This document shows positions 1 through 64,000 of a stretch of 64,000 bases of DNA, piece after piece. The number at the start of each line of letters is the position of its first letter. Positions within the stretch are counted from its first letter, which is position 1. The translations under genes and the position numbers were made by a program. The notes below the pieces were generated by a model that was given only the letters and a program-made list of their open reading frames with translations, ran no database searches and was not told where the DNA came from. This DNA comes from Escherichia coli (GTDB lineage: Bacteria; Pseudomonadota; Gammaproteobacteria; Enterobacterales; Enterobacteriaceae), in assembly GCF_001677475.2 (NCBI RefSeq), contig NZ_CP015229.1; one strand, given 5' to 3'.

Positions 1-87
1 TGGTGCGAGGGGGGGGACTTGAACCCCCACGTCCGTAAGGACACTAACACCTGAAGCTAGCGCGTCTACCAATTCCGCCACCTTCGC
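1..87 (-). tRNA. leuQ: tRNA-Leu (anticodon CAG), 87 nt, ends CCA
   Basis: Reverse complement of 1..87 reads GCGAAGGTGGCGGAATTGGTAGACGCGCTAGCTTCAGGTGTTAGTGTCCTTACGGACGTGGGGGTTCAAGTCCCCCCCCTCGCACCA, the E. coli Leu tRNA; adjacency to rsmC suggests leuQ. Window starts at the tRNA 3' end. Confidence 0.85.
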
Positions 88-128
88 ATACCGTCAATTC
101 TTAAAAAGAATTGCTACCACGGAGGCGC

Positions 129-156
129 ATTCTAGTGGTTTTCAGCTTTTCGTCAA
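129..156 (-). promoter_or_regulatory. sigma70 promoter of the leu tRNA operon (-35 TTGACG, 16-nt spacer, -10 TAGAAT, GC-rich discriminator)
   Basis: Read on the minus strand upstream of the tRNA 5' end: TTGACG-N16-TAGAAT followed by GCGCCTCC, typical of stringently controlled stable-RNA promoters. Confidence 0.55.
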
Positions 157-199
157 TAGTTAATTATCGCCGGAGGTGTAATTGCTGGAAAAATGTCCA

Positions 200-387
<188 letters not shown>

Positions 388-1419
388 TTAACCTTTCTTC
401 GCCTGGCGGGTCATAATGGCGCGATACACCTTGAAACGCCCGGTTTGCGCGATAACTTCGTGGAAGCCAAATGTCTCATCCAGCACGTCCGGATAAGGCA
501 GGAAGGCGTTCGCTACAATTCGCAGCTCGCCGCCGCTATTAAGATGACGCACCGCGCCGCGAATCAGCGTTTGCGCGGCATCCAGGCTGGTTTGCATCCC
601 ATCGTGGAACGGCGGGTTGGAGATGATCATATCAAAACGACCTTTCACCTCGGAAAAGACGTTACTGGCAAAGACTTCACCTTCAACACCGTTGGCCGCA
701 AGTGTTGCGCGGCTGGCTTCTACCGCTGGCGCAGAGACATCGCACAGAGTGAGACGAATTTTCGGTGAATGGCGCGCAAAGGCAACCGAAAGCACGCCCG
801 CGCCGCAGCCGACATCCAGCACTTTACCTTTCGTGTGCGGAGTTAACGTCGAGAGCAGCAACTGGCTACCGACATCCAGACCGTCGCGGCTAAACACGCC
901 AGGCAGCGTTTTGACCGTCAGGCCATCGACGCTGTATTCGCCCCAGAATTTATCGGCATCAAACACCGGCTGTTTTTCCAGACGACCAAAATAGAGGCCA
1001 CAGCGACGGGCGCTGTCGACTTTATTCAACGGCGCATAATCTGCCAGCATCTGTTCGGCGCTGCGCACGCCGCTGCGGTTCTCGCCAACGACAAAAATAT
1101 CCGTGCCCACCGGCAGCAGAGAAAGTAAATTCATCAACTGGAACTGGGCTTCCGGTTTGTTCTTCGGCCAGTAGTAAATCAAAGTATCGCAATCTGCGAC
1201 GTCATCCGCCGTGGCGACCAGGCTAAAACGGGCGTTATCCCCCATCTGGCGGCTTAACACCTGCCAATGGTGGAATTGCTGGGTATGAGCACGGCTGGCC
1301 GCGGTATCTAAACGCGCGGGCAGGTCATCCTGTAAGTCTCCGGCAAAAAGAATACGGCTTTGTTCGAAATCATCACTGTGACGCAGCAAGACTTCACTTG
1401 CCGGGGTAAATGCAGACAT
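388..1419 (-). CDS. rsmC: 16S rRNA (guanine1207-N2)-methyltransferase
   Basis: 343-aa ORF with a methyltransferase fold motif ([12 protein letters not shown]) and K-12 synteny next to holD. Confidence 0.9.
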
Positions 1420-1521
1420 GGAATGCTCCTCAATTAATACTGGCGGCGATTATAGCCATATGTTGGCGCGGTATCGACGAATTTGCTATATTTGCGCCCC
1501 TGACAACAGGAGCGATTCGCT

Positions 1522-1935
1522 ATGACATCCCGACGAGACTGGCAGTTACAGCAACTGGGCATTACCCAGTGGTCGCTGCGTCGCCCTGGCGCGTTGCAGG
1601 GGGAGATTGCCATTGCGATCCCGGCACACGTCCGTCTGGTGATGGTGGCAAACGATCTTCCCGCCCTGACTGATCCTTTAGTGAGCGATGTTCTGCGCGC
1701 ATTAACCGTCAGCCCCGATCAAGTGCTGCAACTGACGCCAGAAAAAATCGCGATGCTGCCACAAGGCAGTCGCTGCAACAGCTGGCGGTTGGGTACTGAC
1801 GAACCGCTATCACTGGAAGGCGCTCAGGTGGCATCACCGGCGCTCACCGAATTACGGGCAAACCCAACGGCACGCGCCGCGTTATGGCAACAAATTTGCA
1901 CATATGAACACGATTTCTTCCCTCGAAACGACTGA
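1522..1935 (+). CDS. holD: DNA polymerase III psi subunit
   Basis: 137-aa ORF MTSRRDWQLQQLGITQWSL...; recognised as HolD; overlaps rimI start as in K-12. Confidence 0.9.
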   Translation: MTSRRDWQLQQLGITQWSLRRPGALQGEIAIAIPAHVRLVMVANDLPALTDPLVSDVLRALTVSPDQVLQLTPEKIAMLPQGSRCNSWRLGTDEPLSLEGAQVASPALTELRANPTARAALWQQICTYEHDFFPRND

Positions 1936-2350
1936 TTTACCAGCGGCTTACCACATTGAACAACGCGCCCACGCCTTTCCGTGGAGTGAAAAAACCTTTG
2001 CCAGCAACCAGGGCGAGCGTTATCTCAACTTTCAGTTAACGCAAAACGGCAAAATGGCGGCGTTTGCGATTACGCAAGTGGTGCTAGATGAAGCTACATT
2101 GTTCAATATTGCGGTCGATCCTGACTATCAGCGTCAGGGATTGGGAAGGGCGCTGCTGGAACATCTGATCGACGAACTGGAAAAACGCGGCGTGGCGACG
2201 CTATGGCTGGAAGTCCGTGCTTCAAACGCTGCCGCCATTGCCCTGTACGAAAGTTTAGGCTTTAACGAGGCGACAATTCGCCGCAATTACTACCCCACCA
2301 CGGACGGTCGCGAAGACGCCATCATCATGGCGTTGCCAATCAGTATGTAA
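1904..2350 (+). CDS. rimI: ribosomal protein S18 alanine N-acetyltransferase (GNAT)
   Basis: 148-aa ORF with GNAT motif [13 protein letters not shown]; synteny holD-rimI-yjjG. Confidence 0.9.
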
Positions 2351-2364
2351 GACAAGGTGGAATA

Positions 2365-3042
2365 ATGAAGTGGGACTGGATTTTCTTTGATGCCGATGAA
2401 ACGCTGTTTACCTTTGACTCATTCACCGGCCTGCAGCGGATGTTTCTTGACTACAGCGTCACCTTTACCGCTGAAGATTTTCAGGACTATCAGGCCGTTA
2501 ACAAGCCACTGTGGGTGGATTATCAAAACGGCGCGATCACTTCATTACAGCTTCAGCACGGGCGGTTTGAGAGCTGGGCCGAACGGCTGAACGTCGAGCC
2601 GGGTAAACTCAACGAAGCCTTTATTAATGCGATGGCGGAAATCTGTACGCCGCTGCCGGGCGCGGTTTCTCTGCTTAACGCCATTCGTGGCAACGCCAAA
2701 ATCGGCATCATCACCAACGGCTTTAGTGCCTTGCAACAGGTGCGTCTGGAACGCACGGGCCTGCGTGATTACTTCGATTTGCTGGTGATTTCCGAAGAAG
2801 TTGGCGTTGCCAAACCGAATAAGAAAATTTTCGATTATGCGCTGGAACAGGCGGGCAATCCTGACCGTTCACGCGTGCTGATGGTTGGCGACACTGCCGA
2901 GTCCGATATTCTCGGTGGCATCAACGCCGGGCTTGCGACCTGCTGGCTGAATGCGCACAATCGCGAGCAACCAGAAGGCATCGCGCCCACCTGGACCGTT
3001 TCTTCGTTGCACGAACTGGAGCAGCTCCTGTGTAAACACTGA
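2365..3042 (+). CDS. yjjG: HAD-family pyrimidine 5'-nucleotidase
   Basis: 225-aa ORF starting [15 protein letters not shown] (HAD DxD motif); K-12 synteny. Confidence 0.88.
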
Positions 3043-3132
3043 TTGCCTCCCCCCCGTTGATGGGTAAAATAGCCGCAATTTTTCGTTTTCAACAAGCGCG
3101 GCGCGATGCCGCTTACTCAAGAAGAAAGAATT

Positions 3133-3207
3133 ATGACGTTGTCTCCTTATTTGCAAGAGGTGGCGAAGCGCCGCACTTTTGCCATTATTTCTCACCCCAA
3201 TAATTAA
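3133..3207 (+). pseudogene. prfC: Displaced 5' end of prfC (first ~21 codons) left at attL, running into phage DNA to a stop
   Basis: ATG at 3133 encodes [22 protein letters not shown] then diverges (NN*) after the att core; the full prfC is at 54307. Confidence 0.8.
3184..3197. other. attL core (ATTATTTCTCACCC), left prophage junction
   Basis: Identical 14-bp sequence recurs at 54355..54368 inside the intact prfC 5' end; flanking ~20 bp match with one mismatch. Confidence 0.75.
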
Positions 3208-3361
3208 GCCTAAATTAAAGCTCTTTTACTTTTTCAAAGTCCTTTCAGTTAATTGATGTTTGGTTTTATAAGTCATTTAAATACAGTTAGTTATGTGGCT
3301 TCTTTAATTGAAAATTCTTTCATGTAACTTTAAATCGATCAGGTTGCTTTCATCAAAAATC

Positions 3362-3418
3362 TGTACATATGCTTGTACATAATGTACAAAGCAGCAGAGG
3401 TGTTTTGCGATTTGTACA
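3362..3418. promoter_or_regulatory. Cluster of four TGTACA-containing repeats (TTGTACATA / ATGTACAAA) between attL and int; candidate integrase arm-type sites
   Basis: ctgTACAtatgctTGTACATAATGTACAAAg ... tTGTACAag; the same 9-mers recur near attR (54172..54286). Confidence 0.4.
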
Positions 3419-3427
3419 AGGTGAGTA

Positions 3428-4663
3428 ATGGCGCTGTCTGATGCGTGGTTGCGTTCAGTCGTTGGAAAGGAACGTGATAAGGTTTTGGTTAAATCCGATC
3501 GTGATGGTCTGTCTGTCAGAGTATCACCGAAAGGTCGCGTAGTGTTCCAATATCGTTATCAATGGGCAGGGAAAGGTGAGCGCCTTGATATCGGAACTTA
3601 CCCGGCAACTGGATTAAAAGAGGCCAGAGAAGAAGTTATCCGTCTCCGTGGTGAACTCGAGTCAAACCGCAATCCACGATTAGTCAAGCAGGCTGAAAAA
3701 CGAAAAGCTACTGAAGCCATGACGGTAGAGTCTGTGATCCGTGCCTGGTATGAAGCATATTGTGTAAAAAATAAAAAAGGTTCTGAACAGATACTCCGCT
3801 CGTTTGAGCTGCACCTGTTCTCTAAAATCGGGAATATCCCTCACGATGCAGCTACATTGCATGATTGGTTAGAAGTCCTGGAGCCTCTTAGCACCAAGAC
3901 TCCAGCAATAGTAGACCGATTGCTAATTAACGCAAAGCAGGCTCATGTCTGGGCGTATAAGAGAAAGCTCATTGAAACTCGCCCACTGTCGGATATCACG
4001 GGTAAAGATATGGATATCCGTAAAGGTCAGAAAAAACGGTTTCTGACACATGATGAAATTAACATCCTTTATGCTGCGATCGATGGTTCTCGAATGGTTC
4101 CTAAATACCGAGCCTTCATTAAACTATTGCTGCATTTTGGTTGCCGTAGTTCAGAGCTAATTACTGCTAGGGTGGATGATTTTGATTTCATAAATAAGGT
4201 ATGGACTGTACCACCAGAACGACATAAGACTGGGGACATAACAGGCGAACCGCTAAAGCGGCCCATTATTGAACCGGTTGAAGAGCTTATAAAATACGTT
4301 ATCTCTATGAACAACGGTTCCGATATGCTTTTTACTAAGGAAGGAAGCAGGGAGCCAGTTGGTCGGACATCATTGCAGTCGCTGCCTTACAATTTAATGC
4401 AGTTCGCATGGCGACGTTTGGGGTATCAATTTCCTCATTGGTCTCTTCATGATTTGAGACGAACAGCACGAACAAACTTTTCTGATCTTACTGCTCCTCA
4501 TATTGCTGAAATAATGCTTGGTCATAAACTGCCAGGTGTATGGCAAGTTTATGATAAGAGCGATTATCTAGAAGAACAGCGTAAAGCTTACTGGGCATGG
4601 TGGGAGAGGGTTGAATCGATCGTTACTTGTACTGACTTAATCTCCAACGGACAGTTTGCGTAG
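3428..4663 (+). CDS. int: Tyrosine integrase, P4-type (N-terminal arm-binding domain plus catalytic domain)
   Basis: 411-aa ORF directly inside attL; C-terminal HDLRRTARTN and catalytic Y region typical of tyrosine recombinases; SD AAGGTGAG before ATG. Confidence 0.9.
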   Translation: MALSDAWLRSVVGKERDKVLVKSDRDGLSVRVSPKGRVVFQYRYQWAGKGERLDIGTYPATGLKEAREEVIRLRGELESNRNPRLVKQAEKRKATEAMTVESVIRAWYEAYCVKNKKGSEQILRSFELHLFSKIGNIPHDAATLHDWLEVLEPLSTKTPAIVDRLLINAKQAHVWAYKRKLIETRPLSDITGKDMDIRKGQKKRFLTHDEINILYAAIDGSRMVPKYRAFIKLLLHFGCRSSELITARVDDFDFINKVWTVPPERHKTGDITGEPLKRPIIEPVEELIKYVISMNNGSDMLFTKEGSREPVGRTSLQSLPYNLMQFAWRRLGYQFPHWSLHDLRRTARTNFSDLTAPHIAEIMLGHKLPGVWQVYDKSDYLEEQRKAYWAWWERVESIVTCTDLISNGQFA

Positions 4664-4821
4664 CCAGAGCGTAATCATATCTGCCAGTCCGCTGCGGATA
4701 CCTTGTGTACTGGGTTTTTAGCCAGACTACGTTAACCGGTAGCTTCAGTATTTGGGGTGTCGGCAGGAGTTTGATGGTTTATTGGGTTACTGTGGGACTA
4801 AGGATGTAGGGATGCCAATCG

Positions 4822-5955
4822 ATGAATTATGAAAAATATCATAGCACAAACAGAAGCAAGGGTTTGCGAACCTTCTGCTACTTAATTTATTATGTGCAGG
4901 TGATTTTTAATGTGATGAAGTGTTTTATGACTCGCGGAAACTTTGATTTTATAAACTCTAACGTGGTTTTCTCAGAAGCCGATAAGTCATTGTGGATTGA
5001 TCTCATTAACACCGATTGTATTTGGTATGATATGATAATTAATCCTCCTGATGATATAAGAACAAATAAGATAATAAAGAACTATCTCAGAATTATGGAA
5101 AAATATACGAGGGAAAGCTGTGAAAAGAGATTTATTTATTTCTTAGGTTCAAGAAAAAAAGTGAGGTTTTCAACCAAGAAACAGCCTAGGTATAACCCAT
5201 TCACAAAAAATATAGTATTCACTCTGTTGATTGGCAAAGAAGAGCGAAAGCTTCGGATAAAATATTCCTTTTGCACGTTTACGCAGAATGGGGTAGTGAA
5301 GGTAACTCCAAATGTTAGAGTAACTGAGAAGTTTCTCTACATTGAATATGAAAATGGCAATTTATGTGTGATGTCAGTTCATGATTTCGTAAACGGACAT
5401 TATATTGATTTAGGAATTCATACAGAAGTGCATTACGTAGGATATACACGTCATCCGCATCGGCGCCCTGTTGATTTTATTCACCGTGGCTTATCAAAGA
5501 TGCTGTATAGCGTTTCAAATGACGATAATGATTTTTTTGTTTGTTTTAGTATATTTAATCCAAGGATTATATCTCTGAATAATAAATGTAATGTGGTCTT
5601 TAATATTTCAAATTCTCTACTGGATGAAATTGATGTTGATAATGAGGGGAGAATTATTGAAAACTGCTTAATACGTTACTTTGATCCTAAGCTTCAAGAT
5701 GATGACAAGGAAAGTAAAAGGTCAGATTTAAATAAAATGTTTATGGACCTGGTGGAAAATAAAAAAATTAAAAAAATATACGTTAATTTTCAATATGAAA
5801 GGAATAATGAGTATTTCTGCTTTTACTCTAAAGTTGTTCCGCCGAAATTTCATCATTTCTTTGTGTTGGATTTTTCTGATGGCAAGATAAATATTGATAG
5901 AGACCAGGATATGATGACTCAGATGGCATTGTGCATGGGGTATTATAATTATTAA
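4822..5955 (+). CDS. Hypothetical protein, strongly AT-rich cargo gene between int and xis (function unknown)
   Basis: Single uninterrupted 377-codon ORF with N/K/I/F-rich composition, much lower GC than the flanks; alternative in-frame ATG at ~4915 has a better SD. No motif I can assign. Confidence 0.55.
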   Translation: MNYEKYHSTNRSKGLRTFCYLIYYVQVIFNVMKCFMTRGNFDFINSNVVFSEADKSLWIDLINTDCIWYDMIINPPDDIRTNKIIKNYLRIMEKYTRESCEKRFIYFLGSRKKVRFSTKKQPRYNPFTKNIVFTLLIGKEERKLRIKYSFCTFTQNGVVKVTPNVRVTEKFLYIEYENGNLCVMSVHDFVNGHYIDLGIHTEVHYVGYTRHPHRRPVDFIHRGLSKMLYSVSNDDNDFFVCFSIFNPRIISLNNKCNVVFNISNSLLDEIDVDNEGRIIENCLIRYFDPKLQDDDKESKRSDLNKMFMDLVENKKIKKIYVNFQYERNNEYFCFYSKVVPPKFHHFFVLDFSDGKINIDRDQDMMTQMALCMGYYNY

Positions 5956-6164
5956 TATTTCGCCTGATGCCAACTCAAAATCTTTTTTGTCGCATCCATT
6001 GTGGATTAATATTCAGAGGTAAGGGGTATCTGCGGAATTTATATTTTGCAGGATGAGCATACAATACATGATATAACATCTGTTTTTGGCACAGAGCATA
6101 TAGTCAGATTATGTTTAGTTCTGTGCCATAGATGGATATTATCTCACCTCTTGGCTAACTCTCA

Positions 6165-6359
6165 TTACTCAATAACTCCAGCAAATCTGTATATTTTGCG
6201 TGATGCCCATTTATTTGGGCAGGATTTAATATCAGGATCTGGAAAATCTGGCCTGTATTTCTGGCCTGTCCTCCTGTTTACGCTGTTCCAGCGAAGCACC
6301 GTCGATATTGAAACGCCACAGAATTCGGCGACTTGTTTTGTTGTCATTAAGTTGCTCAT
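6165..6359 (-). CDS. xis: Excisionase / AlpA-family small DNA-binding protein
   Basis: 64-aa ORF MSNLMTTKQVAEFCGVSISTVLRW..., winged-helix pattern of the AlpA/Xis family; SD GGAGGGG upstream; last gene of the leftward operon. Confidence 0.6.
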   Translation of the reverse strand: MSNLMTTKQVAEFCGVSISTVLRWNSVNRRTGQKYRPDFPDPDIKSCPNKWASRKIYRFAGVIE

Positions 6360-6393
6360 TGCTACCCCTCCAGCGGTTGTTCAGTTGAAAGAC

Positions 6394-6930
6394 TCATGCG
6401 CATGTGCGTAACTCCGATAACTCGTTAAAGCGTTCCATAAACATCCCGTAGGCATGGCCTGGCGACAGTGGAATAACTTTGAACATCTCTGTGGCAGAGA
6501 TGCCTTCCAGTACTGGCCAGAAAGAGCCATCATCAAGCCCGAGATCGCGGCGTTCGGTTGCCAGCATGATGAGATCGGCATATTTCACGGGTGTACTCAT
6601 AACCGGGGGTAACCCGTATTTCTCACGGATTACTGTGTCTATTTTTTCTTCCATCCGTTTATAGTCAGGAAGAAAGCGTTTCAGTGGTGCGGGGATGTCC
6701 TGGCAATACGCTTCTGTTGCATCATGCATTAACGCTTCAAAAGCAAATTCCTGCGGTACCAGCTGGCTGCAAAGCACCGCATGTTGGGCGACGCTGTAGA
6801 AGTGTGAAAGATGACCGGCAAAGCGACAGATATTTGAAAGGGAAACCGCGATATCGTTAATATCGATGTCGTCTTTATTTATCCTGTCATAATAAAAATG
6901 CTTCCCGGAAAAAGTTTTAATAAATGACAT
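6394..6930 (-). CDS. HD-domain phosphohydrolase, YfdR-like (5'-deoxynucleotidase family)
   Basis: HD motif (ALMHDATEAY); N-terminus MSFIKTFSGKHFYYD with SD GGAGAA chosen at 6930 rather than the track start 6957. Confidence 0.75.
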   Translation of the reverse strand: MSFIKTFSGKHFYYDRINKDDIDINDIAVSLSNICRFAGHLSHFYSVAQHAVLCSQLVPQEFAFEALMHDATEAYCQDIPAPLKRFLPDYKRMEEKIDTVIREKYGLPPVMSTPVKYADLIMLATERRDLGLDDGSFWPVLEGISATEMFKVIPLSPGHAYGMFMERFNELSELRTCA

Positions 6931-7057
6931 TTTGTTCTCCACGTATATGCGTTGCACCGTGCTGAATTCTGGTAAAAGGAAGCCCTCACCATCTGGCGAT
7001 TATTGGGTAAATTATGTTGACATAAATGCCCCCGCAGGGGCATTTGCAGTAATGAAA

Positions 7058-7882
7058 TCAGGCGGTGAAAGTACCAATAAAGGTTTCTACTTTGCTGTCT
7101 TTGAATTTCTCAACAAGCAGATCACGAAATTCGTTAGCCATTTCTTCCTGCACCGCTTCCAGCTGAATAATGCGCAGAACCAGTACAGGACGATCGCCAG
7201 TGATAATGCTGAGGCGTAATTTAAACGGACGTTCTTTCAGACCTTCAAACGGAACGCATTTAAATTCAAATGCCACTGGCATAATGTCTTTGGTCTTCGC
7301 TTCGACAGACTCCATCAGGGAGCGTTTGCCGCTGAAGTCATTATCTTCAAAATCAGCGGTCTGGTTCGCTTCAATTGTGATTTTACGGATCGCCGCAGCC
7401 GCTTTGGTTGCCTGAATGGCGTCACCATTAGCATCAAAGCCCACAAGGTAGTCGGCCCAGTCTTCAATCCATTCTGCCAGTGACTTCTGGGAGTTACGCT
7501 CGCCGTTAACAGACAACAGGGCAGAGAACGGTGCTGTCTTTTTCAGTTTGAGAGTGGCGGTGTTATCTGCGTGACCTGGTTCATCAATAGTACCCAGGTT
7601 AAGCACACTGACTGCTCGCATATTATCGGCATCGATAAAGCAGCGGGTGCCTTCATCTGCAAGATCTTTAGAATAACGGGTAAAGTCATCGATGCTGGCA
7701 GTGGAAAGCGCACCACGGAAACGGAAGCGATTTAAATTAAATTTTTCCAGATCATGAATGCGGAAATTCTCAGGCAATGCCACAGCATCGGCACCAATCT
7801 TACTGATAATTTCATTAACACCCTGAGCAGAAATAAGGGCATGGATTTGATTAATTGCGGTTGCGTCTAAGTTCTGAGACAT
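7058..7882 (-). CDS. YfdQ-like (DUF2303) prophage protein
   Basis: 274-aa ORF; recalled similarity to KplE1 YfdQ; same operon as the YfdR-like gene. Confidence 0.6.
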
Positions 7883-7947
7883 AATAAGTCCTCACTATAT
7901 AAAGATATTCAGTGATGAGATAAATAATCGGTTAATTAAGAACGATA

Positions 7948-8310
7948 TTAATGACCTGCTGCGCGGAGTTTTCCGTCAGGTTCACCGGCAAGAGTCAGTA
8001 ATTGTCCCTGGTCTTCCTGCAGAATAGTCAGGCGACCACCGCGATTGACATACATCGGCGTTTCGGTGGTGTCTTCTTCGGAAATTTTCCCGCGGTTAGT
8101 CGGGCGAACATATGAGAGTTTGTGTTTGATTTTCACACGGTTCTCATCAAATGGTTCGATTTCCAGGTTGAGTGAGACCTTACCTTTGGTTTTCGTGTTC
8201 ATCACACCTGAAGCGACTTCACTGAGAACTGCGCCGATTTTGGTTTCAAATACGCCGCCGTCCAGCTCCCCGATAAATGCCTGCACATCAGTACTGCGTT
8301 CGCTAGCCAT
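7948..8310 (-). CDS. YfdP-like prophage protein (120 aa)
   Basis: Track ORF trimmed to internal ATG at 8310 (MASERSTDVQ...) preceded by SD GAGGAG; synteny with yfdQ/yfdR-like genes. Confidence 0.5.
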   Translation of the reverse strand: MASERSTDVQAFIGELDGGVFETKIGAVLSEVASGVMNTKTKGKVSLNLEIEPFDENRVKIKHKLSYVRPTNRGKISEEDTTETPMYVNRGGRLTILQEDQGQLLTLAGEPDGKLRAAGH

Positions 8311-8944
8311 TTTGCTGCTCCTCATCATATCGACCCTGCAAGGTCGGTTGGTTTCTCCACAAAACAGAGAAGAACACCTGCGGTGGCAGCCGCCCGGATG
8401 GATTGGGTTATGAGCCCGTCGTCCGGTGATGCTCTTCTCTGTTTTGTAAAAAGAGCGGTACCAGCCGGAAGCAAGTGTACAAACTGGTACCGCCAAAGCA
8501 GTGGCTGTTGTGGTGACCGGTGCTGATCTCCGGCTTGCGGTTATTTCAGACTCTCACGGGTGTTTAATTGCCCCGCCGAACAGCTCTTTTCCGCAATAGC
8601 TGCAATGTCTTTCGCGCATCAGCCTGCGCATTCACCACAACGCTGAGAGCACTTAGCCAGTTACGGCACCACACTTTGTCGCGGTTCCATAAATGCCCTC
8701 ATCGTTGCACCCTGGTCTCTTCCCAGGTGTCAAACCGAACCGCCACGCTGGTTAGGCGTCTTATCAGCATCATCATTGACTTGCACATTCCGGCTACCTG
8801 GTTTGTTTGCCCGAGCAAGGAGTGGATTGTCCCCTTTAACGTCCCCAGACCGCTAACGACGCATGTGCCATACGCCGTGTTACAACCAAATTTTGTTAGT
8901 ACCTTGTTTGTTGGTCTGGAAAGAAAGATAAAATGAAGTTGCGC

Positions 8945-8985
8945 ATTATGCAAGTGTTTTTGTTGCGAGATATGCAATTTGATGG
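8945..8985. promoter_or_regulatory. Putative OL operator/PL promoter region (TTGCG-N5-TGCAA palindromes)
   Basis: TTGCGCATTATGCAA and TTGCGAGATATGCAA immediately downstream of the cI terminator; the same half-site recurs in the cI-cro intergenic region. Confidence 0.4.
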
Positions 8986-8989
8986 GTAA

Positions 8990-9012
8990 TGAAAAGCCAC
9001 CTTCGGGTGGCT
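8990..9012 (-). terminator. Rho-independent terminator downstream of the repressor gene
   Basis: GCCACC-TTCG-GGTGGC stem-loop followed by a U-run on the minus strand. Confidence 0.6.
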
Positions 9013-9032
9013 AATTGATGAGGAGGTAAGGG

Positions 9033-9725
9033 TTAATTGTGTCGCTTAAGGGTTTGTGACTGGCTGATTAAGACCTTTCCAAAGACCATAAACCGGTGTT
9101 CATTTTCGCTGGTAATTCCCCATTCACGGTAAATCTGGTTATCAGAAATCACCAGTAGTTTGTCAGGTATCATTTGCAGTCGTTTGACATAAATTTTATC
9201 ATCAAAACCAAATACATAGATACCATCTCCATCAAACTGATTGATACTGACATCAACGAAGATGAGATCTCCTGGCTCAATGGTTGGACACATACTGTCC
9301 CCACGAACGTTGATTACTTTAATGTGATTTGCTGGCCGTCCGCCAAACATCGATACAGCATTATCAGTTCTGTATTCAATGGCATGAATCACATCAATGA
9401 CATCACCGCCCTGGATAAGGCCATTTCCCGCACTGGCACTGATATCCAGCATTTCAATACGGAATACATCCTTCACCTGCGCAACATCCTCACTAATACT
9501 GTTTTTACATACAGTATTACTTTTGAAGTCTGAGGTAAAGAGATCAGCAATATCAACACCTAAGCTCCTGGCAATATTACTCAGGGCTTGTTCAGTGAAT
9601 TGTTTCTGCTTACCTGTTTCCAGGCGCGAGATATTTGCCGCATCCACTCCTATTGCTTCAGCGAGATCGGCGATTTTCATGTTCTTCGCTTGGCGAAGTT
9701 GTCTGACTCGATTTCCTATGTTCAT
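9033..9725 (-). CDS. CI-like repressor (N-terminal HTH, C-terminal S24/LexA-type autopeptidase)
   Basis: 230-aa ORF; HTH (MKIADLAEAIGVDAANISRLETGK) and S24 peptidase motifs (GDSM ... KRL). Confidence 0.85.
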   Translation of the reverse strand: MNIGNRVRQLRQAKNMKIADLAEAIGVDAANISRLETGKQKQFTEQALSNIARSLGVDIADLFTSDFKSNTVCKNSISEDVAQVKDVFRIEMLDISASAGNGLIQGGDVIDVIHAIEYRTDNAVSMFGGRPANHIKVINVRGDSMCPTIEPGDLIFVDVSINQFDGDGIYVFGFDDKIYVKRLQMIPDKLLVISDNQIYREWGITSENEHRFMVFGKVLISQSQTLKRHN

Positions 9726-9729
9726 GCGT

Positions 9730-9822
9730 TTATTACATTTCTTTATTGCGCGTTAAGCAAATCAACTTGCGCAAAATATTTGCGTGAAATAATATGCTCA
9801 TCACGCAATATGTGGAGGTTAT
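9730..9822. promoter_or_regulatory. Divergent promoter/operator region between cI and cro (OR-like)
   Basis: Repeated TTGCGCAA / TTGCGTGA ... TCACGCAA palindromic half-sites between divergent genes. Confidence 0.5.
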
Positions 9823-10083
9823 ATGCAATCACCATTACGGAATGTGCGTAAAGCGCACGGATTTACTTTGCAGCATGTTGCTGCTGGCGTTCAGGTCAAT
9901 CCAGCGACGCTGAGTCGTATTGAAAGACTGGAACAAATTCCATCTATCGAGCTTGCAGAACGTCTGGCCAATTTTTTTAAGGGTGAAATCAGCGAAATGC
10001 AGATTCTTTATCCGGCACGTTTTCAATCTAGCCAAAACCAGAATGGGTTTAAACCACAGGAACAGGAGATAAGCCGTGGGTAA
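9823..10083 (+). CDS. Cro-like HTH regulator (YdaS-like)
   Basis: 86-aa HTH ORF divergent from cI; SD GGAGG before ATG. Confidence 0.7.
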   Translation: MQSPLRNVRKAHGFTLQHVAAGVQVNPATLSRIERLEQIPSIELAERLANFFKGEISEMQILYPARFQSSQNQNGFKPQEQEISRG

Positions 10084-10627
10084 GCATCACTGGAAAGTGG
10101 AAAAACAGCCTGAGTGGTACGTGAAAGCTGTCAGAAAAACTATCGCGGCGTTGCCGGGGGGTTACGCTGAAGCTGCTGAGTGGCTGGATGTAACAGAGAA
10201 CGCTTTATTCAACCGCCTTCGTGCAGATGGCGATCAGATTTTCCCGCTGGGATGGGCAATGATTTTACAGCGCGCTGCTGGCACTCACTACATTGCGGAT
10301 GCTGTCGCACAGTCTGCTGGTGGGGTGTTTGTATCGCTTCCTGAAATTGAGGAAGTAGAGAACGCCGATATAAACCAGCGCCTGCTGGAAGTCATCGAAC
10401 AAATCGGGAGTTACTCAAAGCAGATTCGTTCGGCAATCGAAGATGGGGTAGTGGAGCCACACGAGCAGACAGCAATTAATGATGAGTTGTATCTGTCGAT
10501 TTCGAAGCTCCAGGAGCATGCGGCACTGGTCTACAAAATTTTCTGCGCTCCAGAAAAGAGTGACGCCCGCGAGTGTGCAGCTCCGGGCGTCGTGGCGTTT
10601 TGTGTCTGTGGAGAAACTAACGCATGA
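10076..10627 (+). CDS. YdaT-like protein (CII-position regulator of Rac-type immunity regions)
   Basis: 183-aa ORF overlapping the cro-like gene; GTG start with SD AGGAG; position and size match racR-ydaS-ydaT arrangement. Confidence 0.55.
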   Translation: MGKHHWKVEKQPEWYVKAVRKTIAALPGGYAEAAEWLDVTENALFNRLRADGDQIFPLGWAMILQRAAGTHYIADAVAQSAGGVFVSLPEIEEVENADINQRLLEVIEQIGSYSKQIRSAIEDGVVEPHEQTAINDELYLSISKLQEHAALVYKIFCAPEKSDARECAAPGVVAFCVCGETNA

Positions 10628-10772
10628 ACAGTTTAACGGCAAATAACCGTTTGTCGCAACAGCTGGTGGTCAGCGTCTCTGAACACCTGTTGTTACGGCA
10701 TGAATGCAGATTACCAAATCACCAGGCTGTAAGTAACCACAGAGAACTTTACCTGACTGTGGGGGGCGAGTT

Positions 10773-10952
10773 GTGCAGGAACTTAACCGCTGGTTTCGTG
10801 ACGGAAGAGGGCTTTATGTTCATGTTATTCGTTGGGAACCAGAAACACAGCGCGTTATCTATCTTCGCAAAGACTACCCGCATGAGTGCTTTAGTCCTTT
10901 GTGGAAATTCAGGCGTGATTTTGTTGAGTGTGACGGACCACCAACACATTGA
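10773..10952 (+). CDS. Hypothetical 59-aa protein (GTG start), upstream of a terminator
   Basis: GTG preceded by GGGGGG; ORF MQELNRWFRDGRGLYVHVIRWEPETQRV...; below the track length cutoff; hand-translated. Confidence 0.3.
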   Translation: MQELNRWFRDGRGLYVHVIRWEPETQRVIYLRKDYPHECFSPLWKFRRDFVECDGPPTH

Positions 10953-11037
10953 TTCTGCCATTCCGGGACGTTACACTGTTCAGGCACCTTATAAAACGGG
11001 TGCCGGGCGTGGAAACCCGGAATTCACCAAAGCGCAC

Positions 11038-11060
11038 AACCGCGCTCTTGCGGTTTTTTT
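11038..11060 (+). terminator. Rho-independent terminator (tR1-like) containing a boxA-like CGCTCTT
   Basis: AACCGC-GCTCTT-GCGGTT stem followed by TTTTTTTG. Confidence 0.5.
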
Positions 11061-11229
11061 GTGTCATGAGCAGCATTACGCCCAAATTATGGTGGGGCGT
11101 GCAGGGCCAACTTCGGTTGGGCCGGGTTCTTTGGTGACCGGTATTTCCACCCCTGTACGTCTCACCACCAATAAGGTCGTGGAAAGCCTTGGTGGTGAGT
11201 TATTAAAAATCACCAAAGAGGCTGCCATC

Positions 11230-11775
11230 ATGGCTACGATCCCAACCCTCACTCAACCTGAAATTGCCATCGTTGATGGTCAGGTTGTTACTTCATCCCT
11301 GGCTGTTGCCAACTTCTTCTCCAAACGTCATGACGATGTACTGAAAAAGATCCGCACGCTTGAATGCTCAGCATCATTCACTGCCCGCAATTTTTCGGTG
11401 AGTGATTACACTGATTGCACAGGTCGCAAACTTCATTGCTACCAAATCACACGCGACGGTTTTGCGTTTCTTGCTATGGGTTTCACGGGTAAACGTGCTG
11501 CCCAGTTCAAAGAGGCATATATCAATGCCTTTAACCAGATGGAGAAACAGCTTTCAAAGCCCGCTGTACCGAGCGACGTTGCACATAACGCCAGCGTTCT
11601 CTGTTCCTACATTTCATCAATTCATCAGGTCTGGCTGCAGCAGCTTTATCCTATGTTGGCAAAAGCCGAATCTCCGCTGGCTGTTAGCTTATATGATTAT
11701 ATTAATGATGCTTCGGCGCTGGCCTGCCTCATAAATTTGTCGCTGAACCCTTCAGAGGTAAGGGGGCGCAAATGA
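11230..11775 (+). CDS. Rha-family phage regulatory protein / antirepressor-like
   Basis: C-terminal part of track ORF 10624..11775; start set at MATIPTLTQPEIAIVDGQVV with SD AAAGAGG; Rha-like N-terminus. Confidence 0.6.
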   Translation: MATIPTLTQPEIAIVDGQVVTSSLAVANFFSKRHDDVLKKIRTLECSASFTARNFSVSDYTDCTGRKLHCYQITRDGFAFLAMGFTGKRAAQFKEAYINAFNQMEKQLSKPAVPSDVAHNASVLCSYISSIHQVWLQQLYPMLAKAESPLAVSLYDYINDASALACLINLSLNPSEVRGRK

Positions 11776-11996
11776 TCCGGAATATTTTCAAACGTTTTAC
11801 CAATCAGACTTTCCGTTGTCCTCGTCCGGGTCAGTGGTACACCACGCCTGCAGGGCATGTTCTACGTGTTAGCCTGGTTGACCGTGAATGTCAGAAGGTG
11901 GTTTGTGAACCGCTGGGCCGTAATTACCGCGTCAGTATGCCGCTTATAGCCTTTTGCTCCGGAAAAAACATGAAGCATCTCGGAGGTGCAGCATGA
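11772..11996 (+). CDS. Hypothetical small phage protein (74 aa)
   Basis: ATGA overlaps with both neighbours, suggesting translational coupling. Confidence 0.4.
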   Translation: MIRNIFKRFTNQTFRCPRPGQWYTTPAGHVLRVSLVDRECQKVVCEPLGRNYRVSMPLIAFCSGKNMKHLGGAA

Positions 11997-12811
11997 GTAT
12001 GGAGCTGATGGTTAAAGCGATGAAAATTCGAGTGGGTAATCCATTGCGAAAACTGGTTCTGATCAAGCTGGCTGATAATGCCAGCGATCAGGGTGAGTGC
12101 TGGCCCAGCTACCAGCATATTGCTGACCAGTGCGAGATTAGCAAACGTTCTGTGATGAATCATATTGCGGCCCTTTGTGATTCCGGGCTGGTAAAAAAAG
12201 TCACCCGGAAAGGTGAAAAAGGTAACTCAAGTAATATCTATCTCCTTCATCTTGATGGTGCAGGAGATTCACTAGGGGGTAGTGCAAATAATTCACTATC
12301 TGGTGCAGCAAATTCACCAGGTAGTGCAGGAGTTGCACCAGGGGGTGGTGCAGGAGATTCACCCAGAACCAGTCACTCTTTTGAACCAGTCAAAGAACCA
12401 GTCAATGAACCAATAGCTGTTGGTGCATCTGCTGATGAGTCTGTGCGAGTTCGTTCAAACCGACCGGAATACTCTCCGGAGTTTGAGCAGGCATGGCTGG
12501 CATACCCCAAACGTGCTGGTGGCAATTCAAAATCTGCAGCCTTCAAAGCCTGGAAAGCCCGTTTGAATGAGGGGGTAAAACCCGAAACCATGCTGGAAGG
12601 TGTGAAACGCTACGCGGGCTGGGTATCTGCGATGGGTAACAGCGGCACACAATTTGTGAAACAGGCTGTCACGTTCTTTGGTCCGGATCGTCATTTCGAA
12701 GAATCCTGGGAAGTTCCTGCGGTATCTGCAGCCAGACGCGAGGACCCGTACTTCAAAGCCAGTTACGACAACGTGGACTACAGCCAGATCCCGGCAGGAT
12801 TCAGGGGGTAA
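11993..12811 (+). CDS. Replication initiator, O-like (N-terminal HTH)
   Basis: Start at MSMELMVKAMK with SD GGAGGTG; N-terminal winged-helix; internal iteron-like DNA repeats. Confidence 0.6.
   Translation: MSMELMVKAMKIRVGNPLRKLVLIKLADNASDQGECWPSYQHIADQCEISKRSVMNHIAALCDSGLVKKVTRKGEKGNSSNIYLLHLDGAGDSLGGSANNSLSGAANSPGSAGVAPGGGAGDSPRTSHSFEPVKEPVNEPIAVGASADESVRVRSNRPEYSPEFEQAWLAYPKRAGGNSKSAAFKAWKARLNEGVKPETMLEGVKRYAGWVSAMGNSGTQFVKQAVTFFGPDRHFEESWEVPAVSAARREDPYFKASYDNVDYSQIPAGFRG
12250..12420. repeat. Iteron-like direct repeats inside the O-like gene (putative ori)
   Basis: About five imperfect ~18-21 bp repeats (GGTGCAGGAGATTCAC-like) followed by three GAACCAGTCA repeats, analogous to lambda ori within O. 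Confidence 0.45.
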
Positions 12812-12813
12812 TC

Positions 12814-13302
12814 ATGAGTCTTTTGAATGAAGTTCAGAAATTCATTGAAGCCCATCCGGGGTGTACTTCCGGAGACATTGCAGATGCTTTTGCAGGTTAC
12901 TCACGGCAGCGCGTTCTGCAGTCAGCAAGCAAGTTACGTCAGAGTGGGCGTGTGGCTCACCGTTGTGAAGGAGATACACGCAGACATTTCCCGCGCCTGA
13001 CTGAGAGAGCGCAGGAGCCGGAACCACAACCAGTTCGTGAAACCAGACCTGTGCGCAATTTCTATGTCGGCACTAACGATCCCCGGGTAATTTTGTGCCT
13101 GACCCGCCAGGCTGAAGAACTGGAGTCCAGGGGCTTATACCGTCGTGCTGCAACCGTGTGGATGGCGGCATTCCGTGAAAGCCACTCCCAGTCAGAACGA
13201 AACAATTTTCTGGCGCGCCGTGAGCGGTGCTTACGGAAAAGCAGCAAGCGCGCTGTATCGGGTGATGAGTGGTATCTGTCAGGGAATTACGTGGGGGCTT
13301 AA
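12814..13302 (+). CDS. PerC-family (Pch-like) transcriptional activator candidate
   Basis: 162-aa ORF with C-terminal LESRGLYRRAATVWMAAF resembling the PerC signature; recalled, not searched. Confidence 0.4.
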   Translation: MSLLNEVQKFIEAHPGCTSGDIADAFAGYSRQRVLQSASKLRQSGRVAHRCEGDTRRHFPRLTERAQEPEPQPVRETRPVRNFYVGTNDPRVILCLTRQAEELESRGLYRRAATVWMAAFRESHSQSERNNFLARRERCLRKSSKRAVSGDEWYLSGNYVGA

Positions 13303-13955
13303 TGAGTAATAAATATTGCCAGGCGCTGGTGGAACTGCGGAACAAACCAGCCCATGAACTGAAGGAAGTGGGCGATCAGTGGCGCACGCCGGACAACATT
13401 TTCTGGGGAATTAACACCCTGTTTGGCCCGTTTGTTCTGGATCTGTTCACCGACGGTGATAACGCCAAATGTGCCGCGTATTACACGGCGGAAGACAATG
13501 CGCTGGCGCATGACTGGTCAGAACGTCTTGCGGAGCTTAAAGGTGCTGCCTTTGGTAATCCCCCATACAGCCGCGCCAGTCAGCATGAGGGGCAATACAT
13601 CACCGGCATGCGTTACATCATGAAGCATGCCAGTGCCATGCGTGATAAGGGCGGACGCTATGTTTTCCTGATCAAAGCTGCCACCAGCGAAGTGTGGTGG
13701 CCGGAAGATGCAGATCATATTGCTTTTATTCGCGGGCGTATTGGTTTTGAAGTGCCTGCCTGGTTTATCCCGAAAGACGAGAAGCAGGTGCCGACAGGCG
13801 CTTTCTTCGCTGGTGCTATTGCTGTTTTCGATAAGACCTGGAAGGGACCGGCAATCAGCTACATCGGGCGCGATGAACTTGAGGCATGTGGTGAGGCGTT
13901 TCTGGCGCAGGTTCGCCAGCAGGCAGAACGGCTGGTCAGGGAGATAGTGGCATGA
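13302..13955 (+). CDS. Phage N6-adenine DNA methyltransferase (Dam-like, orphan)
   Basis: FGNPPYS (NPPY) catalytic motif; ATG at 13302 with SD; no adjacent restriction gene. Confidence 0.75.
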   Translation: MSNKYCQALVELRNKPAHELKEVGDQWRTPDNIFWGINTLFGPFVLDLFTDGDNAKCAAYYTAEDNALAHDWSERLAELKGAAFGNPPYSRASQHEGQYITGMRYIMKHASAMRDKGGRYVFLIKAATSEVWWPEDADHIAFIRGRIGFEVPAWFIPKDEKQVPTGAFFAGAIAVFDKTWKGPAISYIGRDELEACGEAFLAQVRQQAERLVREIVA

Positions 13956-14341
13956 AGCTGATCCTGCCTTTTCCGCCCAGCGTGAACACGTACTGGCGAC
14001 ACCCCAACAAAGGGGCGTTTGCAGGTAAGAGCCTGATAAGCGCGGCGGGGCGCAAATTCCAGAGCGCGGCGTGTGCAGCAATAGTTGAGCAGTTACGTCG
14101 TCTGCCGAAACCAACGTCGGCACCTGCTTCAGTGGAGATCGTGTTGTTTCCTCCGGATAACCGGATCCGCGATCTGGACAACTATAACAAGGCGCTGTTT
14201 GACGCCCTGACCCACGCGGGTGTGTGGGAAGACGACAGTCAGGTGAAAAGAATGCTGGTGGAGTGGGGACCGGTTATCCCGGAAGGGAAGGTCGAGATCA
14301 CTATCAGTAAGTACGAGAAAACGGCGGGTGCAGCCGCCTGA
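13952..14341 (+). CDS. rusA: RusA Holliday-junction resolvase
   Basis: 129-aa ORF MKLILPFPPSVNTYW... with conserved Asp residues typical of RusA. Confidence 0.85.
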   Translation: MKLILPFPPSVNTYWRHPNKGAFAGKSLISAAGRKFQSAACAAIVEQLRRLPKPTSAPASVEIVLFPPDNRIRDLDNYNKALFDALTHAGVWEDDSQVKRMLVEWGPVIPEGKVEITISKYEKTAGAAA

Positions 14342-14360
14342 TCAAGAGGAGAAACGAAGT

Positions 14361-15203
14361 ATGAATAATCTGATGGTCATTGATGGTATTGAAGTTCGTC
14401 GTGATGCTTATGGGCGTTACAGCCTGAACGATCTGCATCGGGCTGCTGTTGCATCTGGTGCAAATGCCAGAACTAAGGAGCCGGGAAAGTTTCTTTCCAG
14501 CCAACAGATTACTGAGCTGGTTCAGGAATTGATCGATACCCAAAATTTGGGTGTCGGTTCATTCAATGAAACTACCCAAAATTTGGGTAGTAAACCAGTA
14601 AGTAAAATAGAAGGGCGGAATGGAGGAACGTATGTCTGCAAGGAACTGGTGTATGCCTATGCAATGTGGATCAGCCCGTCATTCCATCTGAAGGTGATCC
14701 GTACTTTCGATATGGTAACCAGCACACCGGAAAAATTATCCGGGCAGGCTGCTGACAAGATGCAGGCTGGCGTGATCCTGCTGGACTTTATGCGCCGGGA
14801 ATTAAACCTGTCTAACTCATCAGTGCTTGGAGCCTGTCAGAAGCTTCAGGAGGCTGTTGGCTTACCGAATCTGGCACCGCGCTATGCCATTGATGCTCCT
14901 GCTGACGCGCCTGATGGCTCAAGTCGCCCCACGCTGTCGCTGAGTGCACTGCTGAAACAGTATGGTATCCGCCTGACGGCTAATCAGGCATATCACCAGA
15001 TGGTGAAGCTGGGGATCGTTGAACAACGCGAACGATACAGCCGTACCGCGATTAACAACATCAAAAAATTCTGGTCGCTGACGGCGAAAGGCTGCATGTT
15101 CGGCAAGAACATCACCAGTCCTGCAAATCCGCGCGAGACGCAGCCGCATTTCTTCGAATCCCGATTCCCTGAGCTGTTAAAGCTGCTCGATACCGTTCAT
15201 TGA
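14361..15203 (+). CDS. KilA-N domain protein (antirepressor-like)
   Basis: N-terminus MNNLMVIDGIEVRRDAYGRYSLNDLHRA is a KilA-N signature; start trimmed to ATG with SD AGAGGAG. Confidence 0.65.
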   Translation: MNNLMVIDGIEVRRDAYGRYSLNDLHRAAVASGANARTKEPGKFLSSQQITELVQELIDTQNLGVGSFNETTQNLGSKPVSKIEGRNGGTYVCKELVYAYAMWISPSFHLKVIRTFDMVTSTPEKLSGQAADKMQAGVILLDFMRRELNLSNSSVLGACQKLQEAVGLPNLAPRYAIDAPADAPDGSSRPTLSLSALLKQYGIRLTANQAYHQMVKLGIVEQRERYSRTAINNIKKFWSLTAKGCMFGKNITSPANPRETQPHFFESRFPELLKLLDTVH

Positions 15204-15204
15204 G

Positions 15205-16200
15205 GTGACCGTGAGAGCACTACTGACCCCTGAAATTGCCCCGCGTATGGGGATCGTATTGTTCAGGCCAGGTTCAGAGCTGATGCCCCTGTTTATGCAG
15301 GGGCGTGTCCTGCTGGAGCCTGAGCCGGAACGTTATTCATCTTTCGCCAGTGGTGCCGTTCCGGCGGCATCACAACCGCTGGCGGATGATCCTGCCGTTC
15401 GGGCCGTGTTCCGCAATGAGGCAGTGATCCGTCGTGCTGGTGGCGTGGAATGTCTTGAAAGCTGGTTACTTCGTGAAAAGGGCTGTCAGTGGCCTCATTC
15501 CGACTGGCACAGCGAGAACATGACCACAATGCGACACGCGCCGGGCGCAATCCGTCTGTGTTGGCACTGCGATAACCAGTTGCGTGATCAGTTCACGGAA
15601 CGGCTGGAATCAATGGCAACGGATAACTGTGCCCGCTGGGTGTTATCTGTCGTGCGTCGGGATCTCGGTTTTGATGACAGTCACGTAGTGACAATGCCGG
15701 AACTGTGCTGGTGGCTGGTTCGTAATGACCTGGCGGATGCCTTACCGGAAAGTGCAGCCCGTAAGGCACTGAGATTACCGAAGCCTGTTGTGCCGTCTGT
15801 CACCCGGGAAAGTGACCTTGTGCCTTCGGTTCCTGCCACCAGCATCATCCAGGATAAAGCGAAAAAGGTGCTGGCGCTGAAAGTGGATCCGGAGTCGCCG
15901 GAGTCTTTTATGTTACGCCCAAAACGTCGCCGCTGGGTTAATGAAAAGTACACGCGCTGGGTTAAGACACAGCCGTGTGCATGTTGTGGAAAGCCCGCTG
16001 ATGATCCCCACCACCTGATAGGCCACGGTCAGGGTGGAATGGGTACAAAAGCGCATGACCTTTTTGTGTTGCCTTTGTGCAGAAAGCATCACGACGAGCT
16101 GCATGCGAATACCGTGGCATTTGAAGAGAATTATGGCTCCCAGCTGGAGCTGATATTTCGTTTTATCGATCGTGCGCTGGCAATAGGCGTACTGGCGTAA
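15205..16200 (+). CDS. DUF968-type prophage protein (YdfU-like), Cys/His-rich C-terminus
   Basis: 331-aa ORF upstream of Q as in Qin; C-terminal CACCGKPADDPHHLIGHG...CRKHHDELH. Confidence 0.55.
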   Translation: MTVRALLTPEIAPRMGIVLFRPGSELMPLFMQGRVLLEPEPERYSSFASGAVPAASQPLADDPAVRAVFRNEAVIRRAGGVECLESWLLREKGCQWPHSDWHSENMTTMRHAPGAIRLCWHCDNQLRDQFTERLESMATDNCARWVLSVVRRDLGFDDSHVVTMPELCWWLVRNDLADALPESAARKALRLPKPVVPSVTRESDLVPSVPATSIIQDKAKKVLALKVDPESPESFMLRPKRRRWVNEKYTRWVKTQPCACCGKPADDPHHLIGHGQGGMGTKAHDLFVLPLCRKHHDELHANTVAFEENYGSQLELIFRFIDRALAIGVLA

Positions 16201-16213
16201 GTGGAGAACGAGC

Positions 16214-16966
16214 ATGAACCTTGAAGCTTTACCAAAATATTACTCCCCAAAATCGCCAAAATTGAGTGATGACGCACCGGCGACAGGCTCGGGTGGTTTA
16301 ACAATAACAGATGTGATGGCTGCGCAGGGGATGGTGCAGTCGAAAGCTCCGCTTGGTTTTGCCTTATTCCTGGCAAAAGTTGGTGTTCAGGATCCTCAGT
16401 TTGCGATTGAAGGTCTGCTCAATTACGCGATGGCAATGGATAATCCGACATTGAACAAATTGAGTGAAGAAATCCGGTTACAGATCATCCCTTACCTTGT
16501 GAATTTTGCCTTTGCTGATTATTCCAGGTCTGCGGCAAGTAAGGCTCGCTGTGAGTATTGTGCTGGTACTGGATTTCATAATGTATTGCGCGAAGTGGTG
16601 AAACACTCCAGAAGCGGGGAATCTGTTATCAAGGAAGAGTGGGTGAAGGAACTATGTCAGCATTGCCATGGTAAGGGAGAAGTCAGCACAGCGTGCAGAG
16701 GGTGTAAGGGGAAAGGTATTGTCCTGGATGAAAAAAGAACCCGGCTTCATAGCACGCCTGTTTATAAGGTTTGTGGGCGTTGCAATGGAAACCGGTTTAG
16801 TCGTTTACCAACGACACTGGCGCGGTGTCATGTCCAGAAGCTGGTACCAGACCTGACGGATTATCAGTGGTACAAAGGATATGCAGATGTCATTGATAAA
16901 CTGGTTACAAAGTGCTGGCAGGAAGAAGCATATGCTGAGGTGCAATTAAGAAAAGTGACGAGATAA
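16214..16966 (+). CDS. Late-gene antiterminator Q (zinc-binding)
   Basis: 250-aa ORF with multiple CxxC motifs (CEYCAGTG, CQHCHGKG, CRGCKGKG, CGRCNGN); upstream of the lysis cassette. Confidence 0.75.
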   Translation: MNLEALPKYYSPKSPKLSDDAPATGSGGLTITDVMAAQGMVQSKAPLGFALFLAKVGVQDPQFAIEGLLNYAMAMDNPTLNKLSEEIRLQIIPYLVNFAFADYSRSAASKARCEYCAGTGFHNVLREVVKHSRSGESVIKEEWVKELCQHCHGKGEVSTACRGCKGKGIVLDEKRTRLHSTPVYKVCGRCNGNRFSRLPTTLARCHVQKLVPDLTDYQWYKGYADVIDKLVTKCWQEEAYAEVQLRKVTR

Positions 16967-17727
16967 ATGATTTTCACCGAACGATGGCGACATAACGATT
17001 GTATTTTCTAAGGAAACGTGCAAAGAGTTTTCCAATGATGAGCCTTATATGCATACCGGTGGAAAATATCAATAAGCCGCGCAGAGTGGTTTTTTTGTGG
17101 ACATAAACTTTGTGCAGAACGGTAACCATTATGGTTGCCGTGAATGCAGTTTTTTTACATTGCTGGCTTTTTTAGATTTGTGTTAGTTATTGATATTAAC
17201 AAGAAGGGGAAAAGACATGCTAAAACGGCAGGATATGAAGGAAACGGTTATGCGTGAATGTTCCAGTGTGATTAACCATATCATCTGGAGAAGCCATCCT
17301 GATGCAGGGAAGAGGTAACAGTAACGCGCATCAATCAGGCTGCAAATAAATGGCTTACGCCGGAAATCTGGCTATCGATGTATTACCGGTTTGTTACCCA
17401 TGAAGAAAATTAAGGTGATAACGAAACTGATTTTATAGGTGTCTTGTCAGAGTGTTGCGATGAAACTTGTGTTGGCAGTGCAGGGAAAACAGTAGGATGA
17501 AAATTATAAATTGCTTTAAATTAGCTTGATTTTCCTCATGTTATGAGATATTTGTCTTATATTGCTGGTTAATTATGAAAATTTTTGTAAATCTACAGCA
17601 ATAAAATCCATATTAATTAAAGCACTAGATGCGTTTCTGATTTGTGCATGAAACATACATATCATAATGATTAATTGCATCTATAATTACAGATACAGCA
17701 TTGTGCTGTTAAAAAACTGGAGTCCCC

Positions 17728-17835
17728 ATGAATACATTATATGTAAGTGATTCAAATGAAAAATCTCATGACAGGAATAAAAACAATGAGGATAGTAAGG
17801 GTAAGGATAATAAAAAAGACAACCGGAAAGAGTAA
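17728..17835 (+). CDS. Hypothetical 35-aa highly charged small protein
   Basis: ATG with upstream CTGGAG; MNTLYVSDSNEKSHDRNKNNEDSKGKDNKKDNRKE; hand-translated, below track cutoff. Confidence 0.25.
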   Translation: MNTLYVSDSNEKSHDRNKNNEDSKGKDNKKDNRKE

Positions 17836-17870
17836 ATAATCTTTCCTGCATAAAAATACTAGGGTGGAAT

Positions 17871-17990
17871 ATGTCAGAACATCCAGATTTTGATGACCGT
17901 AAGCCTGATGATGAGCCCGTTGAGCGTCCTGATGAGGGGCAACCATTGAACCCTTTTTCACCGGATGATAAAAGAGATCCTATTATTTAG
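17871..17990 (+). CDS. Hypothetical 39-aa acidic small protein
   Basis: ATG preceded by GGGTGG; MSEHPDFDDRKPDDEPVERPDEGQPLNPFSPDDKRDPII; followed by a terminator. Confidence 0.25.
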   Translation: MSEHPDFDDRKPDDEPVERPDEGQPLNPFSPDDKRDPII

Positions 17991-18044
17991 ATATAGCAGA
18001 ATATAGCCGTTTAAAGTAGGTTGTGTTTTGTTGCTATCCTTAAA

Positions 18045-18071
18045 CCACCTCCACAGGAGGTGGTTTTTTAC
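18045..18071 (+). terminator. Rho-independent terminator
   Basis: CCACCTCC-ACAG-GGAGGTGG followed by TTTTTTA. Confidence 0.7.
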
Positions 18072-18126
18072 TAATGGAACATTAATTGGCAGATGTGATT
18101 GTGTACAACTTATGGGAGGCTTAAGA

Positions 18127-18312
18127 TTATTTTCTGCCAATAATAAAACCAAGCGTTAACCCTATGCTTAGAGCAACCACCACGCTAGTCAGTGGATAAT
18201 TTCTAAATTTATCTTTAACGTTTTCTTTGCCTCCCTGCAAAGCATCGTCAGCACATGATGCATATTTTTTGACAGTATTAACTATTTCGTTTTCAGATTG
18301 ATTTGAAGTCAT
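18127..18312 (-). CDS. Small C-terminally membrane-anchored protein, DUF883 (ElaB/YqjD)-like
   Basis: C-terminus DKFRNYPLTSVVVALSIGLTLGFIIGRK resembles ElaB-family anchors; start taken at internal ATG. Confidence 0.35.
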   Translation of the reverse strand: MTSNQSENEIVNTVKKYASCADDALQGGKENVKDKFRNYPLTSVVVALSIGLTLGFIIGRK

Positions 18313-18765
18313 GTTTGAAGTCCTGATGTTAAGTGGCTTTTTAATTATAGCAGATATGCTTTCAATGATAGGGCGGAGAGTTGTTATTGAGGTGATACTA
18401 TGACCACTCAATCAACATTACATAAAATGACGTTTACTCCTGTTTGGCACAGTAGCAGAATTTTGCTTCTGCTACTGAAGTCGCTTTAGCACTAGAATAT
18501 GCAGATGGATAAAGCAGTTCAGCGTATGTACTGCGTCATGCATATCGGTCTTGCAGATATGACGAGAAGGGGAGACAAGGTGTGTGTAATGTAGAAGTCT
18601 TTAAAGTGCTGTCTGGGATAACTCTATACTGAAGTGCAATTGATAAAAGTAACACGATAAAGGTTTTTCAATGAAGATGGTAACGTGATGCTTGCATTTT
18701 TCAAAAAATATGGATAAAATTTTTTCAACGATGGGCTTTGTATACCCGACGTTAAGAAAAAGTAG

Positions 18766-18792
18766 AAAACCCGCTGATGAGCGGGTTTTGTG
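18766..18792. terminator. Bidirectional rho-independent terminator
   Basis: AAACCCGC-TGATGA-GCGGGTTTTG with T/A runs on both sides. Confidence 0.55.
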
Positions 18793-19081
18793 CTTTAAAT
18801 GGGGCAATGGTAATGTTGAATCTCATCCCGGGACTCATGTCTGTTAACTTATTATTTAGCTGGTGACTTGGTTATTTGCCTGATGTTTAAAATGTTTTCT
18901 TCCAGTACAATGTCCCTAAACACAATGAGTCTGCTTATTATATTATTAGCAGAGCTATTACGGCCAAAGTACAGCATAAGCTTTTAAAGCCAGTCAACCA
19001 GTCATCAAGACAGACGGGGTTATTCATAAAAACTCTCCATGTGTGATCCGATGGGGCCTGAAATTAAAGCTTTAATATAGC

Positions 19082-19294
19082 TCATGAAAGGTAAACATTG
19101 GCAGCTGAAGGGCCACGCAGAGCATTTATCCGGCAAAATTCCACGCGTAATCCGGTGGTAATTTCTTCTGCATCGCGGAGATTGAGCGCTGAAACATGAA
19201 GCTGGACATCGATACGACCATCGGATGGGGTGATAAGACCCTTGCCGCTTTTGCCGTCAAAGGTTTTGACAATTCCTGTCATTTTACGGGACAA
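19082..19294 (-). CDS. Cold-shock protein, CspF/CspH-like
   Basis: 70-aa [30 protein letters not shown]...; cold-shock domain; non-ATG start as in K-12 cspH/cspF. Confidence 0.85.
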
Positions 19295-19594
19295 AAAAAT
19301 TCCTTAATACTGATAACTTGGCGCACTATACACACGTTCCTGAAGAAAGCTATAGTTTTTTGATGGGGTTGAAGATGGCTGGATGTCTAAAATAAACATT
19401 GCTTCATATGTTCAACTATGCGTTAATGATTGCGTCGGTTTGAAGAACAGACGATATACGAAGTAGTTTACTAAAGCAGTTCTCATTTCAGGTGTTATTC
19501 ACTTATTCCTTCTTTGAGTCTCTCCAATTAAGTACGAAGTCGTTTCTGTTATACAAGCCATTTATGCCGAAAGGCTCAAGTTAAGGAATGTAGA

Positions 19595-19810
19595 ATGTCA
19601 AATAAAATGACTGGTTTAGTAAAATGGTTTAACGCTGATAAAGGTTTTGGCTTTATTTCTCCTGTTGATGGTAGTAAAGATGTGTTTGTGCATTTTTCTG
19701 CGATTCAGAATGATAATTTTCGAACCTTATTTGAAGGTCAAAAGGTTACCTTCTCTGTAGAGAGTGGTGCTAAAGGTCCTGCAGCAGCAAATGTCATAAT
19801 TACTGATTAA
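19595..19810 (+). CDS. cspB: Cold-shock protein CspB
   Basis: 71-aa [44 protein letters not shown]...; near-identical to recalled CspB; divergent from the cspF-like gene as in Qin. Confidence 0.9.
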
Positions 19811-20092
19811 AATTAATAGTTTGTCTGTATACGATAACGAAGAAGGCTGATGCCTGAGTGGAGATACAGACAGAGTGGTGAATATTGGATCTCTTTAATA
19901 AATAGTAAGGAGATCCAATACATGAAACAATGGCCAGCATATTTGGCAATAACTTAATCAGGAAAAGTATGCTAACCATTGTGGTGAAGTGCAGGTTTGC
20001 TGCATGAATAGTTTTACAGCAGAAGCTAACTGCTAGCATAGCAAAACAAAGTGCGTAAGTGGATGACTCCCACAAAAAGCACCACAATATTA

Positions 20093-20115
20093 AACCCGCT
20101 CAGGCGGGTTTTTTA
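20093..20115 (+). terminator. Rho-independent terminator
   Basis: CCCGC-TCAG-GCGGG followed by TTTTTTATT. Confidence 0.65.
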
Positions 20116-20173
20116 TTATCTGCTTTAAATATGTTATTAAAATATAAAAAATACTTGTTACGAATAAAATCAA

Positions 20174-20344
20174 TCAAGCTACAGCTTTAAGATTTGTCTG
20201 GAATACTTTGTTGCAATGAGGGCAGATCAAAAGAGCACCTTTTTGTACTCTTGAAAAACTGTGTTCTGACTCTTGGGTGCAGTTTGGGCAGGAACATTTA
20301 ACGAGATAATTACGGCGTGATTTTGAGTCTTTACGTTCTGACAT
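20174..20344 (-). CDS. Small zinc-ribbon protein (two CxxC pairs), function unknown
   Basis: MSERKDSKSRRNYLVKCSCPNCTQ...CPHCNKVF; start at internal ATG with SD AGGA; a TGTATA-N8-TATACA palindrome lies just upstream. Confidence 0.45.
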   Translation of the reverse strand: MSERKDSKSRRNYLVKCSCPNCTQESEHSFSRVQKGALLICPHCNKVFQTNLKAVA

Positions 20345-20562
20345 AGGCTTTTCCTGTATAAATGGCCGTATACAGTACACTAAATATGAAAACATATCTC
20401 GTATTATTATTTAATATATGATTTTCTTTTAAAATAATTACCCACATTTTTAATGTGTCTGTTTTTTAGCGCCGTTGAGAACAACGTTTGCTATAAAAAC
20501 TAACCCATAGACTCCGATCTTTTCAAACATATTGCACCATCTGTGTACATCGGGGTGAGGAT

Positions 20563-20778
20563 ATGAAATCAATGGATAAGTTAACAACAGGTATCGCCTA
20601 TGGCACATCGGCTGGTAATGCTGGTTTCTGGGCATTGCAGTTACTCGATAAAGTAACTCCGTCACAGTGGGCTGCAATCGGTGTGCTGGGTAGTCTGGTT
20701 TTTGGCCTGCTGACATATCTGACAAACCTTTATTTCAAGATTAAAGAAGACAGGCGTAAGGTTGCGAGAAGAGAGTAA
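20563..20778 (+). CDS. Holin (phage 21 S / EssD-EssQ class II type)
   Basis: 71-aa ORF with two TM segments and charged C-terminus ([13 protein letters not shown]). Confidence 0.85.
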
Positions 20779-20782
20779 TCCA

Positions 20783-21334
20783 ATGACTCAAGACTATGAA
20801 CTGGTTGTGAAAGGAGTTCGCAATTTTGAGAATAAAGTGGCGGTAACTGTAGCCTTACGGGACAAAAAACACTTTGACGGTGAAATTTTTGACCTGGACA
20901 TCTCGCTGGACCGTGTTGAAGGTGCCGCGCTGGAGTTTTATGAGGCAGCAGCCAGAAGGAGCATCAGACAGGTCTTCCTGGATGTTGCTGCCGGGTTATG
21001 TGAAGGGGATGAGCAGTCGCCGGAAAAGCGCCCCATAATTTTAGAGGCGCAGAATGTGTGGATAACCTACAAAGGAAAGCTACCGGGAAGAATTACTGGT
21101 TCTCTGAAGACGCCACCGACGGCATTGCGGTCAGAAAAAGATGATATTGAATCGCCCATTGAAAAACTGGAGGGCAGCGTCGCTGATCTGAATAAAAAAT
21201 TGTCGGTGCTGATTCCTTCTGAAGATGAAAAAAAACGCCGCGATGAGCAGTTTGCGGCGTTTTACGATTATTGCATTGAAGTTACTCGCAGGAATTTTGT
21301 GAAGATTTTTGAGGAGGGTAAATCTCTTCAGTAA
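20783..21334 (+). CDS. Hypothetical protein between holin and endolysin
   Basis: 184 aa from ATG at 20783 (MTQDYELVVKGV...); no recognised motif; possibly YdfR-position gene. Confidence 0.4.
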   Translation: MTQDYELVVKGVRNFENKVAVTVALRDKKHFDGEIFDLDISLDRVEGAALEFYEAAARRSIRQVFLDVAAGLCEGDEQSPEKRPIILEAQNVWITYKGKLPGRITGSLKTPPTALRSEKDDIESPIEKLEGSVADLNKKLSVLIPSEDEKKRRDEQFAAFYDYCIEVTRRNFVKIFEEGKSLQ

Positions 21335-21542
21335 GCTTATTGGCGGACGCTGCAATTAATTCAGGAAGGTCCGCAAGGTCATCTGTCAGTGGATATGATG
21401 AAAAATCGGCGGCAGTTCTGTTAAGAAGCGCTTTAACTAATTCCTTTTCCTTCTCCGGCAACAAGTTGATTAGAGCTACGACTGCTTGCCTGAGTGCGAT
21501 TAAATCAGCAAAAGTTTGTTTTGGTAGATTTGTGTAATCCAT
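21282..21542 (-). CDS. Hypothetical 86-aa protein, convergent and 3'-overlapping the preceding ORF
   Basis: Minus-strand ATG preceded by SD GAGGCG; non-repetitive protein-like composition. Confidence 0.35.
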   Translation of the reverse strand: MDYTNLPKQTFADLIALRQAVVALINLLPEKEKELVKALLNRTAADFSSYPLTDDLADLPELIAASANKLTEEIYPPQKSSQNSCE

Positions 21543-21655
21543 AGTCGCCTCGGTGTTTATCAGATTGACATCCTCCTCCCGCCAGTGCCCATCACTGGTG
21601 AGGTAAGATTTAACATATCCGGGGATTTGAAGCCGATAAATCCTGATAAATATCC

Positions 21656-22683
<1,028 letters not shown>

Positions 22684-23045
22684 ATTAATATTAAATCGGA
22701 TTATTTTTAGCGCTGAATGTGAAATTTAAATAAAAAGGACTCTTCCATGAGTCAAAATCCTTGAAATCTTAAGGGTAAGATAAAAGGTCATTAGACAGAA
22801 TGACACGTTTTATTAATAAATAAAGCTATTGTTTCATTCGTGTGTTTTTCTTTACAAAAGTAATCCTTGCTATGGTTGGTTAATCATGCGTTAATGGTGT
22901 TCTGGTTTGTTACAAAATTATCTGAAGCAGTCATTGTTATAATTTTATTATTTGTACCTCTTGAGATTTCCTTGTTGGTTTTTCTCTCTGATATTTTTTT
23001 CGGACCATTCTGCCCAAGGGCTAACTTCTTCAAAAGGTAATAATG

Positions 23046-23258
23046 ATGTCTAACAAAATGACTGGTTTAGTGAAATGGTTTAACCCTGAAAAAGGTTTTG
23101 GTTTCATCACGCCGAAAGATGGTAGCAAAGATGTGTTTGTCCATTTCTCAGCTATTCAGAGCAACGATTTCAAAACGTTAACTGAGAATCAGGAAGTCGA
23201 ATTTGGTATTGAGAACGGACCTAAAGGCCCCGCGGCTGTTCATGTTGTGGCACTTTGA
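23046..23258 (+). CDS. cspI: Cold-shock protein CspI
   Basis: [70 protein letters not shown] matches recalled CspI. Confidence 0.9.
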
Positions 23259-23461
23259 GGTAGAAAATATTACAAACCATATTCACTTTAGATGCCCGTG
23301 TTGCCATGGTTCTCAGTATAGAACATCATCTTTTGATGTTTCTGACAGGAATCCTTTCGGGGCAAAATGTATCTTTTGTAAATCAATGATGATTACATTT
23401 GATAATATTTCACAATACTTAAATGTTAGCCGTCTGTCGTTAGATTTAAGAAAGTGAAAAT

Positions 23462-23486
23462 GAAGGCTCCTTCGGGAGCTTTTTTG
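23462..23486 (+). terminator. Rho-independent terminator after cspI
   Basis: GGCTCC-TTCG-GGAGC followed by TTTTTTG. Confidence 0.7.
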
Positions 23487-23490
23487 CTTA

Positions 23491-23760
23491 GTGTCTAGTC
23501 GATGGATACTCACATATTACGGTAACATTATGAAAAAAATAATAGTTTTTTTTAACTCTGAACCAGCAATGGTAGTGCCAGTGATGACCGGAGTTAACAC
23601 CATCATGCGTGAATATCCAAATGGCGAAACAACACACCTCACTGTAATGGCTGCAGGGTTTCCATCTCTGACCGGAGATCATAAAGTCATTTATGTAGCA
23701 GCGGATCGACATGTAACTTCAGAAGAAATTCTGGAAGCAGCAATGAGACTCTTGAATTGA
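23491..23760 (+). CDS. Hypothetical small protein
   Basis: 89-codon ORF; start uncertain; no recognised motif. Confidence 0.3.
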   Translation: MSSRWILTYYGNIMKKIIVFFNSEPAMVVPVMTGVNTIMREYPNGETTHLTVMAAGFPSLTGDHKVIYVAADRHVTSEEILEAAMRLLN

Positions 23761-23932
23761 TTTGATTCTAATGCATTGATAATAAATGATAATCATCTTT
23801 ATCTGTTTGTGTGAAATTTAGACCGTCGTATGTTGATTATTGCGATGTTTCATCTTATCTTTTATACGTTTGCTCCATATAATTGACACTACTGTGTACC
23901 AGGAAAGTCATAACAGACTAAAAGAGGAAATG

Positions 23933-24106
23933 ATGAACATTGAAGAGTTAAAAACAAAAACAGAAGCAGATATTTCTGAATATATAACAAAAAAAATCAT
24001 TGAGCTTAAGAAAAAGACCGGGAAAGAAGTTACCAGTATCCAGTTTACTGCACGGGAAAAAATGACTGGTCTTGAAAGCTATGATATCAAGATTGATTTA
24101 ATCTAG
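23933..24106 (+). CDS. gnsB: GnsA/GnsB-family small protein
   Basis: MNIEELKTKTEADISEYITKKIIELKKKTGKEVTSIQFTAREKMTGLESYDIKIDLI resembles GnsB; SD AGAGGA upstream. Confidence 0.75.
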   Translation: MNIEELKTKTEADISEYITKKIIELKKKTGKEVTSIQFTAREKMTGLESYDIKIDLI

Positions 24107-24401
24107 TCTGTTTATAGTATTAGCATCAATTTCTTGTCAGATGCTATTCAACAATACAATTTACCCATAAACCTCGTTTTTACGGGGTTTTGTTATATTT
24201 AAACATTACCGAATAGATATAAATCTCGATAGTCGGTGGTATTGGTTGTGTGACAATACCTAGTCTTTTCGGTATGCCTGGAGAGAATACAAACGACAGA
24301 TTATGTAAGGGAAACGCGCTGAAACTTTCACACTTTCATGCTGAGTGATTTGACGTTATATTTTTAGCCGCAAGTGAAGAGCAAACGCATGGAGCGACAA
24401 A

Positions 24402-24608
24402 ATGCATAAAGATCAATACACTGATGACTCATCCCTGGATCAGGTCCGTGTAAAAACTATGCTCACTAGCACCATTTCTATGAGTTATCCGGATGTTGTA
24501 ATTGCATGTATAGAACATCAAGTGTCTCTGGAAGCATTCAGGGCAATTGAGGCAGCGTTGGTGAAGCACGATAAGAATTCGAAGGATTATTCCCTGGTGG
24601 TTGACTGA
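24402..24608 (+). CDS. Hypothetical small protein
   Basis: 68-aa ORF, no recognised motif. Confidence 0.3.
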
Positions 24609-24858
24609 TCACCATAACTGCTAACCATTCAAACTATTTCACCTGTGACAGAGTCAATATCGCATTCTGTCACTGTCAGGCTAATACAGAACTACAATTC
24701 AACTACTGCAATGCCTCGTAATTAGGTGAATTTACAATATCGTCCTGTTCGGATGCCAACTGCATTTCTGAGGATAAGGCGTTTATGACTCACATATTTG
24801 TCCCACACGCTCGCCAGTCCTGTGCGGGGTGGGAGGGGAGGTAAAGAAACCGGGATGT

Positions 24859-25053
24859 TCATCCATCATCACTTTGGATTGATGTATATGCTCTCTTTTC
24901 TGACGTTAGTCTCCGACGGCAGGCTTCAATGACCCAGGCTGAGAAATTCCCAGACCCTTTTTGCTCAAGAGCGATGTTAATTTGTTCAATCATTTGGTTA
25001 GGAAAGCGGATGTTGCGGGTTGTTGTTCTGCAGGTTCTGTTCTTCGTTGACAT
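24859..25053 (-). CDS. Small DNA-binding protein (DUF3950-like) upstream of cos
   Basis: 64-aa ORF MSTKNRTCRTTTRNIRFPNQMIEQINIALEQKGSGNFSAWVIEACRRRL, ribbon-helix-helix-like pattern. Confidence 0.5.
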   Translation of the reverse strand: MSTKNRTCRTTTRNIRFPNQMIEQINIALEQKGSGNFSAWVIEACRRRLTSEKRAYTSIQSDDG

Positions 25054-25239
25054 GAGGTTGCCCCGTATTCAGTGTCGCTGATTTGTATTGTCTGAAGTTG
25101 TTTTTACGTTAAGTTGATGCAGATCAATTAATACGATACCTGCGTCATAATTGATTATTTGACGTGGTTTGATGGCGTAGATGCACGTTGTGACATGTAG
25201 ATGATAATTATTATCATTTTGCGGGTCCTTTCCGGCGAT

Positions 25240-25330
25240 CCGACAGGTTACGGGGCGGCGACCTCGCGGTTTTTCGCTATTTATGAGATTTTTTGAGGGG
25301 GTGGTTGTTGTTTAATTGTTTGGTATATCT
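25240..25330. other. cos site; cosN cohesive end GGGCGGCGACCT at about 25253..25264
   Basis: Sequence ACAGGTTACG|GGGCGGCGACCT|CGCGGTTTTTCGCTATTTATGA matches the lambda cos junction from memory. Confidence 0.8.
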
Positions 25331-25480
25331 AATTGATAAGTAAGGTGAAAATAAAATAAATACAACAACCTTACGATGTGCTTTGATGTCATTAATGTGA
25401 AAAAATTAAATGATATCAAATGGTTTTGTAAAAACACATGGTTGTTGTATCGCTTTTTATCGATGACTTATGGAGAGGAG

Positions 25481-25987
25481 ATGGCCTTTTTATTGAATAA
25501 AAGTGATATGGCCTCCTCCATCGGTATCTCTGTTCAGGCATTTGATAAATGGGGCGTTCCTCCTGTCGAGCGTCGGGGGAGGGAAGTTTTTTATGACGTT
25601 AAAACTGTACTGGAGATAGATCGCGAGCGGCGACAACACAATCATAGAACACCTGATGACGGGGGCGATCTGGAGGAAAGGCTGCTTCGGGCCAGAGCTG
25701 AACTGACAGAAGAACAGGCCGTAGCTCAAAAACTTAAAAATCAGGTAACCGAAGGTAAGCTCATCGATTCAGACTTCTGCGTTTTCGCCCTCAGCAAGCT
25801 GGCGATGGCATTGTCCAGTACGCTTGATTCTATTCCGTTATCCATGCAGCGACAGTTCCCGGATTTAACGCCACGTCATCTTGACCATCTGAAAACCCTT
25901 ATTGCGAAGGGCGCAAATCAGTGTGCGCGGGCAGGGGATAAATTACCGGATTTGCTGGATGAATATATCAGAGCAACAACTGAATAA
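25481..25987 (+). CDS. nu1: Terminase small subunit Nu1
   Basis: Lambda Nu1-like; start at ATG with SD GGAGAGGAG in the track frame. Confidence 0.85.
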   Translation: MAFLLNKSDMASSIGISVQAFDKWGVPPVERRGREVFYDVKTVLEIDRERRQHNHRTPDDGGDLEERLLRARAELTEEQAVAQKLKNQVTEGKLIDSDFCVFALSKLAMALSSTLDSIPLSMQRQFPDLTPRHLDHLKTLIAKGANQCARAGDKLPDLLDEYIRATTE

Positions 25988-27887
25988 TCTGATGGCTGCC
26001 GTTTCGGTTGCGCTGCAGCCTCTGGTCAGGGTTGTACCGATGACGGCAGTTGAATGGGCTGACCAGTATTATTATCTGCCGAAAGAATCCTCATACGGTG
26101 ACGGCGAATGGAAAACGCTGCCGTTCCAGATCGCCATCATGAACAGTATGGGGAATGATCAGATCCGCACTGTTAATCTGATTAAATCTGCCCGTGTTGG
26201 CTATACAAAGATGTTGCTGGGGGTGGTCGGGTATTTTATTGAGCATAAATCCCGAAACAGTCTGCTTTTTCAGCCCACGGATTCTGCCGCTGAAGATTTT
26301 ATGAAGTCTCACGTGGAGACGACGATTAGGGACGTGCCATGCCTGAAAGACCTTTCCCCATGGCTGGGTCGTAAACATCGTGATAATACCCTCACGCTGA
26401 AACGCTTTTCATCGGGCGTCGGTTTCTGGTGCCTGGGCGGCGCTGCCGCCAAAAACTACCGTGAAAAATCCGTGGATGTGGTCTGCTATGACGAACTTTC
26501 CTCGTTCGAACCGGATGTTGAAAAAGAGGGTTCGCCAACCCTGCTGGGGGATAAACGTATTGAGGGCTCTGTATGGCCAAAATCCATTCGCGGCTCGACG
26601 CCTAAAATCAAAGGCTCCTGCCAGATCGAAAAAGCCGCTAACGAGTCGGCACATTTCATGCGTTTTTATGTGCCCTGTCCGCACTGTGGGGGGGAGCAGT
26701 ATCTGAAATTTGGCGATGATGCCTCGCCTTTCGGTCTTAAGTGGGAGAAGAATAAGCCAGAAAGTGTTTTCTACCTTTGTGAGCATCATGGCTGTGTGAT
26801 CCATCAGTCTGAGCTTGACCAGAGTAACGGGCGGTGGATCTGTGAAAACACGGGCATGTGGACCCGTGACGGCCTGATGTTTTTCAGCGCCCGGGGTGAT
26901 GAAATTCCGCCGCCGCGCTCCATCACTTTCCATATCTGGACGGCGTACAGTCCGTTCACCACCTGGGTACAGATTGTCTATGACTGGCTGGATGCACTGA
27001 AAGATCCCAACGGCCTGAAAACCTTTGTGAACACCACGCTGGGCGAGACCTACGAAGAGGCCGTGGGCGAAAAACTCGATCACCAGGTACTGATGGATAA
27101 GGTTGTGCGTTACACGGCGGCGGTGCCTGCCCGGGTGGTTTATCTGACGGCCGGCATTGACTCGCAGCGAAACCGTTTTGAGATGTATGTCTGGGGATGG
27201 GCTCCGGGAGAGGAAGCCTTTCTGGTGGATAAAATCATCATTATGGGGCGTCCCGATGAGGAAGAGACGCTGTTACGTGTGGATGCGGCGATCAACAAAA
27301 AATACCGCCATGCAGACGGAACCGAAATGACCATTTCCCGTGTCTGCTGGGACATCGGGGGGATCGATGGCGAAATCGTTTATCAGAGGTCAAAAAAACA
27401 CGGTGTTTTCCGGGTGCTGCCGGTAAAAGGCGCATCTGTCTATGGCAAGCCGGTGATCACCATGCCAAAAACCCGCAATCAGCGGGGCGTGTATCTGTGT
27501 GAAGTGGGGACGGACACCGCAAAAGAAATTCTCTATGCCCGTATGAGAGCCGATCCCACGCCTGCGGATGAAGCCACGTCGTATGCCATCCGTTTTCCTG
27601 ATGATCCGGAGATTTTTTCGCAGACAGAGGCGCAGCAACTGGTGGCGGAAGAGCTTGTGGAGAAGTGGGAAAAAGGAAAGATGCGTCTGCTGTGGGATAA
27701 CAAAAAGCGGCGTAACGAAGCGCTGGACTGCCTGGTGTATGCCTACGCGGCATTACGTGTGTCCGTGCAACGTTGGCAGCTTGATCTGGCTGTACTGGCA
27801 AAATCCCGGGAAGAAGAGACGACCCGGCCAACCCTTAAAGAACTGGCAGCGAAGCTGTCCGGAGGAGTGAATGGTTACAGTCGCTGA
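25959..27887 (+). CDS. A: Terminase large subunit A
   Basis: MNISEQQLNNL... with strong recalled similarity to lambda gpA (Walker A and endonuclease regions). Confidence 0.92.
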   Translation: MNISEQQLNNLMAAVSVALQPLVRVVPMTAVEWADQYYYLPKESSYGDGEWKTLPFQIAIMNSMGNDQIRTVNLIKSARVGYTKMLLGVVGYFIEHKSRNSLLFQPTDSAAEDFMKSHVETTIRDVPCLKDLSPWLGRKHRDNTLTLKRFSSGVGFWCLGGAAAKNYREKSVDVVCYDELSSFEPDVEKEGSPTLLGDKRIEGSVWPKSIRGSTPKIKGSCQIEKAANESAHFMRFYVPCPHCGGEQYLKFGDDASPFGLKWEKNKPESVFYLCEHHGCVIHQSELDQSNGRWICENTGMWTRDGLMFFSARGDEIPPPRSITFHIWTAYSPFTTWVQIVYDWLDALKDPNGLKTFVNTTLGETYEEAVGEKLDHQVLMDKVVRYTAAVPARVVYLTAGIDSQRNRFEMYVWGWAPGEEAFLVDKIIIMGRPDEEETLLRVDAAINKKYRHADGTEMTISRVCWDIGGIDGEIVYQRSKKHGVFRVLPVKGASVYGKPVITMPKTRNQRGVYLCEVGTDTAKEILYARMRADPTPADEATSYAIRFPDDPEIFSQTEAQQLVAEELVEKWEKGKMRLLWDNKKRRNEALDCLVYAYAALRVSVQRWQLDLAVLAKSREEETTRPTLKELAAKLSGGVNGYSR

Positions 27888-28077
27888 ACTGCAGGCGCTG
27901 CGTCAGGCGCGCCTTGATTTATTAACCGGTAAACGGGTGGTGTCTGTCCAGAAAGATGGTCGCAGAATTGAATATACGGCGGCTTCTCTGGATGAGCTTA
28001 ACCGGGCGATCAATGATGCGGAGTCGGTACTGGGGACAACCCGACGTCGCCGTCGTCCGCTGGGAGTGAGGTTATGA
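27871..28077 (+). CDS. W: Head-tail joining protein W
   Basis: 68-aa lambda W-like (TGKRVVSVQKDGRRIEYTA). Confidence 0.85.
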   Translation: MVTVAELQALRQARLDLLTGKRVVSVQKDGRRIEYTAASLDELNRAINDAESVLGTTRRRRRPLGVRL

Positions 28078-29666
28078 AACGAACGCCTGTCCTGATTGAT
28101 GTGAACGGTGTTCCGCTTCGTGAGAGTCTCAGCTACAACGGGGGCGGCGCAGGATTTGGCGGGCAAATGGCGGAGTGGTTGCCACCGGCGCAGAGTGCCG
28201 ATGCGGCCCTGCTGCCCGCGTTGCGTCTGGGGAATGCCCGGGCAGATGATCTGGTGCGCAATAACGGAATAGCGGCTAATGCGGTTGCCCTGCATAAGGA
28301 TCACATTGTCGGGCATATGTTTCTGATCAGCTACCGTCCGAACTGGCGCTGGCTGGGGATGCGGGAGACCGCAGCAAAAAGCTTTGTCGATGAGGTGGAG
28401 GCGTCCTGGTCGGAATACGCCGAAGGGATGTTTGGCGAGATCGACGTGGAAGGAAAACGCACGTTCACGGAATTTATCCGTGAAGGTGTGGGCGTTCATG
28501 CGTTTAACGGCGAAATCTTTGTGCAGCCGGTCTGGGATACGGAAACCACGCAGTTATTCCGTACGCGTTTTAAAGCTGTGAGTCCGAAACGGGTGGACAC
28601 GCCTGGACACGGTATGGGGAACCGTTTTCTGCGGGCCGGTGTGGAGGTCGATCGATATGGCCGTGCCGTCGCGTACCATATCTGTGAGGATGATTTTCCG
28701 TTCTCTGGTAGTGGACGATGGGAACGGATCCCGCGTGAACTTCCCACCGGGCGTCCGGCCATGCTGCATATTTTCGAGCCGGTGGAGGACGGGCAGACCC
28801 GTGGGGCTAATCAGTTTTACAGCGTCATGGAACGGCTGAAGATGCTCGATTCCCTGCAGGCAACACAGCTTCAGTCGGCCATAGTGAAGGCGATGTATGC
28901 AGCGACGATTGAAAGTGAACTTGATACCGAAAAGGCCTTTGAATATATCGCCGGCGCGCCACAGGAGCAGAAGGATAATCCGCTTATTAATATTCTGGAG
29001 AAGTTCTCCAGCTGGTATGACACGAATAACGTGACACTGGGCGGAGTCAAAATTCCGCACCTTTTCCCTGGTGATGATCTGAAACTACAGACTGCGCAGG
29101 ATTCAGACAATGGATTTTCTGCACTTGAACAGGCGCTGCTGCGGTATATCGCCGCCGGTCTTGGCGTTTCCTACGAACAGTTGTCCCGTGATTACTCGAA
29201 GGTCAGTTACTCAAGTGCCCGCGCCTCCGCCAATGAGTCGTGGCGCTATTTTATGGGGCGGCGAAAATTTATTGCGGCCCGGCTGGCCACGCAGATGTTT
29301 TCCTGCTGGCTGGAAGAGGCACTTCTTCGGGGGATTATTCGTCCGCCACGGGCACGTTTTGATTTTTATCAGGCGCGATCAGCCTGGTCACGGGCAGAGT
29401 GGATTGGTGCCGGAAGAATGGCCATTGACGGGCTCAAGGAAGTCCAGGAATCAGTGATGCGCATTGAGGCCGGACTGAGCACGTATGAGAAAGAGCTGGC
29501 GCTAATGGGCGAGGATTATCAGGACATTTTCCGCCAGCAGGTCAGGGAATCTGCAGAGCGGCAAAAAGCCGGACTCTCACGTCCGGTGTGGATATCGCAG
29601 GCGTATCAGCAGCAGATAGCGGAGAGTCGCAGGCCGGAAGAGGAGACAACACCACGTGAGACGTAA
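28074..29666 (+). CDS. B: Portal protein B
   Basis: 530-aa lambda gpB-like; packaging gene order. Confidence 0.9.
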   Translation: MKRTPVLIDVNGVPLRESLSYNGGGAGFGGQMAEWLPPAQSADAALLPALRLGNARADDLVRNNGIAANAVALHKDHIVGHMFLISYRPNWRWLGMRETAAKSFVDEVEASWSEYAEGMFGEIDVEGKRTFTEFIREGVGVHAFNGEIFVQPVWDTETTQLFRTRFKAVSPKRVDTPGHGMGNRFLRAGVEVDRYGRAVAYHICEDDFPFSGSGRWERIPRELPTGRPAMLHIFEPVEDGQTRGANQFYSVMERLKMLDSLQATQLQSAIVKAMYAATIESELDTEKAFEYIAGAPQEQKDNPLINILEKFSSWYDTNNVTLGGVKIPHLFPGDDLKLQTAQDSDNGFSALEQALLRYIAAGLGVSYEQLSRDYSKVSYSSARASANESWRYFMGRRKFIAARLATQMFSCWLEEALLRGIIRPPRARFDFYQARSAWSRAEWIGAGRMAIDGLKEVQESVMRIEAGLSTYEKELALMGEDYQDIFRQQVRESAERQKAGLSRPVWISQAYQQQIAESRRPEEETTPRET

Positions 29667-31161
29667 TCTTTCACACATTATTGCCGCAGCATTCAATGAA
29701 CCGCTGCTTCTGGAGCCCGCCTATGCGCGGGTTTTCTTTTGCGCGCTCGGGCGCGAGATGGGGGCAGCAAGTCTTTCGGTACCACAACAACAGGTACAGC
29801 TTGATGCTCCCGGAATGCTGGCTGAAACGGACGAGTATATGGCCGGAGGTAAACGACCGGCCCGTGTTTACCGGGTGGTGAACGGTATTGCTGTACTGCC
29901 GGTGACCGGCACGCTGGTGCACCGGCTGGGTGGTATGCGGCCATTTTCCGGAATGACAGGCTATGACGGCATTGTCGCCTGTCTTCAGCAGGCAATGGCG
30001 GATAGCCAGGTGCGGGGCGTACTGCTGGACATTGACAGTCCGGGCGGGCAGGCCGCCGGCGCGTTTGACTGCGCTGACATGATTTACCGCCTCCGTCAGC
30101 AGAAGCCGGTCTGGGCACTGTGCAATGACACGGCCTGTTCTGCAGCCATGCTGCTGGCGTCGGCCTGCTCCCGACGGCTGGTTACCCAGACATCCCGTAT
30201 CGGCTCCATTGGCGTGATGATGAGCCATGTCAGCTATGCCGGTCATCTGGCGCAGGCCGGTGTGGATATCACGCTGATTTACTCAGGGGCGCACAAGGTG
30301 GATGGCAATCAGTTTGAAGCGTTGCCGGCAGAGGTTCGCCAGGACATGCAGCAGCGGATTGATGCGGCGCGCCGGATGTTTGCCGAAAAAGTGGCGATGT
30401 ATACCGGTCTGTCTGTTGATGCCATCACGGGAACAGAGGCTGCCGTTTTTGAAGGTCAGTCCGGCATTGAGGCCGGGCTGGCGGATGAATTAATCAATGC
30501 GTCGGATGCCATCAGTGTGATGGCCACGGCGCTGAACAGTAATGTCAGAGGAGGCACTATGCCGCAATTAACTGCAACGGAAGCCGCCGCGCAGGAGAAC
30601 CAGCGAGTGATGGGGAGCCTGACATGCCAGGAAGCGAAAGGACGTGAACAGCTTGCCACGATGCTGGCAGGACAACAGGGCATGAGCGTTGAACAGGCCC
30701 GGGCGATTCTGGCCGCGGCGGCACCGCAGCAGCCGGTGGCATCCACGCAGAGTGAAGCCGATCGCATTATGGCGTGTGAAGAAGCGAACGGTCGTGAACA
30801 ACTGGCGGCAACGCTGGCGGCGATGCCGGAGATGACGGTGGAAAAAGCCCGCCCGATCCTGGCTGCTTCACCGCAGGCGGATGCCGGACCATCACTCCGT
30901 GATCAGATCATGGCACTGGATGAGGCAAAAGGGGCTGAGGCGCAGGCTGAACAGCTGGCTGCCTGCCCGGGAATGACAGTGGAGAGCGCCCGGGCTGTGC
31001 TGGCTGCGGGATCAGGTAAGGCAGAACCGGTCTCTGCATCCACAACCGCCATGTTTGAACATTTCATGGCGAACCATTCACCGGCAGCGGTACAGGGTGG
31101 CGTGGCACAGACGTCAGCAGACGGTGATGCGGACGTGAAAATGCTCATGGCCATGCCATGA
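29656..31161 (+). CDS. C: Head maturation protease C (S49 family) with nested scaffold Nu3-like C-terminal region
   Basis: 501-aa ORF; C-terminal three tandem ~35-aa repeats. Confidence 0.85.
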   Translation: MRRNLSHIIAAAFNEPLLLEPAYARVFFCALGREMGAASLSVPQQQVQLDAPGMLAETDEYMAGGKRPARVYRVVNGIAVLPVTGTLVHRLGGMRPFSGMTGYDGIVACLQQAMADSQVRGVLLDIDSPGGQAAGAFDCADMIYRLRQQKPVWALCNDTACSAAMLLASACSRRLVTQTSRIGSIGVMMSHVSYAGHLAQAGVDITLIYSGAHKVDGNQFEALPAEVRQDMQQRIDAARRMFAEKVAMYTGLSVDAITGTEAAVFEGQSGIEAGLADELINASDAISVMATALNSNVRGGTMPQLTATEAAAQENQRVMGSLTCQEAKGREQLATMLAGQQGMSVEQARAILAAAAPQQPVASTQSEADRIMACEEANGREQLAATLAAMPEMTVEKARPILAASPQADAGPSLRDQIMALDEAKGAEAQAEQLAACPGMTVESARAVLAAGSGKAEPVSASTTAMFEHFMANHSPAAVQGGVAQTSADGDADVKMLMAMP

Positions 31162-31197
31162 AGTCAGTGCTGACCATCAATAGGAGGTTTTTACAAT

Positions 31198-31545
31198 ATG
31201 GTGACGAAAACCATCACTGAACAGCGTGCGGAAGTACGTATTTTTGCCGGTAATGATCCGGCTCATACCGCCACAGGCAGCAGCGGGATTTCTCAGGCAA
31301 CACCGGCACTGACGCCCCTGATGCTGGATGAGTCTACCGGGAAACTGGTGGTCTGGGACGGACAGAAAGCCGGTAGTGCGGCTGGCATACTGGTACTGCC
31401 GCTTGAAGGCACAGAGACGGTGCTGACGTATTACAAGTCGGGAACCTTTGCGACGGAGGCAATCCACTGGCCTGAAAGTGTGGATGAACACAAAAAGGCC
31501 AACGCCTTTGCCGGCAGTGCCCTGAGTCACGCGGCGCTGCCGTAA
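31198..31545 (+). CDS. D: Head decoration protein D
   Basis: Lambda gpD-like (NDPAHTATG...PLMLD...KSGTFA). Confidence 0.88.
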   Translation: MVTKTITEQRAEVRIFAGNDPAHTATGSSGISQATPALTPLMLDESTGKLVVWDGQKAGSAAGILVLPLEGTETVLTYYKSGTFATEAIHWPESVDEHKKANAFAGSALSHAALP

Positions 31546-31602
31546 CACGTTATCAGGCCACCGCGGTGGCCTGACTGATTTCTGAATGAAAGGAACTGAT
31601 TT

Positions 31603-32631
31603 ATGGGATTGTTTACGACCCGCCAGTTGCTCGGTTATACCGAACAAAAAGTGAAATATCGTGCGCTGTTTCTGGAGCTGTTTTTCCGCCGTACGGTGAA
31701 TTTCCATACCGAAGAGGTGATGCTGGACAAAATTACCGGAAAAACGCCGGTGGCGGCCTATGTCTCCCCGGTTGTTGAAGGAAAAGTGCTGCGTCATCGT
31801 GGTGGTGAAACCCGCGTGTTGCGTCCGGGCTACGTCAAGCCGAAACACGAATTTAATTACCAGCAGGCGGTTGAGCGCCTTCCTGGTGAAGATCCATCTC
31901 AACTGAACGATCCGGCTTACCGCCGTCTGCGTATCATTACCGATAACCTCAAACAGGAAGAGCACGCGATTGTCCAGGTGGAAGAAATGCAGGCGGTAAA
32001 TGCTGTGTTGTATGGCAAATACACCATGGAAGGAGACCAGTTCGAGAAAATTGAGGTCGATTTTGGCAGGTCGACGAAGAATAACATCACACAGGGTAGC
32101 GGTAAGGAATGGTCAAAACAGGATCGTGACACGTTCGATCCTACACATGATATTGATCTTTACTGCGACCAGGCCAGCGGTCTTGTGAATATTGCCATCA
32201 TGGACGGTACCGTTTGGCGTCTGCTGAATGGTTTTAAGCTGTTTCGCGAAAAACTGGATACCCGTCGCGGTTCAAATTCACAACTCGAAACGGCAGTGAA
32301 AGATCTGGGCGCAGTGGTGTCCTTCAAGGGGTATTACGGCGATCTGGCTATTGTTGTGGCGAAAACGTCTTATATAGCAGAAGACGGTATCGAAAAACGT
32401 TATCTTCCAGATGGCATGCTGGTCCTGGGGAATACTGCTGCAGATGGGATCCGTTGTTACGGAGCCATTCAGGATGCGCAGGCGTTGTCCGAAGGTGTGG
32501 TGGCTTCTTCCCGTTATCCGAAACACTGGCTGACGGTGGGGGATCCTGCCCGTGAATTTACCATGACGCAGTCCGCACCGCTGATGGTGTTGCCGGACCC
32601 GGATGAGTTTGTGGTGGTACAGGTGAAATAA
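31603..32631 (+). CDS. E: Major capsid protein E
   Basis: 342-aa lambda gpE-like (PGYVKPKHE, DPAREFTM, LPDPDEFV). Confidence 0.92.
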   Translation: MGLFTTRQLLGYTEQKVKYRALFLELFFRRTVNFHTEEVMLDKITGKTPVAAYVSPVVEGKVLRHRGGETRVLRPGYVKPKHEFNYQQAVERLPGEDPSQLNDPAYRRLRIITDNLKQEEHAIVQVEEMQAVNAVLYGKYTMEGDQFEKIEVDFGRSTKNNITQGSGKEWSKQDRDTFDPTHDIDLYCDQASGLVNIAIMDGTVWRLLNGFKLFREKLDTRRGSNSQLETAVKDLGAVVSFKGYYGDLAIVVAKTSYIAEDGIEKRYLPDGMLVLGNTAADGIRCYGAIQDAQALSEGVVASSRYPKHWLTVGDPAREFTMTQSAPLMVLPDPDEFVVVQVK

Positions 32632-32640
32632 TCCGTGAGC

Positions 32641-32668
32641 GGGGGCGAAATGCCCCCGTGTCTTTTTT
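32641..32668 (+). terminator. Terminator-like hairpin between E and FI (possible attenuator)
   Basis: GGGGGC-GAAAT-GCCCCC followed by GTGTCTTTTTTC. Confidence 0.35.
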
Positions 32669-32682
32669 CACAGGGGGCTGAT

Positions 32683-33057
32683 ATGGCAACGAAAGAGCAA
32701 AATCTGAAACGGCTTGATGAACTGGCCCTGATTCTGGGGCGTGAGCCGGATATATCCGGGAGTGCCGCAGAGATAGCGCAGCGGGTGGCGGAATGGGAAG
32801 AGGAAATGCAGTCATCCGGCGATGATGTACAGGTTATGAATATGGATATCCGGGAGCAGGAAACCGCGGCTCATGATGTTCGTGAGGAAACATCCGGCGC
32901 GTTAACGCGCATCAGAGTTCTGACCTGCCTCCATCTCTGTGGCATTGATGGTGAAACGGGGGAATCCGTTGAGCTTGCGGATGTTGGTCGGGTGATTCTG
33001 ATTATGTCCTCAGATGCAAAAACACACGTTGATGGCGGAATGGCTGTTTATGCGTGA
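32683..33057 (+). CDS. FI: DNA packaging protein FI
   Basis: Start at MATKEQN with SD GGGGG; position between E and FII. Confidence 0.7.
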   Translation: MATKEQNLKRLDELALILGREPDISGSAAEIAQRVAEWEEEMQSSGDDVQVMNMDIREQETAAHDVREETSGALTRIRVLTCLHLCGIDGETGESVELADVGRVILIMSSDAKTHVDGGMAVYA

Positions 33058-33403
33058 TTTTCAGAATGCCTTTGATGCCGCCCTTGCCGGGGTGGACAGT
33101 ACGATTGTTGAAGTGATGGGCATCAGTGCGCAGTTCACCTCCGGTGCACAGCGTGGCGGCGAGGTTCATGGCGTTTTTGACGATCCGGAGTCGCTGGGTT
33201 TTGCCAGTAGTGGGATCCGTATTGAAGGAAGCAACCCGTCATTATTTGTGCTTACGGATACGGTTTGTGCTGTACGGCGTGGTGACACGCTGACCATTAA
33301 CGGCGAGATATTCTGGGTGGATCGTGTTTCTCCGGATGACGGAGGGAGTTGTTATCTCTGGCTCAACCGGGGGCAACCACCTGCCGTTAACCGTCGCCGC
33401 TGA
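33050..33403 (+). CDS. FII: Head-tail connector FII
   Basis: 117 aa from MRDFQNAF; C-terminus VDRVSPDDGGSC.LWL.RG.PPAVNRRR as in lambda FII. Confidence 0.85.
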   Translation: MRDFQNAFDAALAGVDSTIVEVMGISAQFTSGAQRGGEVHGVFDDPESLGFASSGIRIEGSNPSLFVLTDTVCAVRRGDTLTINGEIFWVDRVSPDDGGSCYLWLNRGQPPAVNRRR

Positions 33404-33414
33404 AAGGGGGATGT

Positions 33415-33993
33415 ATGGCCATAAAAGGTCTTGAGCAGGCCGTTGAAAACCTCAGCCGTATCAGCAAAACGGCGGTGCCTGGTGCCGCCGCAATGGCCAT
33501 TAACCGCGTTGCTTCATCCGCGATATCGCAGTCGGCGTCACAGGTTGCCCGTGAGACAAAGGTACGCCGGAAACTGGTAAAGGAAAGGGCCAGGCTGAAA
33601 AGGGCCACGGTCAAAAATCCGCAGGCCAGAATCAAGGTTAACCGGGGGGATTTGCCCGTAATCAAGCTGGGTAACGCGCGGATTGTCCTGCCCCGACGCA
33701 GGCGTCGTAAAAAGGGGCAGCGTTCAGCCCTGAAAGGTGGCGGCAGCGTGCTTGTGGTGGGAAACCGTCGTATTCCCGGCGCGTTTATTCAGCAACTGAA
33801 AAATGGCCGCTGGCATGTTATGCAGCGTGTGGCCGGGAAAAACCGTTACCCCATTGATGTAGTGAAAATCCCGATGGCGGTGCCGCTGACCACGGCGTTT
33901 AAACAAAATATTGAGCGGATACGGCGTGAACGTCTTCCGAAAGAGCTGGGCTATGCGCTGCAGCATCAACTGAGGATGGTAATAAAGCGATGA
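33415..33993 (+). CDS. Z: Tail completion protein Z
   Basis: 192-aa lambda gpZ-like. Confidence 0.85.
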   Translation: MAIKGLEQAVENLSRISKTAVPGAAAMAINRVASSAISQSASQVARETKVRRKLVKERARLKRATVKNPQARIKVNRGDLPVIKLGNARIVLPRRRRRKKGQRSALKGGGSVLVVGNRRIPGAFIQQLKNGRWHVMQRVAGKNRYPIDVVKIPMAVPLTTAFKQNIERIRRERLPKELGYALQHQLRMVIKR

Positions 33994-34385
33994 AACATAC
34001 TGAACTCCGTGCAGCCGTACTGGATGCACTGGAGAAGCATGACACCGGGGCGACGTTTTTTGATGGTCGCCCCGCTGTTTTTGATGAGGCGGATTTTCCG
34101 GCAGTTGCCGTTTATCTCACCGGCGCTGAATACACGGGCGAAGAGCTGGACAGCGATACCTGGCAGGCGGAGCTGCATATCGAAGTTTTCCTGCCTGCTC
34201 AGGTGCCGGATTCAGAGCTGGATGCGTGGATGGAGTCCCGGATTTATCCGGTGATGAGTGATATCCCGGCACTGTCAGATTTGATCACCAGTATGGTGGC
34301 CAGCGGCTATGACTACCGGCGCGACGATGATGTGGGCCTGTGGAGTTCAGCCGATCTGACTTATGTCATTACCTATGAAATGTGA
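33990..34385 (+). CDS. U: Tail terminator protein U
   Basis: 131 aa; matches recalled lambda gpU almost residue for residue. Confidence 0.95.
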
Positions 34386-34392
34386 GGACGCT

Positions 34393-35133
34393 ATGCCTGT
34401 ACCAAATCCTACAATGCCGGTGAAAGGTGCCGGGACCACCCTGTGGGTTTATAAGGGGAGCGGTGACCCTTATGCGAATCCGCTTTCAGACGTTGACTGG
34501 TCGCGTCTGGCAAAAGTTAAAGACCTGACGCCCGGCGAACTGACCGCTGAGTCCTATGACGACAGCTATCTCGATGATGAAGATGCAGACTGGACTGCGA
34601 CCGGGCAGGGGCAGAAATCCGCCGGAGATACCAGCTTCACGCTGGCGTGGATGCCCGGAGAGCAGGGGCAGCAGGCGCTGCTGGCGTGGTTTAATGAAGG
34701 TGATACCCGTGCCTATAAAATCCGCTTCCCGAACGGCACGGTCGATGTGTTCCGTGGCTGGGTGAGCAGTATCGGTAAGGCGGTGACGGCGAAGGAAGTG
34801 ATCCCCCGTACGGTGAAGGTCACCAATGTGGGCCGTCCGTCAATGGCAGAAGATCGCAGTACGGTAACAGCGGCAACCGGTATGACTGTGACGCCTGCCA
34901 GCTCCTCGGTGGTGAAAGGGCAGAGCACCACGCTGACCGTGGCATTCCAGCCGGAGGGCGCAACTGACAAGAGCTTCCGTGCGGTGTCAGCGGATAAAAC
35001 AAAAGCCACCGTGTCGGTCAGTGGTATGACCATCACCGTGAAAGGCGTTGCTGCAGGCAAGGTCAACATTCCGGTTGTATCCGGTAATGGTGAACTTGCT
35101 GCGGTTGCAGAAATCACTGTCACCGACAGTTAA
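34393..35133 (+). CDS. V: Major tail protein V
   Basis: [31 protein letters not shown]...; near-identical to recalled lambda gpV including the C-terminal Ig-like domain. Confidence 0.95.
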
Positions 35134-35148
35134 TCCGGAGAGTCAGCG

Positions 35149-35571
35149 ATGTTCCTGAAAACCGAATCATTTGAACATAACGGCGTGACCGTCACGCTTT
35201 CTGAACTGTCAGCCCTGCAGCGTATTGAGCATCTCGCCCTGATGAAACGGCAGGCAGAACAGGCGGAGTCAGACAGCAACCGGCAGGTTACTGTGGAAGA
35301 CGTCATCAGAACCGGTGCTTGTGTGGTGGCGATGTCCCTGTGGCATAACCATCCGAAGAAGACGCAGATGCCGTCCATGAATGAAGCCGTTAAACAGATT
35401 GAGCAGGAAGTGCTTACCACCTGGCCCACAGAGGCAATTTCTCATGCTGAAAACGTGGTGTACCGGCTGTCCGGAATGTATGAGTTTGTGGTGAATGATG
35501 CCCCTGACCAGGCAGAGGACGCCGGGCCTGCAGAGCCTGTTTCTGCGGGAAAGTGTTCGACGGTGAGCTGA
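35149..35571 (+). CDS. G: Tail assembly chaperone G
   Basis: 140-aa lambda gpG-like; ends just past the slippery site. Confidence 0.9.
   Translation: MFLKTESFEHNGVTVTLSELSALQRIEHLALMKRQAEQAESDSNRQVTVEDVIRTGACVVAMSLWHNHPKKTQMPSMNEAVKQIEQEVLTTWPTEAISHAENVVYRLSGMYEFVVNDAPDQAEDAGPAEPVSAGKCSTVS
35547..35553 (+). other. Programmed -1 ribosomal frameshift slippery heptamer GGGAAAG (G to G-T fusion)
   Basis: G GGA AAG in the G frame, followed by the T ORF in the -1 frame. Confidence 0.85.
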
Positions 35572-35987
35572 GTTTTGCCCTGAAACTGGCGCGCGAGATG
35601 GGGCGACCCGACTGGCGTGCCATGCTTGCCGGGATGTCATCCACGGAGTATGCCGACTGGCACCGCTTTTACAGTACCCATTATTTTCATGATGTTCTGC
35701 TGGATATGCACTTTTCCGGGCTGACGTACACCGTACTCAGCCTGTTTTTCAGCGATCCGGATATGCATCCGCTGGATTTCAGTCTGCTGAACCGGCGCGA
35801 GGCTGACGAAGAGCCTGAAGATGATGTGCTGATGCAGAAAGCGGCAGGGCTTGCCGGAGGTGTCCGCTTTGGCCCGGACGGGAATGAAGTTATCCCTACT
35901 TCCCCGGATGTGGCGGACATGACGGAGGATGACGTAATGCTGATGACAGTATCAGAAGGGATCGCAGGAGGAGTCCGGTATGGCTGA
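35553..35987 (+). CDS. T: Tail assembly protein T (expressed as G-T frameshift fusion)
   Basis: -1 frame ORF downstream of the slippery site; lambda gpT-like. Confidence 0.85.
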   Translation: MFDGELSFALKLAREMGRPDWRAMLAGMSSTEYADWHRFYSTHYFHDVLLDMHFSGLTYTVLSLFFSDPDMHPLDFSLLNRREADEEPEDDVLMQKAAGLAGGVRFGPDGNEVIPTSPDVADMTEDDVMLMTVSEGIAGGVRYG

Positions 35988-38541
35988 ACCGGTAGGCGAT
36001 CTGGTCGTTGATTTGAGTCTGGATGCGGCCAGATTTGACGAGCAGATGGCCAGAGTCAGGCGTCATTTTTCCGGTACGGAAAGTGATGCGAAAAAAACAG
36101 CGGCAGTCGTTGAACAGTCGCTGAGCCGACAGGTGCTGGCTGCACAGAAAGCGGGGATTTCCGTCGGGCAGTATAAAGCCGCCATGCGTATGCTGCCTGC
36201 ACAGTTCACCGACGTGGCCACGCAGCTTGCAGGCGGGCAAAGTCCGTGGCTGATCCTGCTGCAACAGGGGGGGCAGGTGAAGGACTCCTTCGGCGGGATG
36301 ATCCCCATGTTCAGGGGGCTTGCCGGTGCGATCACTCTGCCGATGGTCGGGGCCACCTCGCTGGCGGTGGCGACCGGTGCGCTGGCGTATGCCTGGTATC
36401 AGGGCAACTCAACCCTGTCCGATTTCAACAAAACGCTGGTCCTTTCCGGCAATCAGGCGGGACTGACGGCAGATCGTATGCTGGTCCTGTCCAGAGCCGG
36501 GCAGGCGGCAGGGCTGACGTTTAACCAGACCAGCGAGTCACTCAGCGCACTGGTTAAGGCGGGGGTAAGCGGTGAGGCTCAGATTGCGTCCATCAGCCAG
36601 AGTGTGGCGCGTTTCTCCTCTGCATCCGGCGTGGAGGTGGACAAGGTCGCTGAAGCCTTCGGGAAGCTGACCACAGACCCGACGTCGGGGCTGACGGCGA
36701 TGGCACGCCAGTTCCATAACGTGACGGCGGAGCAGATTGCGTATGTTGCTCAGTTGCAGCGTTCCGGCGATGAAGCCGGGGCATTGCAGGCGGCGAACGA
36801 GGCCGCAACGAAAGGGTTTGATGACCAGACCCGCCGCCTGAAAGAGAACATGGGCACGCTGGAGACCTGGGCAGACAGGACTGCGCGGGCATTCAAATCC
36901 ATGTGGGATGCGGTGCTGGATATTGGTCGTCCTGATACCGCGCAGGAGATGCTGATTAAGGCAGAGGCTGCGTTTAAGAAAGCAGACGACATCTGGAATC
37001 TGCGCAAGGATGATTATTTTGTTAACGATGAAGCGCGGGCGCGTTACTGGGATGATCGTGAAAAGGCCCGTCTTGCGCTTGAAGCCGCCCGAAAGAAGGC
37101 TGAGCAGCAGACTCAACAGGACAAAAATGCGCAGCAGCAGAGCGATACCGAAGCGTCACGGCTGAAATATACCGAAGAGGCGCAGAAGGCTTACGAACGG
37201 CTGCAGACGCCGCTGGAGAAATATACCGCCCGTCAGGAAGAACTGAACAAGGCACTGAAAGACGGGAAAATCCTGCAGGCGGATTACAACACGCTGATGG
37301 CGGCGGCGAAAAAGGATTATGAAGCGACGCTGAAAAAGCCGAAACAGTCCGGCGTGAAGGTGTCTGCGGGCGATCGTCAGGAAGACAGTGCTCATGCTGC
37401 CCTGCTGACGCTTCAGGCAGAACTCCGGACGCTGGAGAAGCATGCCGGAGCGAATGAGAAAATCAGCCAGCAGCGCCGGGATTTGTGGAAGGCAGAAAGT
37501 CAGTTCGCGGTACTGGAGGAGGCGGCACAACGTCGCCAGCTGTCCGCACAGGAGAAATCCCTGCTGGCGCATAAAGATGAGACGCTGGAGTACAAACGCC
37601 AGCTGGCTGCACTTGGCGACAAGGTTACGTATCAGGAGCGCCTGAACGCGCTGGCGCAGCAGGCGGATAAATTCGCACAGCAGCAACGGGCAAAACGGGC
37701 CGCCATTGATGCGAAAAGCCGGGGGCTGACTGACCGGCAGGCAGAACGGGAAGCCACGGAACAGCGCCTGAAGGAACAGTATGGCGATAATCCGCTGGCG
37801 CTGAATAACGTCATGTCAGAGCAGAAAAAGACCTGGGCGGCTGAAGACCAGCTTCGCGGGAGCTGGATGGCAGGCCTGAAGTCCGGCTGGAGTGAGTGGG
37901 AAGAGAGCGCCACGGACAGTATGTCGCAGGTAAAAAGTGCAGCCACGCAGACCTTTGATGGTATTGCACAGAATATGGCGGCGATGCTGACCGGCAGTGA
38001 GCAGAACTGGCGCAGCTTCACCCGTTCCGTGCTGTCCATGATGACAGAAATTCTGCTTAAGCAGGCAATGGTGGGGATTGTCGGGAGTATCGGCAGCGCC
38101 ATTGGCGGGGCTGTTGGTGGCGGCGCATCCGCGTCAGGCGGTACAGCCATTCAGGCCGCTGCGGCGAAATTCCATTTTGCAACCGGAGGATTTACGGGAA
38201 CCGGCGGCAAATATGAGCCAGCGGGGATTGTTCACCGTGGTGAGTTTGTCTTCACGAAGGAGGCAACCAGCCGGATTGGCGTGGGGAATCTTTACCGGCT
38301 GATGCGCGGCTATGCCACCGGCGGTTATGTCGGTACACCGGGCAGCATGGCAGACAGCCGGTCGCAGGCGTCCGGGACGTTTGAGCAGAATAACCATGTG
38401 GTGATTAACAACGACGGCACGAACGGGCAGATAGGTCCGGCTGCTCTGAAGACGGTGTATGACATGGCCCGCAAGGGTGCCCGTGATGAAATTCAGACAC
38501 AGATGCGTGATGGTGGCCTGTTCTCCGGAGGTGGACGATGA
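35980..38541 (+). CDS. H: Tape measure protein H
   Basis: 853-aa ORF, near-identical to recalled lambda gpH. Confidence 0.95.
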   Translation: MAEPVGDLVVDLSLDAARFDEQMARVRRHFSGTESDAKKTAAVVEQSLSRQVLAAQKAGISVGQYKAAMRMLPAQFTDVATQLAGGQSPWLILLQQGGQVKDSFGGMIPMFRGLAGAITLPMVGATSLAVATGALAYAWYQGNSTLSDFNKTLVLSGNQAGLTADRMLVLSRAGQAAGLTFNQTSESLSALVKAGVSGEAQIASISQSVARFSSASGVEVDKVAEAFGKLTTDPTSGLTAMARQFHNVTAEQIAYVAQLQRSGDEAGALQAANEAATKGFDDQTRRLKENMGTLETWADRTARAFKSMWDAVLDIGRPDTAQEMLIKAEAAFKKADDIWNLRKDDYFVNDEARARYWDDREKARLALEAARKKAEQQTQQDKNAQQQSDTEASRLKYTEEAQKAYERLQTPLEKYTARQEELNKALKDGKILQADYNTLMAAAKKDYEATLKKPKQSGVKVSAGDRQEDSAHAALLTLQAELRTLEKHAGANEKISQQRRDLWKAESQFAVLEEAAQRRQLSAQEKSLLAHKDETLEYKRQLAALGDKVTYQERLNALAQQADKFAQQQRAKRAAIDAKSRGLTDRQAEREATEQRLKEQYGDNPLALNNVMSEQKKTWAAEDQLRGSWMAGLKSGWSEWEESATDSMSQVKSAATQTFDGIAQNMAAMLTGSEQNWRSFTRSVLSMMTEILLKQAMVGIVGSIGSAIGGAVGGGASASGGTAIQAAAAKFHFATGGFTGTGGKYEPAGIVHRGEFVFTKEATSRIGVGNLYRLMRGYATGGYVGTPGSMADSRSQASGTFEQNNHVVINNDGTNGQIGPAALKTVYDMARKGARDEIQTQMRDGGLFSGGGR

Positions 38542-38867
38542 AGACCTTCCGCTGGAAAGTGAAACCCGGTATGGATGTGGCTTCGGTCCCTTCTGTAAGA
38601 AAGGTGCGCTTTGGTGATGGCTATTCCCAGCGAGCGCCTGCCGGGCTGAATGCCAACCTGAAAACGTACAGCGTGACGCTTTCTGTCCCCCGTGAGGAGG
38701 CCACGGTACTGGAGTCGTTTCTGGAAGAGCACGGGGGCTGGAAATCCTTTCTGTGGACGCCGCCTTATGAGTGGCGGCAGATAAAGGTGACCTGCGCAAA
38801 ATGGTCGTCGCGGGTCAGTATGCTGCGTGTTGAGTTCAGCGCAGAGTTTGAACAGGTGGTGAACTGA
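38538..38867 (+). CDS. M: Minor tail protein M
   Basis: 109-aa lambda gpM-like. Confidence 0.92.
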   Translation: MKTFRWKVKPGMDVASVPSVRKVRFGDGYSQRAPAGLNANLKTYSVTLSVPREEATVLESFLEEHGGWKSFLWTPPYEWRQIKVTCAKWSSRVSMLRVEFSAEFEQVVN

Positions 38868-39565
38868 TGCAGGATATCCGGCAGGAAACACTGAATGAAT
38901 GCACCCGTGCGGAGCAGTCGGCCAGCGTGGTGCTCTGGGAAATCGACCTGACAGAGGTCGGTGGAGAACGTTATTTTTTCTGTAATGAGCAGAACGAAAA
39001 AGGTGAGCCGGTCACCTGGCAGGGGCGACAGTATCAGCCGTATCCCATTCAGGGGAGCGGTTTTGAACTGAATGGCAAAGGCACCAGTACGCGCCCCACG
39101 CTGACGGTTTCTAACCTGTACGGTATGGTCACCGGGATGGCGGAAGATCTGCAGAGTCTGGTCGGCGGAACGGTGGTCCGGCGTAAGGTTTACGCCCGTT
39201 TTCTGGATGCGGTGAACTTCGTCAACGGAAACAGTGACGCCGATCCGGAGCAGGAGGTGATCAGCCGCTGGCGCATCGAGCAGTGCAGCGAACTGAGCGC
39301 GGTGAGTGCCTCCTTTGTACTGTCCACGCCGACGGAAACGGATGGCGCTGTTTTTCCGGGACGTATCATGCTGGCCAACACCTGCACCTGGACCTATCGC
39401 GGTGACGAGTGCGGTTATAGCGGTCCGGCTGTCGCGGATGAATATGACCAGCCAACGTCCGATATCACGAAGGATAAATGCAGCAAATGCCTGAGCGGTT
39501 GTAAGTTCCGCAATAACGTCGGCAACTTTGGCGGCTTCCTTTCCATTAACAAACTTTCGCAGTAA
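38867..39565 (+). CDS. L: Minor tail protein L
   Basis: 232-aa lambda gpL-like with C-terminal Cys cluster. Confidence 0.92.
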   Translation: MQDIRQETLNECTRAEQSASVVLWEIDLTEVGGERYFFCNEQNEKGEPVTWQGRQYQPYPIQGSGFELNGKGTSTRPTLTVSNLYGMVTGMAEDLQSLVGGTVVRRKVYARFLDAVNFVNGNSDADPEQEVISRWRIEQCSELSAVSASFVLSTPTETDGAVFPGRIMLANTCTWTYRGDECGYSGPAVADEYDQPTSDITKDKCSKCLSGCKFRNNVGNFGGFLSINKLSQ

Positions 39566-39570
39566 ATCCC

Positions 39571-40314
39571 ATGACACAGACAGAATCAGCGATTCTGGCG
39601 CACGCCCGGCGATGTGCGCCAGCGGAGTCGTGCGGCTTCGTGGTGAGAACGCCGGAGGGGGAAAGATATTTTCCCTGCGTGAATATTTCCGGTGAGCCGG
39701 AGGCGTATTTCCGTATGTCGCCGGAAGACTGGCTGCAGGCAGAAATGCAGGGTGAGATTGTGGCGCTGGTCCACAGCCACCCCGGTGGTCTGCCCTGGCT
39801 GAGTGAGGCCGACCGGCGGCTGCAGGTGCAGAGTGATTTGCCGTGGTGGCTGGTCTGCCGGGGGACGATTCATAAGTTCCGCTGTGTGCCGCATCTCACC
39901 GGGCGGCGCTTTGAGCACGGTGTGACGGACTGTTACACACTGTTCCGGGATGCTTATCATCTGGCGGGGATTGAGATGCCGGATTTTCATCGCGAGGATG
40001 ACTGGTGGCGTAACGGCCAGAATCTCTATCTGGATAATCTGGAGGCGACGGGGCTGTATCAGGTGCCGTTGTCAGCGGCACAGCCGGGCGATGTGCTGCT
40101 GTGCTGTTTTGGTTCATCGGTGCCGAATCACGCCGCAATTTACTGCGGCGACGGCGAGCTGCTGCACCATATTCCTGAACAACTGAGCAAACGAGAGAGG
40201 TACACCGACAAATGGCAGCGACGCACACACTCCCTCTGGCGTCACCGGGCATGGCGCGCATCTGCCTTTACGGGGATTTACAACGATTTGGTCGCCGCAT
40301 CGACCTTCGTGTGA
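39571..40314 (+). CDS. K: Tail assembly protein K (MPN/JAB plus NlpC/P60-like)
   Basis: 247-aa lambda gpK-like (HSHP motif). Confidence 0.9.
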   Translation: MTQTESAILAHARRCAPAESCGFVVRTPEGERYFPCVNISGEPEAYFRMSPEDWLQAEMQGEIVALVHSHPGGLPWLSEADRRLQVQSDLPWWLVCRGTIHKFRCVPHLTGRRFEHGVTDCYTLFRDAYHLAGIEMPDFHREDDWWRNGQNLYLDNLEATGLYQVPLSAAQPGDVLLCCFGSSVPNHAAIYCGDGELLHHIPEQLSKRERYTDKWQRRTHSLWRHRAWRASAFTGIYNDLVAASTFV

Positions 40315-40883
40315 AAACGGGGGCTGAAGCCATCCGGGCACTGGCCACACAGCTCCCGGCGTTTCGTCAGAAACTGAGCGACGGCTGGTATCAGGTACGG
40401 ATTGCCGGGCGGGACGTCAGCACGTCCGGGTTAACGGCGCAGTTACATGAGACTCTGCCTGATGGCGCTGTGATTCATATTGTTCCCAGAGTCGCCGGGG
40501 CCAAGTCAGGTGGCGTATTCCAGATTGTCCTGGGGGCTGCCGCCATTGCCGGATCATTCTTTACCGCCGGAGCCACCCTTGCAGCATGGGGGGCAGCCAT
40601 TGGGGCCGGTGGTATGACCGGCATCCTGTTTTCTCTCGGTGCCAGTATGGTGCTCGGTGGTGTGGCGCAGATGCTGGCACCGAAAGCCAGAACTCCCCGT
40701 ACACAGACAACGGATAACGGTAAGCAGAACACCTATTTCTCCTCACTGGATAACATGGTTGCCCAGGGCAATGTTCTGCCTGTTCTGTACGGGGAAATGC
40801 GCGTGGGGTCACGCGTGGTTTCTCAGGAGATCAGCACGGCAGACGAAGGGGACGGTGGTCAGGTTGTGGTGATTGGTCGCTGA
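40212..40883 (+). CDS. I: Tail assembly protein I
   Basis: 223-aa ORF matching recalled lambda gpI; overlaps K 3' end. Confidence 0.9.
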   Translation: MAATHTLPLASPGMARICLYGDLQRFGRRIDLRVKTGAEAIRALATQLPAFRQKLSDGWYQVRIAGRDVSTSGLTAQLHETLPDGAVIHIVPRVAGAKSGGVFQIVLGAAAIAGSFFTAGATLAAWGAAIGAGGMTGILFSLGASMVLGGVAQMLAPKARTPRTQTTDNGKQNTYFSSLDNMVAQGNVLPVLYGEMRVGSRVVSQEISTADEGDGGQVVVIGR

Positions 40884-40943
40884 TGCAAAATGTTTTATGT
40901 GAAACCGCCTGCGGGCGGTTTTGTCATTTATGGAGCGTGAGGA

Positions 40944-42370
40944 ATGGGTAAAGGAAGCAGTAAGGGGCATACCCCGCGCGAAGCGAAGGACAACCTGAAG
41001 TCCACGCAGTTGCTGAGTGTGATCGATGCCATCAGCGAAGGGCCGGTTGAAGGTCCGGTGGATGGATTAAAAAGCGTGCTGCTGAACAGTACGCCGGTGC
41101 TGGACACTGAGGGGAATACCAACATCTCCGGTATCACGGTGGTGTTCCGTGCCGGTGAGCAGGAGCAGACACCGCCGGAGGGGTTTGAATCCTCCGGCTC
41201 CGAGACGGTGCTGGGTACGGAAGTGAAATATGACACGCCGATCACCCGCACCATTACGTCTGCAAACATCGACCGTCTGCGCTTTACCTTCGGTGTACAG
41301 GCACTGGTGGAAACCACCTCAAAGGGTGACAGGAATCCGTCGGAAGTCCGTCTGCTGGTTCAGATACAACGTAACGGTGGCTGGGTGACGGAAAAAGACA
41401 TCACCATTAAGGGCAAAACCACCTCGCAGTATCTGGCCTCGGTGGTGGTGGATAACCTGCCGCCGCGCCCGTTTAATATCCGGATGCGCAGGATGACGCC
41501 GGACAGCACCACAGACCAGCTGCAGAACAAAACGCTCTGGTCGTCATACACCGAAATTATCGATGTGAAACAGGGCTACCCGAACACGGCACTGGTCGGC
41601 GTGCAGGTGGACTCGGAGCAGTTCGGCAGCCAGCAGGTGAGCCGTAATTATCATCTGCGCGGGCGTATTCTGCAGGTGCCGTCGAATTATAACCCGCAGA
41701 CGCGGCAATACAGCGGTATCTGGGACGGAACGTTTAAACCGGCATACAGCAACAACATGGCCTGGTGTCTGTGGGATATGCTGACCCATCCGCGCTACGG
41801 CATGGGGAAACGTCTTGGTGCGGCGGATGTGGACAAATGGGCGCTGTATGTCATCGGCCAGTACTGCGACCAGTCAGTACCGGACGGCTTTGGCGGCACG
41901 GAGCCGCGCATCACCTGTAATGCATACCTGACCACACAGCGCAAGGCGTGGGATGTGCTCAGTGATTTCTGCTCGGCGATGCGCTGTATGCCGGTATGGA
42001 ACGGGCAGACGCTGACGTTCGTGCAGGACCGACCATCAGATAAGGTGTGGACCTATAACCGCAGTAATGTGGTGATGCCGGATGATGGCGCGCCGTTCCG
42101 CTACAGCTTCAGCGCCCTGAAGGACCGCCATAATGCCGTTGAGGTGAACTGGATTGACCCGAACAACGGCTGGGAGACGGCGACAGAGCTTGTTGAAGAT
42201 ACGCAGGCCATTGCCCGTTACGGTCGTAATGTCACGAAGATGGATGCCTTTGGCTGTACCAGCCGGGGGCAGGCACACCGCGCCGGGCTGTGGCTGATTA
42301 AAACGGAACTGCTGGAGACGCAGACCGTGGATTTCAGCGTGGGTGCTGAAGGGCTTCGCCATGTACCGGG
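40944..42370 (+). pseudogene. J: Tail tip/host-specificity protein J, 5' fragment (~476 codons) truncated by IS insertion
   Basis: Lambda J-like N-terminus ending ...GLRHVPG at the IS junction; track ORF runs a few codons into the IS to a stop. Confidence 0.9.
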
Positions 42371-42463
42371 TATGAGACGACAATAACTCAGTCCGCCTGG
42401 CGCCGATTATTCTGGCCGGTTTTGTAACCTGAGTGTCATTTACATGATCCAACAGGAAATGGC

Positions 42464-43963
42464 GTGACGCTCAATACTTCTCAGGTCAGTTACTATATGA
42501 CTCAGCGTAAGAAAGGTATAACTCAGCATATCTCGGCCATGAAGGCTGGTATCTCAGTCCGTTCTGGTCGTCGGATCGAAAAAGGAGAGTGGGCAAAAAA
42601 CAGTGTTCGGCACTGGCGCACACGCAAAGATCCTCTGGAAGCTGTGTGGGACAGCATGCTTGTTCCTCTGTTGAAAGAGAGGCCGGCTCTGACACCAACA
42701 ACTCTACTGGAGATGCTACAGGATAAATATCCCGGCCAGTACCCCAACAGCCTTCGAAGAACAATGCAACGGCGGGTTCGCGAATGGAAACTACAGTATG
42801 GTACAGAGCAGGAGGTCATGTTCCGCCAGCAACATCAGCCCGGCCTGCGAGGCCTGTCGGACTTTACTGAACTGAAAGGTGTAGTTGTCACCATCGCCGG
42901 TAAGTTGTTGGCGCATAAGTTGTATCACTTCCGTCTGGAATGGAGCCACTGGAGCTGGATGCGGGTTGTTCTGGGTGGTGAGAGCTTCTCTGCTCTGGCT
43001 GAAGGCCTGCAGGAAGCCCTCGGACAACTGGGCGGAGTGCCGGTAGAACATAAAACGGACAGCCTGAGGGCAGCATGGAAACAACAGGGCGAAGATGGAC
43101 GCCGCGAGCTGACTGAGCGTTATGCTACTCTCTGTCAGCACTACGGAATGCAGGGCGTACACAATAATGCCGGTCGGGGCCACGAAAATGGCTCGGTTGA
43201 AAGTGCCCACGGACATCTGAAAAGGCGTATCTGTCAGGCGCTGATACTGCGGGGCAGTAACGACTTCAGCACCATAGAAGAATATCAGGCCTTCATCACT
43301 CAGCAGGTTATGCGGCACAACCGTAACAATCAGGATCTGGTCAAGGAAGAACGTCTTCATCTGAAACCGCTGCCGCTTCGTCGCAGTGCTGACTATGATG
43401 AGCTGACTGTGAGGGTTAGTCGCAGCAGTACCATCAATGTGAAGCACGTCGTCTACAGCGTACCTTCCCGGCTTGTAGGTCAACTGTTACGGGTCAGGTT
43501 ATGGGACGATCGTCTGAGCTGTTACGTTGGCAGCAGCGAGGTCATGAGCTGCCCTCGCGTCAGACCAGAAAAAGGGAAGACGCGGGCCCGTCGTATCGAC
43601 TTCCGACATGTGATCGACAGTCTGGCAAAAAAGCCCGGTGCGTTCTGCCATGCAACGCTGAGAAATGACATCCTGCCGGACGATGAATGGCGGAGGCTGT
43701 GGCGTCGCTTATGTAATCATCTGGAGCCCGATATGGCAGGAAGGCTGATGGTACATGCCCTGAAACTGGCTGCAGGATACGACGATATCTCAGTCGTGGC
43801 AAAAGGTATGGAGCAGATGCTGAATACCCCGGGAAACGTGGATCTGCACCGGCTGATGCGCTTCCTGGGTATAAAAGAAAAGGCGTTGCCGGTAGTCAAT
43901 GTGATACAGCATAACCTGAGCAGTTATGAGCAACTACTGCGTGGCAAGGGAGGTTCGCAGTGA
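42464..43963 (+). CDS. istA: IS21-family transposase IstA
   Basis: 499-aa ORF with N-terminal HTH and DDE-type core; followed by overlapping IstB. Confidence 0.8.
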   Translation: MTLNTSQVSYYMTQRKKGITQHISAMKAGISVRSGRRIEKGEWAKNSVRHWRTRKDPLEAVWDSMLVPLLKERPALTPTTLLEMLQDKYPGQYPNSLRRTMQRRVREWKLQYGTEQEVMFRQQHQPGLRGLSDFTELKGVVVTIAGKLLAHKLYHFRLEWSHWSWMRVVLGGESFSALAEGLQEALGQLGGVPVEHKTDSLRAAWKQQGEDGRRELTERYATLCQHYGMQGVHNNAGRGHENGSVESAHGHLKRRICQALILRGSNDFSTIEEYQAFITQQVMRHNRNNQDLVKEERLHLKPLPLRRSADYDELTVRVSRSSTINVKHVVYSVPSRLVGQLLRVRLWDDRLSCYVGSSEVMSCPRVRPEKGKTRARRIDFRHVIDSLAKKPGAFCHATLRNDILPDDEWRRLWRRLCNHLEPDMAGRLMVHALKLAAGYDDISVVAKGMEQMLNTPGNVDLHRLMRFLGIKEKALPVVNVIQHNLSSYEQLLRGKGGSQ

Positions 43964-44715
43964 GCAATATCCATCACCTTGAACATAGCCTGCGTAAACT
44001 ACGCCTGACACGAGTTGGAGCTGAATGGCACGCTCTGGAAAAACGAGCGCTGGCAGAAGGCTGGACACCATCGCGCTATCTTCTGACGCTATGCAATGAA
44101 GAACTCCTGTGGCGCGAGAGTGAAAAACTGCGTCGTTATAAAAAGGAGGCCCGGTTGCCAGTTGCCAAAACGCTGAGCGAATACGACTTCAGTCAGGTGC
44201 CGGAACTGAATGGAGCTCAGTTCCGGCAACTCTGTGAAACGACAGACTGGGTTGATGCAGGAGAAAACGTTCTGCTGTTCGGAGCCAGCGGGTTGGGGAA
44301 AAGCCATCTGGCGGCAGCGATCGTGGATGGCGTAGTAGGTCAGGGCTACCGGGCCCGGTTCTACAGCGCAGGAGAGCTGTTGCAGGAACTACGTAAAGCC
44401 AGAGCTCAGTTGAAACTGAATGAGCTGCTACTGAAACTGGATCGCTACCGGGTGATAGTGGTGGATGATCTTGGCTATGTCAAACGCGATAGTGCCGAAA
44501 CGGGTGTGCTGTTCGAGTTAATAGCGCATCGCTATGAACGTGGGAGCCTGGTGATAACCAGTAACCATCCGTTCAGCATGTGGGGCAGCATCTTCGTGGA
44601 TGAGACTATGGCGGTGGCTGCGGCAGACAGGCTGATCCATCACGGATATATGTTCGAACTGAAAGGGGAAAGCTACAGGAAAAAGACAGCGAAGGCAGTA
44701 ACAAGCGCGACTTGA
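43960..44715 (+). CDS. istB: IS21-family ATP-binding helper IstB
   Basis: Walker A (LLFGASGLGKSHLA), Walker B (VVDDLGYV) and C-terminal DRLIHHG motif. Confidence 0.88.
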   Translation: MSNIHHLEHSLRKLRLTRVGAEWHALEKRALAEGWTPSRYLLTLCNEELLWRESEKLRRYKKEARLPVAKTLSEYDFSQVPELNGAQFRQLCETTDWVDAGENVLLFGASGLGKSHLAAAIVDGVVGQGYRARFYSAGELLQELRKARAQLKLNELLLKLDRYRVIVVDDLGYVKRDSAETGVLFELIAHRYERGSLVITSNHPFSMWGSIFVDETMAVAAADRLIHHGYMFELKGESYRKKTAKAVTSAT

Positions 44716-44781
44716 TGTCGCCCTGAAGGGTGCGGCCAGTATAGTTGGCGCGAGTCGGCAAAACTAGTTGACGTCTAATAA

Positions 44782-46773
44782 CCGGGCGATGTCATTGAAA
44801 TCTGCGATGATGACTATGCCGGTATCAGCACCGGTGGTCGCGTGCTGGCGGTGAACAGCCAGACCCGGACGCTGACGCTCGACCGTGAAATCACGCTGCC
44901 ATCCTCCGGTACCACGCTGATAAGCCTGGTTGACGGAAGTGGTAATCCGGTCAGCGTGGAGGTTCAGTCCGTCACCGACGGACTTAAGGTGAAAGTGAAC
45001 CGGGTTCCTGACGGCGTTGCAGAATACAGCGTGTGGGGGCTGAAGCTGCCGACGCTGCGCCAGCGCCTGTTCCGCTGCGTGAGTATCCGTGAGAACGACG
45101 ACGGCACGTATGCCATCACTGCCGTGCAGCATGTACCGGAAAAAGAAGCCATCGTGGATAACGGGGCGCACTTTGACGGCGACCAGAGCGGCACGGTGAA
45201 TGGTGTCACGCCGCCAGCGGTGCAGCACCTGACCGCCGAAGTCACCGCAGACAGCGGGGAATATCAGGTGCTGGCGCGCTGGGACACGCCGAAGGTGGTG
45301 AAGGGCGTGAGCTTCCTGCTCCGTCTGACCGTAACAGCGGATGACGGCAGTGAGCGGCTGGTCAGCACGGCCCGGACGACGGAAACCACATACCGCTTCA
45401 CGCAACTGGCGCTGGGGAACTACAGGCTGACAGTCCGGGCGGTAAATGCGTGGGGGCAGCAGGGCGATCCGGCGTCGGTATCGTTCCGGATTGCCGCACC
45501 GGCAGCACCGTCGAGGATTGAGCTGACGCCGGGCTATTTTCAGATAACCGCCACGCCGCATCTTGCCGTTTATGACCCGACGGTACAGTTTGAGTTCTGG
45601 TTCTCGGAAAAGCGGATTACCGATATCAGGCAGGTTGAAACCACAGCCCGCTATCTTGGTACGGCGCTGTACTGGATAGCCGCCAGTATCAATATCAAAC
45701 CGGGCCATGATTATTACTTTTATATCCGCAGTGTGAACACCGTTGGCAAATCGGCATTCGTGGAGGGCGTCGGTCGGGCGAGCGATGATGCGGAAGGTTA
45801 CCTGGATTTTTTCAAAGGCAAGATAACCGAATCCCATCTCGGTAAAGAGCTGCTGGAAAAAGTTGATTTGACGGAGGATAACGCCAGCAGACTGGATGAG
45901 TTTTCGAAAGAGTGGAAGGACGCTAACGATAAATGGAATGCCATGTGGGGCGTCAAAATTGAGCAGACCAAAGACGGCAAACATTATGTCGCGGGTATTG
46001 GCCTCAGCATGGAGGACACGGAGGAAGGCAAGCTGAGCCAGTTTCTGGTTGCCGCTAACCGTATCGCGTTTATTGACCCGGCAAACGGGAATGAAACGCC
46101 GATGTTTGTGGCGCAGGGCAACCAGATATTCATGAACGACGTGTTCCTGAAGCGCCTGACAGCCCCCACCATTACCAGCGGTGGCAGTCCTCCGGTATTT
46201 TCCCTGACATCAGACGGAAAGCTGACCGCTAAAAATGCGGATATCAGTGGTAGTGTGAATGCGAACTCAGGAACGCTCAACAATGTCACGATTAACCAGA
46301 ACTGTACGATTAAGGGCATGCTGGAGGCGACTCAGGTCAGAGGTGACTTCGTTAAAGCTGTATCCAAATCATTTCCGAAACAGGCTGGTACGTGGGGTAA
46401 CACGGAAACACCAAACGGGACGGTTACAGTCACCATCAGCGATGATCATAACTTTGACCGTCAAATCATTATTCCGCCCATTATCTTTAACGGAATAGCG
46501 TATAGCGATCCGGGAAGTGGTAATAACCCGGGAGGTACAAGATACACGGGTTATGGTTTTGAAGTTCGCAAAAACGGTGTATTAATCGCATCCAGAGAAA
46601 CTAAAGGGGCCATTCCCGGTAGCTACAGTGCGGTTATTGATATGCCGAGTGGCAGGGGAAGCGTCACTCTGGAGTTTAAGGTTTTCCATAAAGGCAATCA
46701 GTGGGCAGGTAATATCACCGACTGTACGGTGATTGTGACCAAAAAAGCCGCTTCCGGCATCAGTATTCGTTGA
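44782..46773 (+). pseudogene. J: Tail tip/host-specificity protein J, 3' fragment
   Basis: Resumes in frame ([29 protein letters not shown]...) exactly as lambda J continues after ...HVPG. Confidence 0.9.
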
Positions 46774-46794
46774 AATTGTTATAACCCATATAAG

Positions 46795-46820
46795 GGCACC
46801 AGAAATGGTGCCTTTTTTAT
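46795..46820 (+). terminator. Rho-independent terminator after J
   Basis: GGCACC-AGAAAT-GGTGCC followed by TTTTTTATT. Confidence 0.7.
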
Positions 46821-46842
46821 TGCAGAAAAGCGAGAGGTAATT

Positions 46843-47442
46843 ATGCGTAAACTTTATGCCGCCATTTTGTCCGCAGCCATTTGTCTGGCCGTATCCGGTG
46901 CGCTTGCATGGGCATCTGAACATCAGTCCACGCTGAGCGCGGGGTATCTTCATGCCCGGACCAACGTTCCCGGCAGTGATGATCTGAACGGGATTAACGT
47001 GAAATACCGTTATGAGTTTACGGATACGCTGGGGCTGGTGACGTCATTCAGCTATGCAGGAGACAAGAATCGCCAGCTGACCCGTTACAGCGATACCCGC
47101 TGGCATGAAGATTCCGTGCGTAACCGCTGGTTCAGCGTGATGGCGGGGCCGTCTGTGCGCGTGAATGAATGGTTCAGCGCGTATGCGATGGCGGGTATGG
47201 CTTACAGCCGTGTTTCGACTTTTTCCGGGGATTACCTTCGCGTAACTGACAACAAGGGGAAAACGCACGATGTGCTGACCGGAAGTGATGACGGTCGCCA
47301 CAGCAACACGTCTCTGGCGTGGGGGGCTGGCGTGCAGTTTAACCCGACCGAATCCGTGGCCATTGATATTGCTTATGAAGGTTCTGGCAGTGGTGACTGG
47401 CGCACTGACGGTTTCATCGTGGGTGTCGGTTATAAATTCTGA
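46843..47442 (+). CDS. lom: Lom-like outer-membrane beta-barrel protein (Ail/Lom family)
   Basis: 199-aa ORF with signal peptide and C-terminal ...GVGYKF; position J-lom-stf as in lambda. Confidence 0.85.
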   Translation: MRKLYAAILSAAICLAVSGALAWASEHQSTLSAGYLHARTNVPGSDDLNGINVKYRYEFTDTLGLVTSFSYAGDKNRQLTRYSDTRWHEDSVRNRWFSVMAGPSVRVNEWFSAYAMAGMAYSRVSTFSGDYLRVTDNKGKTHDVLTGSDDGRHSNTSLAWGAGVQFNPTESVAIDIAYEGSGSGDWRTDGFIVGVGYKF

Positions 47443-47467
47443 TTAGCCAGGTAACACAGTGTTATGA

Positions 47468-47496
47468 CAGCCCGCCGGTTCAGGTGGGCTTTTTTG
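47468..47496 (+). terminator. Terminator-like hairpin after lom
   Basis: AGCCCGCC...GGTGGGCT followed by TTTTTTG. Confidence 0.45.
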
Positions 47497-47506
47497 TGGG
47501 GGGAAT

Positions 47507-50446
47507 ATGGCAGTAAAGATTTCAGGTGTACTGAAAGACGGCACAGGAAAACCGGTACAGAACTGCACAATCCAGCTGAAAGCAAAACGTAACAGCACCA
47601 CGGTGGTGGTGAACACGCTGGCCTCAGAAAATCCGGATGAAGCCGGGCGTTATAGCATGGACGTTGAGTACGGTCAGTACAGCGTTATTCTGTTGGTGGA
47701 AGGATGCCCGCCGTCACATGCCGGGACCATCACCGTGTATGAAGATTCCCGACCCGGTACGCTGAATGATTTTCTCGGTGCCATGACGGAGGATGATGCC
47801 CGTCCGGAGGCTCTGCGCCGTTTTGAACTGATGGTGGAAGAGGTGGCGCGTAACGCGTCCGCGGTGGCACAGAACACGGCAGCCGCGAAGAAGTCAGCCG
47901 GCGATGCCGGCACATCTGCCCGTGAGGCGGCAACCCATGCGACTGATGCTGCAGATTCAGCACGTGCAGCCAGCACGTCAGCCGGACAGGCCGCGACGTC
48001 AGCTCAGGAGGCTTTTTCCTGCGCAGGAACGGCATCAGCAAAAGCCTCTGAGGCATCAAAAAGTGCTGCCGCTGCAGAGTCCTCAAAAAGCGCGGCGGCC
48101 ACCAGTGCCGGTGCCGCGAAAACGTCTGAAACGAATGCTGCAGCGTCACAACAATCAGCAGCCACTTCTGCATCCACCGCGACCACGAAAGCGTCAGAAG
48201 CTGCCACCTCAGCCCGGGATGCGTCGGCTTCAAAAGAGGCGGCAAAATCATCAGAAACGAGCGCAGCCTCGAGCGCAAGTAGTTCCGCTTCCTCGGCAAC
48301 AGCGGCAGCAAATTCTGCGAAGGCGGCAAAAACGTCCGAGACGAACGCCAGGTCTTCTGAAACGGCAGCGGAACAGAGCGCCTCAGCTGCGGCAGGTTCA
48401 GAAACTACCGCTGCATCATCAGCCCGTGAGGCGTCAGTCAAAGCGGAGGAGGCTGCAGCCAGTGCCACTGCCGCCGGAAAATCGGCAGAAAGCGCCGCAT
48501 CATCCGCTTCAACAGCCACAACGAAGGCTGGCGAAGCCACTGAACAGGCCAGCGCAGCAGCGAGGTCAGCTTCCGCAGCGAAGACATCCGAAACGAACGC
48601 GAAAGCGTCGGAAACCAGCGCAGAATCCTCAAAAACGGCTGCCGCATCGTCCGCCAGTTCGGCGGCGTCATCGGCCTCATCGGCGTCTGCTTCAAAAGAT
48701 GAGGCGACCAGACAAGCGTCAGCAGCGAAGGGCAGCGCCACGACGGCATCCACGAAGGCAACAGAGGCTGCTGGCAGTGCGACGGCGGCAGCACAGAGCA
48801 AAAGTACGGCGGAATCCGCGGCAACGCGCGCCGAGACAGCGGCAAAACGGGCAGAGGATATTGCATCCGCCGTGGCGCTTGAGGATGCGAGCACGACGAA
48901 AAAGGGGATAGTACAGCTCAGCAGTGCGACCAACAGCACTTCCGAGTCACAGGCGGCAACGCCAAAGGCAGTAAAAGCAGCCAATGACAATGCTGAGAAA
49001 CGTCTGCAGAAAGATCAGAACGGTGCGGATATCCCTGGCAAAGACACCTTTACGAAAAATATTGGTGCCTGCCGTGCCTTCGGTGGGTCAGTAAGCACAA
49101 CAACAGGAAACTGGACGACTGCACAGTTTATCGAGTGGCTGGATTCTCAGGGAGCATTTAACCATCCATACTGGATGTGCAAGGGTTCCTGGTCTTATGG
49201 CAATAATAAAATCATTACTGATACTGGCTGCGGTAATATTCATCTCGCCGGAGCTGTCATTGAAGTAATGGGGATAAAGTCAGCGATGACGATCCGCATT
49301 ACCACTCCGACTACATCCAGCGGTGGCGGAACAACCAACGCCCAGTTTACCTATATTAATCACGGAACAGATTATTCACCTGGCTGGCGAAGGGACTATA
49401 ACTCCAGAAATAAGCCAACGGCATCAGAGATCGGGGCGCTACCGTCAGGTGGAACAGCAGTATCATCAGTTAATCTGGCTTCAAAAGGTCGGGTAGCCGC
49501 GCTGACAGACAATACGCAGGGGGCAGCAGGTCTTGAGTTATACGAGGTGTATAACAACGGATATCCAACAGCGTATGGAAATATCATTCACCTGAAAGGG
49601 ATGACAGCCGTTGGCGAAGGTGAGTTACTCATCGGCTGGAGTGGTACAAGCGGTGCTCATGCTCCGGCATTTATTCGTTCACGACGGGATACGACCGACG
49701 CAAACTGGTCGCCGTGGGCGCAGCTTTACACCTCGGCTCATCCTCCTGCAGAGTTTTATCCAGTCGGTGCACCAATCCCGTGGCCATCAGATACCGTTCC
49801 GTCTGGCTATGCCCTGATGCAGGGGCAGACTTTTGACAAATCTGCATACCCGAAACTTGCAGCGGCTTATCCGTCAGGCGTTATTCCTGATATGCGTGGC
49901 TGGACGATTAAGGGCAAGCCCGCCAGTGGTCGTGCCGTATTGTCTCAGGAACAGGACGGCATTAAATCGCACACCCACAGCGCCAGCGCATCCAGTACGG
50001 ATTTGGGGACGAAAACCACATCGTCGTTTGATTACGGCACTAAATCCACGAATAACACCGGTGCGCATACCCATAGTTTAAGTGGCAGCACGAATGCGGC
50101 TGGTAATCACAGCCATAGAGATGGCCGTCGATTTAACCCCAGTGTTTTTAAAGATACTTATCAATATGGTTATACAAGCTCAGGTCAAAATACCTGGGGG
50201 GTACAAGGCTCAGTAGGTATGTCTACGGGGTGGTTAGCTAATACCAGTACAGATGGTAATCATAGCCACTCACTGTCCGGTACAGCAGTATCTGCAGGTG
50301 CACACGCGCATACTGTCGGTATTGGTGCTCATACGCACTCCGTTGCGATAGGGTCACATGGACACACCATCACCGTTAACGCTGCTGGTAACGCGGAAAA
50401 CACCGTCAAAAACATCGCATTTAACTATATTGTGAGGCTTGCATGA
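47507..50446 (+). CDS. stf: Side tail fibre protein Stf (Ala/Ser-rich repeats; C-terminal HxH repeats)
   Basis: 979-aa ORF; long low-complexity central region; C-terminus [18 protein letters not shown]...[15 protein letters not shown] typical of lambda-type Stf. Confidence 0.85.
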
Positions 50447-51345
50447 TTACGCTCATTCTTTCTGCACCAGTAACAGAAATGGCTGAAGCATTTAAGCGGG
50501 TATTCGCAAATGCAGATAATGTGAATATTGTCGGAAAGCCATTTGAAACAATCAGGGAATTTGACTGCATGGTAAGTGCGGCAAACAGTTTCGGCCTGAT
50601 GGATGGCGGTGTTGATGCCGCCATTACCGCATTCTTCGGTACTCAGTTACAGTCCCGCGTTCAGAATCATATTCTTCGTGAATATCTCGGCGAGCAGCCT
50701 GTAGGTTCTGCATTTGTTATTGAAACGGGGCATAATCATCATCCCTGGCTGGTACATGCGCCAACAATGCGTGTTCCGCTGACAATTGACGGAACAGACG
50801 CTGTATATAACGCAACCTGGGCCGCTCTGCTTGCCATCTTTCAGCACAATAAACACGCAACGACAGACAGGAAAATAAAAACGGTGGTATTCCCTGCAAT
50901 GGGAGCCGGATGTGGTCAGGTGCCGTTTGAAAGTGTTGCCCGGCAGATGAAGCAGGCATGGGATAACTTTAATAAAAAAACAGAATCAATTAACTGGGAA
51001 TACGCACAATCCCGCCAGTCGGCAGTATTTGGCACATATGCATACTGTCCGGGTAATTCTGTTTGCCGTTATGCGGATACTAAATATATTGGATGCGGCG
51101 ATTATCGGACGTATTGCTCACGTTCCGGGCAGGTCTGTATTAACCCTGAACATCAGGCTGATGATGTACTGATACAACATCAGGCTAATAACCGGTTTCG
51201 CCCTGGTTCGCATATACACCGGATTAATCCAGAAAATCCCGTAGGTAATGTCATCTCTGGCGCACATAGCCACGGAAGTAGCATCGTTATTGGTGCTCAC
51301 ACCCATACGCTCAATAAACAATATTCTGTCTCTGATATTAAGTAG
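50443..51345 (+). CDS. Macro-domain (ADP-ribose binding/hydrolase-like) protein with tail-fibre-like His-repeat C-terminus, inserted between stf and tfa
   Basis: ATGA overlap with stf stop; macro motifs [18 protein letters not shown] and [14 protein letters not shown]; C-terminal [18 protein letters not shown] echoes the Stf C-terminus; stop 8 nt before tfa ATG. Confidence 0.6.
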
Positions 51346-51353
51346 AGGTGAAC

Positions 51354-51929
51354 ATGGATTTCAGAATGAGTGAACAACCACGGACCATAACAATTTATAA
51401 TCTGCTGGCCGGAACTAATGAATTTATTGGTGAAGGTGATGCATATATTCCGCCTCATACAGGTCTGCCAGCAAACAGTACCGATATTGCACCGCCAGAT
51501 ATTCCGGCTGGCTTTGTGGCTGTTTTCAACAGTGATGAGGCATCGTGGCATCTCGTTGAAGACCATCGGGGTAAAACCGTCTATGACGTGGCTTCCGGCG
51601 ACGCGTTATTTATTTCTGAACTTGGCCCATTACCGGAAAATGTCACTTGGTTATCCCCGGAAGGGGAGTTTCAGAAGTGGAACGGCACAGCCTGGGTGAA
51701 GGATACGGAAGCAGAAAAACTGTTCCGGATCCGGGAGGCGGAAGAAACAAAAAACAACCTGATGCAGGTAGCCAGTGAGCATATTGCGCCGCTTCAGGAT
51801 GCTGCAGATCTGGAAATTGCAACGGAGGAAGAAATCTCGTTGCTGGAAGCATGGAAAAAGTATCGGGTATTGCTGAACCGTGTTGATACGTCAACTGCAC
51901 AGGATATTGAATGGCCAGCACTGCCGTAG
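51354..51929 (+). CDS. tfa: Tail fibre assembly protein Tfa
   Basis: [41 protein letters not shown]... matches recalled lambda Tfa; SD GAGGTG upstream. Confidence 0.9.
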
Positions 51930-52026
51930 GGTAAAACATATAAATTCTATAATTAGATGTATCTTTCCATTTACGGCAAGGAAGGGGGCTTGGAAGACGT
52001 AAAGCATCTCACACCGAGATTATTTT

Positions 52027-52617
52027 TTATATGTCAGGTGTCTGAAGTTTTGCTTTGGCTCTTAAAATGGTTTGCCGCGAGGTTTTGAATTCCCGGGCAA
52101 TGGCACTTATACTTACACCTGACTTAATTCGTTCGAATACCACCTGTTTCTGTTCTTCATTTAACACAGGTGGTCGACCAAAACGTTTCCCTGCGCCCCG
52201 GGCTCTTACTATCCCGGAATGAGTGCGTTCAAGTAAAAGGTCTCGTTCAAATTCAGCGACTGCTGAAATTACTTGCATCATCATTTTTCCTGTTGGACTG
52301 GTCAGGTCAATGCCCCCCAATGCTAAGCAATGCACTCTGATACCTGTTTCGGTCAGTTGTTCCACTGTTTTCCTGATATCCATTGCATTACAACCAAGGC
52401 GATCCAGTTTTGTCACAATCAATTGATCACCACATTTCAGGCGAGCAAGCAACCGGTTAAAACCAGGACGCTCACTGGTTGCTGCTGAGCCGCTAATGTG
52501 TTCTTCGATTATTTGCTGAGGTTTGATTTTAAAACCTGCACTTTCGATTTCCCGGCGTTGATTTTCGGGGGTCTGATCCAGCGTTGATATCCGACAGTAA
52601 GCAAAAATTCGAGACAT
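52027..52617 (-). CDS. pin: Serine recombinase / DNA invertase (Pin/Hin/Gin family)
   Basis: 196-aa [18 protein letters not shown]... with catalytic Ser motif and C-terminal HTH; adjacent to tfa as in e14/Rac/Qin. Confidence 0.88.
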
Positions 52618-52996
52618 AGTGAGACTCTATACGAAATTGGTGTACATATCATAATGCATATCCAAAAATTATTTCGCTTATTATTGTACATATTTGTATG
52701 TATACGTTCGAAAATAAACGAATTCGGATGCAGTCCCGTAATTTTGGTGTAACCAAAAATCGATTTTTTGAAAAATGGCTTTAACTCGGTTTGTTTTTCG
52801 AACTCCGGGCGGACTCGAGGAAGACGAATAATAGTGTTGTATGTTATTTTAACCAGATTTTAAGTTGTTTGGTCGTGGAAAAGTGGAGCAAAATGTTGTT
52901 AAAGTGGAAAAATGGTAAAAAAAGTAGGTTGTTGCGGAATAACGTAGTTGTTGATATTTTTTTAATGCATTGAAAAATTATTTTTCAGGGGGGGTA

Positions 52997-53230
52997 TTAC
53001 ACTTTACCATTTAAATTTTGGTTGTCTTTAAGAACTGATATCGCTGTTTGTAATAATTCTTTGTTATCCAGCCATGACTTTTTCTTTATGTTTCCTTCAA
53101 TGTAATCAAGCAATGTTCTGGTATTGATAGGTCTTCCCTGTTTTGCTACTTCCACGACAGCATCTCCCAGGATAATTCTGACTTCAGGAAGCTGCGCAGG
53201 GAACCACTTTAGGGTGTCTTTTGATTTCAT
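52997..53230 (-). CDS. YdfK/YnaE-like cold-shock-induced prophage protein
   Basis: MKSKDTLKWFPAQLPEVRIILGDAVVEVAKQGRPINTRTLLDYIEGNIKK...; matches recalled YdfK; start trimmed to internal Met. Confidence 0.75.
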   Translation of the reverse strand: MKSKDTLKWFPAQLPEVRIILGDAVVEVAKQGRPINTRTLLDYIEGNIKKKSWLDNKELLQTAISVLKDNQNLNGKV

Positions 53231-53298
53231 GAAGATATTCCTTAAAATATTATTGGTTTTCATTGCAATATTGTATGTCTGATTCAGGATATGTTGAC

Positions 53299-53412
53299 TT
53301 ATACATCGGTTTTGTCCGGGTTATTGGATATGCCAATCCCTAATTTTATTAGAGCATGACCAAAAATGCTGAATATGATAAGTAGTGAAGTGATTATCAG
53401 TATGCTGTTCAT
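53299..53412 (-). CDS. Hypothetical 37-aa hydrophobic membrane peptide (type I toxin-like)
   Basis: Hand-translated [37 protein letters not shown]; SD GAGG 4 nt upstream; TTGTCA/TATATA promoter-like elements upstream. Confidence 0.3.
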
Positions 53413-53838
53413 ATAGCCTCGAATTAGTATGGTGTTATATATAATATAGTTGACAATTTTTATCCTGGGTGTTCTTAAAGTTCGTAGATGAACCCTGTAG
53501 TTTCAGGTATACAGGAATGCTTACAGATAGCGGCAAAAGTCAGGAGGTTAATGGCGCAAACTGAAGGGGTAGCTGCGAACTAACTTAGGTAGAGACTCTA
53601 CACGGATTCGGTTTAAAAGTATACATAGATAACAATTTTTATCTGAAGAAGAAAAATATTAAGGTGATATGGTCATATATACTTTAATGCGGAAGAATGA
53701 ATGTGATGAGAGTGCTGTATCTGAATGGTTGAAAAACCGCAGACACGTCGTATGCAAGAACGTGCTGCGGTTGGCTGGTGAACTTCCGATAGTGCGAGTA
53801 TTGAATGATTTCCAGCCGTTACCGATTTTACGTGTTAA

Positions 53839-54087
53839 TTAGTGAACAAACCACTCGTCAGCAGACTCCCAGGTATCTTTCAGAGTTTCCTGAACAAAAG
53901 TTTTAGCTGAATCTTTATCGGCGGTGCGCGTAACAGAAAGGCCATCGTTGCTGGTGGCTTTTACGATCACCTCTACATCGTCATAACGCTTACTGATGCG
54001 TCGAGTTAATTCTTCCTTTAACGCATCCACAGCACCGTTTGGCATTTTAGTCATTTTCTCTTTGGCTATGCAGATCTCAATACGCAT
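53839..54087 (-). CDS. dinI: DinI-family damage-inducible protein
   Basis: 82-aa [13 protein letters not shown]...[11 protein letters not shown] matching the DinI family; two LexA boxes upstream. Confidence 0.85.
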
Positions 54088-54102
54088 AAAAATCCCTCTA
54101 CA

Positions 54103-54146
54103 CTGTGTTTGTATACAGTGTTATTTTTAACTGTATGAATAAACAG
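54103..54146. promoter_or_regulatory. Two tandem LexA boxes (CTGT-N8-ACAG) in the dinI-like promoter
   Basis: CACTGTGTTTGTATACAGTG at 54101..54120 and AACTGTATGAATAAACAGTG at 54129..54148. Confidence 0.75.
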
Positions 54147-54171
54147 TGTCAATAGAACAAAGATTGCTGCA

Positions 54172-54286
54172 TGTACAAATGTTCTTTGGCTACAAATACA
54201 CCTACTGATCATGTTCTGCTATGCTCTGATACCTCCAAAATGTACAATCAGCGGCATGAATTTTTCTTTGTACATATGATTGTACA
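54172..54286. promoter_or_regulatory. TGTACA-containing repeats near attR (ATGTACAAA, TTGTACATA x2); candidate arm-type sites overlapping the phage-borne prfC promoter region
   Basis: Same 9-mers as at 3362..3418 near attL. Confidence 0.4.
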
Positions 54287-54306
54287 TAATCAAAGAGACA
54301 ACAATT

Positions 54307-55893
54307 ATGACAAGCCTTTTGGCCGCAGAGGTAGCGAAAAGAAGAACCTTTGCAATTATTTCTCACCCGGACGCCGGTAAAACAACCATCACCGAGAAGG
54401 TGCTGCTGTTCGGACAGGCCATTCAGACCGCCGGTACAGTAAAAGGCCGTGGCTCTAACCAGCACGCTAAGTCGGACTGGATGGAGATGGAAAAGCAGCG
54501 TGGGATCTCCATTACCACGTCTGTGATGCAGTTTCCGTATCACGACTGCCTGGTTAACCTGCTCGACACCCCGGGGCACGAAGACTTCTCGGAAGATACC
54601 TATCGTACTCTGACGGCGGTGGACTGCTGCCTGATGGTTATCGACGCTGCAAAAGGTGTTGAAGATCGTACCCGCAAGCTGATGGAAGTTACCCGTCTGC
54701 GCGACACGCCGATCCTCACCTTTATGAACAAACTTGACCGTGATATCCGCGACCCGATGGAGCTGCTCGATGAAGTTGAGAACGAGCTGAAAATCGGCTG
54801 TGCACCGATCACCTGGCCGATTGGCTGCGGCAAGCTGTTTAAAGGCGTTTACCACCTTTATAAAGATGAAACCTATCTTTATCAGAGCGGTAAAGGCCAC
54901 ACCATTCAGGAAGTCCGCATTGTTAAAGGGCTGAATAACCCGGATCTCGATGCTGCGGTTGGTGAAGATCTGGCGCAGCAGCTGCGTGACGAACTGGAAC
55001 TGGTGAAAGGCGCGTCTAACGAGTTCGACAAAGAGCTGTTCCTTGCGGGCGAAATCACTCCGGTATTCTTCGGTACTGCGCTGGGTAACTTCGGCGTTGA
55101 TCATATGCTGGATGGCCTGGTGGAGTGGGCCCCTGCGCCGATGCCGCGTCAGACTGATACCCGTACCGTAGAGGCGAGCGAAGACAAATTTACCGGCTTC
55201 GTATTTAAAATTCAGGCCAACATGGACCCGAAACACCGCGACCGCGTGGCGTTTATGCGTGTGGTGTCCGGTAAATATGAAAAAGGCATGAAGCTGCGCC
55301 AGGTGCGTACTGCGAAAGATGTGGTGATCTCCGACGCGCTGACCTTTATGGCGGGTGACCGTTCGCACGTTGAAGAAGCGTATCCTGGCGATATCCTCGG
55401 CCTGCACAACCACGGCACCATTCAGATCGGCGACACCTTTACCCAGGGTGAGATGATGAAGTTCACCGGTATTCCGAACTTCGCGCCAGAACTGTTCCGT
55501 CGTATCCGCCTGAAAGATCCGCTGAAGCAAAAACAGCTGCTTAAAGGGCTGGTACAGCTTTCCGAAGAGGGCGCGGTGCAGGTGTTCCGTCCGATCTCCA
55601 ACAACGATCTGATCGTTGGTGCGGTTGGTGTGCTGCAGTTTGATGTGGTGGTAGCGCGTCTGAAGAGCGAATACAACGTTGAAGCAGTGTATGAGTCAGT
55701 CAACGTTGCCACTGCCCGCTGGGTAGAATGTGCGGACGCGAAGAAATTCGAAGAGTTCAAGCGTAAGAACGAAAGCCAACTGGCGCTTGATGGCGGCGAT
55801 AACCTCGCTTACATCGCTACCAGCATGGTCAATCTGCGCCTGGCGCAGGAACGTTATCCGGACGTTCAGTTCCACCAGACCCGCGAGCATTAA
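54307..55893 (+). CDS. prfC: Peptide chain release factor 3 (RF3), reconstituted with a phage-derived 5' end
   Basis: [27 protein letters not shown]... with GTPase motifs; first ~16 codons come from the prophage side of attR. Confidence 0.92.
54355..54368. other. attR core (ATTATTTCTCACCC) within prfC codons 17-21
   Basis: Exact copy of the 14-bp sequence at 3184..3197. Confidence 0.75.
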
Positions 55894-56285
55894 TTCTTGC
55901 CTCCAGGGCGCGGTAGCCGCTGCGCCCTGTCAATTTCCCTTCCTTATTAGCCGCTTACGGAATGTTCTTAAAACATTCACTTTTGCTTATGTTTTCGCTG
56001 ATATCCCGAGCGGTTTCAAAATTGTGATCTATATTTAACAAAGTAATGACATTTCTGACGGCGTTAAATACCGTTCAATGCGTAGATATCAGTATCTAAA
56101 GCCGTCGATTGTCATTCTACCGATATTAATAACTGATTCAGAGGCTGTAATGGTCGTTATTCATCACCCATCGCTTTTGTGATGGCGACCATTGACTTCT
56201 GTAGAGGGTGAAGTCTCTCCCTATTCAGCAATGCAACCTCGTGTTGCCAGGCTCAAATTACGAGCAAACATACAGGAATAAATCG

Positions 56286-56891
56286 ATGACTATGACAAGA
56301 CTGAAGATTTCGAAAACTCTGCTGGCTGTAATGTTGACCTCTGCCGTCGCGACCGGCTCTGCCTACGCGGAAAACAACGCACAGACTACCAATGAAAGCG
56401 CAGGGCAAAAAGTCGATAGCTCTATGAATAAAGTCGGTAATTTCATGGATGACAGCGCCATCACCGCGAAAGTGAAGGCGGCGCTGGTGGATCATGACAA
56501 CATCAAGAGCACCGATATCTCTGTCAAAACCGATCAAAAAGTCGTGACCCTGAGCGGTTTCGTTGAAAGCCAGGCTCAGGCCGAAGAGGCAGTGAAAGTG
56601 GCGAAAGGCGTTGAAGGGGTGACCTCTGTCAGCGACAAACTGCACGTTCGCGACGCTAAAGAAGGCTCTGTGAAGGGCTACGCGGGTGACACCGCCACCA
56701 CCAGTGAAATCAAAGCCAAACTGCTGGCGGACGATATCGTCCCTTCCCGTCATGTGAAAGTTGAAACCACCGACGGCGTGGTTCAGCTCTCCGGTACCGT
56801 CGATTCCCAGGCACAGAGCGACCGTGCTGAAAGTATCGCCAAAGCGGTAGATGGTGTGAAAAGCGTTAAAAATGATCTGAAAACTAAGTAA
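56286..56891 (+). CDS. osmY: Periplasmic osmotically inducible protein OsmY (two BON domains)
   Basis: [28 protein letters not shown] signal peptide then BON repeats; track start 56208 is upstream of the recognised start. Confidence 0.9.
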
Positions 56892-57017
56892 TTCGTCGTA
56901 ATTCGTCCTCCCGAACTTTGTCGGGAGGCGCGATGTGCACCACACTAAAAATATCGCATTGAGTGATTTTCACGCTCATATCAAGCGGTGACATTAACTA
57001 TGGTAAAGGAGACGCTT

Positions 57018-57179
57018 ATGTTTCGTTGGGGCATCATATTTCTGGTTATCGCGTTAATCGCCGCCGCACTTGGGTTTGGTGGTCTGGCCGGTACCGCTGC
57101 AGGCGCAGCTAAAATTGTCTTTGTCGTCGGGATTATTCTGTTCCTGGTGAGTTTGTTCATGGGCCGAAAACGACCCTAG
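57018..57179 (+). CDS. ytjA: Small membrane protein YtjA (DUF1328)
   Basis: 53 aa [22 protein letters not shown]... with SD AAGGAG. Confidence 0.8.
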
Positions 57180-57210
57180 ATTTCAGACCATTAAGAAAAT
57201 TTTATCCAAA

Positions 57211-57240
57211 GCCAGTCCAGCGGACTGGCTTTTGCGGTTT
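57211..57240 (+). terminator. Rho-independent terminator after ytjA
   Basis: GCCAGTCC-AGCG-GACTGGC followed by TTTTGCGGTTTT. Confidence 0.7.
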
Positions 57241-57300
57241 TAGCGAATAATAAATTGCGTTACTTTGTCATTCTTTCACAACAAAAACAGGAAGGCAGAG

Positions 57301-58370
57301 GTGGGGCAGCGAATACCTGTAACGCTTGGTAATATTGCGCCGTTGTCGCTAAGGCCGTTCCAGCCTGGACGAATAGCTCTGGTGTGCGAAGGCGGCGGAC
57401 AGCGTGGAATTTTCACGGCTGGCGTGCTGGATGAGTTTATGCGCGCGCAGTTTAATCCTTTCGATCTTTATCTCGGCACATCTGCCGGGGCGCAGAACCT
57501 CTCGGCGTATATCTGCAATCAGCCCGGTTACGCGCGCAAAGTCATCATGCGCTATACCACAAAACGCGAATTTTTCGATCCATTGCGCTTTGTCCGTGGA
57601 GGAAATCTTATCGATCTCGACTGGCTGGTGGAGGCCACCGCAAGCCAGATGCCGTTGCAAATGGATACCGCAGCGCGGTTATTTGACAGCGGCAAATCGT
57701 TTTATATGTGCGCCTGTCGTCAGGATGACTATGCGCCGAATTACTTTTTGCCAACTAAACAAAACTGGCTGGATGTGATTCGCTCCTCCAGTGCGATACC
57801 TGGCTTTTATCGTAGCGGAGTGTCGCTGGAAGGTATTAACTACCTGGATGGTGGGATCAGTGATGCGATCCCGGTTAAAGAGGCGGCAAGGCAGGGCGCT
57901 AAAACGTTAGTCGTCATCCGCACTGTGCCGTCACAAATGTACTACACGCCGCAGTGGTTCAAACGCATGGAACGCTGGCTGGGTGACAGTAGCCTGCAGC
58001 CGCTGGTCAATCTGGTGCAGCATCATGAAACCAGCTATCGTGACATTCAGCAATTTATTGAGAAACCACCGGGCAAGCTGCGGATATTCGAAATTTATCC
58101 GCCGAAGCCATTACATAGTATCGCGCTTGGCAGTCGGATTCCGGCGCTGCGTGAAGACTATAAACTTGGGCGTTTATGCGGTCGTTATTTCCTCGCCACG
58201 GTCGGTAAATTATTGACTGAAAAAGCGCCGCTTACCCGCCATCTGGTGCCAGTGGTGACGCCGGAATCGATCGTTATTCCGCCTGCGCCAGTCGCCAACG
58301 ATACGCTGGTTGCCGAAGTGAGCGATGCTCCGCAGGCGAACGACCCGACATTTAACAATGAGGATCTGGC

Positions 58371-58374
<4 letters not shown>
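57301..58374 (+). CDS. yjjU: Patatin-like phospholipase YjjU
   Basis: GxGxxG (CEGGGQRG) and GTSAG serine motif; GTG start with SD AGGAAGG preferred over the track start. Confidence 0.8.
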
Positions 58375-59350
<976 letters not shown>

Positions 59351-59352
59351 TG

Positions 59353-60216
59353 TTACAAATACAGCGCCGGGAATATTAAGCGGCTCACCCCGCGCACCTT
59401 TAATGCATCAGCCAACGGCTCAACGTCTTCCGGCGTGGCGCTCGCCCAGCTTTGCGCTTCGCCATACACGCCGTGGGCATGAAACGCGTTCAGGCGTACC
59501 GGAACATCGCCGACTCCCTTGATAAACGCCGCCAGTTCTTCGATGTGTTGCAAATAATCCACCTGGCCAGGGATTACCAGCAAACGCAGTTCCGCCAGCT
59601 TACCGCGCTCTGCCAGCAAACAGATGCTGCGCTTAATCTGCTGATTATCGCGTCCGGTTAATTGCTGATGACATTCGCTCCCCCACGCTTTGAGATCGAG
59701 CATTGCGCCGTCGCACACCGGAAGCAATTTTTCCCAGCCGGTTTCGCTCAACATGCCATTACTGTCCACCAGACAGGTGAGGTGGCGCAGTTGCGGATCA
59801 TTTTTGATAGCAGTAAACAGCGCCACCACAAACGGTAGCTGGGTCGTGGCTTCGCCGCCGCTTACCGTTATCCCTTCGATAAACAGCACTGCTTTGCGGA
59901 TATGGCTAAGCACCTCATCCACGCTCATGGACTGCGCCATTGGCGTGGCATGTTGCGGACACATCTTCAGGCAGGTATCACATTGCTCGCAGACCACAGC
60001 GTTCCACACCACTTTGCCGTCAACAATCTGCAACGCCTGATGCGGACACTGTGGCACGCACTCCCCACAGTCATTGCAGCGTCCCATCGTCCACGGATTG
60101 TGACAGTTTTTACAGCGCAGATTGCAGCCCTGCAAAAACAGAGCCAGACGACTGCCTGGCCCGTCAACGCAGGAGAAGGGGATAATCTTACTGACTAAAG
60201 CGCATCTGCTGTTCAT
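59353..60216 (-). CDS. yjjW: Glycyl-radical enzyme activating protein YjjW (radical SAM)
   Basis: CxxxCxxC radical-SAM and ferredoxin-like Cys clusters. Confidence 0.85.
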
Positions 60217-61738
60217 GGCTTATCACGCGCGGCTGGCGTTCCAGAATACGAGTGTTGCGTGCTGCTTCTTCGCCTAGCCAGGTGGTGTTGGTGCGTGAAC
60301 CTTCGGCGCGATATTTTTCTAAATCCGACAAACGCACCATATAACCGGTAACGCGAACCAGATCGTTACCGCTGACATTGGCGGTAAATTCACGCATTCC
60401 GGCTTTAAAGGCTCCGAGGCAAAGCTGTACCAGCGCCTGCGGATTACGTTTGATGGTTTCGTCGAGCGTCAGAATATCGCTGATACCGGAATAATAATAA
60501 GCATGATGCGGGGCGACAGTTTGCAGATGGGTGATCGGATCTGGCTCATCGCCATACGGCAAACGCGCGCCCGGCGTGGTGCCGATATCGGAACTGATCC
60601 CCGACTGTGCGTGTAACATGGCGCGTTTTTGCCAGCCATATTTCACGGGGGTATTGGCGACAAACTCCGCCAGTTGCGCGCTGATGCGATAACCCACTTC
60701 ATTTGCAGCAGCTTCTTTACCGTAACGTGCGACAATTCCTTCTTTCTCACACAGTAAGTTAACTGCTTCCGCCAGTCCGTACATGCCAAACATTGGCACA
60801 AAACGTTCAGGGTTAATCAGCCCTTCTTTCACCAGGAAGCTATTCTCAAAGAAGTGTGATTGTTGATAGAGGAATTCACACCGCGCATCGATGATGGCGA
60901 TCTGCTGCTGGCAGTAGTGCGGTAGAGTGCGCGTAAAGAAGTCTTCCAGCGATTCACTGCGCTCGGCAATGGCTTTCAGGTTAAGGCGTACCAGCGTGCT
61001 GCCACCACCCGCCAGCGGCAGTGAGTTGTAACAGCTCACAATCCCGTAGCCCCCTTTTGTGAAAATTTTATCATGCACCGGACCGTTGGCGATGTGCGGT
61101 TTGCTACATTCACAGATGTTTTTCGCCACTTCCAGCAGCAGGTCATCAGGGGTGATTTCAGGATCGTAGATAAAGGTCAGGTTCGGTGAAACCTGCTTCA
61201 ACTCTGCGTCTGCACGTAAAATCGCACGGGTAATGGGCGAATCAGATGGGCCGATATTGGCATGCATAAAGGCGTCTGGCAGGGTTCTGTCGAGGTAACG
61301 CCAGAAACGTTTTATTCGAATATCGATCTCGTCTTGTGTTAGAATTCTAACATACGGTTGCAACAACGCATCCAGTTGCCCCAGGTAGACCGGCATCGAT
61401 GTGACCGACGGTACGTGGTGGTAAAGAATGGTCAGCAGAGAGAGTGCGTCATCAAGATCTTTCGCGCCTTCCAGCTCCAGCCATTCGGAACCGTTCGCCA
61501 GAAAACGGGCGTAATCGGGTAAGACATAGCGCGGTTTGTACGGCGCATGACCTTCAAACATATCGCAGATTACACCCTCATCCAGCGCGCGGCGGGCTTC
61601 GGCAGGAAGCTGCGGATAAGGCAGATTGTTTTCTGCTTCCAGTGCCAGAAAATGGCGCTTCTGCTCCGGGCTAAGCACTGGGCTGGTGACAATTTGCTGG
61701 CAACGTTGTTGCAGTGCATTTTCATGAGAAGTGGGCAT
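60188..61738 (-). CDS. yjjI: YjjI, putative glycine-radical enzyme
   Basis: 516-aa ORF, K-12 synteny, overlaps yjjW start. Confidence 0.85.
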
Positions 61739-61995
61739 CTTCTTTTCCTTTTATGCCGAAGGTGATGCGCCATTGTAAGAAGTTTCGTGATGTTCACTTT
61801 GATCCTGATGCGTTTGCCACCACTGACGCATTCATTTGAAAGTGAATTATTTGAACCAGATCGCATTACAGTGATGCAAACTTGTAAGTAGATTTCCTTA
61901 ATTGTGATGTATATCGAAGTGTGTTGCGGAGTAGATGTTAGAATACTAACAAACTCGCAAGGTGAATTTTATTGGCGACAAGCCAGGAGAATGAA

Positions 61996-62775
61996 ATGAC
62001 TGATCTGAAAGCAAGCAGCCTGCGTGCACTGAAATTGATGGACCTGACCACCCTGAATGACGACGACACCGACGAGAAAGTAATCGCTCTGTGTCATCAG
62101 GCCAAAACTCCGGTTGGCAATACCGCCGCTATCTGTATCTATCCTCGCTTTATCCCAATTGCTCGCAAAACGCTGAAAGAGCAGGGTACCCCGGAAATCC
62201 GTATCGCTACGGTAACCAACTTCCCACACGGTAACGACGACATCGAAATCGCGCTGGCAGAAACCCGTGCGGCAATCGCCTACGGTGCTGATGAAGTTGA
62301 CGTTGTGTTCCCGTACCGCGCGCTGATGGCGGGTAACGAGCAGGTTGGTTTTGACCTGGTGAAAGCCTGTAAAGAGGCTTGCGCGGCAGCGAATGTACTG
62401 CTGAAAGTGATCATCGAAACCGGCGAACTAAAAGACGAAGCGCTGATCCGTAAAGCGTCTGAAATCTCCATCAAAGCGGGTGCTGACTTCATCAAAACCT
62501 CTACCGGTAAAGTGGCAGTGAACGCGACGCCGGAAAGCGCACGCATCATGATGGAAGTGATCCGTGATATGGGCGTAGAAAAAACCGTTGGTTTCAAACC
62601 GGCGGGCGGCGTGCGTACTGCGGAAGATGCGCAGAAATATCTCGCCATCGCAGATGAACTGTTCGGTGCTGACTGGGCCGATGCGCGTCACTACCGCTTT
62701 GGCGCTTCCAGCCTGCTGGCAAGCCTGCTGAAGGCTCTGGGCCACGGCGACGGTAAGAGCGCCAGCAGCTACTAA
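61996..62775 (+). CDS. deoC: Deoxyribose-phosphate aldolase
   Basis: [29 protein letters not shown]... with SD AGGAGAATGAA; track start is 8 codons upstream. Confidence 0.92.
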
Positions 62776-62852
62776 GGCTTGATTTGCCGGATGACGCAGC
62801 GATGCTCATCCGGTTCCCCGATTACCTCGTCTCTTTTCCACGGGAGGTTACC

Positions 62853-64000
62853 TTGTTTCTCGCACAAGAAATTATTCGTAAAAAACGTGATGGTCATGCG
62901 CTGAGCGATGAAGAAATTCGTTTCTTTATCAACGGTATTCGCGACAACACTATCTCCGAAGGGCAGATTGCCGCCCTCGCGATGACCATTTTCTTCCACG
63001 ATATGACAATGCCTGAGCGTGTCTCGCTGACCATGGCGATGCGAGATTCAGGAACCGTTCTCGACTGGAAAAGCCTGCATCTGAATGGCCCGATTGTTGA
63101 TAAACACTCGACCGGCGGCGTCGGCGATGTGACTTCGCTGATGTTGGGGCCGATGGTCGCAGCCTGCGGCGGCTATATTCCGATGATCTCCGGTCGCGGC
63201 CTCGGTCATACTGGCGGTACGCTCGACAAACTGGAATCCATCCCTGGCTTCGACATTTTCCCGGATGACAACCGTTTCCGCGAAATTATTAAAGACGTCG
63301 GCGTGGCGATTATCGGCCAGACCAGCTCACTGGCTCCGGCGGATAAACGTTTCTACGCGACCCGTGATATTACCGCAACCGTGGACTCCATCCCGCTGAT
63401 CACTGCCTCGATCCTGGCGAAGAAACTGGCGGAAGGTCTGGATGCGTTGGTGATGGACGTGAAAGTAGGTAGTGGTGCATTTATGCCGACCTACGAACTC
63501 TCTGAAGCCCTTGCCGAAGCGATTGTTGGCGTAGCTAACGGCGCGGGCGTGCGCACCACCGCGCTGCTCACCGATATGAATCAGGTACTGGCCTCCAGTG
63601 CAGGTAACGCGGTTGAGGTTCGTGAAGCAGTGCAGTTCCTGACGGGAGAATATCGTAACCCGCGTCTGTTTGATGTCACGATGGCGCTGTGCGTTGAGAT
63701 GCTTATCTCCGGCAAACTGGCGAAAGATGACGCCGAAGCGCGCGCGAAATTGCAGGCGGTGCTGGACAACGGTAAAGCGGCAGAAGTCTTTGGTCGTATG
63801 GTAGCGGCACAAAAAGGCCCGACTGACTTCGTTGAGAACTACGCGAAGTATCTACCGACAGCGATGCTGACGAAAGCAGTCTATGCTGATACCGAAGGTT
63901 TTGTCAGTGAAATGGATACCCGTGCGCTGGGGATGGCAGTGGTTGCAATGGGCGGCGGACGCCGTCAGGCATCTGACACCATCGATTACAGCGTCGGCTT
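62853..64000 (+). CDS. deoA: Thymidine phosphorylase, 3'-truncated by window end
   Basis: TTG start; [29 protein letters not shown]...; runs off the window. Confidence 0.9.

Follow-up and report, generated by a model that had tools for sequence, protein, structure and literature searches.

The eight TGTACA elements that flank the attachment sites of a ~51-kb lambdoid prophage in Escherichia coli are, as predicted from their sequence and distribution, probably arm-type binding sites of the prophage integrase. The window, i.e., the whole stretch of 64,000 nucleotides that was analyzed, contains this prophage integrated at the 5' end of E. coli prfC, with rsmC, holD, rimI and yjjG in the left flank and prfC and osmY in the right flank. 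The attL core ATTATTTCTCACCC (3184..3197) lies within the prfC codons for IISHP and an identical 14-mer at 54355..54368 represents the attR core; the free phages 2H10 and cdtI have one copy, at the junction of both arms, and the same 14 bp are annotated as insertion duplication in the Stx2c phage LC727876. At attL, a native prfC remnant of 24 codons (3133..3207, plus strand) reads toward int and ends at a stop 8 bp beyond the core, and the host prfC promoter still precedes it. At attR, the first 16 codons of the hybrid prfC (54307..55893, plus strand), up to the core, are of phage origin and the remainder is of host origin, the phage-encoded N-terminal residues replacing the native ones behind a new ATG at 54307. 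Both ends of the prophage are shared with known phages: across the compared regions 3199-4700 (int-proximal end) and 53800-54345 (attR arm) PhiR63_1 is 100% identical, and phages 2H10, cdtI and Stx1a/Stx2c are 94-99% identical, with the cdtI phage attP being ~95-99% identical to that of the window prophage. Moreover, the attL-int segment was found in 698 of 5,426 complete E. coli genomes (~13%).

The two clusters consist of four copies each and lie exactly where the sequence-only reading had placed them (3362..3418 and 54172..54286), starting 165 bp inside attL and extending from 183 to 69 bp before attR, as counted from the core positions. On the int-proximal P' arm, site 1 (cTGTACAtat, 3362..3367, plus strand) and site 2 (tTGTACAtaa, 3374..3379, plus strand) form a 12-bp tandem pair, the first member of which is invariant in seven prfC-type elements. 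Site 3 (3383..3388, minus strand) is inverted and builds the palindrome TTGTACATAATGTACAA with site 2, a perfect 17-bp palindrome at 3373-3389, while site 4 (tTGTACAagg, 3413..3418), of ambiguous orientation, abuts the int Shine-Dalgarno sequence. On the P arm, the distal site ATGTACAAA (54172..54177, minus strand), which is also present in 2H10, cdtI and Stx2c phages, and the site ATGTACAAT (54241..54246, minus strand) are followed by a second tandem pair on the plus strand, its members located at 54269..54274 and 54281..54286, the second of which ends 21 bp ahead of the phage-borne prfC ATG. As had been claimed, 9-mers are shared by both sides: TTGTACATA occurs at 3373, 54268 and 54280, and ATGTACAAA, a near reverse complement of TTGTACATA, at 3382 and 54171. 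Both clusters also have a block of 22 nt, TGTACATATGnTTGTACATAAT, in common. When the sites were oriented, TGTACAT was found in seven of the eight and TTGTACAT in six of the eight, in either direction, and six of the seven occurrences of this oriented 8-mer in the window fall inside the two clusters.

The total number of TGTACA copies in the 64-kb window is unremarkable (16 observed as compared to 12 expected), but their local density is not: eight copies fall within 449 bp of arm DNA, whereas only four were found in the other 9,527 bp with a GC content of at most 36%, which makes the arm DNA ~40-fold richer in the hexamer than the other AT-rich DNA of the window. The sequence-only reading had named a similar density in unrelated AT-rich regions as evidence against its proposal, and no such density was seen. 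Chance occurrence was assessed by first-order Markov simulations based on each arm's own sequence with the repeats kept in (20,000 runs), which yielded expectations of 0.09 and 0.27 copies for the two arms. A count of at least four was obtained in none and one of these runs, respectively, and the corresponding Poisson P values were 2.5e-6 and 1.9e-4.

Comparison with the attP of related phages, a check proposed along with the initial claim, is in line with arm-type sites. In the free phages 2H10 and cdtI, both clusters are located on one uninterrupted attP around the single core, with sites at -190, -121, -93 and -81 (P arm) and at +171, +183, +192 and +222 (P' arm) from the core centre, so that the eight sites span ~410 bp. 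The core itself is devoid of TGTACA; hence, the repeated motif is unrelated to the core and is present in four copies on each arm. Each arm carries one tandem pair spaced 12 bp start to start, and both pairs have the same orientation and lie 264 bp apart in attP. P arms were compared for the E. coli phages plus four distant attPs of viral or phage origin, and in these four, which are intact, a second pair was likewise present at a distance of 262 bp (loci L126 and L185), 233 bp (the Moraxella-type locus L149) or 234 bp (Salmonella phage SPN3UB).

The int gene (3428..4663, plus strand) encodes a heterobivalent tyrosine integrase of 411 aa belonging to the IntSXT/P4-like subgroup. Pfam recognized the domains Arm-DNA-bind_3 (PF13356, residues 3-90, 2e-16), Phage_int_M (PF22022) and Phage_integrase (PF00589). 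The N-terminal domain matched the PDB entries 3jtz and 3rmp at 1.9e-7 and 3ju0 at 3.9e-5 in sequence, and Foldseek superposed the AF2 model of Int (pLDDT 90) on 3jtz/3rmp with an rmsd of 1.3-1.4 Å; the TM-scores of the arm-binding domain against 3jtz, 3rmp and 3ju0 were 0.79-0.88 on target with 26-36% identity. Int possesses the separate N-terminal arm-binding domain that arm-type sites require. The three structures stem from the P4-like integrases of HPI (Yersinia) and HAI7, which share this domain fold with the window Int although they belong to different elements that target tRNA genes, and the title of 3rmp describes an attP-substrate complex of a P4-like integrase. The cdtI phage integrase was reported to cluster with SXT Int in the prfC-targeting cluster of the DUF4102-bearing IntSXT subgroup (PMC8138268), and the window Int belongs to this SXT/cdtI cluster by its prfC site, its domains and its relatives. 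In Salmonella, Pantoea, Xenorhabdus, Serratia, Vibrio and Erwinia, relatives with 51-84% identity occupy the same prfC codons. The integrases of the SXT/R391 ICE and of cdtI likewise target the prfC 5' end, supply a replacement 5' end and have the same domain architecture; SXT, however, is conjugative, and its int depends on SetCD (PMC4344509).

Conservation of the sites was analyzed among close as well as distant relatives of the integrase. The elements with Int homologues of 84-61% identity from Salmonella, Pantoea, Xenorhabdus and Serratia all use the same prfC codons as insertion point, and in these four genera hardly any similarity is left in the arm DNA from core to int, but the TGTACA sites are retained. 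In an alignment of seven sequences, drawn from E. coli phages, Salmonella, Pantoea and Trabulsiella, all 24 hexamer positions were invariant, as compared to 74 of 206 other positions (Fisher 2e-10). A wider sample comprised 80 loci, one genome per species, chosen by integrase homology alone (37-98% identity) and spanning enterobacteria, Pseudomonas, Vibrio-like bacteria, Shewanella, Acinetobacter and others; the counts from this sample concern the int-proximal side, the attR ends of the relatives outside E. coli being located 40-100 kb from int. Exact TGTACA-N6-TGTACA was present within 150 bp upstream of int in 38 of the 80 loci and nowhere else in the same loci (270 kb). With the relaxed pattern NGTMCA-N6-NGTMCA (M = A or C) the count rose to 69 of 80, with a single match elsewhere in the 270 kb. 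The density of TGTACA in these loci was 12.1/kb upstream of int and 0.09/kb elsewhere, and one site 7-30 bp ahead of the int start codon recurred in many relatives. The pair always accompanied int in relatives integrated at other genes. A scan of viral contigs by Int alignment returned only near-identical E. coli prophages, mostly ending at int, and was replaced by a motif scan; in this reverse search, 54 of 120 pair matches had an Int homologue (25-100% identity) tens of bp away.

The hexamer was found to vary by clade, with CGTACA, AGTACA or GGTACA in some clades, GGTGTAA in two MAGs, and TGTCCA in a clade with SPN3UB, Kluyvera, Edwardsiella and Citrobacter among its members. The sites are thus conserved where the arm DNA diverges and change with the integrase lineage. 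The 51 integrases of the TGTACA group and the nine of the TGTCCA group are cleanly separated by three residues of the Int N-domain (W7Y, S29W and Q41F), and S29 and Q41 lie on adjacent beta-strands of the AF2 model. In the integrases of lambda and Tn916, the N-domain beta-sheet is the surface that reads the major groove, and by analogy the sheet with S29 and Q41 would do so in the window Int. A link of S29, Q41 and W7 to hexamer specificity is suggested by this correlation, which remains suggestive only because the nine sequences of the TGTCCA group are probably one clade and the comparison is phylogenetically confounded. The integrases of the TGTCCA sister clade, which are ~45% identical, insert in the lepA 5' end (MKNIRNFSIIAHIDH), as seen in SPN3UB (L005, 1240-1300) and in loci L272, L279, L274, L275, L278 and L287. 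In lepA, the insertion point is the paralogous counterpart of the prfC target and directly precedes the GTPase P-loop, and this clade also brings a replacement 5' end, with the tandem pair located ~40-50 bp upstream of that end.

A second repeat family (3242..3355, plus strand) is located between the core and the TGTACA sites and is confined to the P' arm. It comprises three copies of CTTTCA, at 3242, 3317 and 3347, as compared to 0.08 expected, and the trinucleotide TCA at -42, -23, -12 and -9 from site 1 in the window, in blocks that are conserved in the seven-sequence alignment. Among 42 non-redundant relatives, TCA peaks exactly at -42, -32, -22 and -12 from the first hexamer, and its inter-site distances in the relatives (L216-L295) peak at 10, 20 and 30 bp. 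These 10-bp-phased repeats are candidate sites for the recombination directionality factor (RDF) or for IHF. IHF-like matches at 3243-3255 and 3267-3279 carry one mismatch each, none being perfect, and were not counted as evidence. The xis gene (6165..6359, minus strand) encodes the putative excisionase or RDF, with a match to phrog_1553 excisionase (1e-34) and a weak HTH_17/MerR match, and its position on the strand opposite int means that the two genes are transcribed separately. The motif FPxPD...NKW is common to the window Xis and that of SPN3UB, which likely represent one family; since this one RDF type accompanies both TGTACA and TGTCCA, RDF identity was dropped as a means to discriminate between Int and Xis as the protein that binds the hexamer.

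The main alternative is that the hexamers are sites of Xis/RDF (6165-6359) or of another small phage accessory protein, with the Int sites lying elsewhere, e.g., in the TCA/CTTTCA repeats. It is the main one because an RDF homologue accompanies most relatives, and for the same reason co-occurrence alone does not separate Int from Xis. RDF sites do occur on the int-proximal arm in KplE1 (PMC2951348), and the palindrome at 3373-3389 would suit a dimeric helix-turn-helix protein; indeed, in its shape the 17-bp palindrome of sites 2 and 3 is closer to dimeric helix-turn-helix operators than to arm-type sites and counts against the latter, as does the distance of the P'-arm sites from the core (+171 to +222), which is further out than in lambda. 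However, the hexamer pair is present on both arms in the same orientation while the second repeat family is found on the P' arm only, and this different repeat beside the pair is the more natural RDF candidate. RDF sites known so far lie on one arm only, as tandem repeats in close phase. Moreover, eight sites over 400 bp suit bridging better than bending by an RDF, and the hexamer switch correlates with residues of the Int N-domain beta-sheet. Taken together, we regard binding by Xis as unlikely, and integrase arm sites as the preferred explanation.

A purely transcriptional role, in which promoter modules, or operators bound by a phage or host regulator, were duplicated before int and before the phage-borne prfC and take no part in recombination, appears slightly less likely still. 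Each tandem pair does lie 17-66 bp upstream of an ATG, TGTACA agrees with TTGACA at four of six positions, CATAAT and TACAAT inside the sites resemble -10 boxes, and the promoter of the hybrid prfC must be located in this phage DNA. Yet no spacing of these elements yields a consensus promoter on the plus strand, and the pair tracks int in relatives that are integrated at other genes. A CI-type operator was rejected on the grounds that TGTACA is absent from the immunity and early regions of the prophage, the other copies in the window being eight scattered ones. A site for a host factor was rejected as well because the hexamer differs, TGTACA or TGTCCA, between elements residing in the same enterobacterial genera. 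That an AT-rich palindrome would cluster by chance in AT-rich intergenic DNA is compatible with the ordinary window-wide count, but local P values of ~1e-6 and 1e-4, cross-genus invariance and recurrence in 69 of 80 relatives make it highly improbable. Arm-type integrase sites, as initially proposed, are thus supported by the local enrichment, the attP of free phages, the Int domain, the invariance of the hexamers and their recurrence in the 80 relatives.

After integration, the P' sites are located 10-66 bp upstream of the int start codon (ATG 3428) and the P sites 17-135 bp upstream of the phage-supplied prfC ATG (54307), the P-arm pair at 54269/54281 being 17-38 bp upstream of the latter. 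The sequence-only reading had the attR cluster overlap the region that must also promote prfC; its position fits this view, but no promoter was located, since the scan revealed no consensus sigma-70 promoter on the plus strand upstream of the phage-borne prfC start in the attR arm. Nor was one found on this strand from 3197, where the core ends, to the int start at 3428, the sole plus-strand promoter match in 3000-3600 being located at 3043-3070, upstream of the prfC remnant. As no terminator-like site was found in 3000-3600, and thus none before int, read-through from the host prfC promoter into int is possible in the lysogen. Int bound at the P' set would probably also damp transcription of its own gene, and occupancy of the P set could influence prfC expression; both autoregulation and the effect on the hybrid prfC are inferred, because no promoter could be mapped in either arm. 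A precedent is KplE1 (CPS-53) with IntS and TorI, in which int is oriented away from attL, the P' and RDF sites located between core and int overlap the int promoter, and both Int and RDF act as repressors of int (PMC2951348). Similarly, int of the window prophage adjoins attL and is transcribed away from the core, with the arm sites located between the core (3184-3197) and ATG 3428, and, as in KplE1 and the related HK620/Sf6 modules, its RDF gene is transcriptionally uncoupled from int. The window prophage differs from KplE1 in that its target is a protein gene (the prfC 5' end) rather than the 3' end of a tRNA gene, in the sequence of the sites, and in that autoregulation of its int is deduced from the arrangement, no promoter having been mapped.

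Following this, we propose that the Int N-domain (residues ~1-90) docks on the TGTACA sites, with the C-terminal domains engaged at the 14-bp core in prfC, and that DNA-bending proteins between arms and core would give rise to a bridged intasome, which would carry out integration and, with Xis, excision. The key docking unit would be the direct hexamer pair TGTACA-N6-TGTACAtaa, present once per arm. Short non-core repeats on both attP arms are likewise known from lambda Int (P1, P2 and P'1-P'3) and other heterobivalent integrases, and the proposed intasome resembles that of lambda in that a separate N-terminal domain would read the sites and bending proteins together with excisionase would assist bridging to the core. 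In contrast to lambda, the N-domain of the window Int belongs to Arm-DNA-bind_3/DUF4102, i.e., to another Pfam family than the lambda type; the attP is longer (~410 bp), with four sites per arm and a 12-bp tandem pair as conserved unit; and int is read from the region upstream of it, in the direction away from the core, whereas that of lambda is transcribed from pL/pI.

Some further features of the prophage were observed. Between int and xis, an AT-rich ORF of 377 aa (4822-5955) matched phrog_7779, annotated as unknown function, and had no match in Pfam or PADLOC; it looks like inserted cargo because xis abuts or overlaps the int 3' end in the relatives from other genera. At the attR end, a DinI-like gene (53839-54148, minus strand; 82 aa, PF06183, 1e-19) is preceded by two LexA-box-like palindromes (CTGT-N8-ACAG in 54101-54120 and 54129-54148) and by a TTGACA/AAAAAT promoter-like site, and it looks like SOS-controlled cargo diverging from the P arm. 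Two additional TGTACAT copies, gTGTACAtat at 52641 and tTGTACAtat at 52685, lie 44 bp apart just upstream of a Hin/Pin-type invertase gene (52027-52617, minus strand); judged by sequence, they could be orphan Int sites or chance matches. In the region 47507-51929, a long tail-fibre gene encoding 979 aa, part of which is an Ala/Ser-rich repeat region, precedes alternative tail-fibre/assembly ORFs and the invertase. The block may be a host-range switching module; no crossover sites of such a module were detected, and a search of 50000-53300 found no inverted repeats bounding an invertible segment.

Arm-type sites, P4-like arm-binding domains, prfC targeting by SXT/cdtI elements and self-regulated int genes are all established already, and only the family-wide pair signature and the candidate specificity switch are mildly novel. 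The literature searched contained no description of TGTACA sites, of the 12-bp pair signature or of SXT/cdtI arm sites, the matches for TGTACA arm sites being Gateway att primers or unrelated papers, although an earlier description is possible. We tentatively put forward a broader reading, which we hold to be possible but somewhat short of probable, namely that the TGTACA clusters are an instance of a family-wide arm-site code of SXT/cdtI-type (DUF4102) integrases. Under such a code, each arm would carry a 12-bp-spaced NGTMCA-N6-NGTMCA, the two pairs would lie ~233-264 bp apart across the core, and one or two sites would abut the int start. The arrangement would have been kept from Acinetobacter and Moraxella to Vibrio and enterobacteria, across target genes, with A or C at hexamer position 4 set by S29/Q41 and W7 and with separate 10-bp-phased sites serving the excisionase.

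The present analysis defines a probable functional attP of ~410 bp, reaching well beyond the 14-bp core, for a prophage family that includes cdt- and stx-converting phages, which may be of use for integration vectors, for predicting the excision competence of Stx/Cdt prophages at prfC and for setting prophage boundaries. The 12-bp pair offers a simple signature for the int-proximal arm of SXT/cdtI-type elements, and TGTACA versus TGTCCA together with S29W/Q41F represents a small candidate switch of protein-DNA specificity. If the arm-site code holds true, arm sites and element ends would be predictable from sequence for hundreds of prophages and ICEs. Furthermore, the location of the putative integrase sites upstream of the phage-restored prfC raises the modest possibility that the prophage modulates expression of release factor 3; under the same code, Int on the P-arm pair could link expression of the restored host GTPase gene, i.e., of prfC in the case of the window prophage and of lepA in the sister clade, to the state of recombination.

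What the first reader, a model, noticed from the sequence alone, without database searches (positions are those of the whole stretch)
4822..5955. AT-rich orphan gene in the integrase-excisionase cargo slot
A single long ORF with far lower GC than everything around it and extreme N/K/I/F/Y bias sits between int and the convergently oriented xis, a position where prophages commonly carry accessory or anti-phage cargo. I could not assign any domain. It contains a His/Arg cluster (GYTRHPHRRPVDFIHRG) that might be a metal or phosphate-binding site.
Basis: seen in the sequence. Interest (0 to 1): 0.75.

Follow-up and report, generated by a model that had tools for sequence, protein, structure and literature searches.

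The report
Prophage cargo gene: divergent GIY-YIG nuclease
The AT-rich gene between the integrase and excisionase of this E. coli prophage is a real, conserved, horizontally moving gene that most likely encodes a very divergent GIY-YIG-type nuclease and sits in a slot where sister prophages carry known anti-phage genes, so it is a good untested candidate for a new single-gene phage-defence nuclease.

Summary
The ORF 4822..5955 (+) exists and is the lowest-GC kilobase of the window (0.32 against 0.50). The real CDS most likely starts at 4927 (342 aa). It lies between int (3428..4663) and a convergent xis (6165..6359) of a lambdoid prophage inserted in prfC.

It is not an orphan. About 216 clusters at 50% identity exist, all about 320-345 aa, and dN/dS is 0.2. 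It has no Pfam, NCBIfam or PADLOC model, only PHROG 7779 of unknown function.

An AlphaFold model (pLDDT 90) and conserved residues point to a divergent GIY-YIG nuclease core at aa 146-255. Sequence-level support is marginal; fold-level support is consistent.

Homologues are solitary, AT-rich genes next to Olokun, Lamassu, Bil, type I RM and Wadjet. In sister prfC prophages the same slot holds Dsr1 or an OLD/AriA-like ATPase.

Best reading: a single-gene defence nuclease carried as prophage cargo. Neither activity nor phenotype has been tested. Moderate interest; a new variant of a known kind.

The parts
3133..3201 (+). Remnant of the original prfC 5' end at the left prophage junction (attL side)
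   Evidence: Translates to [22 protein letters not shown], then stops. RefSeq marks it as a partial CDS. The intact prfC with a phage-supplied N-terminus starts at about 54304.
3428..4663 (+). Tyrosine integrase of the lambdoid prophage
   Evidence: PHROG 1 integrase, 4.4e-74. Annotated as integrase in PV340573.1 and in RefSeq. This integrase type is present in 697 of 5426 E. coli genomes.
4690..6105 (.). AT-rich mobile cassette of about 1.4 kb: gene plus conserved non-coding flanks
   Evidence: Alignable at 80-84% nucleotide identity with Serratia liquefaciens plasmid NZ_CP068149, from about 240 nt upstream of the start to about 150 nt past the stop, next to a Tn3-transposase remnant there. 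Similarity to sister prophages stops at the int stop codon.
4822..4926 (+). Upstream in-frame extension of the ORF, probably untranslated leader and promoter region
   Evidence: Absent from all homologues, broken by a stop in the Serratia copy, and not called by RefSeq.
4864..4893 (+). Sigma-70-like promoter candidate (TTGCGA-18-TATTAT) 34 nt upstream of the 4927 start
   Evidence: Consensus scan gives 9 of 12 matches, which is not above chance for the region. The -35 block GGTTTGCGAACC is identical in the Serratia copy, and a -10-like TATTAT/TACTAT is kept in Cronobacter. Inferred, not shown.
4927..5955 (+). CDS of the 342-aa protein (WP_225092812.1; PHROG 7779)
   Evidence: PHROG 7779 at 1e-246 over residues 36-377 of the long ORF. 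46 and 216 homologues found. dN/dS is 0.20 against the Serratia copy. AF2 model has pLDDT 90 and pTM 0.88.
4927..5121 (+). N-terminal region, aa 1-65 (beta-hairpin plus long helix), function unknown
   Evidence: Secondary structure from the model. Conserved residues are R3, G4, Y15, K20, W22. No database match.
5122..5361 (+). Basic beta-rich domain, aa 66-145, with the invariant motif KRFIYF..SRKKVRF; candidate nucleic-acid-binding or target-sensing domain
5362..5691 (+). Divergent GIY-YIG-like nuclease core, aa 146-255
5380..5388 (+). H152-D153-F154, the candidate counterpart of the 'GIY' strand (His or Tyr at 152 across the family)
   Evidence: Alignments: SIHDF in most members, IYDF, IYDY or VYDL in several. 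The assignment to the GIY position is inferred from order and secondary structure.
5434..5490 (+). YVGYTRHPHRRPVDFIHRG, the 'YIG...R...H' half of the active site (Y170, G172, T174, P177, R180, H186, G188)
   Evidence: Invariant in 39 diverse family members. The spacing Y, +2 G, +4 T, +10 R is the same as in E. coli YhbQ (Y17, G19, T21, R27).
5644..5646 (+). E240, an invariant glutamate at the start of helix 237-252, the candidate metal-binding Glu of GIY-YIG enzymes
   Evidence: Invariant in A1 and A3. Helix position from the model. The role is inferred by analogy.
5692..5952 (+). C-terminal region, aa 256-342 (long helix plus small beta sheet), function unknown
   Evidence: Model. Conserved residues are Q257, H310, F312. 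No database match.
5956..6078 (+). Conserved 3' non-coding flank of the cassette, unexplained
   Evidence: Alignable among E. coli, Serratia and Cronobacter copies. No Rfam hit and no significant RNA fold, z = -0.04.
6165..6359 (-). Excisionase (xis), convergent with the cargo gene
   Evidence: PHROG 1553 excisionase, 1e-34.

Best explanation
The gene (CDS 4927..5955) is the coding part of a 1.4-kb AT-rich cassette acquired horizontally into the variable slot just downstream of int in one lineage of prfC-integrated lambdoid prophages. It encodes a soluble 41-kDa protein in three parts: an N-terminal region with a strongly basic beta-rich domain, a central and highly divergent GIY-YIG-type nuclease core, and a C-terminal helix-plus-sheet region. 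I propose that it works alone as an anti-phage or anti-mobile-element nuclease expressed by the lysogen from its own promoter. In this model the flanking domains select the target, some feature of invading nucleic acid that host and prophage DNA lack, and the core cuts it. Shown here: the gene is real and under purifying selection, it moves between replicons, the slot is a defence hotspot, homologues sit in defence islands, and there is fold-level and motif-level similarity to GIY-YIG. Inferred: nuclease activity, the defence role, the identity of the target, the promoter, and the domain roles.
Confidence: 0.55

Rival explanations
1. [quoted passage not shown] The flanking domains read a modified base (hmC, glucosyl-hmC or another hypermodification) and the GIY-YIG core cuts only modified phage DNA, which would explain why no methyltransferase or immunity partner is needed.
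Confidence: 0.2
2. Sub-case B: it is an abortive-infection nuclease that is kept inactive and triggered by a phage protein or process. It would then degrade host and phage nucleic acid indiscriminately.
For: The context evidence is the same as for the best explanation. Many single-gene prophage defences act this way. The extra N- and C-terminal domains could be a sensor. One E. coli copy is disrupted by IS5 and one IMG/VR copy is frameshifted, which fits a gene that carries a cost.
Against: No known sensor domain was found. Nothing in the sequence distinguishes this from direct restriction. Two inactivated copies among about 75 is not unusual for any cargo gene.
Confidence: 0.15
3. It is a selfish free-standing homing endonuclease, or a nuclease that promotes spread of its own 1.4-kb cassette, rather than a defence gene.
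Against: The architecture is unlike Tev/Seg enzymes, which have an N-terminal core and a C-terminal NUMOD/HTH DNA-binding domain. The gene is essentially absent from phage genomes (1 of 50,697 phage records, and one lineage in IMG/VR). Its insertion sites are heterogeneous rather than one conserved target gene.
Confidence: 0.08
4. It is a phage life-cycle nuclease, acting in host DNA degradation like T4 EndoII or in recombination or repair during lytic growth of this prophage.
Against: Only about 9% of prophages with this integrase have it. Most homologues are outside phages. It lies outside the early and late operons, has its own candidate promoter and has foreign composition.
Confidence: 0.05
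5. The GIY-YIG resemblance is misleading or the site is inactive. The protein would then be a non-catalytic binder or regulator, or an enzyme of another kind, and its role as cargo would be something else, such as superinfection exclusion or host modulation.
For: All sequence-based tests are sub-threshold. The first tyrosine is replaced. A whole sub-branch of the family has lost the Y-G..R..H residues yet persists, so a non-catalytic function exists within the family.
Against: In the branch that contains this protein, the invariant residues across 39 sequences at only 25-73% identity are precisely the catalytic set. Several independent methods converge on the same fold family.
Confidence: 0.12

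Closest known systems
CMoRE / PD-T4-3 (single-gene GIY-YIG type IV restriction endonuclease; PDB 9u75; PMC12923530)
   Different: CMoRE has 248 aa, an N-terminal nuclease, a C-terminal 5hmC-binding domain, a GIYxY-YIG motif and a 15-residue acidic lid. This protein has 342 aa and a central core flanked on both sides. It has His in place of the GIY Tyr and an 18-residue gap between the two motif halves. There is no PADLOC PD-T4-3 hit. Its target is unknown.
SNIPE (membrane-bound DUF4041 + GIY-YIG nuclease that cuts phage DNA during injection; PMC13190303 / bioRxiv 2025.11.03.685801)
   Same: It is a single-protein defence whose effector is a GIY-YIG nuclease.
   Different: SNIPE has an N-terminal transmembrane helix, a DUF4041 domain and a C-terminal nuclease. 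This protein has no transmembrane segment (maximum KD19 0.87) and no DUF4041 or other Pfam hit.
Canonical GIY-YIG nucleases (Pfam PF01541: UvrC N-domain, I-TevI, T4 EndoII, R.Eco29kI, YhbQ/UPF0213)
   Different: The similarity is sub-threshold for the Pfam HMM. The GIY Tyr is replaced by His. There is a longer hairpin with a short helix between the two motif strands, a beta-hairpin inserted before the Glu helix, and new flanking domains.
Uncharacterised ~320-aa AFDB proteins named 'GIY-YIG domain-containing / nuclease family protein' (A0A972GIS2, A0AA96I5F5, A0A416SUP1, A0A9D5EX11)
   Same: The whole three-part architecture is shared: Foldseek E 1e-16 to 1e-10, about 350 aligned columns, TM 0.55-0.63.
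   Different: Sequence identity is only 11-16% and none of them is characterised. I could not retrieve their sequences to align the motifs.
Defence hotspots of temperate phages and satellites (for example the P2 and P4 hotspots; from my own knowledge of Rousset et al. 2022)
   Same: A fixed position in related prophages is filled with alternative, compositionally foreign defence genes. Here the alternatives are Dsr1, an OLD/AriA-like ATPase and others, just downstream of int.
   Different: This is a different phage group (lambdoid, prfC-integrated) and a different slot (int-xis). I found no paper that describes this slot.

Membership tests
GIY-YIG nuclease superfamily (PF01541) | Compact alpha/beta fold with a three-stranded sheet, where strand 1 carries GIY, strand 2 carries YIG, and helices follow | tested here: met
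   [not shown]
GIY-YIG nuclease superfamily (PF01541) | YIG motif (Tyr-x-Gly) followed about 10 residues later by the catalytic Arg, then His/Lys/Tyr | tested here: met
   Y170, G172, R180 (+10) and H186 are invariant in 39 diverse members. The register is the same as YhbQ Y17, G19, R27, H31. The PDB and Pfam partial hits align on this block.
GIY-YIG nuclease superfamily (PF01541) | GIY tyrosine 10-11 residues before the YIG tyrosine | tested here: inconclusive
   The preceding strand reads S-[IV]-[HY]-D-[FY]. This protein has His152, several relatives have Tyr, and the position is 18 residues before Y170. The equivalence is inferred, not shown.
GIY-YIG nuclease superfamily (PF01541) | Metal-binding Glu on the helix after strand 3, and a downstream Asn | tested here: inconclusive
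   E240 is invariant and E245 nearly so on helix 237-252. Q257 is invariant in A1, 17 residues later, where Asn is expected. The spatial position was not checked.
GIY-YIG nuclease superfamily (PF01541) | Significant match to the family HMM or profile | tested here: not met
   This protein has no PF01541 hit. 1 of 61 relatives reaches 1.8e-4. Four of nine relatives give i-E 0.7-2.3 on the YIG-R block. hhalign against a shallow YhbQ alignment gives 0.8%. As calibration, a YhbQ profile finds I-TevI only at E 1.6.
GIY-YIG nuclease superfamily (PF01541) | Divalent-metal-dependent phosphodiester cleavage | not testable with these tools
   This needs purified protein and mutants.
CMoRE / PD-T4-3 | Match to the PD-T4-3 model; N-terminal GIY-YIG plus C-terminal 5hmC-sensing domain; GIYxY-YIG motif | tested here: not met
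   There is no PADLOC hit at E<=1. The core is central, and the motif is S-I-H-D-F...Y-V-G. The CMoRE features are taken from PMC12923530.
CMoRE / PD-T4-3 | Cleavage only of 5hmC or glucosyl-5hmC DNA | not testable with these tools
   This is a biochemical property.
SNIPE | N-terminal transmembrane helix and a DUF4041 domain upstream of the nuclease | tested here: not met
   The maximum Kyte-Doolittle 19-residue score is 0.87, and there is no DUF4041 hit.
Type II restriction-modification with a GIY-YIG REase (Eco29kI-like) | A cognate DNA methyltransferase encoded next to the nuclease | tested here: not met
   There is no adjacent MTase in the window (the nearest is a Dam-like MTase 8 kb away in the replication module) or in 12 of 13 homologue loci. 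The Salmonella locus has its own complete Dcm/DUF4928/Vsr set.
GIY-YIG homing endonucleases (Tev/Seg) | N-terminal catalytic domain plus a C-terminal NUMOD/IENR1/HTH DNA-binding domain; located in phage genomes or introns | tested here: not met
   There are no such Pfam domains, and the core is central. The gene is found in 1 of 50,697 phage records and one IMG/VR lineage.
Prophage defence-hotspot cargo (moron) | The same position in related prophages is occupied by alternative genes, some of them known defence genes; foreign composition; own promoter | tested here: met
   Six different contents were sampled, including Dsr1 and an OLD/AriA-like ATPase. GC is 0.32 against 0.51. The promoter is only a candidate.
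Anti-phage defence gene (functional class) | Reduces phage plaquing or replication when expressed | not testable with these tools
   The only evidence is guilt by association: 8-9 of 15 contexts (14 homologue loci plus the window) contain known defence systems, toxin-antitoxin genes or mobile-element cargo regions.

The most novel reading that the evidence does not exclude
This is the founding member of an unrecognised family of single-gene immune nucleases. Its GIY-YIG site is rebuilt (His for the GIY tyrosine, split by an insertion) and embedded between two new domains that recognise a non-self feature of invading DNA different from those read by CMoRE, SNIPE or classical restriction enzymes. 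A sister branch of catalytically dead paralogues would have been repurposed as sensors or decoys.
Probability: 0.35. Interest if true: 0.6.

Novelty: new variant of a known kind. Interest (0 to 1): 0.5.

Why it matters
If the gene protects against phages, it adds a compact (1 kb) single-protein nuclease system with a new domain arrangement to the defence catalogue. It is absent from PADLOC v2, NCBIfam and Pfam. It would also flag the int-xis slot of prfC-integrated lambdoid prophages, present in about 13% of complete E. coli genomes, as a defence hotspot worth mining: two of five alternative fillers sampled are already known defence genes and three are unknown. The unusual active site (His for Tyr, long insertion) would extend what counts as a GIY-YIG enzyme. 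If the enzyme turns out to depend on DNA modification or structure, it could become a reagent, as CMoRE is proposed to be. If it does nothing against phages, it is just another uncharacterised moron.

Tried and rejected
- PADLOC, NCBIfam and Pfam on the protein gave nothing. The only Pfam line, NNH2 at E 0.1, was dismissed as noise.
- A full-length family profile against PDB sequences returned only a chance hit to vestitone reductase at E 1.1.
- Foldseek against the PDB returned only meaningless hits such as coronavirus spike and galectins.
- A second homologous-protein run with the wider alignment A2 added almost nothing because of the word index.
- The third such search, on E. coli YhbQ, returned only near-identical sequences. 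The reference GIY-YIG alignment A4 was therefore too shallow (Neff 1.7) and hhalign was uninformative.
- A YhbQ HMM against all family members gave nothing.
- I did not identify which relative gives the 1.8e-4 Pfam hit. The concatenation trick showed only four weak hits in the same register.
- Rfam and RNA folding of the conserved flanks were negative.
- Literature searches for the phage name, the protein accession and a prfC hotspot found no relevant paper.
- I considered that the strongly conserved N-terminal 'RFIYF' strand (Y71) might be the true GIY strand, separated from YIG by a 95-residue insertion. I could not test this without coordinates. I prefer H152 because strand 146-150 directly precedes the YIG strand.
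- I rejected a T6SS-effector reading prompted by the Klebsiella neighbours Hcp and Tlde1, because that association is not repeated elsewhere.
- I rejected pairing with the prophage Dam-like methyltransferase as an RM system, because that gene is distant and absent from the other loci.
Full report
**1. Observation**

The window starts in E. coli chromosomal genes (rsmC, holD, rimI, yjjG) and then enters a lambdoid prophage integrated in the 5' end of prfC.
- The displaced prfC start ([22 protein letters not shown]) is at 3133..3198, and the rebuilt prfC begins near 54304.
- The region from int to the replication genes is identical to Escherichia phage PhiR63_1 from ECOR13 (PV340573.1) and to prophages in about 60 complete E. 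coli genomes.
- ORF 4822..5955 (+), 377 aa, exists as described.
- Its GC is 0.32. This is the lowest of any 1-kb stretch in the 64-kb window. For comparison, int is 0.444, xis 0.426, the rest of the prophage 0.511 and host DNA 0.543.
- The N/I/K/F/Y-rich, Ala-poor composition is real.
- int (3428..4663, PHROG 1, 4e-74) lies upstream, and xis (6165..6359 on the minus strand, PHROG 1553, 1e-34) converges on the ORF.

- Every homologue begins M-x-R-G at that Met.
- RefSeq aa, as WP_225092812.1.
- PHROG 7779 covers residues 36-377 only.
- The 35-codon extension is interrupted by a stop in the closest homologue, although the DNA there is conserved.
- In Cronobacter an AAGGAG sits 6 nt before the corresponding ATG.

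**2. It is a real gene with a family, not an orphan**

- A word-indexed search of 5.8 billion proteins found 46 relatives.
- An exhaustive profile search of 1.84 billion representatives found 216 clusters at E<=0.001, of which 123 are at E<=1e-30. Nearly all are 320-345 aa and match end to end.
- They occur in Enterobacterales, Burkholderiales (Robbsia), Arcobacter, Psychrobium, Pseudomonadales, Acinetobacter, Vibrionaceae and metagenomes.
- Twenty residues are invariant among 40 sequences that are 31-82% identical.
- dN/dS against the Serratia copy is 0.20.
- 13 of 14 IMG/VR copies are intact and one is frameshifted. One E. coli copy is split by an IS5-family element.
- No Pfam, NCBIfam or PADLOC model matches. 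The only named family is PHROG 7779, of unknown function.

**3. What the protein is**

AlphaFold2 with the 40-sequence alignment gave a confident model (pLDDT 90, pTM 0.88). The secondary structure divides it into four parts:
- aa 1-65: a hairpin and a long helix.
- aa 66-145: all-beta and strongly basic, with pI 10.2.
- aa 146-255: alpha/beta.
- aa 256-342: a long helix and a small sheet.

No transmembrane segment is present.

The fold searches gave the following results.
- Foldseek against AFDB50 found, beyond the family itself, full-length matches (E 1e-16 to 1e-10, about 350 aligned columns) to about 320-aa proteins that UniProt names "GIY-YIG domain-containing" or "GIY-YIG nuclease family" protein. 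The whole three-part architecture therefore belongs to a wider group in which the central domain is recognisable.
- Foldseek against the PDB found nothing, so no solved structure shares the overall architecture.

The sequence evidence is consistent with this but weak.
- In 39 diverse family members (25-73% identity over the domain) the only invariant residues are Y170, G172, T174, P177, R180, H186 and E240.
- The block Y-x-G-x-T-(5)-R has the same register as in E. coli YhbQ (Y17, G19, T21, R27, then H31).
- A profile of the domain finds the UPF0213 GIY-YIG protein 1ywl as its best hit in PDB sequences, aligned on exactly this block (E 0.26, 14.2 bits).
- As calibration, a genuine YhbQ profile finds genuine I-TevI only at E 1.6 and 11.9 bits. 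Marginal scores between GIY-YIG subfamilies are therefore normal.
- Pfam GIY-YIG is the only family that recurs when relatives are scanned: 1 of 61 at 1.8e-4, and four of nine tested segments at i-E 0.7-2.3, always with model positions 10-30 on the YVG..R block.
- hhalign against my shallow YhbQ alignment was uninformative, at 0.8%.

Within it only G172, T174, P177, R180, H186 and G188 are conserved; H176, H178 and R179 vary. E240, at the start of helix 237-252, is the likely metal ligand. Q257 is invariant in A1 and stands roughly where the conserved Asn is expected.

The strand before the YIG strand reads S-[IV]-[HY]-D-[FY]. It has His152 here and Tyr in several relatives, and it is 18 rather than 10-11 residues upstream, with a short helix in between. 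I take H152 as the counterpart of the GIY tyrosine. This is an inference, because I could not inspect coordinates. An alternative is the invariant Y71 in 'KRFIYF', which remains open.

A sub-branch of the family has lost Y-G..R..H altogether and is probably catalytically dead.

**4. Context**

*(a) The slot.* 697 of 5426 complete E. coli genomes carry this integrase type at prfC. Only about 60 carry the gene, and these are the genomes whose int is at least 99% identical. Similarity to the others ends at the int stop codon. Five other fillers of the same slot were sampled:

| Strain | Content of the slot |
|---|---|
| YPE10 | Dsr1 (PADLOC E=0, 2714 bits) |
| JNEC-KY204 | 595-aa OLD-family ATPase (AriA 7.5e-57, Old, GajA) |
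| 2022H047 | 646-aa TPR protein with weak PDC-M02A hits |
| EC416 | three-gene set with a STAS-like protein |
| UTI89 | 331-aa hypothetical protein |

*(b) Homologue loci.* The gene is always solitary, with no conserved partner. Its neighbours include:
- Olokun OloA/OloB, directly adjacent (locus).
- Lamassu LmuA/LmuB, directly adjacent, in a Proteus smpB island.
- PDC-S11, type I RM, a 1005-aa reverse transcriptase and a ScoMcrA-like HNH protein in Klebsiella.
- BrxR, BilA/B/D and two reverse transcriptases in Robbsia.
- Wadjet, plus a methyltransferase-PLD-helicase giant protein.
- A Dcm/DUF4928/Vsr set in a Salmonella ICE.
- CcdAB and a PIN toxin.
- Tn7-like cargo in Acinetobacter.

Five loci are uninformative.

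*(c) Mobility.*
- In all 13 loci the gene is 7-26 GC points below its flanks.
- The E. coli prophage and a conjugative Serratia plasmid share not only the CDS (82% aa) but also about 240 nt upstream and about 150 nt downstream, beside a Tn3 transposase remnant. This defines a cassette at about 4690..6105.
- A Cronobacter chromosomal copy shares about 75 nt upstream and about 125 nt downstream.
- Among 50,697 phage records and 2.9 million IMG/VR contigs, the family occurs only in this one E. coli prophage lineage. It looks like a bacterial island gene captured by a phage rather than a phage gene.
- A sigma-70-like TTGCGA-18-TATTAT at 4864..4893 lies inside the spurious ORF extension and is partly conserved. 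The scan is no better than chance, so this is only a candidate promoter.

**5. Most likely mechanism**

I propose a stand-alone defence nuclease expressed from the prophage in the lysogen. The central GIY-YIG-like core would cut nucleic acid, and the basic beta domain and the terminal regions would bind and select the substrate.

Because there is no methyltransferase or immunity gene, self DNA must be spared in one of two ways:
- The enzyme may need a feature found only on invaders, such as a modified base as with CMoRE (PMC12923530), or a structure or entry state as with SNIPE (PMC13190303).
- The enzyme may be held inactive until triggered, as in abortive infection.

Nothing in my data separates these. 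No known modified-base reader fold appeared. I put the overall reading (nuclease plus defence) at 0.55. Within it, modification-dependent restriction is about 0.2 and abortive infection about 0.15. Rivals are a selfish homing-type endonuclease (0.08), a phage life-cycle nuclease (0.05) and a non-nuclease or inactive protein (0.12).

**6. Comparison with known systems**

- The protein works most like the single-gene GIY-YIG defences CMoRE/PD-T4-3 and SNIPE, but it belongs to neither family. There is no model hit, the domain order differs, and it has no GIYxY motif, no transmembrane helix and no DUF4041.
- Membership of the GIY-YIG superfamily is supported by fold and by the catalytic motif, but it is not supported at the HMM threshold, and the first tyrosine is unorthodox.
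- It is not a type II RM nuclease, because there is no cognate methyltransferase. The prophage's Dam-like enzyme is 8 kb away in the replication module.
- It is not a Tev/Seg-type homing enzyme.

**7. Novelty and verdict**

No paper in the searchable library mentions the protein, the phage or this slot, and PADLOC v2 lacks the family.
- The kind of system, a single-protein nuclease carried as prophage hotspot cargo, is well known.
- The family, its architecture and its altered active site are new and uncharacterised.
- I rate it a new variant of a known kind, with interest 0.5. It is a well-supported and cheap-to-test candidate rather than a surprise.
Its interpretation is partly supported: the cargo slot and the functional cluster are right, while 'orphan', the missing domain assignment and the start codon are not.

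Noticed in passing
window 6046..6411 (+) against 6165..6359 (-): The GenBank phage record PV340573.1 annotates a 121-aa hypothetical protein on the plus strand (record 2851..3216) that has no PHROG hit and overlaps the true excisionase on the minus strand (PHROG 1553, 1e-34). RefSeq annotation of strain ExPEC XM has no gene at all here. The xis gene appears to be missed or mis-stranded in public annotations.
   Followed up: partly
window 5956..6078, and 4690..4926: The non-coding flanks of the cassette are about as conserved as the CDS among the E. coli, Serratia and Cronobacter copies, and better conserved than synonymous sites (pS 0.33). There is no Rfam match and no significant RNA structure. 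Their function (terminator, operator, recombination site?) is unexplained.
   Followed up: partly
family members P0105, P0112, P0116, P0118, P0123, P0140, P0144, P0149, P0165, P0169, P0177 (alignment A2): A sub-branch of the family keeps the S-[IV]-[HY]-D-F-L strand and the overall length but has lost the Y-x-G...R...H residues (for example 'VYAVAATRTPLACWL'). These are probably catalytically dead paralogues of unknown role.
   Followed up: no
L041 5407.. (E. coli YPE10), L040 5509..7296 (JNEC-KY204), L039 5519..7428 (EC416), L015 5227..7167 (2022H047), L013 5419..6414 (UTI89): The slot just downstream of int in prfC-integrated prophages holds Dsr1, an OLD/AriA-like ATPase, a three-gene set with a STAS-like protein, a 646-aa TPR protein, or a 331-aa hypothetical protein. 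The last three have no firm PADLOC assignment and are further untested defence candidates.
   Followed up: partly
[not shown]
   Followed up: no
window ~48000..52700, compared with PV340573.1: The prophage in the window is not colinear with PhiR63_1 at its right end. The Pin-type serine recombinase is at 52027..52617 here, whereas colinearity would place it at about 48.8 kb. The window prophage therefore carries about 3 kb more in the tail-fibre/invertase region, and its right junction is near 54.3 kb.
   Followed up: no
window ~13300..14000 (PV340573.1 10119..10772): The prophage encodes a Dam-like N6-adenine DNA methyltransferase in its replication module, 8 kb from the nuclease gene. It is an orphan phage methyltransferase and not a partner of the cargo gene, judging from its absence at other loci.
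   Followed up: no
L010 9635..10890 (Klebsiella variicola): An orphan Tlde1-domain protein, an 88-aa ORF and an Hcp gene (a T6SS effector-type module) lie 600 bp downstream of the Klebsiella homologue, inside the same island as type I RM, PDC-S11 and an HNH McrA-like gene.
   Followed up: no

Follow-up and report, generated by a model that had tools for sequence, protein, structure and literature searches.

The yfdP-yfdQ-yfdR cassette of a lambdoid Escherichia coli prophage and a candidate structured RNA in its leader

The window that we analysed is a stretch of 64,000 nucleotides of E. coli DNA (GCF_001677475.2, contig NZ_CP015229.1) that carries a lambdoid prophage, whose insertion site adjoins yjjG. 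On the minus strand, positions 6394-8310 correspond exactly to three genes, which in leftward order are yfdP (7948-8310, 120 aa, PF27127/phrog_204), yfdQ (7058-7882, 274 aa, a DUF2303 protein) and yfdR (6394-6930, 178 aa, a predicted HD-domain phosphohydrolase). They are followed on the same strand by xis (6165-6359, 64 aa), with which the leftward unit ends. The intergenic gaps are of 65 nt between yfdP and yfdQ, 127 nt between yfdQ and yfdR and 34 nt between yfdR and xis. The earlier note had proposed a leftward yfdP-yfdQ-yfdR-like operon in this interval, ending in xis. The operon was borne out, with four co-oriented minus-strand genes that each have a profile match; xis does follow yfdR, but it lies outside 6394-8310. 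The open reading frame of yfdR, taken mechanically, extends to a GTG at 6957. For yfdP, an N-terminal extension (a 182-aa reading frame from a TTG at 8496) was rejected, as it overlaps the structured RNA described below and its translation is unprotein-like; the ATG at 8310 is backed by the ribosome-binding site GAGGAG (8318-8323) and by the edge of the homology with K-12 at 8329.

YfdP, YfdQ and YfdR are respectively 99.2%, 99.6% and 94.9% identical to the proteins of the K-12 prophage CPS-53, with which the DNA homology forms a single block (window 6388-8329, 96.8% over 1942 bp). Over the queried 6100-8500, identity of the prophage with Escherichia phage PhiR63_1 is 100%, and positions 6000-8700 are 100% identical to several RefSeq chromosomes in which yfdP, yfdQ and yfdR are annotated. 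The same 6000-8700 query was matched in 3153 of the 5426 complete E. coli genomes (in 1253 of them over at least 80% of its length), a prevalence far beyond chance. Indeed, the cassette is already known: it is annotated in RefSeq, its K-12 copy has been studied and the cluster has been recognised in print as common in early-left operons of lambdoid phages (PMC12315714). Already annotated in a lambda-like prophage of E. coli, it is therefore ordinary.

Upstream of the cassette and on the same strand lies a cI-like repressor gene (9033-9725, minus strand), composed of an HTH and an S24 peptidase part (Pfam HTH_3 1.1e-10, Peptidase_S24 6.6e-19) and named XRE family regulator in RefSeq. Directly after its stop codon, a terminator scan revealed an intrinsic-terminator-like hairpin, AGCCACCCGAAGGTGGCT then TTTCATT (8995-9012, minus strand). 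Two 15-bp palindromic operator-like sites, TTGCN7GCAA, are found at 8939-8977 in the putative OL/pL region, with no strand assigned, and a third copy at 9746-9760 lies between cI and cro; the motif has seven matches in the window against 2.4 expected by chance, and three of the seven are at the putative OL and OR. On the divergent side are cro-like HTH_3 and CII/CP76 genes (Pfam). The order on one strand is cI, terminator, operator-like sites, a leader of ~630 nt, yfdP, yfdQ, a hairpin, yfdR and xis. With cI on the same strand, divergent cro/cII-like genes and the operator motif at OL/OR, the cassette belongs to a lambdoid early-left operon. A promoter scan between cI and yfdP gave no consensus pL candidate, and -35 and -10 elements could not be convincingly placed by eye. 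Because the scan found no consensus promoter, we infer the position of pL; with no operon promoter located and a terminator ahead of the cassette, the timing of expression is likewise deduced from position only.

At the other end of the unit, Xis matches phrog_1553 'excisionase' over its full length (1e-34) and falls below threshold against Pfam HTH_17 and NCBIfam Xis_Gifsy_1. It shows no similarity to K-12 TorI, which is of a different family, and its gene lacks annotation in the RefSeq record examined. Its profile match and its position near an integrase point to a phage excisionase (RDF). The integrase is a tyrosine recombinase encoded convergently with xis (3428-4663, plus strand; Pfam Phage_integrase 5.9e-17, Arm-DNA-bind_3 2.1e-16) at a distance of 1.5 kb, with a single cargo ORF (4822-5955) between the two genes; this ORF is of low GC content (0.30-0.34 over 5001-6000).

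Residues 7-272 of YfdQ align with positions 2-269 of the 269 of Pfam DUF2303 (PF10065; E=6e-93, 311 bits, cut-off 26.6), and YfdQ is a full-length member of this family. YfdP belongs to phrog_204 (1.2e-49); it has no match in our local copy of Pfam, and its PF27127 label comes from homologues, namely the cluster P0121, which is 99% identical, and proteins encoded next to YfdQ in other genera. The structure model of YfdP is weak (pLDDT 66) and a profile search of PDB sequences returned nothing for it. By sequence search, YfdQ is matched by PDB entry 9o7m, 'YfdQ Protein' (E=8e-45), which contains 36 chains. In a Foldseek search of a PDB copy with entries until April 2026, 9o7m was not among the results for YfdQ, for which we obtained no informative fold match, and a literature search found no paper mentioning the entry. 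A DUF2303 protein, gp10, co-purifies with CsCl-banded virions of phage JC1 (PMC9144972). PADLOC gave no match for YfdP, YfdQ, YfdR or the cargo ORF.

We then compared 66 loci from about 60 species. yfdP and yfdQ are together in 64 of them and yfdR is present in 42 (PQR 38, PQ- 23, PQr 3, Pqr 1, P-- 1). yfdP-yfdQ is an obligate adjacent pair and yfdR a frequent third gene that is detachable, so that the view of the three genes as one unit holds for the fixed pair but not for the optional yfdR. A constant replacement of yfdR after yfdQ was rejected, since the loci without yfdR carry xis/int, exonuclease, methyltransferase, YqaJ-like or other genes. The divergence of the three proteins is similar from one to another in Klebsiella, Serratia and Xenorhabdus. 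In the window, an 8-bp GC hairpin, AAAUGCCCC-UGCG-GGGGCAUUU (7025-7044, minus strand), stands directly 3' of the yfdQ stop codon. It may set yfdPQ apart from yfdR, as a partial terminator or as a stabiliser; for K-12, yfdPQ has an operon entry of its own, without yfdR (PMC9181523). The idea that the whole yfdQ-yfdR intergenic region is a structured RNA was rejected (z = -0.5), and the structure is limited to this local hairpin.

YfdR matches phrog_318 (1.7e-108). In 87 diverse representatives, residues H50, H69, D70, E73, D78, D119 and R36 are 97-100% conserved, the metal ligands H50, H69, D70 and D119 reaching 98-100%. The earlier note had staked its proposal of an HD enzyme on the conservation of these residues, and on this point the proposal stands. 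From its H...HD...D ligands, YfdR is assigned to the superfamily of HD-domain metal-dependent phosphohydrolases. Across a wide range of hosts, 333 phage records contain the family, among them those of large Caulobacter, Bacillus and Pseudomonas phages, and this distribution fits a real enzyme. Since YfdR-family proteins are also found without yfdPQ in phages whose hosts are distant from E. coli, enzymatic activity, and not DnaA binding, is argued to be ancestral.

The earlier note went further and suggested that a 5'-deoxynucleotidase expressed early could alter nucleotide pools. In its strict form, this would make YfdR chiefly a 5'-deoxynucleotidase that reshapes the dNMP/dNTP pools early after induction, with YfdP and YfdQ as unrelated passengers. 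All the HD catalytic residues are kept, as well as the E and D of YfbR type downstream of HD, the family is widespread in phages, and both RefSeq and PHROG label YfdR a deoxynucleotidase. However, these labels are transferred by name, and we found no substrate test behind them. YfdR reaches only 21.4 bits against the NCBIfam YfbR equivalog NF003009, whose cut-off is 122, and its match to Pfam YfbR-like (PF12917) is marginal (26.1 bits, cut-off 25.9) and partial (64 of 182 profile positions), which argues against its being a YfbR equivalog. Its nearest solved relative is the uncharacterised Atu1052 (2gz4, E=2e-13) and not YfbR, and the likeness to the YfbR structure 2paq is limited to ~60 residues (E=0.39). 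According to Noguchi & Katayama 2016 (PMC4776307, citing Zimmerman 2008), YfdR has affinities for nucleotides much below those of YfbR and its function 'remains elusive'. With these results and the DnaA binding described below, a nucleotidase that alters nucleotide pools is not established, and such a chief role for YfdR is possible rather than probable.

The characterised activity of K-12 YfdR (95% identical) is the binding of DnaA domain I (Phe46), in moderate competition with DiaA and DnaB, and in K-12 initiation at oriC is inhibited by extra copies of yfdQ and yfdR together with yfdS or yfdT (PMC4776307). In the same study, deletion of yfdQRST did not affect initiation, inhibition was seen at raised copy number only, and in vitro no inhibition came from purified YfdR by itself, which leaves the physiological role unproven. 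Across the whole 64-kb window, tblastn detected no homologue of yfdS or yfdT, and torI is also absent from it. The DnaA-binding inhibitor set yfdQ-yfdR-(yfdS or yfdT) is incomplete here, with yfdQ and yfdR only, and therefore the full inhibition phenotype of K-12 may not be reproduced.

The cassette is also part of a larger unit, whose edges were set by comparison with K-12, SfV, Stx2c phages, 2H10 and a Klebsiella prophage. The segment from 6388 to ~8497 is a mosaic block exchanged among phages as a unit, with neighbours that vary on both sides; downstream of the cassette, the relatives carry yfdS, yfdT, Eae or differing xis genes. The block begins ~185 nt upstream of yfdP, and both an intrinsic terminator and an 89-nt RNA lie in this stretch. 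The terminator-like hairpin, GGCGGTACCAG ... CTGGTACCGC with the T-run TCTTTTT (8448-8494, minus strand), forms the 5' edge of the block. Hairpin and T-run occupy the same position in other Enterobacterales, with compensatory changes in the arms. In at least 18 of 61 relatives, the terminator loop contains a Shine-Dalgarno sequence and then an ATG-TTC mini-ORF, which is lacking in the copy of the window; this terminator, with its mini-ORF in many relatives, could act as an attenuator.

The 89-nt RNA (8359-8447, minus strand) is a predicted three-way junction that covariation supports. It comprises a 20-bp stem P1, an arm P2 with an apical GGG/CUCAUAA/CCC stem-loop, and a third hairpin, P3, which is variable. 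For the leader of 221 nt, the folding z-score is -6.2. Compensatory changes were counted at 13 of the 40 pairs of the RNAalifold structure, where shuffles gave 5.8 ± 1.3, and the fraction of paired cells was 97.6%, compared with 41-56% in the slid controls. With model R1, the minus strand reaches 98.4 bits and the plus strand 42, and one copy is found in the window. The element has no match in Rfam, even at E<=5. The apical stem-loop of P2 contains 14 nt identical to the anticodon arm of tRNA-fMet, with an exact match to K-12 metY. ARAGORN, which called a tRNA-Leu at 1-87 only, did not call the leader element as a tRNA; this element shares only the anticodon arm with tRNA-fMet and is therefore tRNA-like, not a tRNA. 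Closer to the gene, just upstream of the ribosome-binding site of yfdP, is a short GC hairpin, CGACCTTGCAGGGTCG (8331-8346, minus strand), the structure of which is kept in other genera with different sequences (helices 6 and 7).

SfV, mEp460, cdtI and Stx2c phages and ST64B carry the leader element too. In Klebsiella phages, the same RNA core stands free within tRNA clusters as a tRNA-like element, where it has ACCA and an acceptor-like stem of 7 bp, and in Hafnia a predicted tRNA occupies the same leader slot. Proteins of the yfdPQR type are found without the RNA in Marinobacter and similar loci, and the RNA is found without the proteins in GZ7, within the 18.6 kb examined. A role of the leader as a nut site or a put RNA is unsupported: it has no boxA/boxB, there is no N gene, and no copy exists in the right operon. 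Tentatively, and with more doubt than confidence, we regard 8359-8447 as an apparently undescribed structured RNA that carries a copy of the initiator-tRNA anticodon arm and maybe functions independently. It could be a decoy for, or a sensor of, nucleases or factors recognising tRNA-fMet, or else a device for RNase P/RNase III processing and translation control of the early-left transcript.

We consider that the best explanation for the whole, with a probability of about 0.6, is an early-left (pL-type) lambdoid cassette acting in early host takeover. Once the S24-type repressor is inactivated, leftward transcription would proceed through or past the leader terminator, and YfdP and YfdQ would be expressed, then YfdR, then Xis. 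YfdP and YfdQ would probably form a complex, in which YfdQ is a large oligomer. The likeliest role would be a takeover of the host through its DNA replication and nucleotide metabolism, in which YfdR would be catalytically active as a metal-dependent phosphohydrolase and, in enterobacterial phages, would engage DnaA as well, and YfdQ would be its required helper.

The cassette and its leader might instead form a counter-defence unit, in which the tRNA-fMet-like RNA would lure or sense host nucleases that target tRNA, and a host immunity pathway would be neutralised by the proteins. We find this unlikely: the early-expressed position, the conserved RNA with its mimic of the initiator-tRNA anticodon arm and the Klebsiella and Hafnia cases would all agree with it, but they are purely circumstantial, our literature searches gave no paper that ties these genes to a defence system, and proteins and RNA each occur without the other. 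It is quite improbable that YfdP and YfdQ, with or without YfdR, constitute an unrecognised module for recombination or DNA-end handling in the slot of exo/bet/gam of lambda. The left operon here does contain only these genes before xis and no canonical Rec module, in VvAW1, JC1 and some loci DUF2303 genes have ssb, RecT/YqaJ or exonuclease genes as neighbours, and an association of gp10 with DNA was suggested by the authors of the JC1 study (PMC9144972). However, the cluster also occurs in phages with a complete, separate Rec module (ArgO145), such a role was judged unlikely (PMC12315714), and YfdQ has no fold likeness to known annealing proteins or nucleases. That the genes serve the lysogen, in stress tolerance, and not the lytic programme is very improbable, as the K-12 expression comes from a rearranged yfdO/yfdP spacer non-homologous to the window (homology ends at 8329) and the genes here stand behind repressor operators and a terminator.

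The cassette itself adds little, being a widespread, annotated prophage module, and only the leader RNA deserves to be followed up. Refinements that may be of use are the invariant functional pair yfdP-yfdQ with its detachable yfdR and the homologue of YfdQ seen as a 36-chain assembly in an unpublished PDB entry. In addition, as yfdS and yfdT are naturally absent, this prophage offers a ready system in which to ask whether yfdQR have an effect on DnaA by themselves. Should the leader RNA prove real and functional, it would represent a new class of phage RNA derived from the initiator tRNA, with a bearing on tRNA-targeting immunity, on phage countermeasures and on early-left control in lambdoid phages that lack N.

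CPS-53 (KplE1) of E. coli K-12 has the same triad in the same order, with an excisionase after it. Unlike this prophage, it has yfdS, yfdT and ypdJ between yfdR and the RDF TorI; the xis families of the two are unrelated and the integrases are only 23% identical. The conserved leader is also missing from the K-12 element, where homology extends no further than 19 nt upstream of the yfdP ATG and a rearranged yfdO spacer bound by SrsR stands in its place (PMC9181523). The regulation of yfdP by SrsR reported there is irrelevant here, since the K-12 spacer with the SrsR boxes is non-homologous to the window. YfdR resembles YfbR, the E. coli 5'-deoxynucleotidase (2paq), in its HD fold and its H...HD...E...D...D pattern; unlike YfbR, it binds DnaA, and its nucleotide affinity is reported as much lower (PMC4776307).

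Among lambdoid phages, LLS, ST64B, phiNP and ArgO145 (Genome Res 2025, PMC12315714) have the same triad, with cI upstream and xis/int downstream of it, and it is likewise between cI and xis/int in SfV (orf32-30), mEp460, cdtI and Stx2c phages. These phages differ from that of the window only in the flanking genes and the immunity region. The phage of the window is the shortest version, with yfdR abutting xis. As for the leader, it resembles those of lambda N and of E. coli metY-rimP-nusA-infB in being long and untranslated, with a terminator or attenuator and a perfectly paired stem of ~20 bp, the size of an RNase III substrate, before the first ORF. The yfdP leader is unlike the lambda N-leader in that it has no match to boxA/boxB and is not accompanied by an N gene, and it has no sequence homology with the metY region beyond the 14-nt anticodon-arm match. 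In the metY operon, the initiator tRNA precedes the ~20-bp stem sites of RNase III type, whereas in the yfdP leader the long stem itself encloses the tRNA-like part.

The four genes of the cassette share one orientation on the minus strand: yfdP (7948-8310; phrog_204/PF27127), yfdQ (7058-7882), which encodes a full-length DUF2303 protein (E=6e-93), yfdR (6394-6930), which encodes an HD protein (phrog_318 at 1.7e-108; 26.1 bits against Pfam YfbR-like, cut-off 25.9), and the gene of a 64-aa excisionase (6165-6359; phrog_1553 'excisionase', 1e-34). YfdP, YfdQ and YfdR are 99.2%, 99.6% and 94.9% identical to the K-12 proteins, and at the DNA level the similarity to K-12 forms a single 1942-bp block (96.8%, window 6388-8329), a near-exact fit to the range 6394-8310 proposed in the earlier note. 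Several E. coli chromosomes in RefSeq contain positions 6000-8700 with 100% identity and carry the names yfdP, yfdQ and yfdR for the genes; the region has matches in 3153 of 5426 complete E. coli genomes, and Escherichia phage PhiR63_1 is also 100% identical over the queried 6100-8500. The earlier note had described a leftward operon for a YfdP-like protein, a DUF2303 protein, an HD protein and an excisionase. Profile matches, K-12 identity and RefSeq naming bear this out, with two caveats: xis lies at 6165-6359 and thus not inside 6394-8310, and it is unrelated to TorI of K-12. In the 100%-identical RefSeq chromosome NZ_CP041304.1 this xis (minus strand) is unannotated. Given the K-12 identity, the RefSeq names, the 3153 genomes and PhiR63_1, the observation is confirmed and correctly describes a prophage module that is known and widespread; as stated it was already known, because K-12 work (PMC4776307) and a phage-cluster description (PMC12315714) precede it.

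The prophage adjoins yjjG and carries, from left to right, an integrase gene (3428-4663, plus strand), a cargo ORF of 377 aa (4822-5955, plus strand) convergent with xis, then xis-yfdR-yfdQ-yfdP, about 720 nt without annotated gene, a cI-like S24 repressor gene with its own terminator (9033-9725, minus strand) and, divergent from it, cro-like and CII-like genes. The cargo ORF, with a GC content of 0.30-0.34, belongs to phrog_7779 (unknown function) and gave no match with Pfam, NCBIfam or PADLOC; in phage 2H10 a similar slot is occupied by a different hypothetical gene. The 15-bp palindrome TTGCN7GCAA occurs seven times in the window for 2.4 expected, and three of these matches are at the presumed OL and OR, two just left of the cI terminator (8939-8953 and 8963-8977) and one between cI and cro (9746-9760). 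These sites look like OL and OR, which makes the palindrome a candidate repressor operator motif; pL was not located by a promoter scan. A cI-like repressor and OL/OR-like palindromes therefore identify the cassette as the body of a lambda-type early-left operon. The stretch of about 440 nt that separates the operator-like sites from the leader terminator (8500-8938, minus strand) is 94-95% conserved in Stx2c phages and 2H10; we detected there no convincing ORF, no profile match and no N-like gene, and a 92-aa ORF at 8699-8977 is unsupported.

Elsewhere in the window, Rfam matches to isrK (10984-11060) and C4 antisense RNA (11085-11172), both on the plus strand, fall inside a 383-aa ORF (10624-11775) called 'Rha family phage regulatory protein' in RefSeq, which points to an immunity region of the P1 c4/ant type and to a CDS called too long. 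Two cspA-thermoregulator matches, of 159 and 111 bits, are separated by about 3.5 kb (19434-19873 and 22889-23304), the first in a low-GC stretch (0.36-0.42 around 19-20 kb), and an IS009 sRNA match is found at 51697-51895.

We then surveyed the cassette gene order in 66 loci from about 60 species. YfdQ directly follows YfdP in 64 loci; YfdR comes directly next in 38, is nearby in 4 and is absent from 23, among them all the loci outside Enterobacterales, and no constant replacement gene was found where it is missing. From this adjacency and these absences, yfdP-yfdQ is the obligate unit and yfdR a frequent add-on, and the hairpin found after yfdQ fits such a unit. The order P-Q-R is kept in eighty near-identical E. 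coli viral contigs, in which yfdR is followed by variable genes (yfdS, yfdT, two kinds of xis). Prophages of Klebsiella, Serratia and Xenorhabdus again have the cassette just downstream of cI, and its three proteins have diverged to a similar degree there (53-63% identity).

An HD 5'-deoxynucleotidase had also been proposed in the earlier note, to be refuted if the HD residues were not conserved. A search of 1.84 billion cluster representatives (E<=1e-3) gave 22,804 matches, from which 87 full-length representatives, mostly 40-60% and at most 67% identical to the query, were aligned. We observed that R36, H50, H69, D70, E73, D78 and D119 are conserved at 97-100% and that the HD/E/D/D positions align with those of YfbR; the family is also present in 333 phage records, whose hosts differ widely. 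On this conservation and spread, YfdR is almost certainly an active metal-dependent phosphohydrolase. YfdR does not, however, belong to the YfbR equivalog: it scores 21 bits against the NCBIfam model (cut-off 122), among solved structures it is closest to the uncharacterised Atu1052, and the name '5'-deoxynucleotidase' rests on transferred labels. The mechanistic interpretation is thus partly supported. Several family representatives (P0361, P0367, P0368, P0374, P0400 and P0405) have 350-400 aa with two matched HD stretches, the result either of tandem duplication or of gene calls that were fused.

For YfdQ, a solved homologue exists (phmmer E=8e-45): the entry PDB 9o7m 'YfdQ Protein' has 36 chains of a 274-aa protein. 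Our literature searches found no publication for it, and a fold search with the AF2 model (pLDDT 76) gave no informative neighbour. In work on JC1, CsCl-banded virions co-purified with a DUF2303 protein, for which the authors suggested an association with DNA (PMC9144972). The YfdP model contains two helices and a three-stranded sheet; confidence is low for the segment that is most conserved, SEEDTTETPMYVNRGG...QEDQGQL, which would fit a tail that binds a partner.

From about 185 nt before the yfdP ATG onwards, the sequence is homologous to SfV and to a Klebsiella prophage (YfdP/Q/R about 60% identical). The leader lies beyond the coordinates of the earlier note, yet it is part of the cassette's mosaic block. 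Its 221 nt fold far better than shuffles (z = -6.2) into three minus-strand elements, a terminator-like hairpin with a T-run (8448-8494), an 89-nt three-way junction (8359-8447) and, ahead of the RBS, a small GC hairpin (8331-8346). When 19 distinct leaders of different genera are aligned, 97.6% of the cells are paired in the RNAalifold structure of the junction, and a shift of the partners by 1 to 3 columns lowers this to 41-56%. Compensatory double changes affect 13 of 40 pairs (5.8 +/- 1.3 in 500 shuffles, none of which reaches 13). The junction covariance model finds a single copy in the window, with 98 bits sense versus 42 antisense, and invariant G-U pairs likewise favour a structure of the sense-strand RNA. 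The long stem is also present in Serratia, Yersinia, Proteus, Providencia and Xenorhabdus, where the apical domain is a different one. Rfam 15 gave no match to this element, even at E<=5, and literature searches found no description of it.

The apical arm of the junction carries a near-invariant ACGG(G)CUCAU(A/U)NCCCAAUC, and the 14 nt CGGGCUCAUAACCC recur unchanged in the anticodon stem-loop of K-12 metY tRNA-fMet; the single-sequence fold gives a GGG/CCC stem with a CUCAUAA loop, as in that anticodon arm. Klebsiella phage GZ7 has an unannotated tRNA-like element (locus L159, 2509-2574) with the CUCAUAA core and a 7-bp acceptor-like stem followed by ACCA, directly after tRNA-Asn/tRNA-Arg and downstream of Q; vB_Kpn_Chronis (L160, 2509-2574) has it at the equivalent position after tRNA-Asn. 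We did not find yfdPQR in 18.6 kb of GZ7, early-left operon included. In Hafnia alvei (L136, 3870-3943) ARAGORN calls a tRNA-Gly(ccc) at the junction position, which suggests the leader as a slot for tRNA-like cassettes; in Erwinia typographi (L105) a T-arm-like fragment occupies this position. The leader RNA could be processed by RNase III or RNase P, control translation, or act as a decoy for factors recognising tRNA-fMet. The terminator loop holds an SD and then ATG-TTC in at least 18 of 61 relatives, such as L093 (about 3840, at -161 relative to the yfdP ATG) and, at the same position, L119, L127, L128, L140 and others; some of these ORFs are the two-codon M-F-stop, others run through the 3' arm. 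This loop may be a translation-coupled attenuator; in the window it is shorter and lacks the insert.

Beyond what was known, the analysis brings a P-Q core to which R is optional, a prophage that naturally lacks yfdS and yfdT, and a covariation-supported initiator-tRNA-like leader RNA, which is directly testable and might surprise a specialist. Noguchi and Katayama (2016) reported that K-12 YfdR binds DnaA domain I in a Phe46-dependent manner and competes moderately with DiaA and DnaB, and that extra copies of yfdQ and yfdR with yfdS or yfdT inhibit initiation at oriC; deletion has no phenotype in normal growth, purified YfdR alone is not inhibitory in vitro, and its nucleotide affinities are much below those of YfbR (PMC4776307, the last citing Zimmerman 2008). 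The yfdPQR cluster is not confined to phages without Rec module, and its products are unlikely recombinases (PMC12315714). We found neither yfdS nor yfdT in the window, and therefore the K-12 minimal gene set for initiation inhibition is incomplete in this prophage. In K-12, yfdPQ is listed as a separate operon, in agreement with the P-Q unit.

What the first reader, a model, noticed from the sequence alone, without database searches (positions are those of the whole stretch)
8311..8990. Long structured, ORF-poor leader between PL/OL and the first leftward gene; no N antiterminator
About 600 bp between the putative operators and the yfdP-like start has no convincing ORF but shows nested inverted repeats, including a ~20-bp stem (ACAAAACAGAGAAGAACACC ... 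GGTGATGCTCTTCTCTGTTTTGT) enclosing ~60 nt, and a GGTACC...GGTACC hairpin. In lambda this position holds nutL and N; here the region may act as an RNA (put-like antitermination element, sRNA or processing site).
Basis: partly seen in the sequence, partly recalled or inferred. Interest (0 to 1): 0.5.

Follow-up and report, generated by a model that had tools for sequence, protein, structure and literature searches.

The report
Modular structured RNA in phage leader
The ~600-base gap behind this prophage's leftward early promoter is a chain of conserved folded RNA modules, not a hidden gene; its core is a widespread, unannotated relative of the prophage small RNA STnc100/PasD, and it ends at a terminator-like hairpin just before the first gene.

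Summary
Window 8311-8990 has no conserved ORF, both quoted inverted repeats exist, and the region folds better than shuffles. The functional strand is the minus strand, the leftward (PL) transcript.

The leader is a mosaic of RNA modules conserved in many phages.
- Module II (8507-8641): a 7-bp closing stem, an AAU linker, a 4-bp hairpin, a hypervariable insert and a 5-bp hairpin. Covariation is strong. It occurs in at least 271 distinct phage or prophage instances across Gamma- and Betaproteobacteria and in 844 of 5,426 complete E. coli genomes, never annotated. Its architecture matches Rfam STnc100, the relative of the Hfq-dependent sRNA PasD, but the Rfam model does not detect it.
- The GGTACC hairpin (8455-8493) plus a U-tract looks like an intrinsic terminator, with a covarying stem in distant relatives.
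One arm equals the anticodon stem-loop of initiator tRNA.

HK022 put shows no sequence similarity, and there is no second copy downstream of PR.

Best reading: a PL-driven, terminator-bounded STnc100-like sRNA, followed by a structured 5'UTR. The structure and conservation are shown; the function is inferred.

The parts
8938..8977 (.). Two operator-like repeats (GTTGCGCATTATGCAA, GTTGCGAGATATGCAA), the putative OL
   Evidence: Direct-repeat family D4, 24-nt spacing. Similar TTGCG...GCAA motifs lie between cI and cro at about 9745-9800 (read).
8926..8954 (-). Putative PL promoter (-35 TTGCAT 8954-8949, 17-nt spacer, -10 TATCTT 8931-8926); transcription start near 8919. Inferred.
   Evidence: Read by eye; it overlaps the operators. 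The consensus scan did not call it because it matches only 7 of 12 positions.
8802..8895 (-). 5' block A of the leader
   Evidence: The alignment spanning blocks A and 0 is 79% identical to the segment between tRNA-Ile and ban in phage P1. It is also present in Klebsiella phage SopranoGao.
8709..8801 (-). Module 0: GGUAGCCGGAAUGUGCAAG, a variable hairpin, then ...ACCAGCGUGGCGGUUCGGUUUGACA and the hairpin CACCUGGGAAGAGACCAGGGUG (8708-8729)
   Evidence: Aligned in 24 distinct loci. The last hairpin covaries (CCUGG/CCAGG, CCUCG/CGAGG, GCCGG/CCGGC). Frame-breaking indels occur among homologs.
8638..8708 (-). Module I: long bulged stem (CAACGAUGAGGGCA / UGCUCUCAGCGUUG) enclosing about 42 nt, ending 2-3 nt before module II
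   Evidence: A long-range stem sits at this position in most relatives: duplex energy <= -18 kcal/mol in 119 of 175 instances, against 21 of 175 with shuffled arms. The stem sequences are very diverse. In other phages the stem encloses T-arm-bearing, tRNA-like inserts.
8507..8641 (-). Module II, the STnc100-like 'type A' core: P1 7 bp (UGUGGUG/CACCACA), AAU linker, P2 GCGC-AGGCUGAU-GCGC, a 79-nt variable insert, P3 GCCGG-AGAUCAGCA-CCGGU flush with the P1 3' strand
   Evidence: Model R1 scores 95.4 bits (E 4e-25) on the minus strand and 11.6 bits on the plus strand. Covariation: 96.4% of cells paired, 10 pairs with changes on both sides, 0 of 500 shuffles as high. P1 is exactly 7 bp.
8494..8506 (-). 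Short single-stranded tail (AGCCACUGCUUUG) between module II and the terminator-like hairpin; candidate seed region. Inferred.
   Evidence: In relatives the tail after P1 is A/C-rich and G-poor and is followed by a terminator. The assignment as a seed is by analogy with STnc100/PasD only.
8447..8493 (-).
   Evidence: Repeat I6. A hairpin plus U-run is conserved at the same place, with a covarying stem, in L107, L158, L080 and L224 upstream of yfdP homologs. The scan did not call it because the loop is 19 nt.
8354..8452 (-). One arm is AC-GGGCUCAUAACCC-AAUC (anticodon-stem-loop-like hairpin at 8405-8417); the other is GCGGCUGCCACCGC.
   Evidence: Consensus fold of 10 homologs: 39 pairs, 8 with compensatory changes on both sides. 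The family is present in P1 and other loci, where the stem enclosing the hairpin also covaries. The 13-mer is identical to the anticodon stem-loop of E. coli initiator tRNA.
8308..8348 (-). Small hairpin (8329-8348), Shine-Dalgarno GAGGAG (8318-8323) and the ATG (8308-8310) of the yfdP-like gene
   Evidence: Read from the sequence. The scan flags 8329-8348 as a hairpin on the opposite strand.
7948..8310 (-). yfdP-like first leftward gene (120 aa)
   Evidence: phrog_204, E 1e-49, function unknown. Annotated YfdP in RefSeq.
8995..9725 (-). cI-like repressor gene (9033-9725) and its terminator (9012-8995), upstream of PL on the same strand
   Evidence: CI-like repressors are the commonest same-strand upstream neighbour in 26 related loci.

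Best explanation
The leader is a PL-driven noncoding transcription unit on the minus strand, assembled from exchangeable, conserved RNA modules. Transcription starts near 8919. It runs through block A, module 0 and module I, then through module II (8641-8507), a three-helix junction built like the prophage sRNA STnc100. After a 13-nt tail it reaches a hairpin plus U-tract (8493-8447). I propose that most transcripts stop there. That would release an STnc100/PasD-like RNA: about 470 nt as made, or about 195 nt if trimmed to module II plus tail plus terminator. This RNA would act in trans, most likely as an Hfq-associated base-pairing sRNA. Only read-through transcripts would continue into module I' (8452-8354), which carries an initiator-tRNA-like anticodon hairpin, and into yfdP. 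What is shown: the modules, their folds and covariation, the sense strand, the wide distribution, the architectural and model-level link to STnc100, and the conserved hairpin plus U-run. What is inferred: the PL start site, termination at 8447-8454, processing, Hfq binding, trans action, and any role of the tRNA-like features.
For: Structure and conservation of module II: P1, P2 and P3 covary. The minus strand scores 95.4 bits and the plus strand 11.6 bits. G-U pairs occur only in the minus sense. Distribution: at least 120 IMG/VR contigs in each of two capped scans; 271 distinct instances; 72 stretches in species-representative genomes, almost all Gamma- and Betaproteobacteria; 844 of 5,426 E. 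coli genomes, always unannotated. RNA sense: all 58 tRNA genes within 1.5 kb lie on the motif strand. Link to STnc100: the Rfam consensus has the same order, caUGGUG-AAU-hairpin-variable-CCGGGAGGCACCCGG-CACCAug-tail-terminator. The P1 copy at L003 3322-3446 is hit by my type-A model (32 bits) and by Rfam STnc100 (37.8 bits). My model also finds the STnc100 copy of phage Magnus that passes Rfam's threshold, in register (21.5 bits, E 2e-6). STnc100 and PasD are related, and PasD is an Hfq-dependent sRNA validated by Northern blot that lies near Q genes (PMC8550237; bioRxiv 10.64898/2026.05.13.724894). Type-A relatives also sit between Q and holin/endolysin, or after cI. Terminator: a hairpin plus U-run with a covarying stem is conserved between module II and the yfdP homologs. 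A strict detector finds a terminator within 200 nt downstream in 55 of 189 instances.
Against: There are no expression data. PL is placed by eye and matches the consensus poorly; the scan did not call it. The terminator hairpin has a 19-nt loop and was also missed by the scan, so its efficiency is unknown. Rfam's STnc100 model gives no hit on the window even at E <= 10, so the relationship rests on shared architecture, bridging copies and my own model. The window copy is in a PL leader, which is repressed in lysogens; PasD and STnc100 lie near Q. Hfq binding and a seed region are untested. The proposed loop-loop pairing (GCUGAU/AUCAGC) is invariant, so it has no covariation support. The instances were retrieved by exact match to one half of the motif, which inflates apparent conservation. 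Modules 0, I and I' have no known counterpart and remain unexplained.
Confidence: 0.5

Rival explanations
1. The leader is a cis-acting RNA antiterminator or anti-Rho element that works like HK022 put. The folded leader RNA, module II in particular, would modify RNA polymerase or block Rho, so that transcription passes the 8447-8493 terminator and reaches yfdP and the rest of the early-left operon in a phage with no N.
For: The phage has no N-like gene next to PL. A conserved terminator-like hairpin lies between the RNA modules and the first gene. In several relatives module II follows a promoter-like sequence directly and precedes terminators. The 23-nt and 23-nt halves are nearly invariant across host phyla with very different G+C content, which suggests binding to a conserved host machine such as RNA polymerase. 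The leader RNA is G-rich and C-poor over 8575-8800, which makes it a poor Rho substrate.
Against: There is no sequence similarity to the HK022 put region. There is only one copy, none downstream of PR. The module is about 280 nt from the inferred start site, not at +3 as putL is (PMC9378689). The same module is common downstream of Q antiterminator genes and inside tRNA arrays of lytic phages, where it would be redundant. Its closest known relatives are trans-acting Hfq sRNAs.
Confidence: 0.17
2. The modules are tRNA or tmRNA mimics. They would be processed by tRNA enzymes and would act as decoys or regulators of translation, or of tRNA-targeting host defence, rather than as base-pairing sRNAs.
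For: Module II has tRNA-like helix lengths (7, 4 and 5 bp), and the 5-bp stem stacks directly on the 7-bp stem. It sits in tRNA arrays, sometimes 5 nt from a true tRNA. Module I encloses inserts with T-arms, and in L110 a 98-nt tRNA-like gene. Module I' carries the exact anticodon stem-loop of initiator tRNA inside a covarying scaffold. Related loci carry 10-codon mini-ORFs resembling the tmRNA tag. From my own knowledge: enteric VapC toxins cleave the anticodon loop of initiator tRNA, and phages are known to carry tRNAs that evade anticodon nucleases.
Against: There is no tRNA hit from Rfam or ARAGORN. NCCA follows the stem in only 8 of 151 instances. The position 3:70 pair is U-A, not G-U. 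The insert shows no conserved anticodon-like arm (26 of 163 real against 25 shuffled). The loops do not look like D or T loops. No enzyme or decoy activity has been tested.
Confidence: 0.15
3. The hairpins are processing or insulating signals. The long stems would be RNase III sites and the tRNA-shaped module an RNase P or RNase E site. They would cut the early transcript into units and set a stable 5' end for the yfdP mRNA. No product would act in trans.
For: Stems of 14-25 bp flank units in P1's repressor-controlled ban operon, which mixes tRNAs, mRNAs and these modules. Long hairpins repeatedly follow terminators directly. From my own knowledge: the lambda N leader, the T7 early region and dicF in the Qin prophage are processed in this way.
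Against: Processing alone does not explain near-invariant loop sequences across Beta- and Gammaproteobacteria, nor stand-alone copies with their own terminator and no downstream gene in the unit. Nothing here tests cleavage.
Confidence: 0.1
4. The modules are functionless debris: decayed tRNA, tmRNA or sRNA cassettes and recombination linkers that hitch-hike in non-coding slots of mosaic phages.
For: The region is strongly mosaic. Pieces occur separately in thousands of genomes. The interior of module II is swapped between the same flanks. The modules combine freely.
Against: Compensatory changes maintain the helices. The motif halves stay identical in hosts with very different G+C content. 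Orientation relative to tRNA genes is strict.
Confidence: 0.05
5. The region holds a small protein-coding gene or genes with unusual starts, or it functions as a DNA-level site such as an origin, an attachment site or a protein-binding site.
For: Other annotators have called ORFs here: mEp460 gp36 and gp37, and small ORFs in 2H10, Ayreon and PhiR40_1. Both strands fold about equally well in silico.
Against: The annotated ORFs differ between near-identical phages. Homologs differ by frame-breaking indels. The ORF that starts at the conserved AUG ranges from 6 to more than 76 codons, with no conservation beyond the motif. G-U pairs, the asymmetry in model scores and co-orientation with tRNAs all point to one RNA strand.
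Confidence: 0.03

Closest known systems
STnc100 (Rfam RF02076) and its relative PasD1/PasD2, Hfq-dependent sRNAs of lambdoid prophages in Salmonella and pathogenic E. coli
   Same: The order of elements is the same: a closing stem with a GGUG/CACC core, an AAU linker, a short hairpin, a variable middle, a 5-bp hairpin flush with the 3' strand of the closing stem, then a tail and an intrinsic terminator. Bridging copies in P1 are hit by both models. My type-A model finds a bona fide STnc100 in register. Many type-A copies share the location downstream of Q (bioRxiv 10.64898/2026.05.13.724894).
   Different: The loop and hairpin sequences differ: GCGC-AGGCUGAU-GCGC and GCCGG-AGAUCAGCA-CCGGC here, against CCCCC-UGUGCG-GGGGG and CCGGG-AGGCA-CCCGG in STnc100. 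Rfam's model gives no hit on the window at E <= 10. The window copy lies in a PL leader behind about 280 nt of other modules. [quoted passage not shown]
HK022 putL/putR antiterminator RNAs
   Same: Both are structured RNAs in the early-operon leader of a lambdoid phage that lacks N, upstream of terminators.
   Different: There is no sequence similarity. put is two adjacent stem-loops of about 70 nt starting at +3 of the PL transcript (PMC9378689); here a three-helix junction lies about 280 nt downstream. There is no copy in the PR operon.
Short terminated leader transcripts of phage operons (lambda 6S RNA; StxS of Stx phages) and sRNAs processed from early operons (DicF of Qin). Cited from my own knowledge.
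   Same: These are promoter-proximal noncoding RNAs released at the first terminator of an operon whose downstream genes need read-through. They act as sRNAs.
   Different: Those examples come from PR' (constitutive in lysogens) or from the dicB operon. No sequence relationship was tested or seen.
Bacterial Y RNA YrlA (RF02553)
   Same: Both are modular ncRNAs with a long closing stem and tRNA-like parts. YrlA-related sequences also occur in phages (PMC4201824).
   Different: The YrlA model does not hit these modules; the one weak YrlA match overlaps true tRNA genes. No GNCGAAN0-1G motif was seen by eye. E. coli has no Ro60/Rsr. The tRNA-like parts here are an anticodon-like hairpin and a 7/4/5 junction, not D and T arms.
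tRNA and the tmRNA tRNA-like domain
   Same: The helix lengths are 7, 4 and 5 bp with the same connectivity. The modules live in tRNA arrays. Related loci carry mini-ORFs resembling the tmRNA tag.
   Different: There is no CCA, no G3-U70 pair, no canonical D or T loops, no conserved anticodon arm, and no hit from tRNA or tmRNA detectors.

Membership tests
STnc100 (RF02076) | Scores at or above Rfam's gathering threshold (47 bits) with the curated covariance model | tested here: not met
   No STnc100 hit in window 7800-9300 even at E <= 10, and none in the whole window at gathering threshold.
STnc100 (RF02076) | Core architecture: closing stem (..UGGUG / CACCA..), AAU linker, 5' hairpin, variable middle, 5-bp 3' hairpin flush with the closing stem | tested here: met
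   The Rfam consensus and structure lines match window module II. Model R1, built only from type-A copies, aligns a threshold-passing STnc100 in register (21.5 bits, E 2e-6). It also hits the P1 copy that Rfam STnc100 hits at 37.8 bits.
STnc100 (RF02076) | Single-stranded tail followed by a Rho-independent terminator | tested here: inconclusive
   A 10-bp G+C-rich stem followed by UCUUUUU lies at 8447-8493 and is conserved with covariation in relatives. The loop is 19 nt, the scan did not call it, and termination has not been measured.
STnc100 / PasD | Hfq-dependent stability and Hfq-mediated pairing with mRNAs | not testable with these tools
   Shown for PasD by Northern blot and RIL-seq (PMC8550237). 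No data exist for this RNA.
HK022 put RNA | Sequence or structure homology to putL/putR: two stem-loops of about 70 nt | tested here: not met
   blastn-short of window 8251-9040 against the HK022 immunity region gives a best E of about 1. The put model of King et al. 2011 could not be obtained.
HK022 put RNA | Element lies immediately downstream of the early promoter, with a copy in both the PL and PR operons | tested here: not met
   Module II starts about 280 nt after the inferred start site. The only other R1 hit in 64 kb is a weak one at 19978-20088, not in the PR operon.
HK022 put RNA | Cis antitermination that depends on the RNA polymerase beta' zinc-binding domain | not testable with these tools
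   This needs read-through assays in rpoC mutants.
lambda-type N/nut antitermination | An N-like gene as the first PL gene, with boxA/boxB nut sites in the leader | tested here: not met
   The first three leftward genes are phrog_204, phrog_210 and a dNMP phosphatase. A boxA-like UGCUCU in the 3' arm of module I is not conserved outside enteric copies.
tRNA (RF00005) | Cloverleaf detectable by the tRNA model or ARAGORN, with canonical D and T loops | tested here: not met
   No tRNA hit in the leader. The loops are AGGCUGAU and AGAUCAGCA. NCCA is present in 8 of 151 instances. There is no conserved anticodon arm.
YrlA / Y RNA (RF02553) | YrlA model match, a GNCGAAN0-1G motif, and a Ro60 (rsr) neighbour | tested here: not met
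   The YrlA model does not hit the modules; its one weak match overlaps true tRNA genes. No such motif was seen by eye in the leader. No rsr was seen among the neighbours.
tmRNA | Tag reading frame plus an alanine-accepting tRNA-like domain | tested here: not met
   No tmRNA was called in the window. Tag-like mini-ORFs exist only in related loci. Pair 3:70 of module II is U-A.

The most novel reading that the evidence does not exclude
The 'type A' module is more than one more Hfq sRNA. Together with its companion modules it would form a previously undescribed toolkit of tRNA and tmRNA mimics carried by phages across the Proteobacteria: a junction with tRNA-like 7/4/5 helix lengths, an initiator-tRNA anticodon hairpin, and, in related phages such as P1, mini-ORFs resembling the tmRNA tag. 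These would be co-transcribed with genuine phage tRNAs. They would manipulate host translation or RNA polymerase, or decoy nucleases that target tRNAs.
Probability: 0.2. Interest if true: 0.85.

Novelty: new variant of a known kind. Interest (0 to 1): 0.6.

Why it matters
Three things follow if this reading is right.

1. A very common RNA element is missing from annotation. It is present in about 16% of complete E. coli genomes, in P1-like plasmids, and in prophages from Enterobacterales to Burkholderiales. It would gain a structure model and a link to the experimentally validated STnc100/PasD sRNA group. That extends the group far beyond pathogenic Escherichia and Shigella.

2. It suggests how phages that lack N organise early-left expression: a noncoding RNA unit, then a terminator, then the first gene. 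This makes two questions directly testable. What lets transcription reach yfdP? Is the leader RNA a regulator in its own right?

3. The initiator-tRNA-like hairpin, and the strict association of these modules with phage tRNA arrays, raise the possibility that tRNA mimicry is a widespread phage strategy.

Tried and rejected
- Rfam 15 on the window, at gathering threshold and at E <= 10 on 7800-9300, found no family in the leader.
- ARAGORN found no tRNA or tmRNA there.
- HK022 put: no similarity. The King 2011 paper on put-like RNAs is not held, so its consensus could not be tested.
- YrlA/Y RNA: rejected. The model gives no hit on the modules and no Ro-binding motif was seen by eye (PMC4201824).
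- boxA-like UGCUCUUU in the 3' arm of module I: rejected as coincidence, because the arm sequence is free to vary in other taxa.
- Cloverleaf reading: the variable insert has no conserved closing helix, and NCCA is not conserved.
- Loop-loop 'kissing' (GCUGAU/AUCAGC): the sequences are complementary but invariant, so this stays unproven.
- Coding: the ORF from the conserved AUG has no conserved length or sequence, and homologs differ by frame-breaking indels. A codon-position test on close relatives had too few substitutions to be useful.
- My first metric for the module I stem did not separate real from shuffled sequences. I replaced it with duplex energies.
- Literature: full-text searches for the motif sequences found nothing. 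Searches on phage tmRNA, P1 ban transcription and initiator-tRNA mimics found no prior description. The supplements of the viral csRNA catalogue are not held.
- Structure prediction, protein database searches and fold searches were not used, because no protein question arose.
Full report
**Observation.** The window is a lambdoid prophage immunity region. A cI-like repressor lies at 9033-9725 (-), a cro-like gene at 9823-10083 (+), and a CII-like gene at 10076-10627 (+). Leftward, the first genes are yfdP-like (7948-8310), yfdQ-like and a dNMP phosphatase. It is 100% identical to E. coli HS13-1 and to phage PhiR63_1 over the region.

Between the repressor terminator (9012-8995) and the yfdP start codon lie two operator-like repeats (8938-8977) and about 610 nt without a conserved ORF. 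The leader folds about 30 kcal/mol below dinucleotide shuffles on either strand (z about -4.3 and -4.7, 20 shuffles each). One correction: the 20-bp stem encloses about 40-46 nt, not about 60.

**Not coding.** The mechanical ORFs are a 122-aa ORF on the plus strand and a 92-aa ORF on the minus strand, both with TTG starts. Different annotators call different ORFs in near-identical phages. In 2H10, Ayreon and PhiR40_1 the interior of the region (8517-8634) is replaced by unrelated sequence between identical flanks. More distant homologs differ by indels of 1, 2, 5, 7 and 8 nt. The ORF opening at the conserved AUG runs from 6 to more than 76 codons, with no conservation past the motif.

**A mosaic of shared noncoding pieces.** Separate pieces of the leader recur elsewhere: 8250-8495, 8345-8647, 8506-8654 and 8780-8891. 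They occur in thousands of E. coli genomes and in many phages, including mEp460, SfII, SfV, cdtI and Stx2c phages. They also occur in lytic Klebsiella, Salmonella and Escherichia phages and in P1. In P1-like plasmids the matching pieces are unannotated DNA next to tRNA genes. They lie inside the C1-repressor-controlled ban operon, whose order is Pban, a 'dicF-like region', tRNA-Asn, tRNA-Thr, then further genes, tRNA-Ile and ban.

**Module II (8507-8641, minus strand).** Reading the minus strand as RNA, a bipartite motif stands out: GGUGAAUGCGCAGGCUGAUGCGC, then 24-178 variable nt, then GCCGGAGAUCAGCACCGGCCACC.
- The 5' half occurs in 72 stretches of 100,044 species-representative genomes. Almost all are Gamma- or Betaproteobacteria, from Enterobacterales, Aeromonas, Pseudomonas and Halomonadaceae to Janthinobacterium, Pandoraea, Achromobacter and Acidovorax.
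- The 135-nt window variant is in 844 of 5,426 complete E. coli genomes, with 236 places on plasmids, and is never annotated.
- Pair statistics on 151 instances show a closing stem of exactly 7 bp. The three outer pairs are 89-100% paired, with 23-51 changes on both sides; the next positions fall to background. There is also a 4-bp hairpin with 14 double changes at one pair, and a 5-bp hairpin that runs straight into the 3' strand of the closing stem.
- On a 65-sequence alignment, 96.4% of cells pair, 10 pairs show changes on both sides, no shuffle out of 500 reaches the observed values, and slid controls pair at 28-54%.
- The covariance model built from this alignment scores the window copy at 95.4 bits on the minus strand and 11.6 bits on the plus strand.
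- The two loops (GCUGAU and AUCAGC) are complementary but invariant, so a kissing interaction is only a hypothesis.
- Caveat: the instances were retrieved by exact match to one half, which inflates apparent sequence conservation.

**Which strand.** ARAGORN was run on all loci after orienting them by the motif. It finds tRNA genes within 1.5 kb of 25 of 128 instances, and all 58 of those tRNAs are on the motif strand. In some loci a true tRNA starts 5 nt after the module. Taken with the G-U pairs and the asymmetry in model scores, this fixes the RNA sense as the window's minus strand, the direction of PL.

**Link to a known family.** Rfam has no hit on the window copy. It does hit a copy in P1-like plasmids (L003 3324-3444) with STnc100 (RF02076) at 37.8 bits, just under the threshold of 47, and it hits a copy in Klebsiella phage Magnus above threshold at 52.9 bits.

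The STnc100 consensus reads caUGGUG-AAU-CCCCCuGuGCGGaGGGG...CACCGGGAGGCACCCGG-CACCAug, then a tail and a terminator. That is the same order of elements as module II. My model, built only from 'type A' copies, hits the same P1 copy at 32 bits. It also aligns the Magnus STnc100 in register at 21.5 bits, E 2e-6.

A 2026 preprint reports that STnc100 is structurally related to PasD1/PasD2 (bioRxiv 10.64898/2026.05.13.724894). PasD is an abundant, Hfq-dependent sRNA of EPEC lambdoid prophages, validated by Northern blot, with many RIL-seq partners and unknown function (PMC8550237). PasD genes lie within 10 kb of a Q antiterminator gene in more than 98% of cases.

In my neighbourhood survey of 194 type-A instances, the commonest same-strand neighbours are as follows.
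- Downstream: holin, endolysin and Rz.
- Upstream: Q-like, NinG and RusA, or, as in this window, a CI-like repressor.

So the module occupies the promoter-proximal noncoding slots of the two main regulated operons, the PL leader and the late leader, and also phage tRNA arrays.

**The terminator-like hairpin.** The same arrangement is kept in distant relatives: module II, a tail, a hairpin plus U-run, module I', then a yfdP homolog. The stem sequences differ in a compensatory way: GGCGGCGUC.../...GACGCCGC-ACUUUUUU in L107, and similar stems in L158 and in L080/L224. The scan tool missed it because the loop is 19 nt. A strict detector finds a terminator within 200 nt downstream of module II in 55 of 189 instances.

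It closes a three-way junction.
- One arm is a covarying stem enclosing AC-GGGCUCAUAACCC-AAUC. The stem is CCGGA/UCCGG here, and CCGGGCG/CGCCCGG, CCUGAUG/CAUCAGG, CGUA/UACG or CGUG/CACG elsewhere.
- The other arm is a variable hairpin.
- A consensus fold of ten homologs has 39 pairs, 8 of them with compensatory double changes.
- The 13-mer GGGCUCAUAACCC is identical to the anticodon stem-loop of E. coli initiator tRNA, with three G-C pairs and the loop CUCAUAA. I checked this by recovering the tRNA at 100% identity, four copies per genome.
- Whether it is a functional mimic or a relic is unknown.

**Other modules.** Module I (8638-8708) is a long bulged stem 2-3 nt upstream of module II. An equivalent stem of very different sequence is present in most relatives: duplex energy <= -18 kcal/mol in 119 of 175 instances, against 21 of 175 with shuffled arms. 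It often encloses tRNA-like inserts with T-arms.

Module 0 (8709-8801) and block A (8802-8895) are conserved in 24 or more loci, including P1, and module 0 ends in a covarying hairpin. The modules combine freely. Among 189 instances of module II, 20 have module 0 upstream, 33 have the initiator-like hairpin nearby, and 14 have a tmRNA-tag-like element upstream.

**Mechanism.** I commit to this reading. PL drives a noncoding unit that mostly ends at 8447-8454, releasing an STnc100/PasD-like RNA, possibly trimmed to about 195 nt. That RNA acts in trans, most likely with Hfq. Read-through transcripts carry the structured module I' as the 5'UTR of yfdP. From my own knowledge, this resembles other short terminated leader transcripts of phage operons, such as lambda 6S RNA and StxS. 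Folds, strand, distribution and family link are shown. Start site, termination, processing, Hfq binding and targets are inferred (confidence 0.5).

The rivals are a cis antiterminator or anti-Rho element (0.17), tRNA or tmRNA mimicry (0.15), pure processing signals (0.10), debris (0.05), and coding or DNA-level function (0.03).

The put-like idea is weakened by four results. There is no similarity to HK022. The module sits far from the 5' end of the transcript. No copy lies downstream of PR. The module is frequent downstream of Q genes. It is kept alive by the conserved terminator in a phage that lacks N and by the near-invariant loops across hosts.

**Novelty and limits.** The module is best filed as a new, much more widespread subfamily of a known kind, the STnc100/PasD-type prophage sRNAs. 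It comes with companion modules that have no described counterpart. No experiment or transcriptome was available. All functional statements are inference.

Noticed in passing
L009 5803-5904 (P1 'dicF-like region'); L006 ~2190-2260 (phage swi2); L005 ~2240-2300 (Klebsiella phage Magnus); 28 loci in all: Upstream of modules I and II, these phages carry a 10-codon mini-ORF that closely resembles the tmRNA tag template: ANDDLMMVAA*, ANEEMYLAVA*, ANDDVVLMAA* and six more variants, against E. coli ANDENYALAA*. It is preceded by AUAAAU-GCA-AAC, as in ssrA. Rfam gives weak hits to tmRNA and tmRNA_permuted. A 2014 census lists tmRNA only in mycobacteriophages and Bacillus phage G (PMC4131195). The element is not present in the window.
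   Followed up: partly
window 19978-20088 (+), terminator ~20096-20115: There is a weak match to the module II model (19.7 bits, E about 8e-4): AUUGUGGUGAA-GUGCAGGUUUGCUGCAU...CACCACAAU. It lacks the 3' hairpin and sits in the 3'UTR of a cold-shock-protein gene (19595-19810), followed by a clean intrinsic terminator. It may represent a further subfamily.
   Followed up: partly
window 10984-11060 (+) and 11085-11172 (+): Threshold-passing Rfam hits to isrK and to the C4 antisense RNA lie inside a mechanically listed 383-aa ORF (10624-11775), which is annotated 'antirepressor/transcriptional regulator' in mEp460. This suggests a P1/P7-type c4-ant immunity module in the PR operon, and that part of the 'ORF' is really RNA.
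   Followed up: no
window 8517-8634 against L291, L292, L293; L002 2682-2805: The interior of module II is swapped for an unrelated insert of about 115 nt between the same closing-stem flanks in PhiR40_1, 2H10 and Ayreon. SfII carries an STnc100-like 'type B' copy at the same place. The exchange looks cassette-like, with GUUGUGGUG/CACCACAAC acting as linkers.
   Followed up: partly
L012, L037, L044, L064; window 8447-8493 with 8354-8452: One arrangement recurs: an intrinsic terminator whose U-tract runs directly (0-8 nt) into a long 'CACAAC...' hairpin. This leaves no room for a promoter, so the hairpin modules would be made only by read-through.
   Followed up: partly
L110 ~7431-7528: In one high-G+C viral contig the module I position is occupied by a 98-nt tRNA-like gene (ARAGORN calls it tRNA-Pro) with an oversized anticodon loop and an extended acceptor stem. 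It ends 3 nt before module II.
   Followed up: no
window 1-87 (-), 227-309, 19434-19873, 22889-23304, 51697-51895, 59150-59329: Other Rfam hits in the window are a tRNA-Leu at the very edge (possibly the prophage attachment site), two cspA-thermoregulator-like leaders, IS009, and three naRNA4 (REP-like) elements.
   Followed up: no
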